Below, piece by piece: positions 1 through 64,000 of a DNA stretch of 64,000 bases. Numbering within the stretch: position 1 is the stretch's first letter; each line of letters starts with the position of its first letter. The DNA comes from an uncultured Verrucomicrobiae bacterium (GTDB lineage: Bacteria > Verrucomicrobiota > Verrucomicrobiia > Opitutales > JABDGR01): the NCBI GenBank assembly GCA_963765205.1, contig CAVXVB010000009.1, forward strand, positions 1,408,001 to 1,472,000, in the 5' to 3' direction. A model generated the notes under the pieces. It searched no databases and was not told the origin of the DNA. It saw only the letters and a list, made by a program, of their open reading frames with translations. Both the position numbers and the translations under genes were made by a program.

Positions 1-1
1 G

Positions 2-1036
2 GTCGTCGCCATCAAGCAAACTCTCTACCGCACCAGCGGCGACTCGCCCATCATTGAGGCGCTGATCGAGGCCTCGCGCGCCGGCAAGCAAGTCACCGCC
101 CTGGTCGAACTCAAGGCACGCTTCGACGAAATGAAAAACATCCAGTGGGCGCGGCAGCTCGAGGAGGAGGGCGTCCACGTCGTTTACGGCCTGGTCGGCC
201 TGAAGACGCACTGCAAATGCTGCCTGGTGGTGCGCCGCGAGAAAAACACCCTGCGGCGCTACGCGCACCTCGGCACCGGCAATTACAATCCGAAAACCGC
301 GAAAGTTTACACCGACTTCAGCCTCTTCACCGCAAACCCGAAGCTCACCGAGGAAGTGGCCGACGTGTTTAACGCGCTCACCGGCTTTGCACTCTCGCCG
401 AAATTCAAGCGCCTCCTCGTCGCGCCTTTCAACCTCCACGCCGAAGTTCAAAAGAAAATTTTGCGCGAAGCCGCCAACGCGGCGGATGGGAAACGCGCCC
501 GCATTCTCGCCAAAATCAACAGCATTGTGGACCAGGAGACGATGGACAATCTCTACCGCGCCGCGCAGGCCGGCGTCTCCATCCACCTCATTGTGCGCGG
601 CATCTGCGGCCTGGTGCCCGGCCTCAAGGGCCTCTCGGAAAACATCCGCGTCACCAGCATCGTCGGGCAATTCCTCGAACACAGCCGGATTTACTATTTC
701 GAAAACGCCGGCGGCGAGCAACCCGAGCTTTACCTCGGCAGCGCCGATTGGATGCCGCGCAATTTCTTCCGCCGCATTGAGGTCGCCTTTCCCGTTTTGG
801 ACCCGCTCCTGCGCCGGCGGATTATTGACGACGTGCTGCCCACCTGCCTGCGCGACAACGCCTTTGCCACCGAATTGCACGCCAACGGCGCCTATATCTC
901 CGCACCGCGTTCCGGCGACGATCCGCCCTTCTCCGCCCAACAATATTTCCTCCAGCAAGCCGCTGCCCGCGCCGCCGATGAGGCCGAGTCCGCCCAAAAG
1001 GAACGCGAGAAACCCAAGCTGCGCCCCCAACCGTAG
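2..1036 (+). CDS. ppk1: Polyphosphate kinase 1, 5'-truncated by window edge
   Basis: Frame open from position 2 ([18 protein letters not shown]...VELKARFDE); [21 protein letters not shown] and SADWMPRN motifs of the PPK1 C-terminal PLD-like domains. Confidence 0.95.
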
Positions 1037-1125
1037 CTTTTACTCAGGATGCGTATCGGGCTTGGGGTTCATGGGTGAGGTAACCGCAGCGTGACCACCA
1101 ACCCACGCCGGTGAAAACCTGATTT

Positions 1126-1527
1126 TTACCGCGTCTGCAACCGCACCTTGTCCAGCTTGAGCTTGCGGCTTTGATCCATCACGAAGGTCACATCCTTCAG
1201 CGGCGTGTCCTGATCAGCGTAAATCAGCACGTTGACATCCGCGCCTTGCTTGGCGGCGGCGGCCTGCAGCGCCGCAGTCAACTGCTCCGGGGTGACGGCG
1301 GCCTCGTTGATGGAATACTTGCCCGCCTTGTCAATGGCGACCACCACGCGTTGCGTGGCGTCGGATTGCCCGGCGGTGTCCATCTTCGGCGGCGTAATGT
1401 CGAGCGACTGCGTGTCCGAGAAACGCATCACCATCAGGAAGAAAAAAATCAGCACGACCAGCACGTCCACCAACGGCACGATATTGACCACGGGGGGCGG
1501 GCGGCGGCGGCGCACGTAGAGGGGCAC
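1126..1527 (-). CDS. exbD: ExbD/TolR biopolymer transport protein
   Basis: NIVPLVDVLVVLIFFFLM single TM with conserved Asp; C-terminal IYADQDTP motif. Confidence 0.9.
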   Translation of the reverse strand: MPLYVRRRRPPPVVNIVPLVDVLVVLIFFFLMVMRFSDTQSLDITPPKMDTAGQSDATQRVVVAIDKAGKYSINEAAVTPEQLTAALQAAAAKQGADVNVLIYADQDTPLKDVTFVMDQSRKLKLDKVRLQTR

Positions 1528-1545
1528 AGGAAAGTTCCTCCGAGG

Positions 1546-2115
1546 TTAGCGGCGCTTGGCGAGGTCAATGAGCCGCTCGACCCCCATGTCCAGGCGCGAA
1601 GCGAGCAGATCAATGCGGCGGTGCAGGTAGCTGTTGCCGACAATGGCGGGGATGGCGATGCACAGCCCGACCATCGTCGTCGAGAGCGCGAGCGAAATGC
1701 CTTTGATGAACGCCGCCTTGTCCGGCAGCCCGCCCCCGCCCACTTGCGCGGAAAAAACCTGTGCCAGCCCGGTGATCGTGCCAAGCAGCCCCAGCAAGGG
1801 CGCGCCGGCGATCACGATTTCGAGGATGAACATCCCGCGTTCGAGCCGCGCGATTTCCAGCCGCGCAAACGCCTTCAGCGCCTCGGGGTCGGGATTCGTT
1901 TTGCGGAAAAAATACACGATGCGCCCGGCCACCGATTTCAAATCGCCCTGATAGTTGATGATCTCGCCGGAAATGAACGCATCGGCCATGTCCTTGGGCA
2001 AAATGCGCGCCGTCTGCAGCGCCAGCAGCCGCTCGATGACGACATACGCCGCGAGGACCGAGAAAAGTCCTAACGGATAAACAAAAATTCCAGCCCCGGT
2101 GAAGATGTCTTGCAT
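1546..2115 (-). CDS. exbB: MotA/TolQ/ExbB proton channel protein
   Basis: APLLGLLGTITG and GISLALSTTMVGLCIAIPA motifs; upstream of exbD; ATG at 2115 chosen. Confidence 0.88.
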   Translation of the reverse strand: MQDIFTGAGIFVYPLGLFSVLAAYVVIERLLALQTARILPKDMADAFISGEIINYQGDLKSVAGRIVYFFRKTNPDPEALKAFARLEIARLERGMFILEIVIAGAPLLGLLGTITGLAQVFSAQVGGGGLPDKAAFIKGISLALSTTMVGLCIAIPAIVGNSYLHRRIDLLASRLDMGVERLIDLAKRR

Positions 2116-2257
2116 GGACGCCCGCCAATGGCGGAACAAGCAGAGCAAAACAAAACCACCGTTTGGTCAAGAATGAAGCGCGGGAAAATCTTTGCGCTCT
2201 TAGCGCCTTCGCGGTGAATTTTCTGGCCTTTCCACGCCGGCGCGCCAACTTAAACCC

Positions 2258-5200
2258 ATGGCCGGTTCCGACTCCACTTTCGTCCACCTCCACGTCCACA
2301 CCGACTTCAGCCTCCTCGATGGCTGCAGCCGCATCGACGTGCTCTGCGCGCGCGCCAAAGAGCTGGGCCAGCCCGCCCTGGCCATCACCGACCACGGCAA
2401 CCTCTTCGGCGTGGTGGACTTCATGCTCGAGGCCAAAAAGCACGGCCTCAAGCCCATCATCGGCTGCGAGGCCTACCTCGTCACCGACCACGCCCGCACG
2501 GAAAAGCCCGAGCGCGCCAAGCACCAGGTTTACCACCTCGGCCTCATTGCCCGCGATTTCGCCGGCTACCAAAACCTCACGAAACTCATCAGTGACGCCC
2601 ATACCCAGGGCTTCCATTACCGCCCGCGCACCGACCTCGACATGCTCGCCCGCCACGCGAAGGGCCTCATCGGCTTCAGCGGCTGCCTCGCCTCGTGGAT
2701 TCCCAAAATGCTCCTGCAAGACCGCGACGAGGACGCCCGCGCCGCCTGCGGCAAGCTCGTGGACATTTTCGGACGCGACTACTTCTTCATCGAATTGCAA
2801 GACCACGGCATCCCCGAGCAGCGCAAAATCCTGCCCGGCCTGCTGCGCCTCGCCAAGGAATTCAACCTCCCCACCATCGCCACCAACGACGTGCATTACG
2901 TCAACGCCGGCGACTGGGCGCCGCACGACGCCCTCCTCTGCATCCAGACCGGCGCGAAAATTTCCGACACCGACCGCATGCGCTTCGACACGCACGAGTT
3001 CTATTTGAAGTCGCGCGCGGAAATGGACCGCCTCTTCGCCGAAGTCCCCGCCAGCGTCCTCCAGCCCATGCTCATCGCCGAGATGTGCGACGTGCAACTA
3101 CCCTTCGGCAAGAATAACTACCCGGTCTTCCAGTTGCCGGTGGAATTAAAACCGCGCTTTGCGAAAAACACCGACTACCTGCGCGACTTGTGCCTCGCCG
3201 GGCTAATGAAGCGCTATGGCGTGGATTTCGAACAGCCCGACGCGCCCCTGCCCGGCCGCCCGCCGGGGTTTGGCCGCGAGCTGATTGAACGCGTCCATTT
3301 TGAAATCAGCGTCATCGAAAAAGCCGGCTTCGTGGATTATTTCATGATCGTGTGGGACTTCATTGACTGGGCGCGGCGGCAAAACATCCCCGTCGGCCCC
3401 GGCCGCGGCTCGGGCGCCGGCTGCCTCGTCGCCTACCTGCTGAAAATCACCGACATTGACCCGCTGCGCTTCGGCCTGCTCTTCGAGCGCTTCCTCAACC
3501 CCGAACGCGTCTCCCCGCCGGACTTCGACATAGACTTCTGCATGAGACGCCGCGGCGAGGTCATCGAATACGTGCGCCAAAAATACGGCCAGGACTGCGT
3601 GGCCAACATCATCACCTTCGGCACCTTCGGCGCGAAAATGATCGTGCGCGACCTCGCCCGCGTCAACAGCATCGAATACGCCGAGGCCGACCGCATCGCC
3701 AAAATGGTGCCGGACGACTTGAACATCACGCTCGACGAGGCCCTCGCCAAGTCCGCCGAGCTGGCGCAGGAAGTGGCGAAAAACCCCGTCGCGAAGCGCA
3801 TCATCGAGCACGGCAAAGTCATCGAAGGCATGGCCCGCAACTCCGGCACCCACGCCGCCGGCATCATCATCGCCGACCGCCCGCTCACCGAATTGATCCC
3901 CGTCACGCTCCAGGAAGGCGTCCTCACCACGCAGTATCCCAAAGGCCCCGTCGAAAAACTCGGCCTGCTCAAGATGGACTTTCTCGGGCTGAAGACCCTC
4001 ACCGTCATCGCCGACGCGCAGGATAACGTCCGCCGCGCCCGCGGCATGCCGGCCTTCGACATCGAGCAAGTCCCGCTCGACGACGCCAAAACTTTCCAAT
4101 TGCTCAACGAAGCGCGCACCATCGGCGTCTTCCAACTCGAATCCGGCGGGATGCAAAACCTCTGCCGCCAGTTTTCCATCGCGAACATTGACGAAATCAT
4201 TGCCATCAACGCCCTCTACCGGCCTGGCCCGATGGAGTTCATCCCCGCCTACATCGCCGGCAAGAAAAATCCCGCCGCGATCAAATACCCGCATCCGCTG
4301 CTCGAGCCAATTTGCCGCGAAACTTACGGCGTCCTCGTTTACCAGGAGCAGGTCATGGAGGCCGCGCGGCGCATCGGCGGCTACTCGCTCGGCGGCGCGG
4401 ACACCCTCCGCCGCGCCATGGGCAAAAAGGACAAAGTCGAAATGGCAAAGCAAAAGGCCGTCTTCATCGCCGGCGCGGCGAAGACGAACCAACTTACCCA
4501 AAAGGCCGCCGAGGAGCTTTTTGCCATGCTCGAAAAATTCGCGGAATACGGCTTCAACAAATCCCACTCCGCCGCCTACGCCATCCTCAGCTACCGCACC
4601 GCCTACCTCAAGGCCAACTACCCGGTCGAGTTCCTGGCCGCGCTCCTCTCGAACGAACTTGGCGACGCGGACAAGGTCGCGCACTTCGTCGCCGAATGCG
4701 CCAACCTCGGCATCGCCGTGCTCGGCCCGGACGTGAATCAATCGCGTGAAAATTTCACTCCCCTCCCCGACCTCTCGCCGAACGCCAACCCTGCCTCGCC
4801 CGGCTCGATCCGCTTCGGCCTCGGCGCGATCAAAGGCGTCGGCAACGTCGCCGCGAAAAAAATCCTTGATGAACGCGATGCCAATGGTCCCTTCGCCGAT
4901 TTCGCCGATTTCATCCGCCGGGTGGACGGCCGCGCCGTCAACAAGCGCACGTTGGAATGTCTCATCCGCACGGGCGCCTTCGATTATACGAAGGCCGATC
5001 GGCAACACCTCTTCAATTCGCTCGACGGCTTCATGGCCGACGCCGCCTCGCACCAAAAAGACCGCGCCGCCGGCCAGGGTTCGCTCTTCGACACGCCCGC
5101 GACCTCCGCCAACGGCCACACCGGCGGCTCGCACACCGTGCGCCTCGACACCCAGGGACCGGTCATGACTCTCGCTGACCGCCTCAAGTTCGAGCGCGAA

Positions 5201-5860
5201 CTCCTCGGCTTCTACACCTCCGGCCACCCCCTCAACGCCCTCGCCGGCCTCGACGATTTCCTCGACACCGTTTCCGAAACCACCCTCCCCACCACGCCCG
5301 ACCGCACGCCCTTCCGCCTCTGCGGCGTCGCCACCAGCGTCGTCAAACGCATCTCGAAACGCGACAACCGGCCCTGGGCCTCGTTCACGCTCGCCACCCG
5401 CCGCGGCAATTTCCCCGTCAACATTTTCTCCGAAGCCTACGAAAAGCACCAAACCCTCCTCGTGGACGGCGCGGTGCTCCTCGTCCAAGGCGACGTGCGC
5501 CGCGACGATTTTCGCAACGAAAACCGCCTCACCGCGCAGGAAATCTCCGCCATCGAGGAACGCGTGCCCGGCCTGCTGCGCAGCGTGCAATGGGTGCTCG
5601 CGCCCGAGCCGCGCGCCGAGGATTTCCTGCGCCTGCTCGCCGCGAAAATCCGCGAGCAACCCGGCGGCACCACCCCCCTCGTCGCCTTTCAGCAGGACGA
5701 CGGCCGCGCCCTCGAATTCGAACTCCCCCCCTCCTCGAAACTCCGCCTCGACCTCCCCGCCTACCGCGCCCTCCGCCAGCACCCCGCCGTCGCCAGCGTC
5801 CTCGTCGAAATCCCCCCGCCCACCGCCCCCGAACCCCGCTGGCCCCGCAATGGACGGTAA
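2258..5860 (+). CDS. dnaE: DNA polymerase III alpha subunit
   Basis: PHP domain [47 protein letters not shown]-terminal OB fold; 1200 aa. Confidence 0.98.
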
Positions 5861-5906
5861 CGATTTGGCTTTTCATTCAAACGAATCTGGATTAGGGCCT
5901 TTAAGT

Positions 5907-6296
5907 ATGAAATCGGAGTCAAATGGGTTGGAAAGAAATCTCAGACTCGACAAGGGTTTCTGGCTAACGTTTGTCCTGGTGGGATTGCCGACTTTGATTT
6001 CAATCTGGTATTTATCTCCACACGATCCATTGATTTCATTTATTTCGGCGTGCCTACTTTTTCCGTTTTTAGCATCGGTGATTGTCTATGTCTTTGGGCA
6101 AGCAATCTATTTGACGTTCTTCAAAAGGGAAGTTGATCCAATTCAAATTCGAGCATTTGCCATAACTGTAATTTTTATCGTTATGTCGTGCGGGATCATC
6201 GCATTTTTATTGCCTCCATCACTCAGGCCTGTCACCGTTCCCATAGTGACTGCCTTTTCAATTTACCGCTTCTACGCCAAAACAAAGTTTAAATGA
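5907..6296 (+). CDS. Hypothetical membrane protein (AT-rich, about 4 TM)
   Basis: Hydrophobic ORF, visibly AT-richer than dnaE; alternative start 5850 overlaps the dnaE end. Confidence 0.55.
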   Translation: MKSESNGLERNLRLDKGFWLTFVLVGLPTLISIWYLSPHDPLISFISACLLFPFLASVIVYVFGQAIYLTFFKREVDPIQIRAFAITVIFIVMSCGIIAFLLPPSLRPVTVPIVTAFSIYRFYAKTKFK

Positions 6297-6399
6297 CTTC
6301 GATAATTCTGCTTCAGTTGTATATTAACCCGCCTGCAACACCTCAATATCAAACGGCACATACCGTTCGACGCCATCCAGTTTCACCTAGCCCCTTAAC

Positions 6400-6439
6400 C
6401 CCCTCCTCCCGACCCCGGCAACCCCCAAAAAAGCAAATT
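6400..6439. repeat. ~40-bp imperfect direct repeat, copy 1 (copy 2 at 9922-9960)
   Basis: cccctcctcccgaccccggcaacccccaaaaaagcaaatt vs cccctcctcccggccccgacaacgccaaaaaagcaaatt. Confidence 0.75.
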
Positions 6440-6638
6440 CCTGCGATGAGGGCGGAAACGTCAAGTGCTATTTCTGGCGCACCACCACATGGTGCGCTCC
6501 ATGAACGTCGAGGTTCAGATTGATGCGCTTGGCACGCTTCCGGCTGGACTCCAACGGCACTGATTCGTTTACTGAATCAGTCGGTTGTGTAATCATACAG
6601 GCCGTCAACGCGCGGGTCTAGAGCATTTTCGATTTAAA

Positions 6639-6681
6639 TAGACGTATTGCTGAAAGCGGTGTATAATGGTGGAAAAGGAGG
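6639..6681 (+). promoter_or_regulatory. sigma70-type promoter and RBS of the IS630 transposase
   Basis: TAGACG-N17-TATAAT (6639-6667) and AGGAGG (6676-6681) before ATG 6690; same in copy 2 at +3475. Confidence 0.6.
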
Positions 6682-6689
6682 CCACCACC

Positions 6690-7632
6690 ATGAAACCACT
6701 CTCGGAAGATTTGCGCCAGCGCATCGTGCGGGCGCGCGAAGCCGGGGAAGGCACGGGCGAGGTCTGCCGCCGTTTTGGGGTCAGCCGCAGCAGCGCCGAA
6801 CGCTTCTGGAACCAATACCGCCGCCGGGGCCACTGCCGGCCGAAACAAATCGGCGGCTGCCGCCGCTCCCGGCTGGCGGAGCATGAGCGCAAGGTGCGGG
6901 CGTGGATCGCGGCGCAGCCCGACCTGACGCTGGCGCAACTGCAAACGCGCTGCCGCGAGCAACTCGGCGTGCGGCTGGGCCTCAACGCGCTGTGGCACCG
7001 GCTGGAGCGGCTGGGCTTGAGCTATAAAAAAAACGACGCGCGCCGCCGAGCAAGATCGACCCGACGTTAAAGCGGCCCGGCACCAGTGGCGCCAGGATCA
7101 GCCCAGCTGGGACAGCCGACGGTTGGTCTTCATCGACGAGACCGGCTTGAACACCAAGATGGCGCGGCTGTATGGGCGGGCCCCGCGCAGCCAGCGTTGC
7201 CTCGGGCGCGTGCCCCACGGGCACTGGCACACTTCCACCTTTATCGCCGCGTTGCGCGTGGACGCCGTGACTGCGCCTTTTCTGATCGAAGGCGCAGTGG
7301 ACACCGACGTGTTCACCGCCTACCTCCAACAAGTGCTCGGCCCGGAATTGCGGGAGGGCGACACCGTGATCCTCGACAACCTCGCCACCCACAAAACGGC
7401 CAGCGTCGCCGCGGTGCTGGCCGCCCGCGGCGCCCGCGTGCGCTATCTGCCGCCGTATAGCCCCGATCTCAACCCCATCGAACAGGCCTTCGCCAAACTC
7501 AAAGCCCATCTTCGGCAAGCCGCCGCACGAACCCTCACGGACCTCCAAACCGCTTTGGTTCCAGCCCTCGCCTCCTTCACCTCCACCCATTGCCAAGGCT
7601 TCTTTGGTCATGCCCAATATGCGTCTATCTAA
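6690..7632 (+). CDS. IS630 transposase, split into orfA (HTH) and orfB (DDE) at an A8 run
   Basis: MKPLSEDLRQRIV...GLSYKK, then after a +1 shift at A8 (7026-7033) TTRAAEQDRPDV...VFIDETG...ILDNLATHK...LPPYSPDLNPIE. Confidence 0.92.
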
Positions 7633-7667
7633 ATCGAAAATGCTCTAGTGTCTGCCGTTGGCCGCCC

Positions 7668-9749
7668 ATGTCATCTATCAGTATCAGTCAGACCACAATG
7701 TCCGAAACCCTCATTGCCGCAACCAATTGGCTCCTCAAAAATCAAAAGCCGGAGGGCTATTGGGCGGGCATGGTCGAATCCAATTCCTGCATCGAGGCGC
7801 AATGGCTCATTTGCGCGCATATTCTGGGCTATGATCTCCCGATTAAGGCTGGGATTATGCGCGGGCTTTACAGCCGCCAACGCGCCGACGGTTCTTGGGA
7901 CACCTATCCCCATGCGCCCGCCGGCGACATCAACTCGACCGTCGAGGTCTATGCGGCGATGCACGCGATGGGCGAACCGGCCGACCGCCCCGAACTGGCG
8001 CGCGCGCGCGCATGGATTCGCGAACACGGCGGCCTTGCCGATGTCCGCGTCTTTACCCGCTATTGGCTAGCCCTGATCGGCATCTGGCCTTGGCGCAACA
8101 CGCCGAACTTGCCGCCCGAAATTATCCGCTTTCCCCTGTGGTTTCCGTTTTCGATCTATCATTTCGCGCAATGGGCCCGCGCGACCATGGTTCCGCTGGC
8201 GGTTTTATGCGCACGCCGGCCGGTCTTTCCGCTGCCCGATGATGCGGGGCGGCTGGAAGAATTGTTTCCTGAGGGAATCGACCAATTCGATTTCTCCATT
8301 CCTGTTAAAAAAGCCCGACGCTGGTCGCTCGAAGCCATTTTTGAGCGCGTCGACGGCTTCCTGCATCGCGCTCAAACGCACCGCCTCATTCCGTTTCGCG
8401 AACATGCGATCAAGCTTTGCCTCGAATGGATGATCCGCCACCAGGACGCCGACGGTTCCTGGGGCGGCATTCAGCCGCCGTGGATTTACGGGTTGATGGC
8501 GTTGCATGGCGAAGGCTACAGCCTCGACCACCCCGTCATGAGGCGCGGCCTCAAAGCGCTTGAGGAACATTGGAGCTACGAGCGCAACGGCGGCCTCCAT
8601 ATCCAGGCGAGCGAGTCGCCAGTGTGGGACACGCTGTTTTGCCTGCTCGCGCTCACCGAAGCGGGTCATCGGCCCGCCGACCTGCCCGCGATGCGCCATG
8701 CGCTCCTCTATATCCTTGACCATCAAATTCTGGTTGCCGGGGACTGGTCGGTGACGGTGAAGGACGCTGCGCCTGGCGGCTGGGCGTTCGAGCGCTCCAA
8801 CCTCATGTATCCCGATGTTGACGACACCGCGCTCGCTTTGCTCGTTCTGGTGAAGCTGCGCGCGGATAGCGGCGATCTGGGTGCCCGCGTCGATTTTGCA
8901 ATCGGGCGCGCGCGCGCCTGGATTTTGGCGATGCAATGCGGCAATGGCGGTTGGGCCGCCTTTGATCGCGATAATGATAAAGCCATCATTTCAAAAATCC
9001 CGTTCTGCAATTTTGGCGAAGCGCTCGACCCGCCCAGCGTCGATGTGACCGCCCATGTGCTCGAAGCCTTGGGCGCGTCGGGCCTGCGCCTCGATCATCC
9101 CGCTGTCGCGAAGGCGCTTGCCTTCGTCCGCGCCGAGCAGGAAAGCGAAGGCTCATGGTTCGGCCGTTGGGGCGTCAACCATATCTATGGCGTCGGCGCG
9201 GTTTTGCCTGCTTTGGCGGCGATCGGCGAAGATCTGGGTGCCGCCTATGTGCAAAGCGCGGTTCGCTGGCTCGTCGGCAAGCAGAATGCGGATGGCGGCT
9301 GGGGCGAAAGCTGCGAATCCTATATAGATGCCGCGATGATTGGGCGCGGGCCCAGCACCCCCTCGCAAACCGCCTGGGCATTATTGGCGCTGATGGCGGC
9401 GGCTGGACCGCGCGAGGCGATCGAGCGCGGTTTTGCTCATCTTGCCGCGACCCAGCGCCCGGATGGAACTTGGGATGAAGATTATTACACCGCCACCGGC
9501 TTCCCCGGTTATGGGGTTGGCGCGCACATCGACCTCGCCGACCCGCATTTGCGCGACAAGCTCGGCCAAGGCCCCGAACTGTCGCGCGGCTTCATGGTCT
9601 CCTTCAACCTTTACCGACACTATTTTCCAATGATCGCGCTTGCGCGCCGTCAGGCCTCCGCTGCGCCTCGACGCCACTCCCCCCTTCCTCAAGGGGAAGC
9701 CAAAACGGATCAGGCTTTTCCTGCTATCAGTTCAGTTTCAAATCCCTAA
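7668..9749 (+). CDS. shc: Squalene-hopene cyclase
   Basis: YPDVDDTA (DXDD) catalytic motif, several QW repeats (QRADGSW, QDADGSWGG, QNADGGWGE, QRPDGTW), WFGRWGVN; start 7668 or 7698. Confidence 0.95.
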   Translation: MSSISISQTTMSETLIAATNWLLKNQKPEGYWAGMVESNSCIEAQWLICAHILGYDLPIKAGIMRGLYSRQRADGSWDTYPHAPAGDINSTVEVYAAMHAMGEPADRPELARARAWIREHGGLADVRVFTRYWLALIGIWPWRNTPNLPPEIIRFPLWFPFSIYHFAQWARATMVPLAVLCARRPVFPLPDDAGRLEELFPEGIDQFDFSIPVKKARRWSLEAIFERVDGFLHRAQTHRLIPFREHAIKLCLEWMIRHQDADGSWGGIQPPWIYGLMALHGEGYSLDHPVMRRGLKALEEHWSYERNGGLHIQASESPVWDTLFCLLALTEAGHRPADLPAMRHALLYILDHQILVAGDWSVTVKDAAPGGWAFERSNLMYPDVDDTALALLVLVKLRADSGDLGARVDFAIGRARAWILAMQCGNGGWAAFDRDNDKAIISKIPFCNFGEALDPPSVDVTAHVLEALGASGLRLDHPAVAKALAFVRAEQESEGSWFGRWGVNHIYGVGAVLPALAAIGEDLGAAYVQSAVRWLVGKQNADGGWGESCESYIDAAMIGRGPSTPSQTAWALLALMAAAGPREAIERGFAHLAATQRPDGTWDEDYYTATGFPGYGVGAHIDLADPHLRDKLGQGPELSRGFMVSFNLYRHYFPMIALARRQASAAPRRHSPLPQGEAKTDQAFPAISSVSNP

Positions 9750-9921
9750 TCCGAGTTCCGGTTCGCCTGGTGGTGCCAAGCAACCTGGCCCTTCGCTGCG
9801 GGGCTTGTTGCCGTAGCGGTTGACCTCGCGGGCAACCAAGCGTTAGCCGGGTATCGGCCGGCAAAGTTCCTGAATGAACCGACGTGGGGTTCAGTTTTAA
9901 GTTTTGTAGTTGACGAATACT

Positions 9922-9960
9922 CCCCTCCTCCCGGCCCCGACAACGCCAAAAAAGCAAATT
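9922..9960. repeat. ~40-bp imperfect direct repeat, copy 2
   Basis: Matches 6400-6439 with three substitutions and one indel. Confidence 0.75.
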
Positions 9961-10095
9961 TCCACCAATTCGCTGGCTTGCCAGCCAACATAGCTTTAGC
10001 GTGCCATATGCTTTCGCAAGTGGCTACACTGCAAATGGTAATGATTCCTCCGCATCGAATTCCTCGTCTGGCTATTTTCCTACTTCTGGTCCTTA

Positions 10096-11120
10096 GAGCA
10101 TTTTCGATTTAAATAGACGTATTGCTGAAAGCGGTGTATAATGGTGGAAAAGGAGGCCACCACCATGAAACCACTCTCGGAAGATTTGCGCCAGCGCATC
10201 GTGCGGGCGCGCGAAGCCGGGGAAGGCACGGGCGAGGTCTGCCGCCGTTTTGGGGTCAGCCGCAGCAGCGCCGAACGCTTCTGGAACCAATACCGCCGCC
10301 GGGGCCACTGCCGGCCGAAACAAATCGGCGGCTGCCGCCGCTCCCGGCTGGCGGAGCATGAGCGCAAGGTGCGGGCGTGGATCGCGGCGCAGCCCGACCT
10401 GACGCTGGCGCAACTGCAAACGCGCTGCCGCGAGCAACTCGGCGTGCGGCTGGGCCTCAACGCGCTGTGGCACCGGCTGGAGCGGCTGGGCTTGAGCTAT
10501 AAAAAAAACGACGCGCGCCGCCGAGCAAGATCGACCCGACGTTAAAGCGGCCCGGCACCAGTGGCGCCAGGATCAGCCCAGCTGGGACAGCCGACGGTTG
10601 GTCTTCATCGACGAGACCGGCTTGAACACCAAGATGGCGCGGCTGTATGGGCGGGCCCCGCGCAGCCAGCGTTGCCTCGGGCGCGTGCCCCACGGGCACT
10701 GGCACACTTCCACCTTTATCGCCGCGTTGCGCGTGGACGCCGTGACTGCGCCTTTTCTGATCGAAGGCGCAGTGGACACCGACGTGTTCACCGCCTACCT
10801 CCAACAAGTGCTCGGCCCGGAATTGCGGGAGGGCGACACCGTGATCCTCGACAACCTCGCCACCCACAAAACGGCCAGCGTCGCCGCGGTGCTGGCCGCC
10901 CGCGGCGCCCGCGTGCGCTATCTGCCGCCGTATAGCCCCGATCTCAACCCCATCGAACAGGCCTTCGCCAAACTCAAAGCCCATCTTCGGCAAGCCGCCG
11001 CACGAACCCTCACGGACCTCCAAACCGCTTTGGTTCCAGCCCTCGCCTCCTTCACCTCCACCCATTGCCAAGGCTTCTTTGGTCATGCCCAATATGCGTC
11101 TATCTAAATCGAAAATGCTC
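10096..11120 (+). mobile_element. IS630-family insertion sequence, copy 2 (apparently identical to copy 1, same orientation)
   Basis: Same TIRs, TA flanks at 10094-10095 and 11121-11122; all ORF translations identical at offset +3475. Confidence 0.96.
10165..11107 (+). CDS. IS630 transposase copy 2 (orfA/orfB, A8 at 10501-10508)
   Basis: Identical translation to 6690-7632. Confidence 0.92.
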
Positions 11121-11183
11121 TAGACTAATGTTTCAGCCAAAGTAAATCCGCAGTCCTGGGTGTGGACGAACGGGAGGTTTGGT

Positions 11184-11243
11184 TCCCAGGGTTTCGCGGT
11201 GCGAAGCCCTGGGCTTTATTCCGGCAGCCTTACAGGCTGCGGG
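11184..11243. repeat. REP-like palindrome (cccagggt...ccctggg family)
   Basis: cccagggtttcgcggtgcgaagccctggg followed by gcagccttacaggctgc; inverted relative of the unit at ~24499-24556. Confidence 0.7.
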
Positions 11244-11292
11244 AGAAATCTCAAAGTGACCGATTACCAGGCAGGTGGCTAACGCTTTTTCC

Positions 11293-12657
11293 TCAGGCCG
11301 CGTGGCTGGCGGGGGTTTCGCCGGATTCGTCGGTGGCGTCGTCGGTGAGGGCGGCGGGGGCGAGGGGGTCGGCTTCGAGGGGGTCGCGGCGGAGGCGGAG
11401 GTGGGGCTTGGCTTTGCCTTCGATAACAGCGGCGGTGATGGTGACTTCCTCGATGTTGGTTTGGTCCGGGAGCTGGAACATGAGCTCGAGCATGAGGTGT
11501 TCCATGATGGAGCGGAGGGCGCGGGCGCCGGTCTTAAGTTCGAGGGCTTTGGCGGCGATGGCGGTGATGGCGTCGCGGGTGAACTTGAGGTTGACGCCTT
11601 CCATGGCGAAGAGTTTGGCGTATTGCTTGACGAGGGCGTTCTTGGTGTCGAGGAGGATGCGTTCGAGTTCGGGCTGGGTGAGGGGGTCGAGGACGGAGAT
11701 GACGGGGAGGCGGCCGATGAACTCGGGGATCATGCCGAAGCGGATGAGGTCCTCGGGTTGGACGGATTGCATCATTTCGTCGGCGGAGAGGGCGTGGGAC
11801 TGGTCGGGGGCCATGGTGAAGCCGAGGACTTTGGTGCCGAGGCGGGCCTGGATGATTTTGTCGAGGCCGATGAAGGCGCCGCCGCAGATGAAGAGGATGT
11901 TGGTGGTGTCGACCTGGATGTATTCCTGATTGGGATGCTTGCGGCCGCCCTGGGGGGGGACGTTGCAGGTGGTGCCTTCGAGAATTTTGAGGAGGGCTTG
12001 CTGGACGCCTTCGCCGGAGACGTCGCGGGTGATGGAGACGTTTTCGGTTTTGCGGCCGATTTTGTCAATTTCGTCCACGTAGATGATGCCGCACTCGGTT
12101 TTCTTGACGTCGTAGTTGGCGTTTTGGAGGAGGCGCAGGACGATGTTTTCGACGTCTTCGCCGACGTAGCCGGCTTCGGTGAGGGTGGTGGCGTCGGCCA
12201 TGGCGAAGGGGACGTCGAGAAGTTTGGCGAGGGTGCGGGCGAGGAGGGTCTTGCCGCTGCCGGTGGGGCCGGCGAGGAGGATGTTGCTTTTCTCGATTTC
12301 GACTTCGTTGAACTCGGCGTTGAGGCCGCGGGCTTCGGCGGCGGCGGGGTTGCTGCCCTGGCCGGTGAGGCGCTTGAAGTGGTTGTAAACGGCGACGGAG
12401 AGGACTTTCTTGGCTTGTTCCTGGCCGATGACGTAGGCGTCGAGGGTTTTTTTGATGTCGGCGGGCTTGATGAGCTTGAAATTGGTGCGGGCCTCGGGAA
12501 CGGGGCCGGCGCGGAGTTCGCGGTCAATGATGGTTTTGCAGACGGTGACGCAGGCGTCGCAGATGAAGACGCCGGCGGGGCCCGCGATCATTTTGCGGAC
12601 TTCGTTGTGGGACTTTCCGCAGAAGGAGCAGAAAGTCATTTTGGTGGACTTGGCCAT
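11293..12657 (-). CDS. clpX: ATP-dependent Clp protease ATP-binding subunit ClpX
   Basis: N-terminal CSFC...CDAC zinc finger, GPTGSGKT Walker [29 protein letters not shown] loop. Confidence 0.98.
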
Positions 12658-12845
12658 GGGAACGGTCGGCCATTAGACCACAAAGGGCGGGCGCAAAGCA
12701 AACGAAAACGGGCATGGGGAGGGGCGGGATTTTTGACGGGGATTTTACGGAGGGGGCGGAATGTGGAGTGTGGAGTTCAGATTTCTGATTTCTGAATTCT
12801 GAATTCTGAATCCAACACGTCGAATTCAGCACGTCGAGTTTTCGA

Positions 12846-13040
12846 CTACTTGCACTCGAGTTTGACGACGGGGTGTTTGACGACGGGGGCGGCGCGCAGT
12901 TCGCGGTCCAGGATGATTTGGCCGGCGATGACGCAGACGTTGCAAATGTAAACGCCGTTAGGGCCCGCGATCATCTTGCGGACTTCGCGATGAGACTTTC
13001 CGCAGAAGGAGCAGACATACTGCCTGGTGAGCTTGGCCAT
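12846..13040 (-). CDS. Stand-alone ClpX C4 zinc-binding-domain mini-protein (64 aa) with a ClpP-derived C-terminus
   Basis: [36 protein letters not shown]...DRELRA parallels the ClpX N-terminus; tail HPVVKLECK* parallels Clp[10 protein letters not shown] at DNA level. Confidence 0.75.
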
Positions 13041-13192
13041 GGGCGGAGAAGGCATGGGCCATGACCGGCGGGGCGAGACGGGGGTTTTACCGGCACGCGG
13101 GCCGCGAAAGCAAAATTTGGAATGCGGAATTTGAATTTCAGATTTCAGATTTCAAAACTTAGCATTCAGGATTCAGCACTCAGCATTCTCCA

Positions 13193-13786
13193 CTACTTGC
13201 GCTCGGGTTTGACGACGACGTGGTCCACGAGGCCGTAGGCTTGGGCTTCCTGGGCGGTCATGTAGAAGTCGCGGTCGGAGTCTTTTTCGATTTGCTCGAC
13301 GGTTTTGCCGGAGTGGCGGGCTAGGGTTTCGTTGATGACGCGGCGCCAGCGGAGGATTTCCTTGGCGGCGATGGAGATGTCGGAGGTTTGGCCGGTGGCG
13401 CCGCCGGTGGGCTGGTGGAGCATGACGCGGCTGTTGGGGAGGGCGAAGCGCTTGCCTTTGGCGCCGGCGGCGAGCAGGACGGTGGCCATGCTGGCGGCCA
13501 TGCCGACGCAGTAGGTGACGACGTCGCAGGAGAGGAAATTGATGGTGTCGTAGATGGCCATGCCGCCGGTGACGCTGCCGCCGGGGGAGTTGATGTAGAT
13601 GTGGATGTCCTTCTTGCCGTCGCTCATTTGGAGGAAGAGCATCTGGGCGATGATGTCGTTGGCGACTTCGTCGTAGATGGGGGTGCCGATGAAGATGATG
13701 CGGTCTTTGAGCAGGCGGGAATAGATGTCCCAACTGCTGACTTCGCGGCCGTCGCGTTCGACAACTTTGGGGAGGACGTAGGTCAC
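13193..13786 (-). CDS. clpP: ATP-dependent Clp protease proteolytic subunit
   Basis: [29 protein letters not shown] (Ser), VMLHQP (His), SDRDFYM (Asp); GTG start at 13786. Confidence 0.97.
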
Positions 13787-13901
13787 GGGAAGAGAAGAAA
13801 AGGATGAAGGATGAGGGATGAAGGATGAAATCGAAGAAGGCGGTCGAGTTTTCAGTTTCAACACTTCAGGGAAAGAAAGGAGGCGCCATTCGGGGCGCGC
13901 G

Positions 13902-15218
13902 TCACGCGGCGGGCGCGGGAGTGACCTTAGCCTGCTGGACGACGAAATCAAGCGCCTTCGCGTGCAGGATGGCGCGTTGGAGTTGGGCGAGGAGGGTGCG
14001 GTCTTCCTGGAGGCGCTTGACGATTTGCTCGGGGCGCTGGCGGGTCATGACGGATTCCTGCATGATGCGGCGGTTGAGGTCGTCGTTGTCCACTTTGATT
14101 TCCTCTTTTTCGGCGATTTCGAGGAGGATCATCATCAATTTGACGCGGCCGGCGGCGGCGTGGCGGGCGTTGGTAAAGAGTTCGTCCTTGCGCTTTTCAA
14201 ATTCCTCCTCGGCGACGCCGGCGCGCAGGGAGCGTTCCATGTAATCGCGGAGGAGATTTTGGGTTTCGCTTTCGAGGGCGCTTTCGGGGAGGGGGAAGTC
14301 CACCGCAGCGGTGAGGGCCTTAATGATTTGCTCGCGGCTGGCGCCGAGGGCTTCCTGCTCCTTGCGGGAGAGCAGGTCGTCACGCGCGCGTTGGCGCAAC
14401 TGGTCGGCGGTTTCGCACTGGAGGGATTTGAGGAAGGCGGCGTCGAGGGGGGCGGGTTGTTTCTCGCGGACTTCGAGGATTTCGAGGGCGTAGGTGGCGG
14501 TCTGGCCGGCGAGGGCGGGCACGTCAAAGTCGGCGGGGAAGGCGTGGGTGACGTCCTTTTTGTCGCCGACCTGGAGGCCGACGATGCCGTCAATCACGGC
14601 GCGGACGCCGGGGGTAGTGGTCGAGGCGGCTTCTTCCCAGGTGCCGTGCTGGGTGCCGTAGATGGCATGATTGGGCGCGATTTCGGCGATGGGTTGGCCG
14701 GCGAGCGTGCCGGTGTAATTGAGGCGGACGAAATCGCCAGCGGCGGCGGGGCGCTGGACGACGACGTAATCGGCGCGCTGCTGGCGCAGCTCGGTGATGG
14801 CAGCCTCAACGTCGGCATCGGTAACGACGCTGGGCGGGACGGTGATGGGCAGGGCCTTGTATTCAGGCAGGGCGAATTCCGGCTGCACGTCCACGGTGAT
14901 TTTCACTTCCGCGGGCTGGCCGGCGGTGACGGTGCCGCCATCCACGCCGACGGCGGCGAAGACGTTGAGCTTGGATTCCTGGACGGCGTGCTCGTAGGCC
15001 TTGGTGGCGACTTTGCGCTGGAGTTCCTCGCCGATTTCGCGGGCGTAGCGGCGGCGGACGAGGTCGGCGGGGGCCTTGCCGGGGCGGAAGCCGGGCAGGT
15101 TGACGGCCTTGGCGAATTCGCCCAGGATGGCCTTTTCCTCGACGGCAATTTCCTCGGCGGGGACGGAGACCACGAGCGTTTTGCGAGTGGGGGAGACTTC
15201 GGCGATGGTGACGTTCAC
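13902..15218 (-). CDS. tig: Trigger factor
   Basis: [10 protein letters not shown] ribosome-binding motif; canonical tig-clpP-clpX order; GTG start at 15218. Confidence 0.95.
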
Positions 15219-15322
15219 GATGAAAAAAGGATTCGCGGCGCGGCGGTTCGCGCGCTGGGAAACTGTCCAAAGAACCAGCAAAGGGCGGCGGGGTCAACGC
15301 TGGAATTCAATGGGACCATCAC

Positions 15323-15585
15323 GGGGGCGCATCTCAGTTTTTGTGCAGTCACGGAGTGACGGCTCGAAATTAGCCGTGGACGTTAGTCCACGGAAATTGG
15401 CGGGCCATTGCTAGCGTCGCGTCGCGACGCTTGAAGGAGGCACCTCCGCGCAAGGGAGACCCCTCAAGCGTCGCTACGCGACGCACTGCGGATGACATTC
15501 CGTTTCCGTGGACTGAAGTCCACGGCTATGTTCGGAGCCTCGCTCCGCGAGGCAAAGTCACTGTCCAAAAATTGAGATGCCCCCC
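15323..15585. mobile_element. Non-autonomous palindromic element (MITE/PATE-like)
   Basis: Terminal IRs ggggcgcatctcagtttttg / caaaaattgagatgcccccc, atcac directly repeated on both flanks, internal inverted pair agccgtggacgttagtccacgg / ccgtggactgaagtccacggct. Confidence 0.7.
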
Positions 15586-15586
15586 A

Positions 15587-15778
15587 TCACAGGCGGTTCT
15601 CGGGCAAATTACTTTTGTTCTTAGCCCTGACTTGGCCGATTCGCCTCCCAGTCCCCTCCCAAGGACAATCTTCCAAGCCATCCGCCATGGTTTCCCAATC
15701 CGACCAATCCTCGCCACTCCAGGCCATTTCCTGCGCGGTTTCCTCCCATGTAAGTTTCTTCATCTCCTTATCTTTCAT
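15587..15778 (-). pseudogene. Possible remnant of an AbrB/MazE-type antitoxin C-terminus
   Basis: KLTWEETAQEMAWSGEDWSDWETMADGLEDCPW resembles acidic Trp-rich tails recalled for such antitoxins; no DNA-binding N-terminus or toxin nearby. Confidence 0.35.
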
Positions 15779-15981
15779 GGCTTAGCCTGAACAAGTTCAG
15801 GAAGGGAAAACAAACAAAAACCCGCCAATCCGGCACGATTCCGGCTTCATGGCAGGCTTAAAGCAACCCGTGCTTGCTTCAGATTTCAAAAGCTAGAAGC
15901 TAGAAGTCTGAAATCGGAAATCTGAGATTTGAGGTTTGAAGTCCGACTTCTTAATTCATCATTCTTAATTCCCCCACCCCC

Positions 15982-16968
15982 ATGCTATCCCGCGTTGCCG
16001 ACAGTCTTTACTGGCTCAGCCGTTATATCGAGCGGGCGGAGAACCTCGCGCGCCTGCTGGATGTCAATTTGCAGTTGCTGCTGGATTTTTCGAATTTGGA
16101 CGACGAGAAAATCAAGGATCACTGGCTGCCCATCCTGCGGGCGTTGTGCGACGAGGAGGCGTTTGCGAAGCACTACGACAAGGCCGACAGCCTGGCGGTG
16201 ACCGACTTTGTGACGTTCAGCCGCAACAACCCGAGTTCGATTCTCTCGTGCGTGTTTGCGGCGCGGGAGAACGCGCGCATGGTGCGCGACCAGATTTCCG
16301 CCGAGATGTGGGAGTCCATGAACGAGTTGTATCTGTTTGTGAAATCCACCAATGCGAAAAAGGTCTGGCGGAGCGGGGTGCATGATTTTTTCCGTGAATT
16401 GAAAAGCCGGATGCACGCCTTCCAGGGGCTGACGCACGCGACCTACCCGCGCGAGGAGGGCTATGATTTTCTGCAAGTGGGGCGCTACCTGGAACGCGCC
16501 GACAAGACCACGCGCATCATTGACCTCAAATATCACATTTTATTGCCGCTGGCGAGCGACGTGGGCGGGTCGCTGGACTCGGCGCAGTGGATGGCGATCC
16601 TGCGCTCGTGCAGCGCGCTGCAGGCCTACCACCGGCTCTACCTGGCCAGCCCGACGCCGTGGAAGGTGGTCGAGTTCCTCATCCTGTCGGAGGATTTCCC
16701 GCGGTCGCTGCGCTTTTGCCTGAAGGAATTGAACCAATACCTCCACCAAATTTCCGGGACGCCGGCCGGCGAGGCGACCAATGACGCCGAGCGCATCTGC
16801 GGGGAGATGCTGACGCGGCTGAGCCATGGCACAACCGAGGATATTTTTGACGAGGGGCTGCACGAATACCTCGACCGCACGCAGATTTTGTTGAACGAGA
16901 TCGGCCAGGCGCTCTACCACAGCTATATGTATGTGCCGGCGCCGGAGCAGCCAGCCTCGGCCGCCTGA
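15982..16968 (+). CDS. Alpha-E domain protein (DUF403)
   Basis: MLSRVADSLYWLSRYIERAENLAR and GRYLERADKTTR duplicated ER motifs. Confidence 0.92.
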   Translation: MLSRVADSLYWLSRYIERAENLARLLDVNLQLLLDFSNLDDEKIKDHWLPILRALCDEEAFAKHYDKADSLAVTDFVTFSRNNPSSILSCVFAARENARMVRDQISAEMWESMNELYLFVKSTNAKKVWRSGVHDFFRELKSRMHAFQGLTHATYPREEGYDFLQVGRYLERADKTTRIIDLKYHILLPLASDVGGSLDSAQWMAILRSCSALQAYHRLYLASPTPWKVVEFLILSEDFPRSLRFCLKELNQYLHQISGTPAGEATNDAERICGEMLTRLSHGTTEDIFDEGLHEYLDRTQILLNEIGQALYHSYMYVPAPEQPASAA

Positions 16969-17061
16969 AGTGCCCTGTTTAGGCCTGCCATAAGGGAAAC
17001 GCAAAATGAATGTAAAAAAGGCTTTGCAACCGTGCCGGGAGTGTTCTAGGGTGTCTCCCGT

Positions 17062-17331
17062 ATGACGCTAAAGAAGCTTACCCCTCTCTTCACCGCCGCA
17101 GGTTTGGCGCTGGCCGTGGCTGGCGCCGGCTGCTCCACGACCTCCGGCGATCCGCAAGCCGCCAACCAGGACCGCAATTTCCTGGGTCTGGTCAGAATCG
17201 AGCCGAATTCCTTCCAGGATACGACGCCCAACACGTTGGAGTTGCACGTCAATGACGTGATCAACAAACCCGACATGAGCGGGACGCGCGTTACGCTGCT
17301 AGCCGGTTTGATCACAATTGAGGATTATTGA
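17062..17331 (+). CDS. Small putative lipoprotein
   Basis: Basic N-terminus, hydrophobic core, GAG-C lipobox-like site; terminator follows. Confidence 0.7.
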   Translation: MTLKKLTPLFTAAGLALAVAGAGCSTTSGDPQAANQDRNFLGLVRIEPNSFQDTTPNTLELHVNDVINKPDMSGTRVTLLAGLITIEDY

Positions 17332-17370
17332 GCCGCCGGCGGGAACGCCGGTCGCCGGGTGAATTTCCCC

Positions 17371-17408
17371 AGCTCCGTTTCCCCCGCCGGGAGACGGGGC
17401 TTTTTGTT
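17371..17408 (+). terminator. Intrinsic terminator
   Basis: agctccgtttccc / gggagacggggct stem followed by a T-run. Confidence 0.7.
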
Positions 17409-17479
17409 GGGCGTTAACTTGGATGAGATCGGCCAAGGCCGGCTCACTCGGACAGCCTCGGTTTAGGCGGACGCAGGGA

Positions 17480-17601
17480 ACGCTCAACTTTTAACGTTTT
17501 AACGCTTAAACAAGAAAATTCCAGCCGCGGGATGACGGGGCGAGAATCTTGATTGTCTCTGCACTTAAGCGTTGAGCGCTGCGTGTTAAAAGTTGAGCGT
17601 T
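17480..17601. repeat. Inverted pair of degenerate heptamer arrays (aacgctc/aactttt family)
   Basis: aacgctcaactttttaacgttttaacgcttaa ... ttaagcgttgagcgctgcgtgttaaaagttgagcgtt; same family at 28971-29092. Confidence 0.7.
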
Positions 17602-17644
17602 GGAGCAGCTTCAGTTTCAGCCCTCATCCTTCATCCTTTCCCGG

Positions 17645-19297
17645 ATGTCATTCGCCAACGTCGCCCGATTTCTGCCCGAGCAGGCCCGCACCCAGCCCGG
17701 CGCGTGCGCTGTGCGTGCGCCAATGGGGAACGACCCGGTGCGGCCCGGTCAGATTGCCTATGTTGAGCGGTCGTTCGCGCAACTCGACGCTGAGGCCGAC
17801 GCAGCGGCGCGGCTTTTCCAGGCGCGGGGCATCGAGCGGGGGACGCGCGTGCTGCTGCTCGTACGCCCGGGCCTGGATCTGCTGCGGTGCGTGTTCGCGT
17901 TGTTCAAGCTCGGCGCGGCGCCCGTCCTGATTGATCCGGGCATGGGGAGAAAAAATTTCCTGGCGTGCGTGCGCCAAAGTGAACCGGCGGCCCTGGTGGC
18001 GATTGCGCGGGCGCACTGGCTCGCCCTGCTTTTTCCCGGCGCGCTGGCCACGGCGAAAATCCGGGTGCACGTCGGCGGCGCGGCCTGGGAACGGGAGTTG
18101 GCCGCGCACGCGAGCACGACGCCCTTGGCGCCGGCACCAACCCAGGCGGACGAACTCGCCGCCATCCTGTTCACCTCGGGTTCGACGGGCGCGCCCAAAG
18201 GCGTGTGTTATGAACACGCGTTTTTTGAGGCGCAGGTGCGGCTCATCCGCGACCGTTACCGCATCGAGCCAGGCGAGATTGACCTGCCGATGCTGCCAAT
18301 CTTTGCGCTGTTCAATCCGGCGATGGGCATGATGACCGTGGTGCCGGAAATCAACCCCGCGCGGCCGGCCGCGTGCAATCCGGCCCGGCTGGTGCAAGCC
18401 ATCCGCCAGAACGAAGTGACGAATTCCTTTGGGTCGCCGGCCTTGTGGGCGATCATCGCGCGGTATTGCGAGCATACCGGGCAAACGCTGCCCAGCCTGC
18501 GCCGTGTGTTGGCGGCGGGCGCGCCGGTCCACCCCACCCTGCTGCGACGTTTGAAAAAAATTCTGCCCAATGGGACGGTGCACATCCCCTATGGCGCGAC
18601 TGAAGCGCTGCCGGTTTCCAGCATTTCGCTGACGGAGGTTTTGGAGGAAACTTGGGAGCGAACCGAGCAAGGCCGCGGATCGTGCGTCGGCACGTTGTTT
18701 CCTGGCGTGGCGGCGCGTATTTTGCCATTACGCAACGGCCCGATTGCCCGCCTGGTTGATGCACCGGAATTGCCGGCAGGGGAAATCGGCGAAATTGCGG
18801 TGCGCGGCCCCATGGTGACGCGCACCTACGACAAATTGCCCGACGCCACGGCACGCGCCAAAATTCCCGCCGAGGAGACCACCGACGCGGCGGCCGTCTG
18901 GCATCGCATGGGCGATTTGGGCTACCGCGATAGCGCGGGCCGGTTGTGGTTTTGCGGCCGGATGGCAGAAAGAGTGGAAACTGTGGAGGGCGTTTATTAC
19001 ACGGATTGTGTCGAGGCGGTGTTCAACCGGCATCCGCGCGTGGCGCGCACGGCCCTCATCGGACTGGGGGTGCGACCGCGGCAGGAGCCGGCCCTGGTGG
19101 TGGAGCCGCAGCCCGGAGCGTTCCCGCGCAACCGGGCCGCACGCGATAAAATGTCCGCGGAATTGCGCGCCCTGGCCGGCGCCGGCACGCCATCCATCGC
19201 CAAAATTTTCTTTCGCAAAACACTGCCGGTGGATGTGCGCCATAACGCAAAAATCCACCGGCTGGCGCTGGCGCGAGAATATTACATGGTCATTTAA
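17645..19297 (+). CDS. oleC: Olefin beta-lactone synthetase OleC-like AMP-dependent ligase
   Basis: FTSGSTGAPKGV, PYGATEALP, WHRMGDLG and the OleC-type C-terminal LPVDVRHNAKI; upstream of an OleD-like gene. Confidence 0.85.
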   Translation: MSFANVARFLPEQARTQPGACAVRAPMGNDPVRPGQIAYVERSFAQLDAEADAAARLFQARGIERGTRVLLLVRPGLDLLRCVFALFKLGAAPVLIDPGMGRKNFLACVRQSEPAALVAIARAHWLALLFPGALATAKIRVHVGGAAWERELAAHASTTPLAPAPTQADELAAILFTSGSTGAPKGVCYEHAFFEAQVRLIRDRYRIEPGEIDLPMLPIFALFNPAMGMMTVVPEINPARPAACNPARLVQAIRQNEVTNSFGSPALWAIIARYCEHTGQTLPSLRRVLAAGAPVHPTLLRRLKKILPNGTVHIPYGATEALPVSSISLTEVLEETWERTEQGRGSCVGTLFPGVAARILPLRNGPIARLVDAPELPAGEIGEIAVRGPMVTRTYDKLPDATARAKIPAEETTDAAAVWHRMGDLGYRDSAGRLWFCGRMAERVETVEGVYYTDCVEAVFNRHPRVARTALIGLGVRPRQEPALVVEPQPGAFPRNRAARDKMSAELRALAGAGTPSIAKIFFRKTLPVDVRHNAKIHRLALAREYYMVI

Positions 19298-19316
19298 ATA
19301 CAACATAACCTAACTT

Positions 19317-20327
19317 ATGCGCGTGCTGGTCACCGGCGGCGGCGGGTTTCTTGGGCGGGAAGTGGTTAACCAACTCCTGGCCCGGGGCGAGCATGTGCGC
19401 AGTTTTGGGCGCACGCCGCAACCGGCGCTGGCGGCACGCGGAAGCGAAGTGCTGGAGGGAAATCTCGCGGACGCCGGGGCGGTGGCGCGGGCGGTCGCGG
19501 GTTGCGATGCGGTCATCCACACGGCGGCGAAGGCGGGCGTCTGGGGAACGTGGAAGGAATATTTCGAGCCGAACGTCGTCGGCACGCAAAACGTGCTGGC
19601 GGCAGCATACCGACACAACGTGAGGCGCCTGGTTTACACCAGCACCCCGAGTGTTGTCTTTAACGGCGAAGGCCACGCCGGCGTTGATGAATCGCAACCG
19701 TATGGCCGCGATTTTCCCTGCCATTATCCGCATACCAAGGCGCTGGCGGAACAGGCGGTGCTAGCCGCGCACGATGGGCAAAATCTTCGCGTGGTTGCGT
19801 TGCGGCCCCATTTGATTTGGGGCGCGGGCGACCCCCACCTGGTGCCGCGAATGCTAGCGCGCGCGGGCAAATTACGCATCATCGGCGACGGCACAAACCG
19901 CGTGGACCTCACCCATGTGCGCCACGCCGCCCAAGCCCATTTGCTTGCGCTCGACGCCTTGGCCGCGCCAGGGCATCCCGCCGGCGGCCACGCGTATTTT
20001 ATTTCCGATGGCGCACCGGTCGTGCTGTGGGATTGGATCAATACCCTGCTGCGCCGATTGGGGCGCCCGCCCGTCACGCGCCGGATTTCATTGCGGTCGG
20101 CCCGTTCGGTCGGAACCATCCTGGAAGTTCTTTGGCGCGCGCTGCCATTTTTGCCCGGGGAACCGCCCTTGACTCGTTTTGTAGCCACGGAATTGGCGAA
20201 AGACCACTGGTATTCCATCGCCGCCGCCCGCCGGGATTTTGGCTATGCTCCCACCATCAAACTTTCCGCCGAAATGGATGAACTGATTAGCAGTCTGGCG
20301 CAGCCTTTTTCAAGCAAAGGCCCATGA
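19317..20327 (+). CDS. oleD: OleD-like 2-alkyl-3-oxoalkanoate reductase (3-beta-HSD/SDR family)
   Basis: TGGGGFLG, HTAAKAGVWG, YTSTPSVVF, YPHTK, LRPHLIWG. Confidence 0.85.
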   Translation: MRVLVTGGGGFLGREVVNQLLARGEHVRSFGRTPQPALAARGSEVLEGNLADAGAVARAVAGCDAVIHTAAKAGVWGTWKEYFEPNVVGTQNVLAAAYRHNVRRLVYTSTPSVVFNGEGHAGVDESQPYGRDFPCHYPHTKALAEQAVLAAHDGQNLRVVALRPHLIWGAGDPHLVPRMLARAGKLRIIGDGTNRVDLTHVRHAAQAHLLALDALAAPGHPAGGHAYFISDGAPVVLWDWINTLLRRLGRPPVTRRISLRSARSVGTILEVLWRALPFLPGEPPLTRFVATELAKDHWYSIAAARRDFGYAPTIKLSAEMDELISSLAQPFSSKGP

Positions 20328-20382
20328 TATGGCAACCATGCCATATTTGCTGTTGACAAGTATGGCAGGCAAGCCATACCAT
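20327..20382 (+). promoter_or_regulatory. vapBC promoter with two palindromic operators
   Basis: TTGACA (20353-20358)-N18-TACCAT; TATGGC-N6-GCCATA occurs twice (20328-20345 and 20361-20378). Confidence 0.75.
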
Positions 20383-20391
20383 GGCGATGTT

Positions 20392-20649
20392 ATGAAAATG
20401 ACCATGCATATTGATGAAGAAGTTTTGGCCGAAGTGATGAAATCCACCGGGGCCAAAACCAAAACCGAAGCCGTCGGCACGGCGTTGAAGGAATTGGCCC
20501 GGAAGTCCAAGCTCAAAACCATCTTGAACGAGGGCTTGGGCTTGTCCGCGGCTGAATTGAAGAACCTCTTCGACCCGGCGTCCGTGGGCACGATGGCCCT
20601 TGCCGAAGACAAAGGCCCCTATCGCTATGAGCGCAAGAATACTCGTTGA
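20392..20649 (+). CDS. vapB: VapB-family antitoxin
   Basis: MKMTMHIDEEVLAEVMKSTGAKTKTEAV RHH-like signature; overlaps the PIN gene. Confidence 0.85.
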   Translation: MKMTMHIDEEVLAEVMKSTGAKTKTEAVGTALKELARKSKLKTILNEGLGLSAAELKNLFDPASVGTMALAEDKGPYRYERKNTR

Positions 20650-21019
20650 CAGCAACTTCTACATTGACCGTGCGCGGCAAGGGGAGTACCCCTTTGCGGA
20701 GCTAGCCCAATCGGACCCGGATTGGGAGATTATGACCTGCGGCATGGTGACGGTCGAAGTGCTGCGCGGGATAAAACATCCCCGCGCGCTGGAGCGCTTC
20801 GCGACGGCGTTTTCGGTGACGCTTTTCATCGCGAGCACCAGCCTGGTCTGGGAACGCGCCTGGCGGCTGGGCTGGGATATGGATCGCGCCGGCAAAGTCA
20901 TCCCTGGGCCAGACCTGGTCATCGCCGCCCATGCCTTGTCGGTGGGGGCAGCCGTTTTGACCGCCGACCATCATTTCCGCCAAATTCCTGGATTGGCGGT
21001 GCTGAATCGGCTGGGTTGA
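20627..21019 (+). CDS. vapC: PIN-domain toxin VapC
   Basis: ILVDSN, VEVLRG, PDLVIAAHA, LTADHHF acidic PIN motifs. Confidence 0.88.
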   Translation: MSARILVDSNFYIDRARQGEYPFAELAQSDPDWEIMTCGMVTVEVLRGIKHPRALERFATAFSVTLFIASTSLVWERAWRLGWDMDRAGKVIPGPDLVIAAHALSVGAAVLTADHHFRQIPGLAVLNRLG

Positions 21020-21089
21020 AACGTTGGGGCGCGGAAGGCCCAGTGGCGTCCGCTTGATTATTTCGGCGGGAATCGGGTTTGCTCGGCTC

Positions 21090-21665
21090 ATGCGCATCAC
21101 TGGCGGCCGCGCGCGCGGCATCGTGTTGAAAATTCCCGCCCGCGGCACCCTGCGGCCGGCCACGGGTTATTTGCGCGAAGCGGTGTTTTCCTCGCTGGGG
21201 GCGAGAGTGGCCAGCGCGCGGGTGCTCGATTTGTTCGCCGGCACAGGTGCGTATGGCCTGGAAGCGGTCAGCCGCGGCGCGACGCACGCCACCTGCGTGG
21301 ACGCCAATGCCGCGGCCGTTATTGCCATCCGCGCGAATCTCGCGGCCGTGGCCAAGGCGATGGGTGTCGCCGGGCCGGACGCACTGGGCCGCGCCAGCGA
21401 AGGCGACGTGTTTTCCTGGCAACCACCGGCCGGCGCGGAATTCGATTTGGTGTTTGTGGACCCGCCCTACGCCTTGCTGCCGCAATTTGGAGCGACTCTC
21501 CTGGCGCGCACGGCCGCGTGGCTCGCGCCCGGCACGGGGGTGCGACTTTTGCTGGAAGCACCCGGCGAATACGAGCCGACCCCGCCACCGGGCTGGGTGC
21601 TAGCCCGCCGACTGGGCAAAGGCAAGCGCCAGCCCAATTCGCTGATCTTCGCGCGGGCGGAATAA
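21090..21665 (+). CDS. rsmD: 16S rRNA m2G966 methyltransferase RsmD
   Basis: MRITGGRARG, LRPAT, LDLFAGTGAYGLEA, DPPY. Confidence 0.9.
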   Translation: MRITGGRARGIVLKIPARGTLRPATGYLREAVFSSLGARVASARVLDLFAGTGAYGLEAVSRGATHATCVDANAAAVIAIRANLAAVAKAMGVAGPDALGRASEGDVFSWQPPAGAEFDLVFVDPPYALLPQFGATLLARTAAWLAPGTGVRLLLEAPGEYEPTPPPGWVLARRLGKGKRQPNSLIFARAE

Positions 21666-21688
21666 GTCGGAGAGCCGGGTTGACCCGA

Positions 21689-23599
21689 TCAATGAGTTGC
21701 CGGGTTATTCCCGGCTTGGCCGGCGCGCAAATTGGCAAAAAACGGGGCCAGCGCCGGGTCGGGTTGCGGGCCGCCGCCGATTTCCCAGGCCGCGCGGCGC
21801 TGGGCTTCCGCAGGAGTTTCGTGGCCGGACTCCGCCAGCGCCGCCCGCGCCGCCGCGCTCCAGGCGTTGTTGCCGTTGGCCAGGTTCTCCCAAAAATAAA
21901 GTGCGCCATCCACCTGTCCCAACAGCCAGAGGCACGCGCCGCTGCGGAATTGGGCGGCGGGCGATTCGGTGGCAAGGTTGGCATTATCAAGCAATTGCTG
22001 TTCAAGTTCGGCCGGGGATGGCGGGGCGGGAAGATTTTTCAGGAGCTTCGAGAACCGCCAGCCGGCGGCCAGGTCGCGGTCGGCGAAAGTTAAGGTTGGC
22101 GCGCGATCGGCATTGGTGAGTTCGTGGATGGCGCTGTCATAATTGCCCAGCGAGGCTGAGGCCGTGGCGCGCTCGCGGCTGTCGCGCGCGGCCAGGAACG
22201 CCGCCGGGCTGTTGGGCCGCGGCCACCACACCAGGATGATGGCGGCGACCATAAGACAACACACAGTGATTTTTTTCTGGCGGTTGGGCGGCCAGGGCCA
22301 CGCCACGATGCCTCCGGCCAACAACGCCAGCAGCGCGGCCACGGGCGCGCGCGTTTCCAGCGTCGGATACCACAAAAGCCCGCCCGCCGCCGCGAGGGCC
22401 GCGAGCACCATCGCCAGGCCCGCTCCGGGTGAACGCCAGCCGAGCACCAACCCGGCTAATCCCAAGGCGAACAGCATTCCCCAATCGAGTGGGTTGCCTC
22501 GCAATAAATCCGTCTCGGTGCGGGCGCGGGCATAATCCGGCCCCGGGCTGTATTCAGCCGCGCCCAAAAACTGAAACGCCTTCTTGATCACCCGCCAGGC
22601 CGAGTGCGCGGGAAAAATAGCGGCGGATTGCGCCGCCGCCCGCCACCAATAACCATTGAGCACCGCGAGACCTTCAGGCGGTTTTTTCATTTGTATTTCG
22701 TAGGACAGGATGGCCTCTTGTTCGAGCCCATCGGGCGCGGGCTGGTTGCGGGTGAATTCGACGGCGGGCAGCGGCGCGGCGTCGGGCTGGGTGACTTCCA
22801 ACGCGCGCGCCAGGCGGTATAAATCCGCGCCGGCCAGCGGTTGCGGCGAACCACCCCAAAAATTTTGCAGCAGTATCACCGCCGCGACCACCGCGCCGGC
22901 GCCCACCAACGCCGCCATCATCCGGCTGCCCCGCGCATCGGGCCCCAGAAACACCGCGACCAGCGGCCACGCCAGCGCCGTGGGCCAATAGGTGGCGGAA
23001 AAAGCCGCCGCCAACGCGAATGCGATGCCCGCCACCGTCGGATACACCCAGGTGTGACAGTGGCCCGGACGTCCACCCGCCCACATGGGTGATTGCCAGA
23101 CGACGCCCAGGGCGGTCGCCACGCCTCCCAGCCACGCCAGCAGAGCCAAAGAATCGGGGCCGGGTTGCGTCGCCAAAAAAACGGCGGGTGGATAAAAGCC
23201 CCACAAAGCGCAGGCCACGAGCGCACCCCGGCGCCGCCAAAACCGCCAGCCGATGCCCGCCATCAACGCCGCGGATAATATATGCGCGCCGCCGTTGAGC
23301 GCGCGCGCCGCCGCGGCGAGACCCGCGGCGGGCACGCCCATTTCGCGCAGCGCAGCCAATGTTGTCAAATAAGCGGGCGCGCGGAAAAACGGTTCGCGCG
23401 GCGTGGTGCCGTGGTAAAGCGATTCCGCGCCGGCCAGCCATGCGGCGGCTTCGCCCTGCGGACGCTGGCCGAGGGGGGTGCGCGCCCAGACCCCGAGCAC
23501 GAGGGCGGTGTAAAGGCCCGTCAGCAGCAACAGCCCCGCCAGACCGGCCCAAAAAGCGCGGGTTTTGAAATCGAAAGACGAGTGAGCGGAATGTTCCAC
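21689..23599 (-). CDS. Polytopic membrane protein, GT-C/PMT glycosyltransferase-like
   Basis: Many TM segments, EPFFRAPAY loop near the N-terminus, helical C-terminal tail; start uncertain (GTG 23599). Confidence 0.6.
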   Translation of the reverse strand: MEHSAHSSFDFKTRAFWAGLAGLLLLTGLYTALVLGVWARTPLGQRPQGEAAAWLAGAESLYHGTTPREPFFRAPAYLTTLAALREMGVPAAGLAAAARALNGGAHILSAALMAGIGWRFWRRRGALVACALWGFYPPAVFLATQPGPDSLALLAWLGGVATALGVVWQSPMWAGGRPGHCHTWVYPTVAGIAFALAAAFSATYWPTALAWPLVAVFLGPDARGSRMMAALVGAGAVVAAVILLQNFWGGSPQPLAGADLYRLARALEVTQPDAAPLPAVEFTRNQPAPDGLEQEAILSYEIQMKKPPEGLAVLNGYWWRAAAQSAAIFPAHSAWRVIKKAFQFLGAAEYSPGPDYARARTETDLLRGNPLDWGMLFALGLAGLVLGWRSPGAGLAMVLAALAAAGGLLWYPTLETRAPVAALLALLAGGIVAWPWPPNRQKKITVCCLMVAAIILVWWPRPNSPAAFLAARDSRERATASASLGNYDSAIHELTNADRAPTLTFADRDLAAGWRFSKLLKNLPAPPSPAELEQQLLDNANLATESPAAQFRSGACLWLLGQVDGALYFWENLANGNNAWSAAARAALAESGHETPAEAQRRAAWEIGGGPQPDPALAPFFANLRAGQAGNNPATH

Positions 23600-23659
23600 G
23601 CGGCGTGGGGGCAGTTTATGCGTTGGACAGCGAGGCAGGCAACTTGATAGCATCGGTTG

Positions 23660-24352
23660 ATGCCATCCGGTTTCCTTGCCCGCCATCCGCGCAAAGCCGC
23701 GGCGCTGGGCGCGGTGGCGCTGGCGGCGCTGGCCGGGGTCGCGTGGCTGCTTGACGGACGCCCGAACGTGGCGGAAATCGTGGTGCAGGTGAAGACGCTG
23801 GCGGGCGCGGTGAAAAACATCGTGGTCTGGTGCGCGGGCGGCAACCCGGCCCGTTATGTCGCGGCGCTGGCGGTGCTGCCTTATCTGGGCGTGCCGGTGA
23901 CGTTTATTTACCCGGTCGCCGGCATCACTTATGGTCCCGTCATGGGGTTGGTGTGGACGGCGGTGGGGTTGGCGCTGAATTTGCCGCTGGGTTATGTGAT
24001 TGGCCACTGGCTGCGCGGGCCGATTACGCGCCGGCTCGAGCGCCACCAGTGGAAGCTGCCGGAGGTGCCGCCGGGGGAATTTGGCGCGTTGATCGTGTTC
24101 ACCCGCGTCATCCCCGGGCCGCCGCTGATCGTGCAGAATTTCCTGCTCGCCATCGCGGGCGCGCCGTTTTGGAAATATTATCTTTACTCCTTGCCGCTGA
24201 CGTTGATTTTCGCGGCGGGGTGGCTGATGGCCAGCGGCGCGTTGTTGAATGGGAACGCCATGCTGGCGCTGAAAGGCGTGGGCCTGCTCGTCGCGGTGGG
24301 GCTGCTGGCGCATTTTGTGAAAAAGTTTCATCAGGCGCGGAAAAAGAGGTGA
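23660..24352 (+). CDS. TVP38/TMEM64 (DedA/VTT domain) membrane protein
   Basis: AGITYGPVMG...GYVIGHW and TRVIPGPPLIVQNFLLA motifs. Confidence 0.8.
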   Translation: MPSGFLARHPRKAAALGAVALAALAGVAWLLDGRPNVAEIVVQVKTLAGAVKNIVVWCAGGNPARYVAALAVLPYLGVPVTFIYPVAGITYGPVMGLVWTAVGLALNLPLGYVIGHWLRGPITRRLERHQWKLPEVPPGEFGALIVFTRVIPGPPLIVQNFLLAIAGAPFWKYYLYSLPLTLIFAAGWLMASGALLNGNAMLALKGVGLLVAVGLLAHFVKKFHQARKKR

Positions 24353-24358
24353 TGATAA

Positions 24359-24814
24359 TTCACCGCAAAGGCGCGAAGGGCGCGGAGAGAGAGTTTTTTT
24401 TTTGACAGAATTAACAAAATTTACAGAATTTATTCCTGGTGGATTGGGCGGCTTTGCGTAAGTTTTCTGGTCAGCCGTGTCTCGGGTTGAAATTTTTTCC
24501 GCAGCCTGAAGGGCTGTAGGAATAAAGCCCAGGGTTTCGCGCAGCGATACCCTGGGTAGGAATAGAGTAAAATATTCCGCGCCCTGTCAGGGCGCAGGAG
24601 TTGAATTCTGCTCCTCTGCCCCTACAGGGCAGTAGTTTATTGATGACTCGTTACCCAGGGTATCGCTGCGCGAAACCCTGGGCTGGATTCCTCCGCCCCG
24701 TTGGGGCGAAAGACCAAAGCCCAAACTGAGACACTACCTTCTGGTCGTCAATTTTGTTGATTTTGTTAATTCTGTCAAAATCCTCCTTTGCGTTCTTTGC
24801 GCCTTAGCGGTGAA
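24359..24814. repeat. Nested palindromic intergenic repeat cluster
   Basis: Outer IR ttcaccgcaaaggcgcgaag / ctttgcgccttagcggtgaa; next IR ttttgacagaattaacaaaat / attttgttaattctgtcaaaa; core pair agcccagggtttcgcgcagcgataccctgggta and its reverse complement. Confidence 0.85.
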
Positions 24815-24916
24815 AAAAACACCCCCACCCCCCTTCACCAATTTTCTTGCCAAAGGGCCCGGGCCGGGGCATAGCTTTTGCCGCTGGGTGGACGTGATCC
24901 ATTCCTTGCCCCTGTT

Positions 24917-27177
24917 ATGCGCGCCCATTTCGCATTTACCGCCCGGCGTTTGATTTTTTGCTGGCCGCGGCGTGCGCCATCCTCTGCGGCAAGGCGCAGG
25001 CGCAGAATTTCACTTACACGACCAATAGTGATGGCTCGCTCAACATCACCGGCTATAATGGCTCTGACACCGTGATTACCATTCCCAGCACGATACTGGT
25101 CAACGGTGTTAACCTGACAGTCACGAGCATCGGGATGGGTGCTTTCGTTAACAAAGGTCTAAACAGCGTCACGATCCCAGACACTGTCACAGACATCGGA
25201 GGGGATGCGTTCTTTAACTGTAACAGCCTGACCAGCGTCACGATCCCAGACAGTGTCACAAGCATCGGAAGCGCTGCGTTCGAATACTGCTCTGGCTTGA
25301 CCAACGTCACCATTGGCAGCAGCGTGACCAGCATCGGCAATAATGCATTCATTGAATGCTCCAGCCTGACCAGCGTCACGATCCCAGACAGTGTCACAAG
25401 CATCGGAAGCGCTGCGTTCGAATACTGCTCTGGCTTGACCAACGTCACTATTGGCAGCAGTGTGACTACCATTGGTAATGATACATTCAATGAATGCTCC
25501 AGCTTGACCAGCATTACAATCCCCGACAGCGTAACCGGCCTCGGAATGCAAGCGTTTGAAGGGTGCTCCAATTTAACAAATATCACCATTGGCAATAGTG
25601 TTACTAGCATCGGGGCACAAACATTCGAAGAGTGCTCCAGTTTGACCAACATCAACATTGGCAACAGTGTTACCAGTATCGGAAAAGAGGCGTTCTTTAA
25701 TTGCAGTAGTCTAAACAGTGTAACTCTCGGCAACAACGTCATTAGCTTCGGGGATGAAGCTTTCGCAGGCTGCATCAGCCTGACCAGCATCGCGATCCCA
25801 AAGAGCGTCACCAGCATCGGAGCATTGGCTTTTTTTAATTGCACCAGTCTGACCGCGATAAACGTGGATCCAAGCAATCCCGATTATAGTAGTGTGGCGG
25901 GAATCTTGTTCGACAATAACCAGACTTCCCTAATCCAATACCCGGCAGACAAGGTAGGAACATTCTATGCCATCCCCAACAGCGTCACCAGCATCGAGTT
26001 TGCCGCATTCGAAAATTGCCAACTATCTAACGTCACGATTCCTAATAGCGTCAGCAGCATCGGAGAAAATGCGTTTGCAGCAACTAACCTGACCAGTATC
26101 ACGATTCCTAATAGCGTTGCCAGTATTGGAAACGCCACGTTTATTGATTGCTACAACCTGACCACCGTTACGATTTCAAGCAACGTCACCATTATCGGAG
26201 ACTATGCGTTTAACAACACCGGACTGACCAATGTGACCATCCCCGATAGCGTTACCCAAATTGGAAACCAAACATTTTATGCTTGCCCGAACCTTACCAG
26301 CATCACGATTGGCAACAACGTTACCTTCATCGGTTCGTCAGCGTTCGGATACAGCTCCGACCTGATTAACGTTTATTTCACGGGTAACGCCCCCAGCGCT
26401 GATTCGAGTGTATTCCAAACTGATAGCAACGCGACGGTCTATTATTTGCCAGGCACGAGTGGCTGGGGTTCCACTTATGACGGTGTTCCGTCCGTGATGA
26501 TGGAGCAGCCGGCCATTAGCACCCCGCCAACCAATGAAACATTGGTGGCCGGAGCGAACGCCACATTCGCCGTCGCGGCCAGTGGCATCCCTGCGCCGAG
26601 TTACCAATGGCAGGTTTCGACGGATGGGGGAAATACTTGGAATAATGTCAGCGGGAATATTTATGCGGGGGCGACGACGGCAAACTTGACGATTACCAAC
26701 GCGACCACGGCGCAGTTGGGTTACCAGTATCAGGCGGTCCTCACCAATTTCGCGGGGACGACGACCACGGCGCCGGTTCCGCTGGTGGTGGGGACTTCAA
26801 ATGCGCAACTGACCTGGCTCCAGAATAATTTCACGTCCGCGCAATTGGGCCAGCCCTTCATCGTTGGCGATGCGGCCGACCCGGCGGGCGACGGGATTCC
26901 GAATCTGCTCAAATATGCGTTCAACCTTAATCCGTGGGTGGAGGGGCATCCGTTCCTGCCGCAGCCGGTTTTCGCCGCGGGGAACTTGACGCTGACTTTT
27001 CCGGCTCCGCAAACGGATATTAACTACACCGTCGAAGCCAGCCCGGATTTGATTAACTGGAGCACGGCAGGGGTGACGCAGACCAGCGATGCCGGCAACG
27101 GGACAGTGACAGGGAGTTATGGGTTGACGGGGAGCGGGCCGGTGTTTCTGCAAATTATGGTCGCGCCTATGCCGTGA
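24917..27177 (+). CDS. BspA-type leucine-rich-repeat surface protein with Ig-like and C-terminal domain; signal peptide frameshifted
   Basis: Many LTSVTIPDSVTSIGxxAFxxC repeats, Ig-like PSYQWQVS...YQAVLTN, C-terminal DPAGDGIPNLLKYAF; the ATG 24917 frame joins the 24958 frame only with one extra T at 24954-24959. Confidence 0.85.
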
Positions 27178-27180
27178 GGA

Positions 27181-27385
27181 TTCACCGCAAAGCCGCGAAG
27201 AGCGCAGAGAAAAAAATTCAACCACGGAGAACACGGAGGGCACGGAAGGGAGAGTTTCAGGTTTGGAGTTGAATTTCCTCTGTGTTCTCCGTGTCCTCCG
27301 TGGTTAATCAATTCCTTACGCAAAGTCGCAAGAAAAGAATTCTGTCAAAAATCTTCTTTCGCGCTCTTCGCGACTTGGCGGTGAA
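27181..27385. repeat. Nested palindromic intergenic repeat cluster (same outer family as 24359-24814 and 2189-2218)
   Basis: ttcaccgcaaagccgcgaagagcgc / gcgctcttcgcgacttggcggtgaa enclosing aaccacggagaacacggag / ctccgtgtcctccgtggtt. Confidence 0.8.
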
Positions 27386-27446
27386 TTGCCTTGGGTTTTG
27401 ACAGACACTGGTTTTGCGGAGACAATCGCCCCATCTTTTAATTGCG

Positions 27447-28805
27447 ATGCGAAAATCTCCCCCAGAAATGCCACCGGATTCGGCGCGCGTCCTCAGCGTC
27501 GGGGATTTGACGCGGCGCATCAAGGCGTTGCTCGAGGACGCGGTGCCGGAGGTGTGGATTCGGGGCGAGGTTTCCAATTTGCGCCGCCAGCCGAGCGGGC
27601 ACGTTTATTTCACGCTCAAGGACAGCGAGAGCCAGTTGCCGTGCGTGTTCTTTCGCGGGGAGGCGCTGCGGTGCGCGGTCGCGCTGCGGGACGGGCTGCA
27701 ACTGCTGGCGTGCGGGCGGCTGTCGGTGTACGAGCCGCGCGGGGCGTATCAACTGATCGTGCGCACGGCGCTGGAGGACGGCGTGGGGCGGCTGCGCCAG
27801 GAATTCGAGCAGCTCAAGGCGCGGCTGGCGGCGGAGGGCTTGTTCGACCCGGCCCGCAAGCGCGCGCTGCCGGCGCGACCGCGCGTGGTCGGGTTCGTCA
27901 CGTCGCCGGGCGGGGCGGCGGTGCGGGATTTCATCAGCATCCTGCGGCGGCGCGGGTGGGCGGGGCGGCTGGTGATTTTGCCGGCCAAGGTGCAGGGGCG
28001 CGAGGCCGCCGGCGAAATGGCCGCGCAACTGGCGGCGGCGGCGCGACTGGGCATTTTTGATTTGCTGGTAATTGGGCGCGGCGGCGGGAGCCTCGAGGAC
28101 TTGTGGGCGTTCAACGAGGAGCCGCTGGTGCGCGCGGTCGCGGCCTGCCCGATTCCGGTGATTTCCGCCGTGGGCCACGAGACGGATTTCACGCTGTGCG
28201 ATTTCGCCGCCGACCGGCGCGCCGAGACGCCGTCCGCCGCGGCCGAATTGATTTCGAGCGCGTATCTGGAGCAGGTCGAGTCTGTCAGCGCCCTCGGGCG
28301 GACGCTGCGCGATTACGCGGCGCAGGACCTCGAACGCCGCCGGGCGCGGCTGGAGCTGCTGGCGCACCGCCGCGCGGCGGCGTCGCCCCGCGAGTTGGTC
28401 GAGCAACAATTTTTGCGGCTGGATGACCTGGCCGGCCGCGCGCAGGCGGCCTGGCGCGAGGCCCTGCACACGCGCCGGCACGCGCTGCAACTGGCGGCGG
28501 CGGGATTGGCCGCGCAGGCGCCGGGCCCGCGTTTGCGGGTCGATCGGGCGCGCTGGCAGGCGCTGCGGCAGCGGCTGGGCCGGCTCGGCGCGACCGCGCT
28601 GGAACCACGCGAAGCCACGTTGACACATTTGAAACGCCGCCTGAAGGAGACCGATGTCGCGCGCGTGCTGGCGCGGGGTTTTGTCATTTTAGCGGACAGC
28701 GCCGGCGCGCCGGTGACGCGCCGGGCCAATCTGCATGCAGGCCAGCGCGTGCGCGCGCGTTTCCGCGACGGGGAGGCGGGATTGACAGCGGATGATGAAG
28801 GGTGA
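27447..28805 (+). CDS. xseA: Exodeoxyribonuclease VII large subunit
   Basis: VWIRGEVSN, SGHVYFTLKD, GRGGGSLEDLWAFNEE, ISAVGHETDFT, ETPSAAAE. Confidence 0.96.
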   Translation: MRKSPPEMPPDSARVLSVGDLTRRIKALLEDAVPEVWIRGEVSNLRRQPSGHVYFTLKDSESQLPCVFFRGEALRCAVALRDGLQLLACGRLSVYEPRGAYQLIVRTALEDGVGRLRQEFEQLKARLAAEGLFDPARKRALPARPRVVGFVTSPGGAAVRDFISILRRRGWAGRLVILPAKVQGREAAGEMAAQLAAAARLGIFDLLVIGRGGGSLEDLWAFNEEPLVRAVAACPIPVISAVGHETDFTLCDFAADRRAETPSAAAELISSAYLEQVESVSALGRTLRDYAAQDLERRRARLELLAHRRAAASPRELVEQQFLRLDDLAGRAQAAWREALHTRRHALQLAAAGLAAQAPGPRLRVDRARWQALRQRLGRLGATALEPREATLTHLKRRLKETDVARVLARGFVILADSAGAPVTRRANLHAGQRVRARFRDGEAGLTADDEG

Positions 28806-28835
28806 TGCCACTTCGCAAAAGAATAGGGAGCTGGC

Positions 28836-28972
28836 TTAGGTCGTGTCTTCAAACTCAGGAAATTACGGACGAAAGAAGGCGCAGCAAGACTGCGCCCCTA
28901 CAAGAGCGCGCCGGTTCCAATGTAGGGGCGCAGTCTTGCTGCGCCCTTCAGGGGTTTGAAGACAGAACCTAA
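28836..28972. mobile_element. MITE-like unit carrying an inverted GTAG-type REP doublet
   Basis: Terminal IRs ttaggtcgtgtcttcaaac / gtttgaagacagaacctaa (17/19); inner ggcgcagcaagactgcgcccctac / gtaggggcgcagtcttgctgcgcc. Confidence 0.7.
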
Positions 28973-29097
28973 CGCTCAACTTTTAACGTTTAACGCTCAA
29001 CGCTTAAGTTTAGAGAAAACAAAGATTGTTGCCCAGTGGTAAGACGGCAGTGGCTCTTATAATTGAGCGTTTAAAGTTAAGCGTTTAATGCGTTAGC

Positions 29098-29640
29098 CTA
29101 AATCGAAGCGGCCTTACTTCTGCCCTTCACCTTGCGGCTGGGCGGTTTGGCGCGGGGTTGATCGAGCAGGCGCGCGGCGAGGCGGGTGACGAGGGCGTCA
29201 ATCGCGGCGAAGGTGGCAGCGGGCGAGCCGGCGTCAAGGTCGTGGACTTGCCAGTATTCCACTTGGCCGGCGTGCCGGGGAAAGCGGGCGGTGAGGATGG
29301 GGCGATGCTCGGCTTCCTTGAGGGCGACGACATGCGCGGCGGCGGCGAGGTCGCCGCGGGTCAGCGCGCGGGGTGCGGGCGCGGTGTGGGCGAGGGCAAT
29401 GCCGCGCTGGAGCAGGATTTGGCGGGTAAACCGGGAGATATCATCGTCCACCAAATGGGTGGACAGGCCGCGGGAGAAGGCGCGCCAGGGCCAGGCGGCG
29501 GCGCGGGCGCGGTGGTTGAAGAGGGCTTCGGCGTAGCGACTGCGGTAATAGTTGCCCGAGCACAAAAACAGGACACGGCGCGGCGGCGCGGCGGTGGACA
29601 CGCGGGGGGCGGCGGGCCGGCGGGGGGAAGACTTTTTCAC
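29098..29640 (-). CDS. Low-molecular-weight phosphatase family protein
   Basis: VLFLCSGNYYRS P-loop (CX5R), AFSRG, YWQVHD. Confidence 0.8.
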   Translation of the reverse strand: MKKSSPRRPAAPRVSTAAPPRRVLFLCSGNYYRSRYAEALFNHRARAAAWPWRAFSRGLSTHLVDDDISRFTRQILLQRGIALAHTAPAPRALTRGDLAAAAHVVALKEAEHRPILTARFPRHAGQVEYWQVHDLDAGSPAATFAAIDALVTRLAARLLDQPRAKPPSRKVKGRSKAASI

Positions 29641-29645
29641 GGATT

Positions 29646-30269
29646 TTAGTCCTCGAGATCCTCAGGCGGCGGTGCTTCGCCCGATGCGTCATTCAGTTCC
29701 GCCGCGTGCTCTCTGGCATCCGAGGCGGGGTTCCCGTGTAATTTTTTCGCCTTGGCCAGTTCCTCCATCAAGACGTTGGCGACCGGGAGCGAACGGCGGC
29801 TGCGGCCGCGCGAGGGGCCGCCGCGCACGATTTCGGATTTCTTGGGCTGGCGGCTCAATTGCGCCCAGCGGACGAGTAAAAACAGGAGCATCATGCCGCC
29901 AAAAGACAGGGGAACGATGTAATCGAGACGGCCGCGCTGAAAGAAGCGGTCCGCCACGGTCCACCCCAGGCCGGTGGTCAGCAGCACAAGCAGGACGGCG
30001 CCGGGCCAGATGAACCGGGCCTCCTCGTAATAGAGGACGATGTGATTGCGTTGAATGGTCCACCAGCCCATGAACGCCAGGCCGATAAAAACCCCCGCGC
30101 CGGCGGCATATTCCATCCGCTCCATCTGCGGGACTTCGGCACGCGAGTTCAACACCGCCCAGGAAACAAAGGGCACCGCCATGATGGCAAAAAACAAGGT
30201 GAGGATATGCAGGGTGCGCCGGCGGACCGGCATCCCGCAAAATTTCAATTTGGTTGTTTTCCAAGGCAT
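29646..30269 (-). CDS. Hypothetical 4-TM membrane protein
   Basis: Four hydrophobic segments and a charged tail; 5 bp upstream of the phosphatase gene. Confidence 0.65.
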   Translation of the reverse strand: MPWKTTKLKFCGMPVRRRTLHILTLFFAIMAVPFVSWAVLNSRAEVPQMERMEYAAGAGVFIGLAFMGWWTIQRNHIVLYYEEARFIWPGAVLLVLLTTGLGWTVADRFFQRGRLDYIVPLSFGGMMLLFLLVRWAQLSRQPKKSEIVRGGPSRGRSRRSLPVANVLMEELAKAKKLHGNPASDAREHAAELNDASGEAPPPEDLED

Positions 30270-30549
30270 GGGACACCCCGGCTATGCGCCGGGCCAGGAG
30301 CGGACCACAACGCGGGGATGAATAATTGAAACAAAAATCGCAGATTTGCCGAGACAATAAAAGGAGGGCCGCGCGGAGAGGTCGCACACCGAGGTGAAAA
30401 CATCGCCTAAGTTGTTGTTTAAAAATACCTTGTGCGTCCATCGGCCAGTTCCTGCAAATCATGCTCGATGGATATTGCCTGGCCGGGAGGACGAGAAAGA
30501 GAAAGAATGGGCTTGGCCAACGCAACTCGTTGCCGAGAATGGTGTTTAT

Positions 30550-31185
30550 ATGTTTGATATGTTCAACGCTTCTGCTGCATCGCTCCCCGGATGGCTGGCG
30601 GCCCATGCCGAACAGACCGTGCCGGCTGGCGACCAAACCCCCGCGCGCGATGAGGATGCGGAGTTGATGATGGCAGTGGCCCAGGGCGATGAATCGGCGC
30701 TGGCCCAGCTCATCCGCAAGTGGCAGGGGCCGCTGATCAATTTCTTTTACCGCTCGCTGGGCTCGGTTGAGCAGGCGGAGGATCTTACGCAGTTAGTATT
30801 CGTGCGCATTTACCGGGCGGCCGACAAATACCAGCCGGTGGCCCGGTTCTCGACTTACCTTTTCCATATCGCCCGGCGCTTGCTCATCAACGAGTTCCGC
30901 CGACGCCAGCGGAAACCCCTCGAAACGATGGATCCGGCCGAGTTGCGGGCGGTGGATACGTCATCGGGGCGCGACCAGCAGCGGATGTTCGAGCTGGAAG
31001 AGGCCTTCCAGCAGGCGTTGACCAAGCTGACCGAGGACCAGCGCACCGCCATCCTCCTGTTGAAGCAGCAGGAGTTGAGTTACGAGGAAATCGCCGAAAC
31101 CATGAACCAATCGGTGGCCGCCGTGAAGACTCATATTTTCCGCGGCCGCCAGAAGTTGAAGGAAGTTTTACGAAAGATCATGTAA
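30550..31185 (+). CDS. ECF sigma-70 factor
   Basis: AEDLTQLVFVRIY, FSTYLFHIARR, region 4 LSYEEIAETMNQSVAAVKTHIFRGR. Confidence 0.92.
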   Translation: MFDMFNASAASLPGWLAAHAEQTVPAGDQTPARDEDAELMMAVAQGDESALAQLIRKWQGPLINFFYRSLGSVEQAEDLTQLVFVRIYRAADKYQPVARFSTYLFHIARRLLINEFRRRQRKPLETMDPAELRAVDTSSGRDQQRMFELEEAFQQALTKLTEDQRTAILLLKQQELSYEEIAETMNQSVAAVKTHIFRGRQKLKEVLRKIM

Positions 31186-31270
31186 ACTTTTTCGCCCAAT
31201 CCGGGGTTAAACAGTCATCTTGGCATAATCTTGGCTTCACAAGCCCCCATAACCTATTTATACTTTCGTC

Positions 31271-31909
31271 ATGAATCCACCCACCAACCACTCCCACTCC
31301 GATATGGAGGAGCATTTTGAGGCTTGGCTGGCCAGCCAGCCGCTGACGCCCGCACCGGACTTCGTCGCCCGCACTCTTGCGCGCATCCGGGCCAAGACGG
31401 CCTTGGTTGCCTCCGCCAAAGCAGGCGATGACGCGGCCTTGGATTCCCTGTTGGATCGCTGGCTGGGTGAATCACCGCTGGAGCCGGACTTTGAGCCCGC
31501 CCAATTGGCGACCTTGACGCGCCGCACCGCCCTCCACGACGAAGAAGAGGAAGCCGACGTGCAAGAGGCCCCGCGGCGCTGGGCGATTCCGTTCCCCGCG
31601 TGGGCGCGTTCCGCCGTCGCGCTGGCGGCGGCGGCTTCGGTGGCGCTGTTGGCCTACTTTAGCACAACGGGCACGCCCGTCGGCAATGTGGCAGCGACTG
31701 CGGAGCAACCATCCAGCCCGAAAGTGGCCCAAGTGAACATGGATGCCACCGACGATTCTTCCCTGCCTGTTCCCGGGTCGGAAGCCTACGATCCGAGCAC
31801 CCTTTCGAAACTTAACGATGTCGTCAAGGACGGCACCGTGCTGTTGAATCCCGATGTGGCGGGGCAACTGCCCGGCGCCGACCCGAGCGACAGTGATTCG
31901 GCCCTCTAA
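31271..31909 (+). CDS. Putative anti-sigma factor (single TM)
   Basis: Follows the ECF sigma; PAPDFVARTLARI and a central TM helix. Confidence 0.6.
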   Translation: MNPPTNHSHSDMEEHFEAWLASQPLTPAPDFVARTLARIRAKTALVASAKAGDDAALDSLLDRWLGESPLEPDFEPAQLATLTRRTALHDEEEEADVQEAPRRWAIPFPAWARSAVALAAAASVALLAYFSTTGTPVGNVAATAEQPSSPKVAQVNMDATDDSSLPVPGSEAYDPSTLSKLNDVVKDGTVLLNPDVAGQLPGADPSDSDSAL

Positions 31910-31919
31910 GCAAGGTTTT

Positions 31920-32639
31920 GTGTTTTTTCTTCTTCACCATGGCCGCAGGCGCGGGAGCGCCGGGGCCGCCGTTCTGATTTTAGCGGCGGCAGGATGGGTG
32001 ACAGCGATGGCTGCGGATGATTCGTCCAGCGCGCCGGCGGCAAGTTCCGCGAACGCGGCGGTTGGCAGTGACACCGCTAATGGCGCGACGCCAGCCCCCG
32101 CCGCAAACTCGGCGGCCAACACGGATCTGGCCCCGAATGAACTGGCGGATCTCGAAGGCTTTCTGCGCCTGCCCTCGGATCGCATCACCCAATTGCGCAA
32201 GGCGCTGGATTATCTTGATAGCATGACCCAACTCCAACGCGACGCGTTGTTGCGCGACGTGCAAGCCCGCCAAAACAGCATCCGGCAGTTGCGCCAGGAA
32301 ATCACCGGGGATTTGCAACAGCTTTCCCCGTCTGATCGCAGCATTCTCGATCGTTACGAGGTGACGATGCTGTTTCCCGTGGCCATCCAAAATCTGATCA
32401 AACGCTTTCAAGACGCCGGCCCGGATGCGAAAACGCGTCAGGCCATCATTCAAGAAATGCTGAAAGACGCGGCGGACAACGGCATCAAAGCCGCGCCACC
32501 GACCCGGCTAGGCAACGGTGCGCGCAGCAATTCCACCAACCCAAACCGAGAACGAGCCTCCCCGGATAATGGACGGGCCGGACATTCGCCGCCGTCAGCC
32601 AACAGCTCCGCGCCGGCGAGCACGACCGCCAGCCCCTAA
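31920..32639 (+). CDS. Secreted helical protein, third gene of the ECF operon
   Basis: Signal-peptide-like N-terminus, helical repeats (LPSDRITQLR, MTQLQRDAL, LSPSDRSIL); start uncertain. Confidence 0.55.
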   Translation: MFFLLHHGRRRGSAGAAVLILAAAGWVTAMAADDSSSAPAASSANAAVGSDTANGATPAPAANSAANTDLAPNELADLEGFLRLPSDRITQLRKALDYLDSMTQLQRDALLRDVQARQNSIRQLRQEITGDLQQLSPSDRSILDRYEVTMLFPVAIQNLIKRFQDAGPDAKTRQAIIQEMLKDAADNGIKAAPPTRLGNGARSNSTNPNRERASPDNGRAGHSPPSANSSAPASTTASP

Positions 32640-32656
32640 ACCACCGGACGAGCAGG

Positions 32657-32926
32657 TTACTTTTTCCCTGGGCTGGGTGTGAGGACTTTGGCCATGTCGC
32701 TCTTGGCGTGGGCGGCTTTGTTGGCGTGAATCACGCCGGTCTTGGCCGCCTTGTCCATGGCTGACACATAGGCGCGGGCGATGTCGCGCGCGGCGGTGGG
32801 GTCATTCGCAACGGCGGCGCGCGCCTGCCTGGCGAGCGATTTTAGACGCGTGACCACCGCCTGGTTGCGCGCGGTGCGCCGGGTGGTTTTGCGGATGTTT
32901 TTCTTGGCGGACTTGGTATTAGCCAT
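32657..32926 (-). CDS. rpsT: 30S ribosomal protein S20
   Basis: MANTKSAKKNIR...DKAAKTGVIHANKAAH. Confidence 0.96.
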   Translation of the reverse strand: MANTKSAKKNIRKTTRRTARNQAVVTRLKSLARQARAAVANDPTAARDIARAYVSAMDKAAKTGVIHANKAAHAKSDMAKVLTPSPGKK

Positions 32927-33007
32927 GCGGAAAGTATCGTTGGTAAACGAGCCATCGTGTTCACCCGCGCTCGCTTGTCAACGGCAATTACCCGTAGGGT
33001 GGACGGT

Positions 33008-36000
33008 TCACGCCTCGCCCCAGCCGCCACCGCCGGGAGTTTCAATAGTGAGTATGTCTCCGGGGCGGGCCTCGAAATGGGCGAGAGCGGCCAGTGTTTC
33101 CTTGCGGCCATCGGCATGGTGCAGAATTTGCCGGCCCGGTGCTCCGGGCAAGCCACCCGCCACGCCATCCGGCCCGCTGGCGCGGCGCTGGGTGAGCAGG
33201 GAAACACTCTGTGGAGCGAGAAATTCCAGTTCGCGCACCAAGCCGTCGCCACCGCACCACTTCCCCACCCCGCCCGAACCGCGCCGCACGGCGAACCGGC
33301 GCAACCGCACGGGATATCGCCGTTCCAGAATTTCCGGGTCGGTGATGGCCGTGTTGGTCATGTGGACATGCACCGCCGATGCTCCGGCAAACCTCGGCCC
33401 TGCGCCAGCGCCACCGCCGATGGTTTCATAATAGCCGCGCGTGGCATCGCCAAAGACGAGATTGTTCATCGTGCCCTGGCTGCACGCCACGCGCCCAAAG
33501 GCAAGCAACAAGGCATCCACCACGCGCTGGCTCGTCTCGACATTGCCGCCGGCCACGGCGGGGTCGCGCGCAGCCTCACCGGTGAAAGACGGATTGAGCA
33601 GACCCAGCGGCAAAATCATTTCGACGGGTTCGAGCAAGCCTTCGTTGAGCGGCAAATCGCCCCCGGCCAGGAGGCGCAGCACATATAACACGGCGGCGCG
33701 CGCAATTGCCGGCGGCGCATTCAGGCCGTGCGGATGCACGCCGCCCGTGCCGGAAAAATCCACGCGCAAATGACCATCGTCTATTGTGAGGGAAACGCGG
33801 ATGGGGGTGCGGTCGTCGAAAAATTGTTCGGCCAGTCGCGGCCCGGTCGGCTCCGCGCGCAAGCATTCCGTGAGCAAGGCCGCAGCGTGCGCACGTAAAT
33901 CGTCCATCGCCTGCGCCACGCGTGCCGCACCGTGCCGGGCGGCCAGTTGCCGCAGAAGGCGAGCGCCGAGGACGTTGGCCGCGACTTGCGCGCGCGTATC
34001 GGCCAAATTGTCTTCGAGCCGCCGCGTAGGCCAGGGCGCGTCGCACAAACGACGCGCGAGTTCGGAAAAATTTTCCCGCCCGGCGGCAAACAAAAGAAAT
34101 GGTTCGAGCACGACGCCCTCCTCGGCCAAGTGGCGCGCGCCCGGCGGCATTGAGCCGGGCCGCGTGCCGCCAATTTCCGCGTGGTGCGCGCGGCTGGCGG
34201 CGTAGCCGAGGCGCCGGCCTTGGTCATCGAAGATTGGTGTAATGACGGTCACGTCGGGCAAATGCGAACCGCCGAAGGCTGGGTGGTTCGTGATCGCCAC
34301 GTCGCCGGGGCGCAGGGGCAGTCGCTGCTCGACCAGGCGCACACACAAACCGAGCGCACCCAAATGCACCGGAATGTTCGGAGCATTGGCGACGAGACGG
34401 CCCGCGACGTCGAGCAAGCCGCAGGAAAAATCAAGCCGTTCTTTGACGTTGGTCGAGAGCGCCGTGCGCTGCAATTGCGTGCCCATGGCCTCGACGAGCG
34501 CGCGAAAGCGCTGCGTGAAAAGCTCGCGTTCAACCACGACGGGCGCGGCGGCGCGGGATATTTTCGGCGCGGTAGTGTGTTCGAGCAAAATCGAACCGTG
34601 CGTGCCGACGCGGCCCGACCAGCCGGGCTCGATGACCAGCGTGCAGGACGAATCGGCAACCAGCGCGGGGCCGAAAAGTTTTTCTCCCGGCTGCAGTTCC
34701 ACGCGGTCGAAAACGGGTGTGTCTTGCCACACGCCGTCGTGCCAGAGCGGTTGAGAATTTTGGGCGAGGGCAGCGGCTCCCCCGGAAAAAATTTCCTTCA
34801 GCGGCGCAACCGGCGTTGAGCCGACCACCACGCGCAATACGGTCACTTCGAGATCGCCGTGGGGCGGGTAGCCAAAAACTTCCGCAAAGCGCTCGGTGAA
34901 CGCAGCGCGCAGATTGACACCTGGTGGCGCCTCGATGGTCAGCGCGGCTTCCTGCCCGGCGAAGCGCAGGGCGGCCTGGCGGCGCGGCGGGATGGTGGGT
35001 GATAAATTTTCCTCGTCGCGTAATCGCTCGATGGCTTCGTGTTCCAGTTCGCGCCAAAGCGGCTCAAGCGCTGCGCCGTCGCCGTCCAACAAAGTCATGA
35101 TTTGGCGCGTGGCGATGCGCTCAATGGCGGCGTGGCCCAGCCCACGCGCGCTCAAATGGCCGGCTTCGGTGGGAAACAAAATCCGCGTCACGCCAAGATG
35201 TTCCGCGACCGCGCAAGCGTGCTGCCCGCCCGCGCCACCGAAGGCCGCCAGCGCATATTCCGCAGGCGCGTAGCCCTCACGCACGCTGATGCGCCGGATG
35301 GCGTCGGCCATGCGCTCGTTGGTGATGTCGAGAAAGCCTTGCAGCAATGATTCGGCGGACGGCGCCTGGCCATCGGCTGCGGACGCGAGTTGGGCGCGCA
35401 ATTCCTCCAGCCGCGCGCGGGCGGCCTCCGGCCGGACGGGCAGGCCGAAATGCCGGGAATCGAGCCGGCCCAGGAGTAAGTTCACGTCCGTAATGGTCAG
35501 CGGGCCGCCCGCACCATAGCAAGCCGGACCAGGCTGCGCGCCCGCGCTGTCCGGCCCGACAAAAAGCGCACCCGCGCGCGAACCGCAAATCGAGCCACCG
35601 CCCGCGGCAACCGACTCAATTTTTAAGGCTGGCGCGAGCAGCACGGCACTGCCCACGGTGTGCGTGGACTGGTATTCCAGCTCGCCGTCCCAGCGGGCGA
35701 CATCGGTGCTCGTACCGCCCATGTCAAATGTCAGCACGCGCGCCAGGCCTGCGGTGCGCGCCGCGGTGACCGCGCCGACCAAGCCGCCCGCCGGGCCGCT
35801 CAATAATGTGTCGCACGGGCGGCAGGCGGCGCGCGCGACCAACCCGCCCGCGCTGGTCATCACCCGCAGGCGGCTGCCGCCGAGGCTGCGTGCCACGCCA
35901 TCGAAGTAGGCGTCCAACACCGGCGCAAGCGCGGCGTTGATGACGGCGGTTTGCGCGCGGGGCAAAATTTTGACGAAGGGCGCGAGTTGCGCCGATTGGC

Positions 36001-36820
36001 TGACGTGCGCAAAACCGGCGGCTTGCAATAATTTGGCCACTTGTTGCTCAGGCACGGGGTTGAGGTCGGCGTGCAATAACGCCACGGCGGCCACAGCGCC
36101 GGGCGGCCAGTTTTTTCTGGCGGCGGCGAGGCGCGCGCGCAATTCGTTTTCGTCGAGCGCCCGCACGACCGCGCCGTGGGCGTCCAGGCGCTCGGGGACT
36201 TCGACCACCCAGCGCGCAAGGGACGGCGGCTTGACAATGTGGAGCGCGAACAAATCAGGCCGGCGCTGGTCGCCGATTTCGAGCAAATCGCCGAAGCCTT
36301 CGGTGACGAAAAAAAACACGGGTGCGCCACGGTCTTCGAGCAGGGCGTTGGTGCCGCGGGTGGTGGCGAGTCGCATGGTCAGCGGCGGCAGCGGCGCGCG
36401 GCGGGGCGTGCGGGTAAGCACGCGCGCGCCGAGCACGGGCGCCTCCTCGCCGGAATCGAGGGTGAGCAGCGTGCCGGGAGCCCAATCGGCGGGCGCGGGC
36501 AAAGCAAGGTGGATGGTGCGGGTGCGGGCGTTAAAGCCGGTAATTTCCAACGTAGGATTTTTCGCCCGCGCGGCGGCCACGGTAAAGCCCGCGAAAAAGT
36601 CCTCCGGCCAATCGCCGGGCGGTAGTTCGAGGCGAAGCTCTTGTGCGCCGGGGCGCGCGGCGACCGTGGCGCGGATGGTGCCGGTCGAAAGCACCTTCGC
36701 CCGATGCCAGCGGCCCGCCGGGTCGCGCCCGAGGCAGTCGGTAAACGTTCCACCCGTGTCAGCGAGGATTTCCCACATCGCGGAGGAAAGGGCTGGGCGC
36801 TGGCTGGAGTTTGCGTTCAC
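33008..36820 (-). CDS. Fused hydantoinase A/B, 5-oxoprolinase (ATP-hydrolysing)
   Basis: DTGGTFTD, SGPAGG, DMGGTSTD, NVKERLDFSC, GGSHLPD, QGTMNN, TPGGGGWG. Confidence 0.92.
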   Translation of the reverse strand: MNANSSQRPALSSAMWEILADTGGTFTDCLGRDPAGRWHRAKVLSTGTIRATVAARPGAQELRLELPPGDWPEDFFAGFTVAAARAKNPTLEITGFNARTRTIHLALPAPADWAPGTLLTLDSGEEAPVLGARVLTRTPRRAPLPPLTMRLATTRGTNALLEDRGAPVFFFVTEGFGDLLEIGDQRRPDLFALHIVKPPSLARWVVEVPERLDAHGAVVRALDENELRARLAAARKNWPPGAVAAVALLHADLNPVPEQQVAKLLQAAGFAHVSQSAQLAPFVKILPRAQTAVINAALAPVLDAYFDGVARSLGGSRLRVMTSAGGLVARAACRPCDTLLSGPAGGLVGAVTAARTAGLARVLTFDMGGTSTDVARWDGELEYQSTHTVGSAVLLAPALKIESVAAGGGSICGSRAGALFVGPDSAGAQPGPACYGAGGPLTITDVNLLLGRLDSRHFGLPVRPEAARARLEELRAQLASAADGQAPSAESLLQGFLDITNERMADAIRRISVREGYAPAEYALAAFGGAGGQHACAVAEHLGVTRILFPTEAGHLSARGLGHAAIERIATRQIMTLLDGDGAALEPLWRELEHEAIERLRDEENLSPTIPPRRQAALRFAGQEAALTIEAPPGVNLRAAFTERFAEVFGYPPHGDLEVTVLRVVVGSTPVAPLKEIFSGGAAALAQNSQPLWHDGVWQDTPVFDRVELQPGEKLFGPALVADSSCTLVIEPGWSGRVGTHGSILLEHTTAPKISRAAAPVVVERELFTQRFRALVEAMGTQLQRTALSTNVKERLDFSCGLLDVAGRLVANAPNIPVHLGALGLCVRLVEQRLPLRPGDVAITNHPAFGGSHLPDVTVITPIFDDQGRRLGYAASRAHHAEIGGTRPGSMPPGARHLAEEGVVLEPFLLFAAGRENFSELARRLCDAPWPTRRLEDNLADTRAQVAANVLGARLLRQLAARHGAARVAQAMDDLRAHAAALLTECLRAEPTGPRLAEQFFDDRTPIRVSLTIDDGHLRVDFSGTGGVHPHGLNAPPAIARAAVLYVLRLLAGGDLPLNEGLLEPVEMILPLGLLNPSFTGEAARDPAVAGGNVETSQRVVDALLLAFGRVACSQGTMNNLVFGDATRGYYETIGGGAGAGPRFAGASAVHVHMTNTAITDPEILERRYPVRLRRFAVRRGSGGVGKWCGGDGLVRELEFLAPQSVSLLTQRRASGPDGVAGGLPGAPGRQILHHADGRKETLAALAHFEARPGDILTIETPGGGGWGEA

Positions 36821-37473
36821 ATTCCCGAATACGCGATGACTTCCAGAACTGCCTGCTGGATTTCGGCGATGGCGCGGGCCAGTGCCTGCACGATGAAATC
36901 CAGGCGGGAAATTTGCTTGATGCGCTCGGCATACTGGTCAACTTCCGCCGGCGTGAAGACGACGGTGTCGAGGTCGCAGGCGTCCATGAGGCCGATGAGC
37001 ACGACGTCCTGCGGATCGGGGATTTCGCCGGGCGTGAGGACGATCTGGCGGATGCGGGCGCGCACCTCGGTCTCTTCGGTGGCGTCCACCACGGGGTAGC
37101 GGCGCTCGCGCAGCGCCCAGAAAAAGCTTTTCTCCTGCTGCTGGAGGATGCCCTTGCGCACGAGATCAGCGAAAAGGAGTTCCTTGATCGGGCCGGTCTT
37201 GAGGGCGATGCGGGCGAGCGCCTTTTGGATGGTCATCTCCGGCTCACCCTGCGGCAGGCTGGCCAGCGCCAGGTCGAGAACGGCGTCGCCGGTGGGGCTG
37301 GCGTTCTGGATTTGCAACTGGGTGGCGTCGGTGTCGAGCCGGTCCAGCAAGGCGAGTTCGGCGAGGAGGGCGCCGGCGAGGGCGAACTCAAGGGCGCGCT
37401 CGGGCAGCGCGTGCAGCCGCCCGGTTTTTTCATCGAGCGCGAGCAGGAGGATTTCTTCGGAAATGCGGAGCAC
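36817..37473 (-). CDS. GPP34/GOLPH3-family protein
   Basis: LRISEEILLLALDE...ALAGALLAELAL...RRYPV; stop overlaps the oxoprolinase GTG (GTGA). Confidence 0.8.
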   Translation of the reverse strand: MLRISEEILLLALDEKTGRLHALPERALEFALAGALLAELALLDRLDTDATQLQIQNASPTGDAVLDLALASLPQGEPEMTIQKALARIALKTGPIKELLFADLVRKGILQQQEKSFFWALRERRYPVVDATEETEVRARIRQIVLTPGEIPDPQDVVLIGLMDACDLDTVVFTPAEVDQYAERIKQISRLDFIVQALARAIAEIQQAVLEVIAYSGM

Positions 37474-37527
37474 GGCGACATTGTGGAAGCGCGCACGCAA
37501 AAGGCAAACCGCATTTCCAAATAGTAT

Positions 37528-39480
37528 TCAGCGTAATGCCGGACGAGGCGCGGAGCGCGGATCCTGTCCCCGCGGGACAATCCAGACGACCCAAGTCAAG
37601 GTGGTCGGAGCGTTGACCACAGCCGTGCAAGAAGCGCAGGTCGCCGCCACGCGTTCGTTGAAAATTGGGCTATACCAACCTTGGGGCGTGGGCGTTTCGC
37701 GGCCGCGAATTAAATCCACCTGCCACCCGCCGGGCGGAGTGGTGAGGGCCAGCAGGCCGAGGTTGGCCTGGCCGGGGTCGGCGGTGTAAATCAAATTGCC
37801 CTCGTGTTTGACGGTGCAATCGGGATGGAAATGCCAGAGGGCCTCCAACGTATGCGGTCCGGCACAAAGCACTTGATCAGTAACAAGCCAATATTGGCCC
37901 GGAAGATAGCTCACAGAGCGGGTAACGTAGGCTGGCCCTTGGCCGCAGAGCGCGTTGCCAACGAACGGCGCGGTGGCCGCGAAAAAATCGCCATCCGCGT
38001 TGATGTCATGGCGGACCTTCGCGGGCGTTGTAATCATGTCCGGCGGTGGCAGCGTGCCCTGGCCGTCGAGCAGGAGGACGTTGTGGCCGCGCGGGCCGGT
38101 GAAATAATCGCGCCAGGGGCCGGGCTGGTAATTATAGCGGCCATCGTCCACCAAAAATTCGCGGCCGCCGCCGCCAATGCTCAGATGCAGGCGCTCGGCG
38201 TGCTGGTGGTCGGAACCGCGCGGTCCTATTTCGAAATACGCCCACTGGGCATCCGCCCCCCAGCCACTGCGCATAACGGCGAGGCCGGCATCGGGAAAAT
38301 AATCCGTCGGCGGCCCGGAGGGCACGGCGCCCTCGCGACCCTGGGTGGCGATATACAGCCAGTCTGGCCGATGGTAAACAGCGGCCATCTGCCGCACGAG
38401 CGCGGCGTCGTCATCCACGCTCGAGTCGTTGTTGAGCGGGCCGTGGCCGCGGGGATCGAGCGTGTGGGCGAAGTAATTCCAGGCGCTTTCCAGCCGCGGA
38501 CGCAAAGCAGCGAGTTCTTGATCGCGGCCAGCGGCAGCCAGCAAGTCAGCCAGGCGCTGCAATTCCAGCAGGACGACGCGTTGGTATAAATTGGAGAGTT
38601 CCGATTCCGCGCCGTCGGGGTAAATCTCGCGCGCGGCTTCAGCCTGGGCCTGGGCAATGGCATAGTCCAGCCAGCGCGGCGCGTCTTTGAATTCGGGAAA
38701 AGCGAGCGCGAGGGCGGCGAGGCCGGTCATTTCGGTGATGAGGTGGTTGCCGGAAAACGAATGGGTGTAGCGCAGCGCGGCGGCGTGGTCGGGCACGTCG
38801 GCGAGCAGGCCGAGCAGCACGTCGTCGTCGAGCGCGGCACTAGCGTCCGGCGAAAACAGCACGGGCATCCAGGCGTCCTCGAGGCGACGCGCCACTTCGA
38901 GCGCACGCCAAGCGGGGGAGATACTGTAATACGCCGGACGAGGGCTTTGCCGGAGCCAGTCGCGCAGTTGGGCGTTGAGGGCCGAGCGGTAGCGGGCGTC
39001 CTTGGTTTTGCGCCAGGCAACAAAAAGCGCGGGAATCTGGTGCTGGCGGTTGAGGAACCAAGCGAATTCGGGGTCGTCGTTGGGCCCGCGCCATGTCCAA
39101 TCGAAGCCGCCATCGGCCCTGCGCGGGACAGTGCCAGTGACACCCTGCATCGTGAAAACGCCTGACAGTGCGGCGTCAGCCTCCTGGCGCGTGGCGGCGT
39201 CCCACGGGGGTAAAGCAACTAGAAACGCGGAAAGGGAGGAGTTGAGCCGGTCTTGAAAAATTTTCAGCAATCCGCGCGCGTCAGCACTGGCAGTGTCTTT
39301 TGACCGGGCGGTGAGGAACTGCTCGATTTGCGGGTCGGCTGGGTTGAGCGCGGAATATAATTTTCCGGCGGGGTTCGCAGACACGGCTGGGCTGAAGGCG
39401 TGCGCCGCCAGCGCCAGCAACGCCCCGGCCACGATGGCTGCCAGCGCCCAAACCGCTTGTTTGAGGCCAAGCTTAGGCAT
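37528..39480 (-). CDS. Heparinase II/III-family polysaccharide lyase, secreted
   Basis: Signal peptide, LNRQH, WRALEVARR, GNHLITE, ELSNLYQ, HQHAERL, GHNVLLLDG. Confidence 0.85.
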   Translation of the reverse strand: MPKLGLKQAVWALAAIVAGALLALAAHAFSPAVSANPAGKLYSALNPADPQIEQFLTARSKDTASADARGLLKIFQDRLNSSLSAFLVALPPWDAATRQEADAALSGVFTMQGVTGTVPRRADGGFDWTWRGPNDDPEFAWFLNRQHQIPALFVAWRKTKDARYRSALNAQLRDWLRQSPRPAYYSISPAWRALEVARRLEDAWMPVLFSPDASAALDDDVLLGLLADVPDHAAALRYTHSFSGNHLITEMTGLAALALAFPEFKDAPRWLDYAIAQAQAEAAREIYPDGAESELSNLYQRVVLLELQRLADLLAAAGRDQELAALRPRLESAWNYFAHTLDPRGHGPLNNDSSVDDDAALVRQMAAVYHRPDWLYIATQGREGAVPSGPPTDYFPDAGLAVMRSGWGADAQWAYFEIGPRGSDHQHAERLHLSIGGGGREFLVDDGRYNYQPGPWRDYFTGPRGHNVLLLDGQGTLPPPDMITTPAKVRHDINADGDFFAATAPFVGNALCGQGPAYVTRSVSYLPGQYWLVTDQVLCAGPHTLEALWHFHPDCTVKHEGNLIYTADPGQANLGLLALTTPPGGWQVDLIRGRETPTPQGWYSPIFNERVAATCASCTAVVNAPTTLTWVVWIVPRGQDPRSAPRPALR

Positions 39481-39730
39481 CGTTTTTAGGATCGAGACCA
39501 CGCGCGAGCCAGCGCCCGAGCGGGCGCGCGAAAAACAGCAGGCCCACGCCAAGGCCGATGGCCAGAAGGGGCCGCACGGCTTGGGATTGCAGGTAATATC
39601 CGGCAAAGGACGGGTTGAATTCCGTAGCCGACTCGACGACGTTGACCGCGAGCATCCACAGCCCGGCCACCAGCCAAACCAGTCCCAGCAAGCGCACCGC
39701 AAGCACCGCGGCAGAGGTATATTTGCCCAT
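39473..39730 (-). CDS. Small 2-TM hypothetical protein
   Basis: MGKYTSAAVLAVRLLGLVWL... two hydrophobic helices; overlaps the lyase start by 8 bp. Confidence 0.6.
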   Translation of the reverse strand: MGKYTSAAVLAVRLLGLVWLVAGLWMLAVNVVESATEFNPSFAGYYLQSQAVRPLLAIGLGVGLLFFARPLGRWLARGLDPKNDA

Positions 39731-39888
39731 GCAGGGAGTTTGCACCCGCCGGGCGGAAACGCAAGGTTGGGTTGTGGGAGAGGGTTGCAAGTTGCAAGCT
39801 TTTGGGGCGCGGGTTTAGGTTTGCGGAAAGCCAAACTTGTGGTTTTGTATAACTTGCAACTTTCAACCCGCAACCTTCAACCCGTTTT

Positions 39889-40230
39889 ATGGCCTTCATC
39901 GTCACCGCCGCCTGCGTGGATTGCAAATACACCTCCTGCGTGCCCGTCTGCCCGGTCGAGGCGTTCCACGAGGCGCCCGACCGGGTGTATATCAACCCAG
40001 AGACGTGCATTGACTGCAATGCCTGCGTCTCGGAATGCCCGGTGAACGCGATTTACGCCGAGCGCGAGGTGCCGGATAATATGCAGGAATGGATCAAGCT
40101 CAACGCCGACGAGGCCGCCAAGCACCCCCTCATCACCGGCACGCACGAGCCGCTGAAAGGACCGAAGTGCGTGGACCGAATGCGGGGTGAGAGAAAGAGG
40201 GACAAAGGGACTGAGGCACCAAGGCACTGA
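39889..40230 (+). CDS. fdxA: 7Fe ferredoxin (FdxA type)
   Basis: ACVDCKYTSCVPVCPV and CIDCNACVSECPV cluster motifs. Confidence 0.9.
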   Translation: MAFIVTAACVDCKYTSCVPVCPVEAFHEAPDRVYINPETCIDCNACVSECPVNAIYAEREVPDNMQEWIKLNADEAAKHPLITGTHEPLKGPKCVDRMRGERKRDKGTEAPRH

Positions 40231-40341
40231 GAAAATGTTTGCGCCGGGCACCCTTCTGTATCCACATTCATTAAGCAACGCGGTGGATTTACTCCTTTGT
40301 TCCTTTGTGCCTCAGTCACTTTGTCCCTTGCCCCCCTCCCC

Positions 40342-41403
40342 ATGCTCGCCGTCGCCTCCTCTGGAACCTTGCTGGGCATCCATGCCCATGCGGTGCAAGT
40401 CGAGGTTAACACCGGCGAGGAAGGCAAGCCGGAGACGGTGCTCGTCGGCTTACCGGACGCGGCGGTGAAGGAATCGGTGAACCGCGTGTGGTCGGCGCTG
40501 CACAACTGCGGGTTTCGCGCGCCGGCGACCAAGACGACCATCAACCTCGCGCCCGGCGATTTGCGCAAGGAGGGGCCGCTGTTTGACTTGCCGATGGCGC
40601 TGTCGGTGCTCGCCGCGACGGGGCAACTGGCGCCGGAGAGTTTGCAGCCCTACCTCATCGCCGGGGAACTGAGCCTGTCGGGCGGAACGCGGCCGGTGGT
40701 GGGCGGGCTGGCGCTGGCGCTGCTTGCGCGGCAACTGGGCAAAGCGGGTGTGCTGCTGCCCGCCGCCACCGCCGAGGAGGCCGCGCTGGTGGACAAGGTG
40801 CCCGTCCACGCCGTTGCGTCGCTCGACGAAGCGGTGCGGTTTTTGAACGGTGAAAAATTCTTGCCGCGGCTCGACCCCGCCGCCAGCCCGTTTCGCCGCC
40901 CGCCGGACACGCGGCACTCGGTGGATTTCTCGGAAGTCAAAGGCCAACACGCCCTGCGCCGGGCCGTCGAAGTGGCCGTCGCCGGCGGACACAATTTGCT
41001 GATGGTCGGCAGCCCCGGCTCGGGCAAAAGCATGATCGCGAAACGCATCCCCACCATCATGCCGGAGCCGACGCTCGACGAATACTTGGAACTGCTCGCC
41101 ATCCAGTCGGCGGCGGGCGCGTCGCTCGCGCCGGAGAACCGGTGCTTCCAGCGGCCGTTCCGCGCGCCGCACCACACCATCAGCGATGTCGGGCTGCTCG
41201 GCGGCGGGGCGATTCCCGGCCCCGGCGAAATTTCCCTCGCCCACAACGGCGTGCTGTTCATGGACGAGTTGCCCGAGTTCAAACGCTCGACCCTCGAAGT
41301 GCTGCGCCAGCCACTCGAAGACGGCGAAGTGAGCATCTCGCGCGCGGCGGGCAAAATCACCCTCCCCTGCGCCTTCATGCTCGTCGCGGCGATGAACCCC
41401 TGA
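40342..41403 (+). pseudogene. comM: comM/YifB Mg-chelatase-like helicase, 5' part, interrupted by an integrated element
   Basis: [56 protein letters not shown]; ends abruptly at LVAAMNP* where CPCG normally follows. Confidence 0.95.
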
Positions 41404-42892
41404 GGTTGCGTTGACCTTTTGTCAGTTCTTCAAAGGAAGGTAAGTGCTTGAGGTTCACCGTGATCTCGTCGGTGCCGACAACGATGTTGTCGGTAATGCT
41501 TTCAACAATACGGCGTTTAACTTCTCTCTCCAATTGAGGCCAACGGGTATAGACGTTTGTCGCTTCTTGGAGCACTTCATCGGCAGACAGGTTGTTGACC
41601 TTGTGGTGGGTAATCTCGGCTTCCAGTTTAAGCACCTCGTCCTCTTGTTGCTTTTTCCTTTCGGCAAGGGGTTTGTGGAATTCCCCGAATTGGTCACTGG
41701 TGAGCTTTTCCTCAACATAGAGGCGGTATACCCGGTCGATTTCCTTTTGGGTATTTTGCTTCTCTTGAAGCTTGCCTTGGAGGGTGTCCTCTAGCCTTGA
41801 AAGCGATTCATTTGCATGGGCAAGGGCTTGCTCGACACGCTCGCGGGAGGTGAAGAGTCCTTTGAGTTCGCCTACATAGACCGACTCAAGATCGTCAGCC
41901 GGGATTTTGTTCCGGCATTTTTGGCAGGTGTATTTGACGGTGTCCCCAGGAATATACATCTTCTGGCCGCAGGCGCAGAACACTAGACCCCCAAAGATTT
42001 GCACAGCCTTTCTTGTCGGACGTTTCCGCTTGCCTTCCCCATACCCCAAGAGGTCGTTGCACTGTTGCCAAAGTTCAGGGGAAATAATCGGCTCCACATC
42101 GGCATATTCCCATTCACTTTCGGGCTTGAAGTCCCACCCCATTTTGACGCCACGCGACTTTGAATAATTGAGCCGATGCTTGCCCTTTGCCGTCGGGTCA
42201 GCAAGGAGTCGGCCTACGGTGGTATCGGAAAACTTTGAGCCGTTGCGAGTGCGAAACCCGGCAGTGTTCAAAAGTTTCGCTACCGTCAACTTTCGCTTGT
42301 GTTCAAGAAAAAGCTCATACATGCGCTTACGCACGCGGGCTTCATCAGGATGTAAGACGAGTTTTTTATTTTTAAGCTCGTAGCCAAAGGGCGCTTGCCC
42401 GCCGAGGTGCTTGCCCATCTTGGCGCGGACAACGACGGAGACGGCAACACGATCAGCGATTTCCTCTCTCTCCCACGTCGCCGTCGCCGCGATCATGGTA
42501 TAGAAAAGGCGACCGGATGGAGTTGAGGTATCAATGGATTCTTGAAGTGAAATGAGGTCAGCGTTGGCATCGCGGAAGTAGTCCGCGAAGTTGAGCAGTT
42601 GCCGGGTATCGCGGGCAAGCCGGGCGAGCTTGGAGAAAATGAGGCCGGTAATATGCCCCCGCTTAACGTCGGCAAGCATCCGCTTTGTTTCCGGGTGGTC
42701 AGTGACAGAAGCACCGCTCACACCTTCCAAGTGATAGACCTCTTTTATATTCCAGCCCTTGGCCTCAGCGTAATAGCGGGCACGCTGTTCATGGTGTTCT
42801 GGGCTTTCGCCCTTGGCTTGATCATCGGTTGAAACCCGAATCCAAACCCCTACCGCTTTCGTGCCGTTTCCTTCATGGATGATTTTTTTCAT
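41375..42892 (-). CDS. Large serine recombinase (integrase)
   Basis: WIRVSTDDQ catalytic Ser, SKLARLARD, recombinase domain APFGY, zinc ribbon CACG...CQKC, coiled coil. Confidence 0.95.
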
Positions 42893-43134
42893 TCCCTGAA
42901 AAAAGGGTTTTTTACCCCGGCAGTCAACACATCATTTCATTATGTTGCGTTGCTAACTTTAGAACACTGCTTGCCTTTTCCTGCGACGAGCTTTGTGTGC
43001 CCATTCTCGGAAAAGGCCCCAGACGGGTCAAGCTATGTAGCCAATCACTACGCCTGGCATAATTGATTGTGCTTGCAAGCTCACCCGCCGCTCACTTGAA
43101 GTAATCCTATTGGCGGGTTAAAATTAAACGAAAT

Positions 43135-44058
43135 ATGAAAAGTTTCTACCGCGTCATGTTGGGGCAACAAAGTGTTCATGCCGCAGAGTGTTTCGCCGGC
43201 AACTTCATTGGAACCGATTTCGGCATCATCCAAGATCTCTCTCCCAAGCTGCCAGAGGACTGGCGGGCGTTTAACAAGGAGTTCATTCCTATTTACCTGT
43301 CCTCGCATCCCGATAAAACTAGGATCGGTGCGGGACTGGCCTGCGGCGCTTTGTGGACGGTTTCCAAAGGGATTCAGAAAGGCGACATTGTTCTGTGTCC
43401 CGACGGGTCGGGCAAGTATCGAGTAGGTGAAGTTACAGGTGATTACTACTTTGAACCGGGCAAGATTTTATTCCATCGGCGGCCTGTTACTTGGCTAAAT
43501 ATGACCATAGACAGGGCCAGCATGAGCGAAGCATTGCAAAACTCTACTGGGGCAATCGGCACGGTCAGCAACATCACAAAATATCGCGATGAAATTGAGA
43601 AGTTAATCGGAGGCGTTTCTGCCCCAAAACTCATTTCCACAGATGCAACCATTGAAGACCCATCCGCCTTTGCTTTGGAGGAACATTTGGAGGATTTTTT
43701 GGTAAAAAACTGGCCACATACCGAACTAGGTAAAGATTATGACATTTACGAAGAGGACGGCGAAAAAGCCCAACAATACAAAACCGATACCGGCCCCCTA
43801 GATATTCTGGCCATCAGCAAAGACAAAAAACGCCTGCTCGTAGTGGAGTTGAAGAAAGGCCGGGCAAGCGATACCGTAGTTGGTCAGACACTCCGATACA
43901 TGAGTTATGTTCAAGAAGAACTGGCCGAAGAGGGCCAGACAGTTATGGGTATAATCATTGCCTATGAGGATGACAAAAAAATCCGACGCGCCCTAACAAT
44001 GACGCCCAATATTGTCTATTATCGCTACCAAGTCAGTTTCAAATTAACAAAGGGCTGA
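43135..44058 (+). CDS. NucS/DUF91-like PD-(D/E)xK endonuclease with an N-terminal PUA/EVE-like domain
   Basis: GDIVLCP...VGEVTGDYYF...HRRPVTW N-domain; ALEEHLEDFL...LDILA...VVELK...VGQTLRYM nuclease domain. Confidence 0.8.
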   Translation: MKSFYRVMLGQQSVHAAECFAGNFIGTDFGIIQDLSPKLPEDWRAFNKEFIPIYLSSHPDKTRIGAGLACGALWTVSKGIQKGDIVLCPDGSGKYRVGEVTGDYYFEPGKILFHRRPVTWLNMTIDRASMSEALQNSTGAIGTVSNITKYRDEIEKLIGGVSAPKLISTDATIEDPSAFALEEHLEDFLVKNWPHTELGKDYDIYEEDGEKAQQYKTDTGPLDILAISKDKKRLLVVELKKGRASDTVVGQTLRYMSYVQEELAEEGQTVMGIIIAYEDDKKIRRALTMTPNIVYYRYQVSFKLTKG

Positions 44059-44159
44059 ATTGAATGGCATCGGCAAAAGTAAACACTCGGTAGCCCGGCA
44101 ACCCTAAAAAAAATTGTGATTGCATCTAAAACATCAAGTTCCATAGCGTTTAGCTTGTT

Positions 44160-44348
44160 ATGCCAAAGAAAACAAAAAAAGCTGACGCCACAGGTCGAGA
44201 CGACGAAATGTCGCAGATTTCCATCTCGTTGCCTAAATACCTTATTGACCAAATTGACACCATGGCAAATGCCGAGAATCGAAATCGTTCCAACTTTATA
44301 TCGAACGAAATGAGAAAGCTTGTGGCAAGTTCCACCTATTTTTTTTGA
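44160..44348 (+). CDS. Ribbon-helix-helix (CopG-like) regulator
   Basis: QISISLPKYLIDQIDTMANAENRNRSNFI RHH pattern. Confidence 0.75.
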   Translation: MPKKTKKADATGRDDEMSQISISLPKYLIDQIDTMANAENRNRSNFISNEMRKLVASSTYFF

Positions 44349-47300
44349 GCTTTGCTCTGGGCTGATTTTACAATGGCTTGAGCGATTGTCCGCTCCGCTT
44401 CTTCGCGCTCGGAAACGCTCAGTGCCCGATAGTTTACCTTCACTTTGTAACCCTTGGAAGACCGCTCTCCGCTCGCTTCCTTTGCTTCGATTTCTTGCAC
44501 AAAGGTAAAGAGTTCTTCCGGGGTGCAGAAACGGGTCCGGTCTTGTTCCTCACGCGAAAGCCCCTTTGAAACGGCACGCTTCATTTTCTCGACTCGTTCC
44601 GTTTCAGAGCAGATGAGAAATACATATTGAAACCCGGCGCTGACGCATTTCTTGACGTTGCCGATTTCTTGATCGGCTGGCGTCGTTATTGAAATCTCAC
44701 ACGCAATTGTCCGCGCACCTTTTTCTAAAGCGACATCAATGCTCCCCGAACCATTAAGCACCTGTTTTTCGATTGTTGCACGGTATCCCATCCCCTCGGC
44801 CCATTGCTTGATAAGCGACTGAATTTGTTTGTGCACTTGGCCACCCCGCCCAGGTGATGCCGGTTCCTGTTTTACGACGGGTGGTTCAACCACAGGCGCA
44901 GGCGCAACTTTTGTTTCAATTTCAGGCGACGCAAGCGGTGTAAAAACTGGTTTTGGCGGAGGCGGAATAGGTTTTACCGGAGCAACGGGAGGCGGAGGCG
45001 CCTTCTCCGTATGAACTTTTTGCCCATCATTCAGCATGGCCTCAATTTGTGCTCGTGGCGTGGCATACTTTGCCCGTGAAGCCGCGATCACTTCCCGCCG
45101 CCGTGTTGCTGCTTCCGTGTCAATCGGATAGACCGCATTCGGAACCGAGAGGTTGAAATCAAAATCGCTTCGTTCGACTCGACAGATAGCAGAACCTGTC
45201 CCGAGGTTTTGCAGATCGCGTGCCTCAAAAGAGGTGAAGCCGTTTTCCAAAGCCCGTGCATCTTGATCGCCAACGCGGAAGCATACACGGGTATAACTAT
45301 TGGAAACGACGGCGCTGGCGACCTCACGATCACGCTCTAACTGCCTCAAATCCTGATGCGCGAGAACAAGGCCCAGCCGGTATTTTCTCGCGCCGGAAAG
45401 AATTTCCGCCATTGAGGGCGTGATAAAATTATGGAATTCGTCAATATAGAGGTAGAAGTCGCGCCGTTGCGCTTCTTCTTGCGCCTGGCGACTCATTGCC
45501 AGTTGTTGTAGTTTGGAGACCAGAAGCGTGCCGAGGAGATACGAGTTTTCCTTGCCAATGGCTCCTTGAGAAAGCTTTGCCAAAAATATTTTCCCGCCAT
45601 CAAGTATTTGAGCGAAATCCAGTTTGTTTTCTGTTTGCGACACCATGTAGCGGATAGATTTTGGCGTGAGAAAAGTTTCCAGCCGGGTAAGAACCGGGCC
45701 GATTGATTTGTTTCCCGACAAAACCGGGAACCCCTTGCGCCAGTAATACACGACCCCAGGGTCACGGACAGTTGCGAGGAATGATTCACGAAATGCCGGT
45801 TCCAAAAGAAAACGCCGAAGGTCAGAAAGCGAACCGCCCTTATCGCTTTCAAGAAATGCGAGTATGGCATTACTCAATACCGACCCCATTTGATCCCCCC
45901 ATGACTTTGAGAGCCGTTCAAAAACCGAGACCAAGTCCGAAGCCAACAGCGTCTTTTCCAATTCAGAGTGCGCGTGGAGGATATTGAACCCGACCGGAAA
46001 CTCTAAGTCCGAAGGATCGAGCAACACCACATCGTCAATCCTTTCCGGCGGAATAATGCCAAGAATGCGGTCAACCAAGTCACCGTGCGGATCAAGCAGC
46101 GCGACTCCCCTTCCACTTTCAATGTCCTGACGTATGCAGTTGAAAAATAGCGTGCTTTTTCCGGTGCCACTTGCGCCTATGATATGCACATGGCGCATCC
46201 TTTGTTCAGGAGTGAGAACAACCTTCTTTTCAACTTCCAAGTGAACGTTGCTCCCGAGGACAAGACCTTGATCGTGAAGCACCACAGGGGGGGCCGCTTT
46301 GCTCTTTGATGTCTGTCCGCGAAGCTTTGTTGAATGCACATCGGCTGACGGCAAATGCACGAGGCTGATAAGCTCATCGGAATTGAGGAGCATTCCCGAA
46401 CGGTGCGACTCCCGACGCAGCATATCTCCCTCATGGTCGAGTGAAACGTAACCATCATTTTTTAACGGGATAATATGGTTTCCTTCTGGATTTTCAAACA
46501 CCCCCAAGGCCCCAATTATGTTCCGGGCGATGTCAGTCACCCTATCTGGCCTTGAGCTTTTTGCCGCTACTCGCAAAACAGCCGCGTAGAGCAGGCGCGA
46601 TATTTTCTGTTTGGCCCCGGAAAAGAGCGCAGGCGCATTCACAAAAAATGCGTCACCGGCCCCATCAGTCACCGATTGAAAAATGCTCTCTGACCACGGA
46701 TGACGCACTGGCCCAAAGATCACTTGAAATACCCCCACTTCGCTTTCCCCCAATTCACCGAGCGCCCCAACCAACGGAACAAGCGGGTCCACCTTCCCAA
46801 GTGCAAGCGGAAGCATGAATTCCTTTGCCAGTCCGCACTCGACAATAACCGCTTGAGCTTTGCCAGGCTTTGCCCACGTCTCGCGCAAATGGTTTTCCTT
46901 GGGTAAAGTGGCAACGTCAGGAAAGAACGTCGCAAGTTGTTCGCGCACCAGGGCCACATCAGCCGGATGGACAACCAACTGTGCTGTTATGCGATTGGCA
47001 TTCCCCACCAATTCAAATGTCACCGGCTCGCGGCAGGCCGAAACACTTGCCAGAAAATATGAGTAGGCTTCCCGGCTAAACGCCTGGGTTGCAGGCACGA
47101 ATGTTTGCAGTTCGATCAATCCACCACGCGAAAGGAAGCGCGGCTCCGATTCATCCTCATTATTTTCTTCGATTGACGCGGGCTGTTTCTCGCCAGTAAG
47201 CCGGTCACTTATCCCGCGCAAAAAGGAACCCAACGCCGACGGCTTTCGACTGTCATCAATAATTTGCGGGGCACCGGCATAATGTCCGGTGAAAGGACGA

Positions 47301-47404
47301 AAGGCCGGTTCAGGAAAGACCGGCTCACTCCACAACTGCCAGCCCCGCCCGCGCAGTTCCCAGCGCAGGAATTGCTCGGTAAGCTTTTCTTCGATAGACG
47401 ACAT
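44336..47404 (-). CDS. Large VirD4/TrwB/HerA-like ATPase with a C-terminal PD-(D/E)xK-like domain
   Basis: HVHIIGASGTGKS, LLDPHGDL, YLYIDEFHNF, SGARKYRLGLVLAHQ; Pro-rich linker, then H...E...IDVALE...ACEIS. Confidence 0.85.
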   Translation of the reverse strand: MSSIEEKLTEQFLRWELRGRGWQLWSEPVFPEPAFRPFTGHYAGAPQIIDDSRKPSALGSFLRGISDRLTGEKQPASIEENNEDESEPRFLSRGGLIELQTFVPATQAFSREAYSYFLASVSACREPVTFELVGNANRITAQLVVHPADVALVREQLATFFPDVATLPKENHLRETWAKPGKAQAVIVECGLAKEFMLPLALGKVDPLVPLVGALGELGESEVGVFQVIFGPVRHPWSESIFQSVTDGAGDAFFVNAPALFSGAKQKISRLLYAAVLRVAAKSSRPDRVTDIARNIIGALGVFENPEGNHIIPLKNDGYVSLDHEGDMLRRESHRSGMLLNSDELISLVHLPSADVHSTKLRGQTSKSKAAPPVVLHDQGLVLGSNVHLEVEKKVVLTPEQRMRHVHIIGASGTGKSTLFFNCIRQDIESGRGVALLDPHGDLVDRILGIIPPERIDDVVLLDPSDLEFPVGFNILHAHSELEKTLLASDLVSVFERLSKSWGDQMGSVLSNAILAFLESDKGGSLSDLRRFLLEPAFRESFLATVRDPGVVYYWRKGFPVLSGNKSIGPVLTRLETFLTPKSIRYMVSQTENKLDFAQILDGGKIFLAKLSQGAIGKENSYLLGTLLVSKLQQLAMSRQAQEEAQRRDFYLYIDEFHNFITPSMAEILSGARKYRLGLVLAHQDLRQLERDREVASAVVSNSYTRVCFRVGDQDARALENGFTSFEARDLQNLGTGSAICRVERSDFDFNLSVPNAVYPIDTEAATRRREVIAASRAKYATPRAQIEAMLNDGQKVHTEKAPPPPVAPVKPIPPPPKPVFTPLASPEIETKVAPAPVVEPPVVKQEPASPGRGGQVHKQIQSLIKQWAEGMGYRATIEKQVLNGSGSIDVALEKGARTIACEISITTPADQEIGNVKKCVSAGFQYVFLICSETERVEKMKRAVSKGLSREEQDRTRFCTPEELFTFVQEIEAKEASGERSSKGYKVKVNYRALSVSEREEAERTIAQAIVKSAQSKAQKK

Positions 47405-47484
47405 GCGTGCAAGGTAGGCCACACCGGCAAAAAAGGCGCACTTTATCCACGGCTGGATTACGCCTAAATTGTCAGCAGCTACTT

Positions 47485-48174
47485 TTAAGGTTTGTCTTTG
47501 CCGTCAGCAGTTACGCCGCCATACCTGAACTGCCCGAATGCTGCCAGTGCCAGAAAAATAACCGCAAGCCAAAATCCTTCCTTTAAGTCCATTGTGATCA
47601 TTCCGCCAGCTTGTTGAGCCATCTCGTTCTCCATTGCGCTTTTGGTAACGAACAATGCCACGACCCCACCAATGCCGAACCCTCCACTGACTAAGCTCGT
47701 CGAGCGCCTGCGATTCAGTGCAAGCAGTAAACCGGCCGTCGTCAGACCGAATGCTACAATCGCCGCCGGGTAATGATATGGCGCAATGTTTAGAGCTTTA
47801 TCGCCCAAAATCAATTGCTGCCCCGTAAGGCTAATGCTCCCAAATGAAGAAAATTCAAAGAAAGGCAGCGTAAAGCTTAGCCCCGCAAGAATAAAGAATA
47901 CCCAAAACAGCCCTCCAATCTTTTGCATATCCGCCCCCGAAAGTTTTTCTTTGCCAAGTGACGCGTCAACAACCGGCACGCTTGATGTAGGGGCTGATGT
48001 TCCGGCAATTGCAACGACAGTTTTGCACGTCACCCACTCGACTGTGTTATCCAAACGCACCGGCGTTTCGTCAGTCAAAATGCCCGCTTGACGCAGTTGT
48101 GCAATGGCGGACATCGGGAGTGGGCCGATCTCGCGATTTTCGGCGTCCCGATAAAAATAGTTTGGGGTGCTCAT
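47485..48174 (-). CDS. GYF_2 (DUF4339)-like domain membrane protein
   Basis: YFYRDAENREIGPLPMSAIAQLRQAGILTDETPV...W N-domain plus 4 TM helices. Confidence 0.7.
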   Translation of the reverse strand: MSTPNYFYRDAENREIGPLPMSAIAQLRQAGILTDETPVRLDNTVEWVTCKTVVAIAGTSAPTSSVPVVDASLGKEKLSGADMQKIGGLFWVFFILAGLSFTLPFFEFSSFGSISLTGQQLILGDKALNIAPYHYPAAIVAFGLTTAGLLLALNRRRSTSLVSGGFGIGGVVALFVTKSAMENEMAQQAGGMITMDLKEGFWLAVIFLALAAFGQFRYGGVTADGKDKP

Positions 48175-48207
48175 AGTTTTGGGGTATTTGCATTGCGTTT
48201 TTCGACA

Positions 48208-48975
48208 TCAGATAGGCGGAGGCACCGCCTTTAATGCGACGCTGCCGGTTTTATAGAGTTCTCCAAAAATTGGACTGTATTCTTGCGTTTTGAGGAGCTT
48301 AATTCCCTTTGCAGATGTTACGTCCTCGATTTTCTTTTTCACCACATCAGCGACTACGCTTTGATACATAATTCGCGTGTCTTGGCGATAATAGGTGTCT
48401 TTCCGAAAATATTTTCCATACAAGGCACCGATCACCGGTGAGTTGAGCAACGTGGCGTCCAAATCGCGTAGGCCAACACCAACCGCATTGCGTAAGAGCA
48501 CCACCGCAACGACGAGCGCCAGCAGAAGTAACACCGGTCCGGCATAGTATCCGAACCATTGTTGACTGAATCTAAAAGCAATTCCGACGCCGAAAAGCAC
48601 GATAAGATACTGCCAAAATGGCACAAAAGCTGGCGTTTCTACAAATCGGTAGGAGAAAAAATAGTTGGTTCCGAACGGAGCCGCGCACACGTCAAAGATC
48701 AAGCGTTCGCGCTTCATCCGCAGATATTCCCGCTTGTCAGACAAAAGCCCACCTTCCGACAGATCAACGCGGGTGATTTCAAGTCCAGGGACTTGCTGTG
48801 CTTTAAGAATATTTTCAACTTCCGCGTAGAAATCTTTGGAGGAAAGCTGGCAGTCAGGAATAAGCGTGCACCAGTGATCAATGACTTCCGGCCCAATGAG
48901 TTTTGCCGCCCTCTCCCAGCCGCTTTCAACGCTCTGCGTAAGAAATCCGGGAAGGATGTTTTGGAGAAAGCCCAT
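48208..48975 (-). CDS. Hypothetical membrane protein upstream of the large ATPase
   Basis: Soluble N-domain (HWCTLI...EGGLLSDKREYLR...CAAPFG), 2 TM, TYYRQDT tail. Confidence 0.7.
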   Translation of the reverse strand: MGFLQNILPGFLTQSVESGWERAAKLIGPEVIDHWCTLIPDCQLSSKDFYAEVENILKAQQVPGLEITRVDLSEGGLLSDKREYLRMKRERLIFDVCAAPFGTNYFFSYRFVETPAFVPFWQYLIVLFGVGIAFRFSQQWFGYYAGPVLLLLALVVAVVLLRNAVGVGLRDLDATLLNSPVIGALYGKYFRKDTYYRQDTRIMYQSVVADVVKKKIEDVTSAKGIKLLKTQEYSPIFGELYKTGSVALKAVPPPI

Positions 48976-49066
48976 GGGGTTAAGGGTGTTATGTAATTTC
49001 TTGGCAATCAAGGGTCTTTTCCCCTTCTCTGTCAACACTGATTGATACGGCCATTAAAAGCGTTCC

Positions 49067-49221
49067 TGTGGACAACCCTTAACGTTGTCCACACTTTCCC
49101 CTATCCATCGCCTATAAGGCGGACATTAAGATTTTGTTATATTAGATTAAGATTAAGATGCGATGGCCTACCTATACCCTATCCGTAGGGTATGGATTCT
49201 CCATCCATCAGTTTATCCACA
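49067..49221. promoter_or_regulatory. Origin-like region: DnaA-box-like 9-mers, palindrome and AT-rich repeats
   Basis: TGTGGACAA (49067) and TTGTCCACA (49085) inverted; perfect TTATCCACA (49213); ataccctatccgtagggtat (49174-49193); ttagattaagattaagat. Confidence 0.5.
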
Positions 49222-49261
49222 CCCCCTCCCTTTGACACGATTTGCGGAAAGTGTATATTTA

Positions 49262-49317
49262 ATTCACTCATGGCTTCGGCCTCCGAGATTCCCCTCCGCA
49301 AGGAGGGGTTTCGTTTT
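49262..49317 (+). ncRNA. Candidate small structured RNA convergent on the MazF-like toxin
   Basis: TTGACA (49232)-N16-TATATT promoter-like site, then ggcTTCGgcc and cccctccGCAAggagggg hairpins with a T-rich tail. Confidence 0.5.
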
Positions 49318-49699
49318 ATAGGAGTCGAATCAATTGATTTCGCAATCTTGCAAAATCGTCCTCAGACATAACGCCCACTTTTCTTCCGAGACGTTTTGGA
49401 GAAAGAATTCTCATTTGTGAAAGGATGGCTTCGTTATCCTTGTCGGCATGTTTGAAGCGGAAGTAGGATTTGCCAGTGTGACTCTTTGACGTAATCGGAA
49501 TTCCCCAAAACATATTTTCGTTGAAGGCTTTGAATATCAGCACTGGCCGAGCAAAGTTTTCATTTTTACCGTCCTCTTCCGAGCCTACATTTGCTCCGAT
49601 TGAACAAATCCAAATCTCGCGCGGATGCCAAAATACCTTCTGCTTATTATCGTTGAGTTTGATCTTGAGAGCGTTCCAATTCGGAAAATCTTTTTGCAT
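49316..49699 (-). CDS. PemK/MazF-family toxin-like protein (orphan)
   Basis: REIWICSIGANVGSEEDGK...RPVLI...GIPITS...ILSQMRILSPKRL. Confidence 0.85.
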   Translation of the reverse strand: MQKDFPNWNALKIKLNDNKQKVFWHPREIWICSIGANVGSEEDGKNENFARPVLIFKAFNENMFWGIPITSKSHTGKSYFRFKHADKDNEAILSQMRILSPKRLGRKVGVMSEDDFARLRNQLIRLL

Positions 49700-49711
49700 C
49701 GGATTATTTTA

Positions 49712-50204
49712 TCACCGTCCTTTAATCGAATCCAATGTCGGCAGTATTTCACGGATACTCCGCAGCCCATTTGACCGGGGCGAATCCTGCATTCGTTTTT
49801 CCCCCGATGCTGACATCCCTGTGCCCATGTCATAAAGCAACTCAGGTTCTACGGAAAGTTTTGCCACTATCGCGCGCGGAGCTTTTTTGAGTTCCGAGGC
49901 AATCCCTTGTCTTACTTTTGGATTTTGAATAGCCTGGTATTTGATGAAGTTGACGACGGCAACCCATCCGTCAGCGTAGATAACCTTTCCGTCTGCTATA
50001 AACTTGTCTATTATTTCTTGAATTTCCCCTTCTGGTATCCCAACGTCAAAAGCTACCCGCCGTAGGGGTAGCTCGTAGACGCCGGAAATATTCGTGAGAG
50101 GGTTCGTTAAGAAATACAGGAAGACAAGCTTTGTTGTTGGAGAGAGTCGTACTGATGTACGAGTCATCCCAAAATTTCGTATTTACGATTCTTTGCTTTG
50201 CCAC
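49712..50204 (-). pseudogene. Phage/plasmid-type replication-initiator N-terminal domain protein with a 1-bp frameshift
   Basis: VAKQRIVNTKFWDDSYI (one frame) + extra A + VRLSPTTKLVFLYFLTNPLTNISGVYELP (next frame); span 493 bp = 3n+1. Confidence 0.7.
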
Positions 50205-50289
50205 TGTTTTTCGATTAACTAATAATCTGTGCGCGGTCGGTAAACGCCCAGCGAAGCCAGGCCGACCCGCCGGGGTCACGGCGCACTTG

Positions 50290-50472
50290 TTAGAACGGAA
50301 TAATCTTTTCTCTCGATTGAGAGTCAATGATTATTCCGTCACCTTCTGATATAATGCCTTCGCGAAGAAGGAGTTTTTGCACCCTTCGCAATGCCCGAAG
50401 TTGTTTTCGCAACATCAGGCAACGGTTTTCTCTTTTTATAGGCACATACCGAAATCTCACTCGTTCCGACAT
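50290..50472 (-). CDS. Small basic hypothetical protein
   Basis: 60-aa ORF co-oriented between the recombinase and the Rep-like gene. Confidence 0.4.
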   Translation of the reverse strand: MSERVRFRYVPIKRENRCLMLRKQLRALRRVQKLLLREGIISEGDGIIIDSQSREKIIPF

Positions 50473-50494
50473 AGATCATTTGATTTTAACGAAT

Positions 50495-50528
50495 AAAAAA
50501 ACGACCAGATTTCTCTGGTTCGTTTTTT
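50495..50528. terminator. Probable bidirectional terminator
   Basis: aaaaaaacgaccaga-tttc-tctggttcgtttttt. Confidence 0.55.
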
Positions 50529-50624
50529 GACTTCGTGAAAGCCATATTGTGCGACACCAGAGATAGACCAATAATAAAGGAACCGAGATTGTTGTGCAAC
50601 CCTCTCCCCTGTGGAAAACTCCGC

Positions 50625-51587
50625 TTACGCAGCCGTCGCAAGTATCTGCCTGAATGGACTTTCACATCCAGAAAAACTTCGCCGGAAAGCTTCCTCGTAT
50701 TCTGTGCGGCTCAATTTTGTGTAGTGCGCAATTGTGTGCGGCGTGGTATGTCCCACCAAGACCGCAATGATCGCATCCGGGACACCTAGTTTTGCAACCC
50801 GGTGAATGAATGCGTGCCTGAATGAGTGCGGAGTGACGTTGTTAGCAATTTTTGCCGATTGAGCTACATAGGCAACAATCCTTTGCATTGATCGGTTTGT
50901 AAGCCGCAGTGAAGAATTTCTTGATGCACCGAGGAAAAGTGCATCGCTATCAATTTTATTTTTGATCCGCCCATGCAGATAATTTTGAAGGTCTTGCTCA
51001 GTGTCAGGATTCCAGAACACACGGCGGGAATGAATCGTTTTTTCGGTTCGTATGGTTGCGGACATATCATCGTGAATGTCGTCGAGGTCGAGGGAGCAAA
51101 GCTCGCCCACTCGCAACCCTGTATCGTGGAGCATTCTGATAATGAGGCGATCTCGTAAAGCGTCAGGATGCTTTAGCTTTAGCGTTTGAATCATCGCAGC
51201 ATATTCATCCTCTCGGATCGAATAGTGAGAATTTGAGTATGCACTTGGCACACGGACGAGGTGGAGTGGCAGGGTTATTCTCCCCTGCTCTTTGAAGTAA
51301 CGGAGATAATTGCGAATGATCGTCATCGCATACCAGATGGTTTTTTCCGAGTGAAGGCCAGAAATGGAGTGCAAAAAATTCGTGACATCCGTAAGCGCAA
51401 TATGCTCAGGCGGTTTGTTTACAAATTCTTGGAATCGCTTGATCCATATCCTGTATGCTTTGCTCGCAGATTTTGTGTAGCTTGCTTTCCATGTGAGATA
51501 TTCTTCTGCCAAGGTCATATTCTGATTATTTTGGACAAAAGAATAGCTGCCTAAGAACTCACGGGCCGGTGACGTGATAGTGTTCAT
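50625..51587 (-). CDS. Tyrosine recombinase (XerC/D-like)
   Basis: DTGLRVGEL, TEKT, TPHSFRH, LVGH, TIAHYT catalytic set; start 51587 or 51518. Confidence 0.88.
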   Translation of the reverse strand: MNTITSPAREFLGSYSFVQNNQNMTLAEEYLTWKASYTKSASKAYRIWIKRFQEFVNKPPEHIALTDVTNFLHSISGLHSEKTIWYAMTIIRNYLRYFKEQGRITLPLHLVRVPSAYSNSHYSIREDEYAAMIQTLKLKHPDALRDRLIIRMLHDTGLRVGELCSLDLDDIHDDMSATIRTEKTIHSRRVFWNPDTEQDLQNYLHGRIKNKIDSDALFLGASRNSSLRLTNRSMQRIVAYVAQSAKIANNVTPHSFRHAFIHRVAKLGVPDAIIAVLVGHTTPHTIAHYTKLSRTEYEEAFRRSFSGCESPFRQILATAA

Positions 51588-52134
51588 TTTTTTGGTTTGA
51601 TTATACGAGTAAAGAAAGTCGCCATTTTTAGAAGAACTGATGTCGCAACAAAAATTCCATGCCAAGAGGGCATCCATGTTGCGGTTGTATGGCGACTGAA
51701 AATCTGACAATGAGCATCGAGTAAAACGAAGCTGCATTGTATCAGACCCATTGGCACTCATCAGAAAAGTTTTGGTTTACCGGCCTCGCTTTCCTTTTTT
51801 TGCCAAATCGAAACCACCCACCTGCTACGGCTTTCCGGCCTCGCAAAGTGGGTGGTCACATAAAGTTTACCACACACGTTCATTGCAGCCGGAAAGCTCT
51901 TGTGGAAAATCCCCAAGACGCTCCTAATGGAGCGCATCGCAATGTGTGTTTCGATACTGTCTATGCTACTCCACACCCCCGCACCTTGTCAAAGTTCGCC
52001 AAGGTGCGATAATGGAAGCACGGTTTTCTCTAGCTGCGATTTGCAGCCCTACAAAAGGGTATACAAAACTGCTATGTATACCCTCTGCCCTATCGGGCAC
52101 CCGAAATACGTTATCACGTATGGGTTTACTGGCT

Positions 52135-52273
52135 CCCCACGTTGGTCGGTCTGCGCCCGACTTAGCGCGTGTTCCTATGGCTATCGGGGTCGGTCCGGTT
52201 TAACCAACCGGCTGCGACCCAACCCGCGCTAAGTCGGCCGCAACCGGCTACCGCCTGACCGACCAACGTGGGG
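52135..52273. other. Large nested hairpin upstream of the ATPase-relaxase operon (oriT/sso candidate)
   Basis: 17-bp arms ccccacgttggtcggtc / gaccgaccaacgtgggg enclosing ccgacttagcgcg / cgcgctaagtcgg, gggtcg / cgaccc and ccggtt / aaccgg. Confidence 0.6.
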
Positions 52274-52477
52274 GCACGACGGGTTTTACTACGGGCGCTA
52301 AGACGGGTTCCGCTTACGCGGGTTAGCACCTCCCTATCACTTACGCGCCTTTGACGACGGGTTTTCAGGGCCAGTCCCCGATTACCTTCCCGGCTCGATC
52401 ACCATGCGCATGTCGGAGACACGGCGCGACGACACGCAGCGCCGTGAAGGAGTGGAGGCTGGCCCTGGCAACTTTAT

Positions 52478-53764
52478 ATGGACAACGACACAATTATCAT
52501 TGGCACACGAACATACTACGGTGGCGACGAGCGGCAGTTTGGCATGAAGCCCGCTGACGCCCGACACCACCTTTACGTCATCGGCAAAACAGGTTCAGGG
52601 AAAACGACCCTGCTTCGCAACCTGCTTATTCAGCATGCCGGCGCGGGGCGCGGCTTTGCCCTGATTGACCCGCACGGCGACCTTGCCGAGGAAATCTTGC
52701 AGCACATCCCCATGCACCGGGCCGATGATCTCGTGTATTTCAATCCTGCCGACCTTGAATACCCCATTGGGATCAATCTCATCGGTCAGGTGCCACCCGA
52801 CGACCGGCACTTGGTTGCCTCGGGCATCGTCTCCGCATTCAAAAGTATATGGGATTCCTGGGGGCCAAGGATGGAATACATCCTCTACAATGCCGTCGCA
52901 GCGTTGCTCGACTGCGAAAACACGACGCTGCTTGGACTTCCCCGCCTGCTTACCGACCCCGCCTACCGCGAATGGGTTGTCCGGCAGGTCAAAGACCCGG
53001 TGATCCGTGCATTTTGGGTAACAGAGTTTGCGGGTTACGATGACAGATTCATGCGCGAGGCCATCGCACCCATCCAGAACAAAATCGGCCAATTCCTCGC
53101 CAGCCCACCAGTACGGAACATCCTCGGCCAAGTCAAAAGCAAGGTCGATTTCCGCTTTATGATGGATACCGGACGCATCTTCATCGCCAACTTGAGCAAA
53201 GGGAGACTTGGCGAAGACAAGGCCAACCTTTTGGGGTCGCTTGTGGTAACGCAGTTCCAGCTTGCCGCCATGAGCCGCGCGACCAAGGCCGAAGAGTCGC
53301 GCCGGGATTTTTTCCTTCTCATTGACGAGTTCCAGAATTTCACAACCGATGCCTTCGCCTCAGTTCTCTCGGAGGCTCGCAAATATCATCTCTGCCTTAC
53401 CCTCTCCCACCAATACATTGACCAGTTGACGCCAAAAGTGCGCAGTGCCGTCCTGGGTAATGTCGGCGGCGTGATCTCGTTCCGAATCGGCAGCACAGAC
53501 GCGGAAATTCTTACGCGGGAGTTTGGAGGCGATTACGCCGCCAGCCAATTTGTCGAGCTTGAGCGATTTGAGGTCTTGGCCCGCATTCTTAATGATGGCG
53601 AAAGCGTCGGGCCCTTCCGGGCACGGACGCTTCCGCCGATTTCAAATGCTCACACCAAGCGCGACGCGCTTATCGCCCATTCACGCGAAAAATACGGCAG
53701 TCGGAGGAGCATCGTTGAAGGGAAAATAGCCCGTTGGTTTAGCTCGCAAAAATACGATGCGTGA
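52478..53764 (+). CDS. VirD4/TrwB-like coupling ATPase (no TM anchor)
   Basis: HLYVIGKTGSGKT, LIDPHGDL, WGPRMEYIL, LLIDEFQNF, LSEARKY, HQYIDQL. Confidence 0.88.
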   Translation: MDNDTIIIGTRTYYGGDERQFGMKPADARHHLYVIGKTGSGKTTLLRNLLIQHAGAGRGFALIDPHGDLAEEILQHIPMHRADDLVYFNPADLEYPIGINLIGQVPPDDRHLVASGIVSAFKSIWDSWGPRMEYILYNAVAALLDCENTTLLGLPRLLTDPAYREWVVRQVKDPVIRAFWVTEFAGYDDRFMREAIAPIQNKIGQFLASPPVRNILGQVKSKVDFRFMMDTGRIFIANLSKGRLGEDKANLLGSLVVTQFQLAAMSRATKAEESRRDFFLLIDEFQNFTTDAFASVLSEARKYHLCLTLSHQYIDQLTPKVRSAVLGNVGGVISFRIGSTDAEILTREFGGDYAASQFVELERFEVLARILNDGESVGPFRARTLPPISNAHTKRDALIAHSREKYGSRRSIVEGKIARWFSSQKYDA

Positions 53765-54635
53765 GCCCCACCCCCGAAAACCTCGATTCAAACGCGCGCC
53801 CGATGCCCCGAATTTCCGCCCGACGCCACGGGATGTTGAAATTATCCGGCATGTCACCCGCTACCGTTTTCTCCGGTCAACGCATCTTGCGGCCCTGACT
53901 GGTGCAAGTCAGCAAGTTATTTCTCGACGCCTGAACTTGCTTTTTCACCACGGCTATCTTGCTCGGCCATCCGAACAACTCTCCCTAAACCGCTTACATG
54001 GCAATCAGCCCATGGTCTACAGCCCCAAAGGGCTATCCGCTGGCAGTCGTTTCATTGAACACGCCTTGGCGGTCTCGGATTTCATGATCGCACTTGAAAG
54101 TGCGTGCGCAATGCATCCAGGCACCCGCTTCATTGATCAGGATGAAATTATTTCTCTTGCGCCGCACTCGACTAAAGCAAACCGCCATCCTCTTTACTGG
54201 TCCGTTACACTTTATGCCCACGGTAAAAAGCACCGCCTTGGAGTCATTCCCGACAGACTCTTTGGAATTGAAATCAAAGGAGAAAACAGTCCTTCAAGAA
54301 TTGGCTACTTCTTTTTGGAGGCTGACCGCGGTACGATGCCCATCACTCGCCAATCGTTCAATCAAACTTCAATTTCAAAAAAGCTTATCGCCTACACGGA
54401 AACATGGAGGCAAAAAGACCACCAAAGACAATTGGGCATTCCACGCTTCCGAGTTGTGATCGTAACAACCGACGCAGCACGGGCAGGAAGTATTATGGAA
54501 GCGTGCCGCATGGCATCCGGTGGCAGCCTTTTCCTTGTAATGGACAAGTCAAAGCTTACGGTACGGACTTCCCCACTCGACGTATTGTTTCAAACTACAT
54601 CGGGGACGCCCGTGCGACTCATGGATGGAATCTGA
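53757..54635 (+). CDS. Replication-relaxation (Replic_Relax) family protein
   Basis: TPRDVEII...YRFLRSTHL wHTH, EHALAVSD, IPD, FLEADRGT, KKLIAY; overlaps the ATPase by 8 bp. Confidence 0.85.
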   Translation: MREPHPRKPRFKRAPDAPNFRPTPRDVEIIRHVTRYRFLRSTHLAALTGASQQVISRRLNLLFHHGYLARPSEQLSLNRLHGNQPMVYSPKGLSAGSRFIEHALAVSDFMIALESACAMHPGTRFIDQDEIISLAPHSTKANRHPLYWSVTLYAHGKKHRLGVIPDRLFGIEIKGENSPSRIGYFFLEADRGTMPITRQSFNQTSISKKLIAYTETWRQKDHQRQLGIPRFRVVIVTTDAARAGSIMEACRMASGGSLFLVMDKSKLTVRTSPLDVLFQTTSGTPVRLMDGI

Positions 54636-54770
54636 AACTGATTCCCCACCCGCCGACCGGTGAACGTGCGGGCGACGTTCCGCGTTCGCTCCACTTCCCG
54701 TCCGTTAATTCTCCGGACGGCCCCTTCCTTATTTTGAAAAAAGAACCAAAAGCCCGAACAGTCGCAGACC
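54635..54770. repeat. Imperfect direct repeat, left of the cargo cassette
   Basis: cccacc..accggtga..gggc..cgttc..cgctccactt..ccgtt..ttctccggac..ttttgaaaaaagaaccaaaa..gtcgcagac, colinear with 57110-57258. Confidence 0.7.
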
Positions 54771-54874
54771 CATGCGAAAGCGTCACGCCTTGTCCGGTGA
54801 CTTTGGCCACAAGTCGCTTAAAGATTTAGTGTTGCATCCATCTCGAGAAGCTCTAAATTTTGGCTTTTTCTGCC

Positions 54875-55447
54875 ATGAGTAAACCAACGAGCCATGCCAT
54901 GGGTCAACAAGTGCATCTCTTGACTCGGATTCGCAACAGTAAATTCAGAGCTTGGTTTTTCTGGCAAGTCACCCTACCCGCACTAGCGATTTTCTTTTGC
55001 TGGCCATTTGCCTATGGGCTGCATGTCCAGTATTCATTTCAGAGAAGCTTCATCGGCGGGGACTTATTCTTGCTCGGCGTCCTTCTTTGTATTGGTATCC
55101 TGATTGAAATTCGCGAGGAGGAAAAATACAGGGCAACGTTTGTTGATGTTGATCCCAAAGATACGCTTGATAAGCTTTTCCATCTAAATCTTTTATTCGC
55201 ACTTTTGTATATTCTCGCATACCTGGGAGCTAGAAAGATTGATATGCAATTTGATTTTCCGGTGACATTTACCCCCGATCCAAGCCATCCCTTTGTTATG
55301 CCTTCAGCTGTAAATGGCATGGCTTTTTGTTCACTTTTTGGAGGCGTTTGCGCGATTGCATGGAGTTATTTTGTTTATAGAAAGGCCTCCAATATATTTC
55401 TTAAAGCGCAAGTTCATGAACTTAAAGCCGCAAATGGTAAATCATAA
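54875..55447 (+). CDS. Hypothetical 4-TM membrane protein
   Basis: Four hydrophobic segments, AT-rich, first gene of a 3-gene run. Confidence 0.65.
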   Translation: MSKPTSHAMGQQVHLLTRIRNSKFRAWFFWQVTLPALAIFFCWPFAYGLHVQYSFQRSFIGGDLFLLGVLLCIGILIEIREEEKYRATFVDVDPKDTLDKLFHLNLLFALLYILAYLGARKIDMQFDFPVTFTPDPSHPFVMPSAVNGMAFCSLFGGVCAIAWSYFVYRKASNIFLKAQVHELKAANGKS

Positions 55448-55458
55448 AATCAGCAACC

Positions 55459-56223
55459 ATGGACTTCGATTCTATATTTACTATGGTGATTGCTGCAATT
55501 TTTGCTATTAGCATAATTTGCATTTGTGTGGCAATTGTTAAGGAACGAAAAGTTCGCATTGCTTACGAAGCCGAACTCAAGAAATTATTGGCAACACCTT
55601 CGGAGGACTGCAATGAATTTGACGCCGACAACGCACCTAGTTCTTCCACTCCACTTGTTCTAAATCATGAAAATTGGGCCAACTTTGAGCTATCTTTGAA
55701 AAACTTGGTTGAAGTGATAATTTTGTCTAGTGTCGTTGAGATACCAAGAAATGGGTTGCTTAAGGCTGTTATGGGCAATTTTACCAGGGGAGTTCAATAC
55801 CGGTTCATCGTTTCTGGCGACAGAGTTGAAACCGAAGTTAATGGCTACTATAAAATATTTGAAGTGATCGCAACAACCATTGCGGCCAAAAATAATTTGA
55901 AAATCCCTATTAAGAACCTAATTAGCATTTCGCGTTTACCTGACAATTGGAATAATGTACCCTGTGTATTTTATCGCTTTCGGGAGAGCGAAAACCCAAA
56001 TTCCAGGATTCGCACAATTGCCTTTCGCGGTGACAGAGCAGGAGTTGGAATTGCAGATAGTTACATTGCAATTGAACATGAGCTTGCAGAGGCTCTTTTC
56101 ACGCTTCTAATTGGACAACCTCCTGAAAAAATTGGACATTTGATTCAGGGCCGAAGTGCAGATACCTTTCCCAACCCGGTCGCTGTGGTTTCGCAGACAC
56201 AAACCGCGACAATGTTAAATTGA
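55459..56223 (+). CDS. Hypothetical protein, N-terminal TM plus alpha/beta soluble domain
   Basis: 254-aa ORF 11 bp after the previous gene; VEVIILSS...AVMGNFTRGVQYRFIVS loosely recalls degenerate PLD-like folds. Confidence 0.65.
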   Translation: MDFDSIFTMVIAAIFAISIICICVAIVKERKVRIAYEAELKKLLATPSEDCNEFDADNAPSSSTPLVLNHENWANFELSLKNLVEVIILSSVVEIPRNGLLKAVMGNFTRGVQYRFIVSGDRVETEVNGYYKIFEVIATTIAAKNNLKIPIKNLISISRLPDNWNNVPCVFYRFRESENPNSRIRTIAFRGDRAGVGIADSYIAIEHELAEALFTLLIGQPPEKIGHLIQGRSADTFPNPVAVVSQTQTATMLN

Positions 56224-56264
56224 TGTGTGTTGCACACCTTATTGAACCATGATTTAATACCTAT

Positions 56265-56936
56265 ATGAAACAATATCGCTTTCTCAGTATTATTACAATA
56301 TTATACATCACTTTTCAGCTAGTTTCTGACGTAACGGCTGGAAAACTGATTAGCTTCTTTGGCTTTCCGGTTTCGGTAACGGTCTTGTATTTTCCCGTTA
56401 CATATATTATCGGCGATATTCTCACGGAGGTTTATGGCTACTCCCGGGCGAGGAAAGTCGTATGGGAGGTGCTACTTGCGTCTGTGCTCGCAGGTTTAGT
56501 TTATCAGCTTGTTGTTTACTTACCCGCAGCCAATGGGTTCAATGCGAACGATGCATATGTAACAGTGTTTGGTTCCGTGCCGAGAATTTTGCTTGGCGGT
56601 TGGATCGCAGTCTGGGTTGGCGGGATTCTAAATGATTATGTTTTGGCCAAAATGAAAGTATGGACAAATGGGAAATATCTTTGGACACGGACCATTGGTT
56701 CTACAATTGTAAGTGAATTTGCAAATACAGCCCTTTTCTACACAATCGCGCTGTCTGGCATTTTGCCAAGCAACATCTTGGTTCAGGCAATACTTACAGG
56801 GTGGATGATCAAGGTTGCTGTTGAAGTTATTTTTACTCCGTGGACTTATTGGGTTGTCGCCAAACTTAAACGCCTTGAAAACGAAGACTACTACGACCGT
56901 ACAACTAATTTTAATCCGTTTATATTTAAATCCTGA
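56265..56936 (+). CDS. yhhQ: Queuosine-precursor transporter (VUT/YhhQ family)
   Basis: FPVTYIIGDILTEVYG...ARKVVW, VPRILLG, LWTRTIGSTIVSEFANT, KRLENEDYYDRTTNFNPF. Confidence 0.9.
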   Translation: MKQYRFLSIITILYITFQLVSDVTAGKLISFFGFPVSVTVLYFPVTYIIGDILTEVYGYSRARKVVWEVLLASVLAGLVYQLVVYLPAANGFNANDAYVTVFGSVPRILLGGWIAVWVGGILNDYVLAKMKVWTNGKYLWTRTIGSTIVSEFANTALFYTIALSGILPSNILVQAILTGWMIKVAVEVIFTPWTYWVVAKLKRLENEDYYDRTTNFNPFIFKS

Positions 56937-57109
56937 AATCTCACGCTGATTTTGGCAGCATTCTTACACCATCGGGCCAATAAACTGCTGACTTCTGCTC
57001 AGTGAGTCCTTTCGGTGTCGTTACGTTTATGGCTTTGATTTCTCCTGTGTGTACTTTTGCTATCCCACTATTTTGTGTCTGAAGTTTTGTGCTATTAGAT
57101 AACGTCCGT

Positions 57110-57258
57110 CTAAACTTAGTGCCCACCCCGCATACCGGCGAGACTACCGGGCAGTCGTTCGCGAAGCGCTCCACTTGCTGCCCGTTCGTTCGCCGGACTG
57201 CGTCCACCCTTCTTTTTTGAGAAAAAAAGAACCAAAAAAATGCGGGTCGTCACAGACT
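57110..57258. repeat. Imperfect direct repeat, right of the cargo cassette
   Basis: cccacc..accggcga..gggc..cgttc..cgctccactt..ccgtt..ttcgccggac..ttttgagaaaaaaagaaccaaaa..gtcacagac. Confidence 0.7.
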
Positions 57259-57417
57259 CCGGTGCAAACTGCTGTTTGACCGGAGACTGCTTTGGACCCG
57301 ACAACGGGTTAGGAGAAAACTGGCTGACTTTGGCTAACTGATGGGGCGTGCTACGATGTTGTCCGAACATGGTCCACAACGGGCCATGCGTTCTTTCCCA
57401 ACCACCAAGGAGTTCCC

Positions 57418-58482
57418 ATGTCCAAAAAATCCACCCGATTTATTGACTTCAAAGCCTTGAAGACGGCCGTGAAGATGGAGCAGGTCTTGGCCCATTACAG
57501 GTTGACCGAGCAATTCAAACCCGGCAACGACAGCTTGAGCGGGCCGTGCCCGATTCACAAGGGCACGCACCCTACGCAGTTTCGAGTCAGCATTTCCAAA
57601 AATTGCTGGCACTGTTTCTCGGATTGCCATTGTGGCGGAAACGTCCTCGATTTTGTCGCCAAAATGGAGAATGTTGACGCCAACGAAGCGGCAAACCGGA
57701 TGGTCGAATGGTTCAATCTCGACATAAAGAAGTTGAATGCTGACTCCGAAGGGGCAGAACGAAAGTCAGGCCCCAGGGAAGCCGCAGGAGGCAGACCGCC
57801 ACCAGCCAGCCGTGCCAAAGAGACTCAGTCTCCCCCGCCACCCTCGAAAGAGAATGAAACGAAGGAGCCGGCAGTAAACAAGCCGCTGGGTTTTGCCCTA
57901 AAGTTGGAACCCGGTCACCTGTATCTCACCGAACGCGGTTTGACGCCGGAGACCGTGGCGGAATTTGGCCTCGGCTTTTGCGCCAAGGGCGTCATGTCGG
58001 GGCGCATTGCCATCCCTATTGACAACATGAAGGGTGAGCTTGTCGGCTATGCCGGACGCTGGCCGGGCGAGCCACCGGAAGAGCGCCCGAAGTATCGGCT
58101 ACCGGACGGGTTCAAAAAGTCATCGGAGGTCTATCGCCTTCCACACGCATTGCGGGAGCCGGAGGCGTATCCTCTTATCATCGTCGAAGGATTCTTTGAC
58201 GTGATGAAACTCTGGCAGCTAGGCATCCGCAAGGCAGTGGCCTTGATGGGCAGTTCGATGTCAGTGGCACAGGAACAACTCATCATCCGCGTCATCAAAG
58301 CAAACAGCACGATCATCGTGATGTTTGATGAGGACGACGCAGGGCGCACCGGACGCGCGGACGTGTTGCAACGCCTGGCGACCAAAGTATTCGTGCGTGT
58401 AGTGAAGTTTGCCGAGGAAGATTATCAGCCCGAAAAACTAACTGCGGAGGAGGCCAGGAAACTTGGCCTAATCCAACCATGA
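57418..58482 (+). CDS. CHC2 zinc finger-Toprim DnaG-like primase
   Basis: CPIH...WHCFSDC, YLTERGL, GYAGR, PKY, IVEGFFDV, MFDEDDAG. Confidence 0.9.
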   Translation: MSKKSTRFIDFKALKTAVKMEQVLAHYRLTEQFKPGNDSLSGPCPIHKGTHPTQFRVSISKNCWHCFSDCHCGGNVLDFVAKMENVDANEAANRMVEWFNLDIKKLNADSEGAERKSGPREAAGGRPPPASRAKETQSPPPPSKENETKEPAVNKPLGFALKLEPGHLYLTERGLTPETVAEFGLGFCAKGVMSGRIAIPIDNMKGELVGYAGRWPGEPPEERPKYRLPDGFKKSSEVYRLPHALREPEAYPLIIVEGFFDVMKLWQLGIRKAVALMGSSMSVAQEQLIIRVIKANSTIIVMFDEDDAGRTGRADVLQRLATKVFVRVVKFAEEDYQPEKLTAEEARKLGLIQP

Positions 58483-58559
58483 ATACCGCAAAGTTTGCTC
58501 TGGGCCAGACCGCTCGGCGACAACGATCCTACTCCCGGAAGACTATTGAAGTCTTCCCC

Positions 58560-58590
58560 ACCCCCTTTCGAAAGAAAGGGGGTTTTATTT
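58560..58590 (+). terminator. Intrinsic terminator after the primase
   Basis: accccctttc-gaaa-gaaagggggt then tttattt. Confidence 0.75.
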
Positions 58591-58659
58591 AGCCTCCACA
58601 AACGCCACGAAATCCTCTTAACAAAATTGCTTCATGTCTTTCCAGACGGCTTGTGGTAT
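58580..58659 (-). pseudogene. Degenerate 80-bp duplicate of the 3' end of gene 60391-60831
   Basis: 68/80 identical to 60386-60465; reads IPQAVWKDMKQFC*EDFVAFVEAK*. Confidence 0.8.
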
Positions 58660-58674
58660 GGAACTGTCGCGGGC

Positions 58675-58705
58675 AAAAAAAGACCCGCCGATGATGGCGG
58701 GTCTT
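58675..58705 (-). terminator. Intrinsic terminator after the DUF932 gene
   Basis: aagacccgcc / ggcgggtctt stem preceded by an A-run on the + strand. Confidence 0.75.
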
Positions 58706-58718
58706 GCTACTGTGATCG

Positions 58719-59495
58719 CTAATTCACACCGACGGCGGCAACCTCAGCGTCAATCACTCCGGCGTTTAACAAGCCGACGTGACCGTCAAACAATCCGTGC
58801 AGGGCTTCCGTGCGTTTGGGCAGGAGCATCAGATTTTCGCCTTTCAACGTTTCCGTGAAGGCGTTAAAGAAACTCCAGGCCGTGCGCGGAGCAAATGCCT
58901 CATGCGCCGGTTTGCGCCATTGGCTTAACACCGGGAGCACCGTGCGCGAACCAATGACCCCAATGTCGAGAGCGCGAACCACAAGATCATGCGCATCCCG
59001 GTCGTCAATCGCGTGCTCTTTGTAGGCCGCAATGCGCCGTTCTTGCGTGTGCCATTTTTCGGCCACGCGCGCCACGGCCCGCTCGGCAATCAAGGGCAAA
59101 TCGCGGAGGATGAAACGAGTGTGCTTGCGCGCAAACTTGACTTCGCCCCCGAAGGCGAGGTTGTCGCAGACAAACACTTGGGTTCCGGCGACAATGCCCG
59201 CCGGGAAGGTTTTGTCATGCGAGTTGCGCAAACCTAGCACCCAGGCGTAATCGGTTTCCTCGCGCCCGTTGCGAATGTGCATCAGTCCGAAATAGCGCAG
59301 TCCGTCTTGCGCCAAGCAGTGCGCTTGATTGATGATTTTAAGTCGGCTGGCCGTGAGCGCCAGTTCGACTTGTTCGACCAGCCGCAGGTGCGGAATCGGT
59401 TGCCACGATGAAGTGGCGACCGGAGTGACAACGGAGTCGAGAGCCGTGCGTTCCACGGCCCGCGCTCCGCAATGGAGAACGAGGTTACAGTTCAT
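58719..59495 (-). CDS. DUF932/DUF945-family mobile-element protein
   Basis: WQPIPH, LGLRNSHDK, VFVCDNLAF, RKHT, TAWSFFNAFTE. Confidence 0.85.
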   Translation of the reverse strand: MNCNLVLHCGARAVERTALDSVVTPVATSSWQPIPHLRLVEQVELALTASRLKIINQAHCLAQDGLRYFGLMHIRNGREETDYAWVLGLRNSHDKTFPAGIVAGTQVFVCDNLAFGGEVKFARKHTRFILRDLPLIAERAVARVAEKWHTQERRIAAYKEHAIDDRDAHDLVVRALDIGVIGSRTVLPVLSQWRKPAHEAFAPRTAWSFFNAFTETLKGENLMLLPKRTEALHGLFDGHVGLLNAGVIDAEVAAVGVN

Positions 59496-59609
59496 ATTGG
59501 TATGGAGTTAAAAGGAACAGAGAGTTCCAGTCCCATTTAACCATGCCCCATTTCCCCGCACAAATATCAGTGCCCGCTTAATCGGCGTCGAAAGCCCCCA
59601 GTGCCGAAA

Positions 59610-60194
59610 TTATTTTGGTGAGTGTTCTACCGCCCACGCTTGATGTTCATGGAAATATTGAATGAACCGAATCGCCCAATCTTTCGAAGTAAAGAGGCGT
59701 GCGGAATTTCCCTCGTTCCATCCGGAGGCTGTGAAGTTGACACTGCCCTCCCAACAAACTACCGAACCGTCCTTATGTAGCACTACGAACGCTTTCCAGT
59801 GAAAAATCGCCGACGGCTCCTTGCTGTGCACACCTGCGGTGGTCAGGGTAAGATCACTGGAAGGGAGAACAGCGGCCAGCTCGGTCAGGGCTGTATGCTC
59901 AGCAGGGGTCATAGACTCGGAACGGTCAAGTAGAAGGTGAACTTTCGCACCTGTGGCTTCGTCCTTTTGCAATGCCGCAACGATTGGCTGCCAGGTAAAG
60001 CTGTATGCAGCGATATAAACTTCGTCGCCATTGCCCAGACCATCGAGCGACGCAAGTAGCGCCTTTTGTGCTGCGACAGTATCCTCGGGGATGAAGTAGT
60101 CGACCTCTGAGGAGGGAGTCAAAGTCAGTCCAGAAGGTTGAATGGCTACGACGACGCCAGCCGCAACGAGTAAAACGCAAGAAAAGAGTTTCAT
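59610..60194 (-). CDS. Secreted PLD-superfamily (Nuc-like) protein
   Basis: Signal peptide, YIAAYSFT, VHLLLD, FHWKAFVV (HxK), EGSVNFT, NEGN; single HKD-like domain. Confidence 0.75.
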   Translation of the reverse strand: MKLFSCVLLVAAGVVVAIQPSGLTLTPSSEVDYFIPEDTVAAQKALLASLDGLGNGDEVYIAAYSFTWQPIVAALQKDEATGAKVHLLLDRSESMTPAEHTALTELAAVLPSSDLTLTTAGVHSKEPSAIFHWKAFVVLHKDGSVVCWEGSVNFTASGWNEGNSARLFTSKDWAIRFIQYFHEHQAWAVEHSPK

Positions 60195-60390
60195 ACTTAA
60201 TGAAACCCCACCAGTATGAAGGTTTCAACATAAAGTTTTGCAATGCCCCTCCTAGCCGGGAGCAGCTTAGTAAAGGCGCCATCGCCTTCCAACGACGTAG
60301 AACTCATTGAATGACTCTTTGATAACGATGTAAAAGCCTTTACCTTTTTGACTTTGGCAATCTACCCACTCTTGGGAACGAGAATGGGTT

Positions 60391-60831
60391 TTATTTAGCC
60401 TCCACAAAAGCCACGAAATTTGTATCGCAAAATTGCTTGATGCCTTTCCAGACGACTTGCGGTATCGGGAGTGCGAAGAAGGTTTTGGTGTCGGCTCTTA
60501 ATCCCGACGGCTCATCCAGGACTCCCGACTTGATCGCCTGATACGAAGCGTTGAGGTGAAAAATAAGAAAACGGACAAAGCGTTCCTCTTTGTCCGTTAG
60601 GGGTTCCTTGGCAAGATCGGCGTCAGCCCGAAGGACGCGGAAAAGTTCCGGTTGCGTGAACAATTCCATCCAAAGCTCTCGATGTTGCTGCGTTACATTC
60701 AGTAGATTTGTCGCGCGCTTTGCCTTTGCATCGGCATTGAGCGCAAAGCCCGTAAACAGCAAACCACCGACGACGCCGAGCGTCTGAATCAAATCAAACC
60801 AATGTTCAACGAGCCAGATTTGCCAAACCAT
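60391..60831 (-). CDS. Hypothetical protein with N-terminal TM helix
   Basis: EHWFDLIQTLGVVGGLLFT...TQQHRELW...FFALPIPQVVW. Confidence 0.7.
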   Translation of the reverse strand: MVWQIWLVEHWFDLIQTLGVVGGLLFTGFALNADAKAKRATNLLNVTQQHRELWMELFTQPELFRVLRADADLAKEPLTDKEERFVRFLIFHLNASYQAIKSGVLDEPSGLRADTKTFFALPIPQVVWKGIKQFCDTNFVAFVEAK

Positions 60832-60863
60832 CCATGAAGTATAACCCCTCCCCCGCGGGTGCG

Positions 60864-61109
60864 TCAAAGCGCGGCGGGAATGTCTGGCTTGGCGAGGACG
60901 AGGGTCTTGCGGGGTATCCAGACAATGCGCTCATCGGGACCACAACCCACCGTCGGAGGGAGCTTTGAAGCAGCTTCTGCCGTAATGTCCTTGCCGATGA
61001 CAGCAAAGTCTCCGGTGTCCAGTTCCAGGATGTCAGGACAGCTATTCAGACACGGTGTGCGCTGTCCGTTGGCGTGAGGGTCGGGGCCGAGACGACGTAG
61101 AAAGTTCAT
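60864..61109 (-). CDS. Small Cys-containing hypothetical protein
   Basis: CPDILELDTGDFAVIGKDIT...GCGPDERIVWIPR; divergent from the XRE gene. Confidence 0.7.
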   Translation of the reverse strand: MNFLRRLGPDPHANGQRTPCLNSCPDILELDTGDFAVIGKDITAEAASKLPPTVGCGPDERIVWIPRKTLVLAKPDIPAAL

Positions 61110-61168
61110 GCCCTACCCATAACAAAACGTGCATCCCTGTCAAGCGACAATCTTCCTATGCTGACTGC

Positions 61169-61420
61169 ATGAACCGAAAGACCGCCATCGCCATATGTTC
61201 AGAAGTGGCTAAGCTATTGAAAGAGGAAAGGTTACGGCAAAAGTTGTCCATGAATGCCGTAGCCATCCGCGCCGGCCTGGCCTACCAGATGATCAGCTAC
61301 GTCGAGCGGGAAATGCGCATTCCAAGGCTGGACACCTTGCTCCGTATCGGAAACGCTCTCGGCTTGAATACTGGCGATTTGATCAGCCGAGCTGAAAAAT
61401 CTATAGAACCGAAACGGTGA
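61169..61420 (+). CDS. XRE-family HTH regulator
   Basis: LKEERLRQKLSMNAVAIRAGLAYQMISYVERE..PRLDTLLRIGNALG. Confidence 0.88.
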   Translation: MNRKTAIAICSEVAKLLKEERLRQKLSMNAVAIRAGLAYQMISYVEREMRIPRLDTLLRIGNALGLNTGDLISRAEKSIEPKR

Positions 61421-61426
61421 TTAAAA

Positions 61427-62518
61427 TTATGTGCCTTCAATTACGGCCTTTTCATGTCGACTTAATAGTGAGTTGAATTCTGCTTGGATTTTCAGCTTTT
61501 CGATCAAGAAATCCACCCAGGCTTGCGTATATCCGTAGTCGTTGTGACGCTTGTCATATATGCAATATTTCGAGTTGGTTTGATAGGGGTCGGAACTACC
61601 GCTCTTTGGCCTGACTTTGTACTTGTTCCAACATAGATAATGCGTGTATGTAGTGAATTTGCTCTTAGACCGCATATCTGTTATTTGCACTCGCGGGTTC
61701 CCGAGTCCTTGTTGAACTTTGCTTACCACCTCGCTAATCTTTAACACCTCAAAATTGGAGACAGGCACTTCTTTGAATTTAACCATCGCAATTAGTGGAG
61801 CAATCCGTTCCTTTTGTTCATTCGTAAGTTTGTCATAATGCACAAATTGAATTGCTAGGGCATTTTGGCTCTCGTGATTTGCAACTTGTATCAAAAATGC
61901 CTTGAAGGAAAATTTTCCGCTCGCAGCAAGTTCAGGGGAAATGGTTGACCGAAATTGCTGAATAAAATCCATTGCCGCTTTGGTTTCAGGACTTCTTTTA
62001 ACTGCGTCAGCAAGGTTTTTTAAATCAGGAAATATTTGTAATGAGAACGACAAACTTTCCCTAATACGGTATTTAGGTCCGAACTCCTTTTCCAAAAAAT
62101 CATCGAAGTTTAGCAACATAGCTTGGCACTCGCCAAAAATCGTCGCGTCGAGTTCAGGCATAGATCGGTGTTCGATTTTGTTACGAAGAGGAATAAAAAA
62201 TTCCAAATTCTTGCGCACTGGGTTCATAGTGTCGTTTACATAGTACTGCTTTAGGCATTCATCTAATTCCCAGTAGCGGTAATCGCCCTCAATTTTTTCA
62301 TATCGTCCATTTTGCTTTTTGTAAAACGGTTTTCGTGAACGTCGGAAATAAGTTGCATGAAACAAAGCTGTCCAGGCGATTACCATCAATGTAATGTACC
62401 CGCCTGACTTAAATTTTATAGCTGGCTTATTGTAAATTTCTACCGCAAGCAACGCTGAATCCCTCGCTTTTTCGAGCGCGCCCTTAACTTGCTTAGGTAG
62501 TCCTCTCATTCGACGCAT
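61427..62518 (-). CDS. DUF3644-like protein with a HEPN-type RxxxxH motif
   Basis: ALLAVEIYNKP...IAWTALFHA N-terminus; LRNKIEH; C-terminal YTQAWVDF. Confidence 0.75.
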   Translation of the reverse strand: MRRMRGLPKQVKGALEKARDSALLAVEIYNKPAIKFKSGGYITLMVIAWTALFHATYFRRSRKPFYKKQNGRYEKIEGDYRYWELDECLKQYYVNDTMNPVRKNLEFFIPLRNKIEHRSMPELDATIFGECQAMLLNFDDFLEKEFGPKYRIRESLSFSLQIFPDLKNLADAVKRSPETKAAMDFIQQFRSTISPELAASGKFSFKAFLIQVANHESQNALAIQFVHYDKLTNEQKERIAPLIAMVKFKEVPVSNFEVLKISEVVSKVQQGLGNPRVQITDMRSKSKFTTYTHYLCWNKYKVRPKSGSSDPYQTNSKYCIYDKRHNDYGYTQAWVDFLIEKLKIQAEFNSLLSRHEKAVIEGT

Positions 62519-62560
62519 TTGTTAAAGTTTATCCTGAAAACGCCGTTGGCGCACGAAGCA

Positions 62561-63448
62561 TTAGAGCGCAAATCGTGAATAGACAACACCTTTCGTTGCT
62601 GCACATTCGATGAGAAAACTTAAACCCTCTTGAAGACCCATCCTACCTTCAAAAACATGTGTCAAATGTTCTCCATCCATGAGAATGATGCGTGAGCCTG
62701 GTTCGTTAAAGTGTGCAATAACTTCTGGGCTGAAGCCGGCCACCGACACAAACAGCCCGCGTGTGCTTTGTAGCTTGCGGGAAACATCATCTTTGAATCC
62801 TCCAATCTCTTTTTGGGTTGGAGGCTCATTTCGCCATCGAGCCTCGACAAGATAATCGAATCCTTCAAAGCGAAAATGCCCGTCTATTTGTGCCGTGTCA
62901 GTTCGATATGACGGCGTGTATTCAATTTCGGAGAGAAGAAATAGCTCCTTAAGAATCGCCTCTAATTCGTAGCCAGCTTTTTGTCGGTTAACTTCTGCAA
63001 ATGTTTGACCAAACCGCACCCTTAATGTCTGTAGTTTTTGGCTGCGTTCCTGCGTTAACTTTACACGTGCTTCGCCCTGCTTACGCCTCTGCATTTCATC
63101 TTCTTGGACACGCTGCTTTACTAAATGGCGATCAAGGGCTGATTGCTTAAGATCACGAAGCGCAGCAACTGCTGCATCGCGGTCTTTGACATCCTTATCG
63201 GAAATGTCTCGTAGATTGCAAAGCGCAGTCAGAATCTTCCGTTGAAGCACACAGCCCTCCTTTGTTCCGGCTAGTTCCAGCAATAACTGGCGTCCCCAAA
63301 CAAACTTCGCCAAGTGAGAATGTCTTTCAGCTAAAGTGCGGTCAAGGCCAGCAGAAACAAGAAATGCGATGACACCATCCTTATAGTGGAAGCATCGTCC
63401 GAAGCACTGCACTATTTTTTCGGATATGTCGTGTGGTAGCGGTTCCAT
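62561..63448 (-). CDS. Mrr-like restriction endonuclease domain protein
   Basis: GYELEAILKELF...QIDG...YLVEARW...TRGLFVSVAGFS...IILMDG, preceded by a helical/coiled-coil N-domain. Confidence 0.8.
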   Translation of the reverse strand: MEPLPHDISEKIVQCFGRCFHYKDGVIAFLVSAGLDRTLAERHSHLAKFVWGRQLLLELAGTKEGCVLQRKILTALCNLRDISDKDVKDRDAAVAALRDLKQSALDRHLVKQRVQEDEMQRRKQGEARVKLTQERSQKLQTLRVRFGQTFAEVNRQKAGYELEAILKELFLLSEIEYTPSYRTDTAQIDGHFRFEGFDYLVEARWRNEPPTQKEIGGFKDDVSRKLQSTRGLFVSVAGFSPEVIAHFNEPGSRIILMDGEHLTHVFEGRMGLQEGLSFLIECAATKGVVYSRFAL

Positions 63449-63456
63449 TTTGAAAT

Positions 63457-64000
63457 TTATAGTTCCTCATTAAAGGCGCGGTGGAGGAGGGATTGGAAAA
63501 GATTGTCCAGCCGGTTCCGGCTGGCAGATTGCGTGGATTCCAGTTCACGGATTTCTTTCACGCGGTCGGCAAACTCCTTTTGTAGAGCGAGTGGCGGAAG
63601 CGGAATCTTTACGCTGCCGACATTTGATGGACTCACATTGGGTTGTGCGCTACCTGCCGCTTCACCGATTAGCGTGCGCATAACGTTTGGCAAATTTAAT
63701 GCTGCAAAAAGAAACTGTGCATCAAGTTGGTTTTTGTCTCGAATGAAAAACTTGCCGACGCGCTGATTCAGTAAACTTGGAGTGTCGGCAGTTCGAACCA
63801 TCCCTAGTTTTCCAGTTGTAGCTCCTGACATAGCAATCAAGATGTCATTGGGTGCCAGTTGATATGCTGGATATTTATTGAAATGAGTTTCGGGTAAATA
63901 AGCAGTCCCTGCTTCGAACACTAAATTTTGGCCATCAAAGTTTGAAATTCTAACCAAGCGCACACCCGAAGCAGTATATTCGCTACTTTTGAAAGCGTAA
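63457..64000 (-). CDS. hsdS: Type I restriction-modification specificity subunit, 3' part
   Basis: DILIAMSGATTGK, LNQRVG, GSAQPNVS, IPLPPLALQKEFA, LFQSLLHRAF; open to the window edge. Confidence 0.92.
   Translation of the reverse strand, partial: YAFKSSEYTASGVRLVRISNFDGQNLVFEAGTAYLPETHFNKYPAYQLAPNDILIAMSGATTGKLGMVRTADTPSLLNQRVGKFFIRDKNQLDAQFLFAALNLPNVMRTLIGEAAGSAQPNVSPSNVGSVKIPLPPLALQKEFADRVKEIRELESTQSASRNRLDNLFQSLLHRAFNEEL

Follow-up and report, generated by a model that had tools for sequence, protein, structure and literature searches.

The stretch of DNA analysed here (64,000 nucleotides, hereafter the window) comes from an uncultured Verrucomicrobiae bacterium. Its minus strand carries, at 49316-49699, a gene encoding a 127-amino-acid toxin of the PemK/MazF fold, recognized by PF02452, by an AlphaFold2 model searched with Foldseek and VIA, and by conservation. 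A predicted small-RNA gene is located on the opposite strand, directly past the toxin stop codon, and the two genes converge. The small-RNA gene has a σ70-type promoter (49232-49259, + strand) with a −35 box TTGACA (49232-49237), a 16-nt spacer and a −10 box TATATT (49254-49259). This promoter scored 11/12, the best of four sites in 47500-51000, a region in which the number of promoter-like sites was at chance (4 versus 4.3 expected). The predicted +1 opens a 6-nt single-stranded leader, ACUCAU (49266-49271, +), in agreement with the leader length of homologous loci and the start-site spacing of the RNA CJpv3 (both below). The leader is followed by a 3-bp hairpin P1, GGC-UUCG-GCC (49272-49281, +), which covaries in homologs, and by a UC-CGAG junction with the hairpin P2, which has a GCAA loop and is terminator-like in the class of the window RNA (49282-49313, +). 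The core of P2, CCCCUCC-GCAA-GGAGGGG, occupies 49291-49308 and is lengthened by CGAGA/UUUCG to 49284-49313. A U tail (49314-49317, +), the predicted 3' end of the RNA, overlaps the toxin TAA (49316-49318).

The promoter, both hairpins and the U tail at the toxin stop had been picked out in an earlier sequence-only reading, and all are present where it placed them. That reading put the RNA at ~55 nt; a small RNA is indeed predicted, with its length corrected to ~52 nt, from 49266 to about 49317. It also saw no ORF inside. Two short overlapping frames do cross the RNA gene, one at 49179-49301 on the minus strand (40 aa) and one at 49192-49371 on the plus strand (59 aa); neither gave any sign of being a gene.

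The segment 49262-49320 folded with z = −3.07, a value equalled by one of 200 shuffles. When the 64-kb window was searched with a descriptor of promoter, leader and two hairpins, 24 matches were obtained at promoter scores of at least 8/12, and this locus was unique at 10/12 or more. CM R1 gave 53 bits at the locus, its sole match in the host genome. No Rfam family reached its gathering score in the window; the best overlapping one, whalefall-1 (16.2 versus 37 bits), was dropped as an identity for the RNA on account of this weak match. P2 and the U tail score as an intrinsic terminator in the window. On the minus strand, the interval from the toxin stop to the RNA promoter contains no predicted terminator, so the toxin mRNA probably spans the whole RNA gene and could form an antisense duplex with the RNA.

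An upstream gene (49712-50206, −) ends 12 nt before the toxin start, and the two are likely in one operon. The sequence-only reading had taken this gene for Rep-like; no Pfam or NCBIfam match to it was found, and it is not MazE-like. Its true start is probably near 50206. At position 50154 the window has one base more than the contigs from runs X1, X2 and X10, and the apparent frameshift shortens the gene; this is probably an assembly error, since contigs in three of the four runs lack that base. Contigs from other runs bridge the region, which ruled out a chimera at the locus. Run X3 has a 1244-base stretch in place of 49196-49250; this variant, whose spacer differs, keeps a TTGACA −35 box at unchanged spacing, as X4 does too, and the listed differences leave the RNA itself unaltered in X2, X3 and X4. 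The contigs of X10, the one RNA run considered, do not cover the small-RNA locus.

The locus lies in an integrated element of ~39 kb that splits comM (C9:1449402 / 1488599), extends from 41375 to the window end at 64000 and runs past it. It encodes a serine recombinase at its left end, coupling proteins, Replic_Relax, a primase and defence-like genes. One part of comM is at 40297-41403 and the other is beyond the window end. Related elements were found in the same-genus genomes G157 and G158. Cargo genes of the element include a Vut_1 (YhhQ-like) transporter gene at 56265-56936, strong PADLOC candidate defence matches at 43135-44058 (PDC-S02, E 6e-153) and 61427-62518 (PDC-S19, E 5e-141), and further restriction-like genes at 62561-63999. 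A lower-GC block at 49050-51761 holds the toxin module, a gene of no known family and a tyrosine recombinase; within a host of ~60% GC, it appears to resemble Patescibacteria-type DNA. The block also has a hairpin at 49162-49205 and what we take to be DnaA-box-like motifs, an inverted pair at 49067-49093 and another at 49213-49221.

The toxin subfamily and its neighbouring genes

PF02452 was the sole family match of the toxin (E 1e-9), and no match to the ToxN, CptN or TenpN sequence families was found. The AlphaFold2 model (pLDDT 86) has a helix at residues 5-17 followed by the MazF fold, as expected for the MazF/PemK-like protein proposed beforehand. The best structural matches were type II MazF proteins, led by MazF-mt1 (Z 14.8, rmsd 1.8, 100 aligned), with S. 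aureus MazF (Z 14.3), Kid (12.6) and CptN (Z 11.1, rmsd 2.5, 102 aligned) further down and ToxN and AbiQ at Z 6.8 each. PDB sequence matches were to MazF only. The kinship with type III ToxN suggested in the sequence-only reading therefore holds for the MazF/Kid-like fold that they share, but MazF is the nearer relative. The structural matches cover model residues 18-127 and leave residues 1-17 outside. The extra N-terminal helix, in which W8 and K12 are near-invariant, characterizes the subfamily. R51 (99%), T70 (88%) and P52 are conserved as well; R51/P52 and T70 presumably correspond to the catalytic Arg and Thr of MazF. The median net charge across the toxins is +8.

The toxin had 255 homologs at E ≤1e-3, 120 of them listed, and two collection scans by peptide pattern gave an estimated ~940 and 2100 stretches, most of which encode a relative. 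The subfamily was found mainly in Patescibacteria and Campylobacterota. Strong matches (>100 bits) were present in 14 of 151 sampled Patescibacteria genomes and any match in 21, and 12 of 151 Campylobacterota genomes had matches at E ≤1e-10, each sample including its own centre genome. At this threshold, none of the 200 other genomes searched from the host's phylum had a match. Canonical MazF genes are present in some of the same sampled genomes. Among viral contigs, a protein scan gave one viral locus only; 120 viral loci from a 15-base pattern scan lacked the toxin and were treated as chance.

The sequence-only reading had noticed no MazE/AbrB-like ORF beside the toxin, and this extends to the subfamily. 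Of 54 small upstream ORFs (45-150 aa, at most 120 nt away, at 51 of 129 loci), none matched an antitoxin Pfam family, and there was one recurring pair only and no recurring family. Upstream genes are unrelated from locus to locus, with no shared 5' region, and at 28 of 129 loci the toxin starts at most 35 nt behind an unrelated ORF of at least 100 aa.

In 14 longer proteins the toxin domain is fused to other proteins, mostly housekeeping enzymes: CysN, RpiB, NUDIX, HisRS, AlaRS, MurB, and GDP-fucose synthase-like and transketolase-like enzymes (L348, L356, L346; P0121-P0134). Four of the fusions to the first six partners are C-terminal and lack a Met where the two parts join. Part of the fusions may merely reflect read-through combined with an internal start, since a Met lies close by at both CysN loci. 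The RNA is kept beside all three fusions for which DNA context was available, two with CysN and one with a sugar-nucleotide enzyme. In N-terminal fusions, the linker resembles an antisense translation of the RNA gene.

The position of the near-invariant W8/K12 helix outside the structural matches, the tolerance of fusions to essential enzymes and the PADLOC candidates on the element would fit a protein that largely silences itself (for example by the N-terminal helix) or is no toxin, and that forms an RNP serving some other function, for instance as a sensor nuclease triggered by phage with the RNA as its cofactor. We consider this improbable: the RNA has no variable guide-like segment, and the replacement of the pVir homolog by a type II pair, like the cited antitoxin role of cjrA (both below), fits plain addiction.

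Linkage and structure of the small RNA

For the homologs, 160 loci were picked by protein similarity alone: the 80 top-scoring loci from each of two scans, of which one scan gave 79 distinct ones, and one viral locus. Together with the window they yielded 136 non-redundant loci, each with at least 150 nt downstream. The descriptor required a promoter of at least 8/12, a +1 seven bases after the −10 box, a leader of 4-8 nt, a stem of at least 3 bp and a stem of at least 4 bp. The layout was found at 124 of the 136 homolog loci (five of these matches parsed in the wrong register), compared with 9 of the 382 ends of other ORFs at these loci, and a promoter of at least 8/12 at 131 of 136. The 12 loci missed by the descriptor carry the element by CM or by eye, in extended or displaced forms; insertions at L143 and L187 shift the RNA by 230-300 nt.

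The descriptor was designed after the first locus set had been seen, and an out-of-sample test was therefore made on Patescibacteria genomes. From 38 matches in 151 genomes, 30 loci were obtained: 18 full length, 7 canonical-MazF-like and 5 others. Among the full-length loci, two of which were in the first set, 15 of 18 matched the descriptor and at two more the element was visible by eye; no RNA was found near the full-length subfamily gene of L309. The layout was present at none of the seven canonical MazF-like loci. The five others were fragments, short or spurious, and one broken subfamily gene had kept its RNA. By eye, the RNA was present at all 11 of the 11 extra paralogs (two being identical copies), the canonical MazF copy of L149 was without the element, and by eye the element was present at 13 of 16 Campylobacterota loci. 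In a quick protein tree of 116 rows, weakly resolved with 50 of 113 forks open, RNA subtypes tracked protein clades across host lineages.

CM R1 was insensitive, being a class A/B model with 38 candidates scored per genome. It gave 10 matches in 5 of 151 genomes: seven at a toxin stop, one orphan copy ~900 nt from a toxin and two short chance matches. It missed five plasmid or phage loci, CJpv3 among them. As in the window, no Rfam family was found at gathering score at 15 homolog loci, which answers the Rfam comparison that the sequence-only reading had called for.

Several loci depart from a single toxin and RNA. A second promoter and RNA of another subtype stand in tandem, without a toxin of their own, at L173:3474-3542. 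An orphan RNA copy at L302 (G074 C1:255126-255180) faces a miaA-like gene. Two to four divergent toxin-RNA cassettes are clustered at L189, L177, L125, L235, L244, L249, L258, L194 and L220, each cassette with its own RNA subtype. In the C. jejuni prophage CJIE4-3 (L284), the cassette is flanked by the terminase and portal genes, and the RNA predicted on the other strand has three hairpins. Campylobacterota loci have intermediate forms with two or three hairpins.

The leader is 6 nt long in 103 of 124 loci and A-rich, with the consensus A-C/U-A-A-A-U/C; ACA is its commonest start. Leader positions +2 to +6 hold 0.84-1.32 bits compared with 0.09-0.70 in the adjacent discriminator. Mutual information between protein columns and leader bases gave no interpretable signal. 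When 50 class A/B RNAs were aligned with MAFFT, two-sided changes were seen at all six pairs of P2 and at one pair of P1. The alignment fitted to the model, with 67 distinct matches, had 92.7% of its cells paired, and 7 of its 10 pairs changed on both sides. Kinship inflates both counts. Of 117 loci, 87 have G-C as the middle pair of P1 and 28 have C-G; the exchange comes up repeatedly, in several clades of the quick tree. The element downstream of the homologs is thus conserved and its stems covary, as the sequence-only reading had proposed to check.

P1 ranges from 3 to more than 10 bp in homologs, and its stems and loops are wholly different in distant members. It is longer by tens of bases in L203, L188, L185 and L186, with leader length and junction unchanged; L203 and L188 represent a long-form subtype of ~100 nt with extended P1 and branched P2. 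UUCG is the P1 loop in 90 of 124 loci, GNRA loops are also common, and other loops are used as well. Some RNA classes lack CGAG, and some variants lack UUCG. The loop identities stressed in the sequence-only reading are thus present and common, but they are not essential. A pseudoknot between the P1 loop and CGAG was also considered. The UUNG/CGAG bases are 91% paired in the 50 class A/B RNAs, with no two-sided change and one pair mismatched in 18 of 50, so that compensatory changes give the pseudoknot no support in these RNAs.

The sequence-only reading had conceded that the element might be only a terminator. Under this explanation it would be a mere terminator or incidental promoter, and the toxin a true orphan neutralized by a MazE encoded elsewhere. 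P2 with its U tail does score as a terminator in the window, and some of the sampled genomes do have canonical MazF genes. However, the promoter, leader and P1 are conserved, and the terminator has the wrong orientation for stopping the toxin mRNA: P2 was predicted as a toxin-strand terminator at 0 of 124 loci. A U-rich tail follows only 69 of 124 P2 hairpins, other RNA classes having a separate third, terminator-like hairpin at the end, and the homologous RNA CJpv3 is abundant. For the family, this explanation is largely refuted; we regard it as very improbable. P2 overlaps the toxin coding sequence at 31 of 124 loci, and a crude scan predicted a toxin-strand terminator ahead of P2 at 14 of 124.

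The pVir homolog of Campylobacter jejuni

The PemK protein of C. jejuni 81-176 plasmid pVir, WP_011117588.1, is 38% identical to the window toxin over 102 aa, and it scored 106 bits on the subfamily HMM compared with 39 for canonical MazF. According to Dugar et al. 2013 (PMC3656092), the Northern-positive RNA CJpv3 is 77 nt long and runs from 31119 to 31043 on the pVir minus strand. Its TSS step height is 16164 compared with 28 for the toxin gene, or ~580 times (PMC3656092). A transcript, which the sequence-only reading had asked for, is thus recorded for this homolog and begins at the position predicted for it (tables S5 and S12 of PMC3656092). CJpv3 is convergent and single-copy and ends 5 nt from the toxin stop. 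Its +1 is seven bases after the −10 box, exactly where the family rule places it, and it folds into a 6-nt leader and three hairpins. CM R1, which was built on class A/B RNAs only, has no match to CJpv3, so the link is made by protein homology, position and architecture and not by RNA sequence.

The pVir PemK is the only annotated toxin on the 81-176 plasmid, a type II pair (hypothetical+YafQ) occupies the same slot in IA3902 pVir, and the TADB antitoxin entry is 78 nt. For these reasons the PemK/CJpv3 locus is very probably the published cjpT/cjrA pair. This pair of C. jejuni 81-176 pVir was reportedly described by Shen et al. 2016 (Mol Microbiol 101:909); we take cjpT to be the name of the toxin paired with cjrA. 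An RNA antitoxin therefore has precedent. Three texts, PMC10470494, PMC7826846 and bioRxiv 2020.01.02.893479, class cjrA of strain 81-176 among the type I antisense RNA antitoxins, and PMC7826846 places it on pVir.

Proposed mechanism and comparison with known systems

Linkage, covariation and the transcribed homolog RNA support the proposal of the sequence-only reading that a single-copy, convergent RNA is the antitoxin, and we consider it highly likely that the small RNA is the antitoxin of the toxin. Our main reading, to which we assign a probability of roughly 0.55, is that the MazF-fold toxin faces a separately promoted gene for a predicted two-hairpin RNA, which is likely its antitoxin and probably acts by binding the protein, as in type III systems.

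Protein binding is favoured over antisense silencing. In type I antisense control, the RNA would pair with the 3' end of the toxin mRNA, perhaps from its free 5' leader, and lead to decay by RNase III; convergent Gram-positive type I loci work by RNase III decay of paired RNAs. Several observations suit this mechanism. The convergent layout touches the toxin stop codon, the mRNA and the RNA probably overlap fully in the window, and P2 falls within the coding sequence at the 31 loci mentioned. The type I label given to the probable homolog cjrA in the papers cited above counts against protein binding as well, as does a fold nearer to type II MazF than to ToxN. The large excess of CJpv3 suits antisense control too, although it fits type I and protein-binding type III alike. 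We nevertheless regard antisense silencing as rather unlikely. The length and bases of the leader and the junction are held while the distal stems drift, and a cis antisense RNA would be complementary whatever its sequence, so conservation of sequence and geometry exceeds what cis complementarity needs. The 3' target would be transcribed later than the coding region, and the toxins have no 5' region in common by which translation might be held back until then. Many toxins are encoded as tail genes or as fused domains, C-terminal fusions to enzymes included. The RNA persists where it has been displaced by 230-300 nt, and 14 of 124 loci have a predicted toxin terminator ahead of the conserved core. 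Most loops are UUCG or GNRA, types poorly suited to kissing interactions. The median net charge of the toxins, +8, also suits RNA binding.

In the favoured protein-binding mechanism, the toxin would be made from whichever transcript the cassette has landed in, and the strong promoter would supply the RNA in large excess. The protein would likely grip the 6-nt A-rich leader together with P1, the junction and the base of P2, with the leader lying in the single-strand RNA groove; the basic N-terminal helix of the subfamily is a candidate for an additional RNA contact. In ToxIN, the RNA touches the protein with its single-stranded overhangs and with the foot of its folded core (PMC8860590), and by analogy the conserved parts of our RNA family correspond to these contacts. 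E. coli MazF cuts before ACA (PMC7781912), and the ACA start of the leader may be likened to this cut site. When the supply of RNA stops, whether the element is lost or a phage shuts off transcription, the RNA would decay and the ribonuclease would be freed, resulting in addiction or abortive infection. The pVir swap and the defence-rich setting suggest one of these as the physiological role.

More tentatively, at somewhat less than even odds, we propose for the family as a whole that a MazF fold has exchanged its protein antitoxin for a ~50-nt, single-copy, unprocessed RNA whose leader mimics the product in the active groove. The family would then be an intermediate between type II and type III and a candidate for abortive infection in Patescibacteria, and cjpT/cjrA would be reclassified. 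An RNA of ~50 nt would then, to our knowledge, be smaller than any other RNA antitoxin that binds a protein.

Neither Rfam 15 nor the literature searched (most subscription papers and bioRxiv supplements were outside the search) yielded an account of the family or of the fold of its RNA, and passages of PMC11768034, PMC5430854, PMC5749857 and PMC11658703 gave none either. What we found undescribed is the breadth of the family, the RNA structure and the likely mechanism; the RNA antitoxin itself has the precedent given above. These toxins are annotated as type II though no antitoxin adjoins them, and the small RNA supplies the missing partner. How RNA-inhibited toxins arose from MazF becomes directly testable: the protein has 127 aa and the RNA ~50 nt, natural RNA subtypes are at hand for tests of cross-talk, and for one homolog there is a cultured host with public dRNA-seq. 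The work also provides an RNA family missing from Rfam 15.

Like type II mazEF and pemIK, the family has the PemK/MazF fold, PF02452 and type II proteins as best structural matches. It differs from them in the extra N-terminal helix, the linked RNA and the upstream side, where no MazE, PemI, AbrB or RHH gene was found. With the canonical type III systems toxIN/abiQ and cptIN it shares a MazF/Kid-like fold and a non-coding RNA partner; tenpIN is a further type III system. Type III RNAs likewise combine a folded core with an adjacent A-rich single strand (PMC8860590). However, type III antitoxins are tandem pseudoknot repeats that lie upstream in the same operon and are cut out by the toxin (PMC8860590), whereas the RNA described here is present in one copy, lies past the toxin gene on the other strand, is transcribed from a promoter of its own and consists of hairpins, a pseudoknot being unsupported. 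No tandem repeat array was found in 48950-50700.

AbiF is a ribonuclease toxin restrained by a dedicated structured RNA, as is proposed for the toxin of the window, and its non-coding RNA antitoxin was reportedly described by Zilberzwige-Tal et al. 2025; AbiF has a HEPN fold, and its RNA is unrelated to that of the window. The Rfam pemK RNA motif is a structured RNA near pemK-family genes, upstream and on the strand of the gene. The window RNA, in contrast, is downstream on the opposite strand and below the gathering score.

The nearest known system is cjpT/cjrA, which has the same N-helix MazF subfamily, a convergent small RNA at the toxin stop and a 6-nt leader followed by hairpins. Its RNA, probably CJpv3, has 77 nt and three hairpins compared with ~52 nt and two in the window, and shows no CM similarity. 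The pair was published as type I antisense, and we did not find its membership in a large family with conserved RNA structure recognized. The layout that the sequence-only reading held to be unlike type II and canonical type III is indeed unlike both, but it is not unprecedented: the family is neither type II mazEF nor canonical type III, and the window module is a distant member of the cjpT/cjrA kind.
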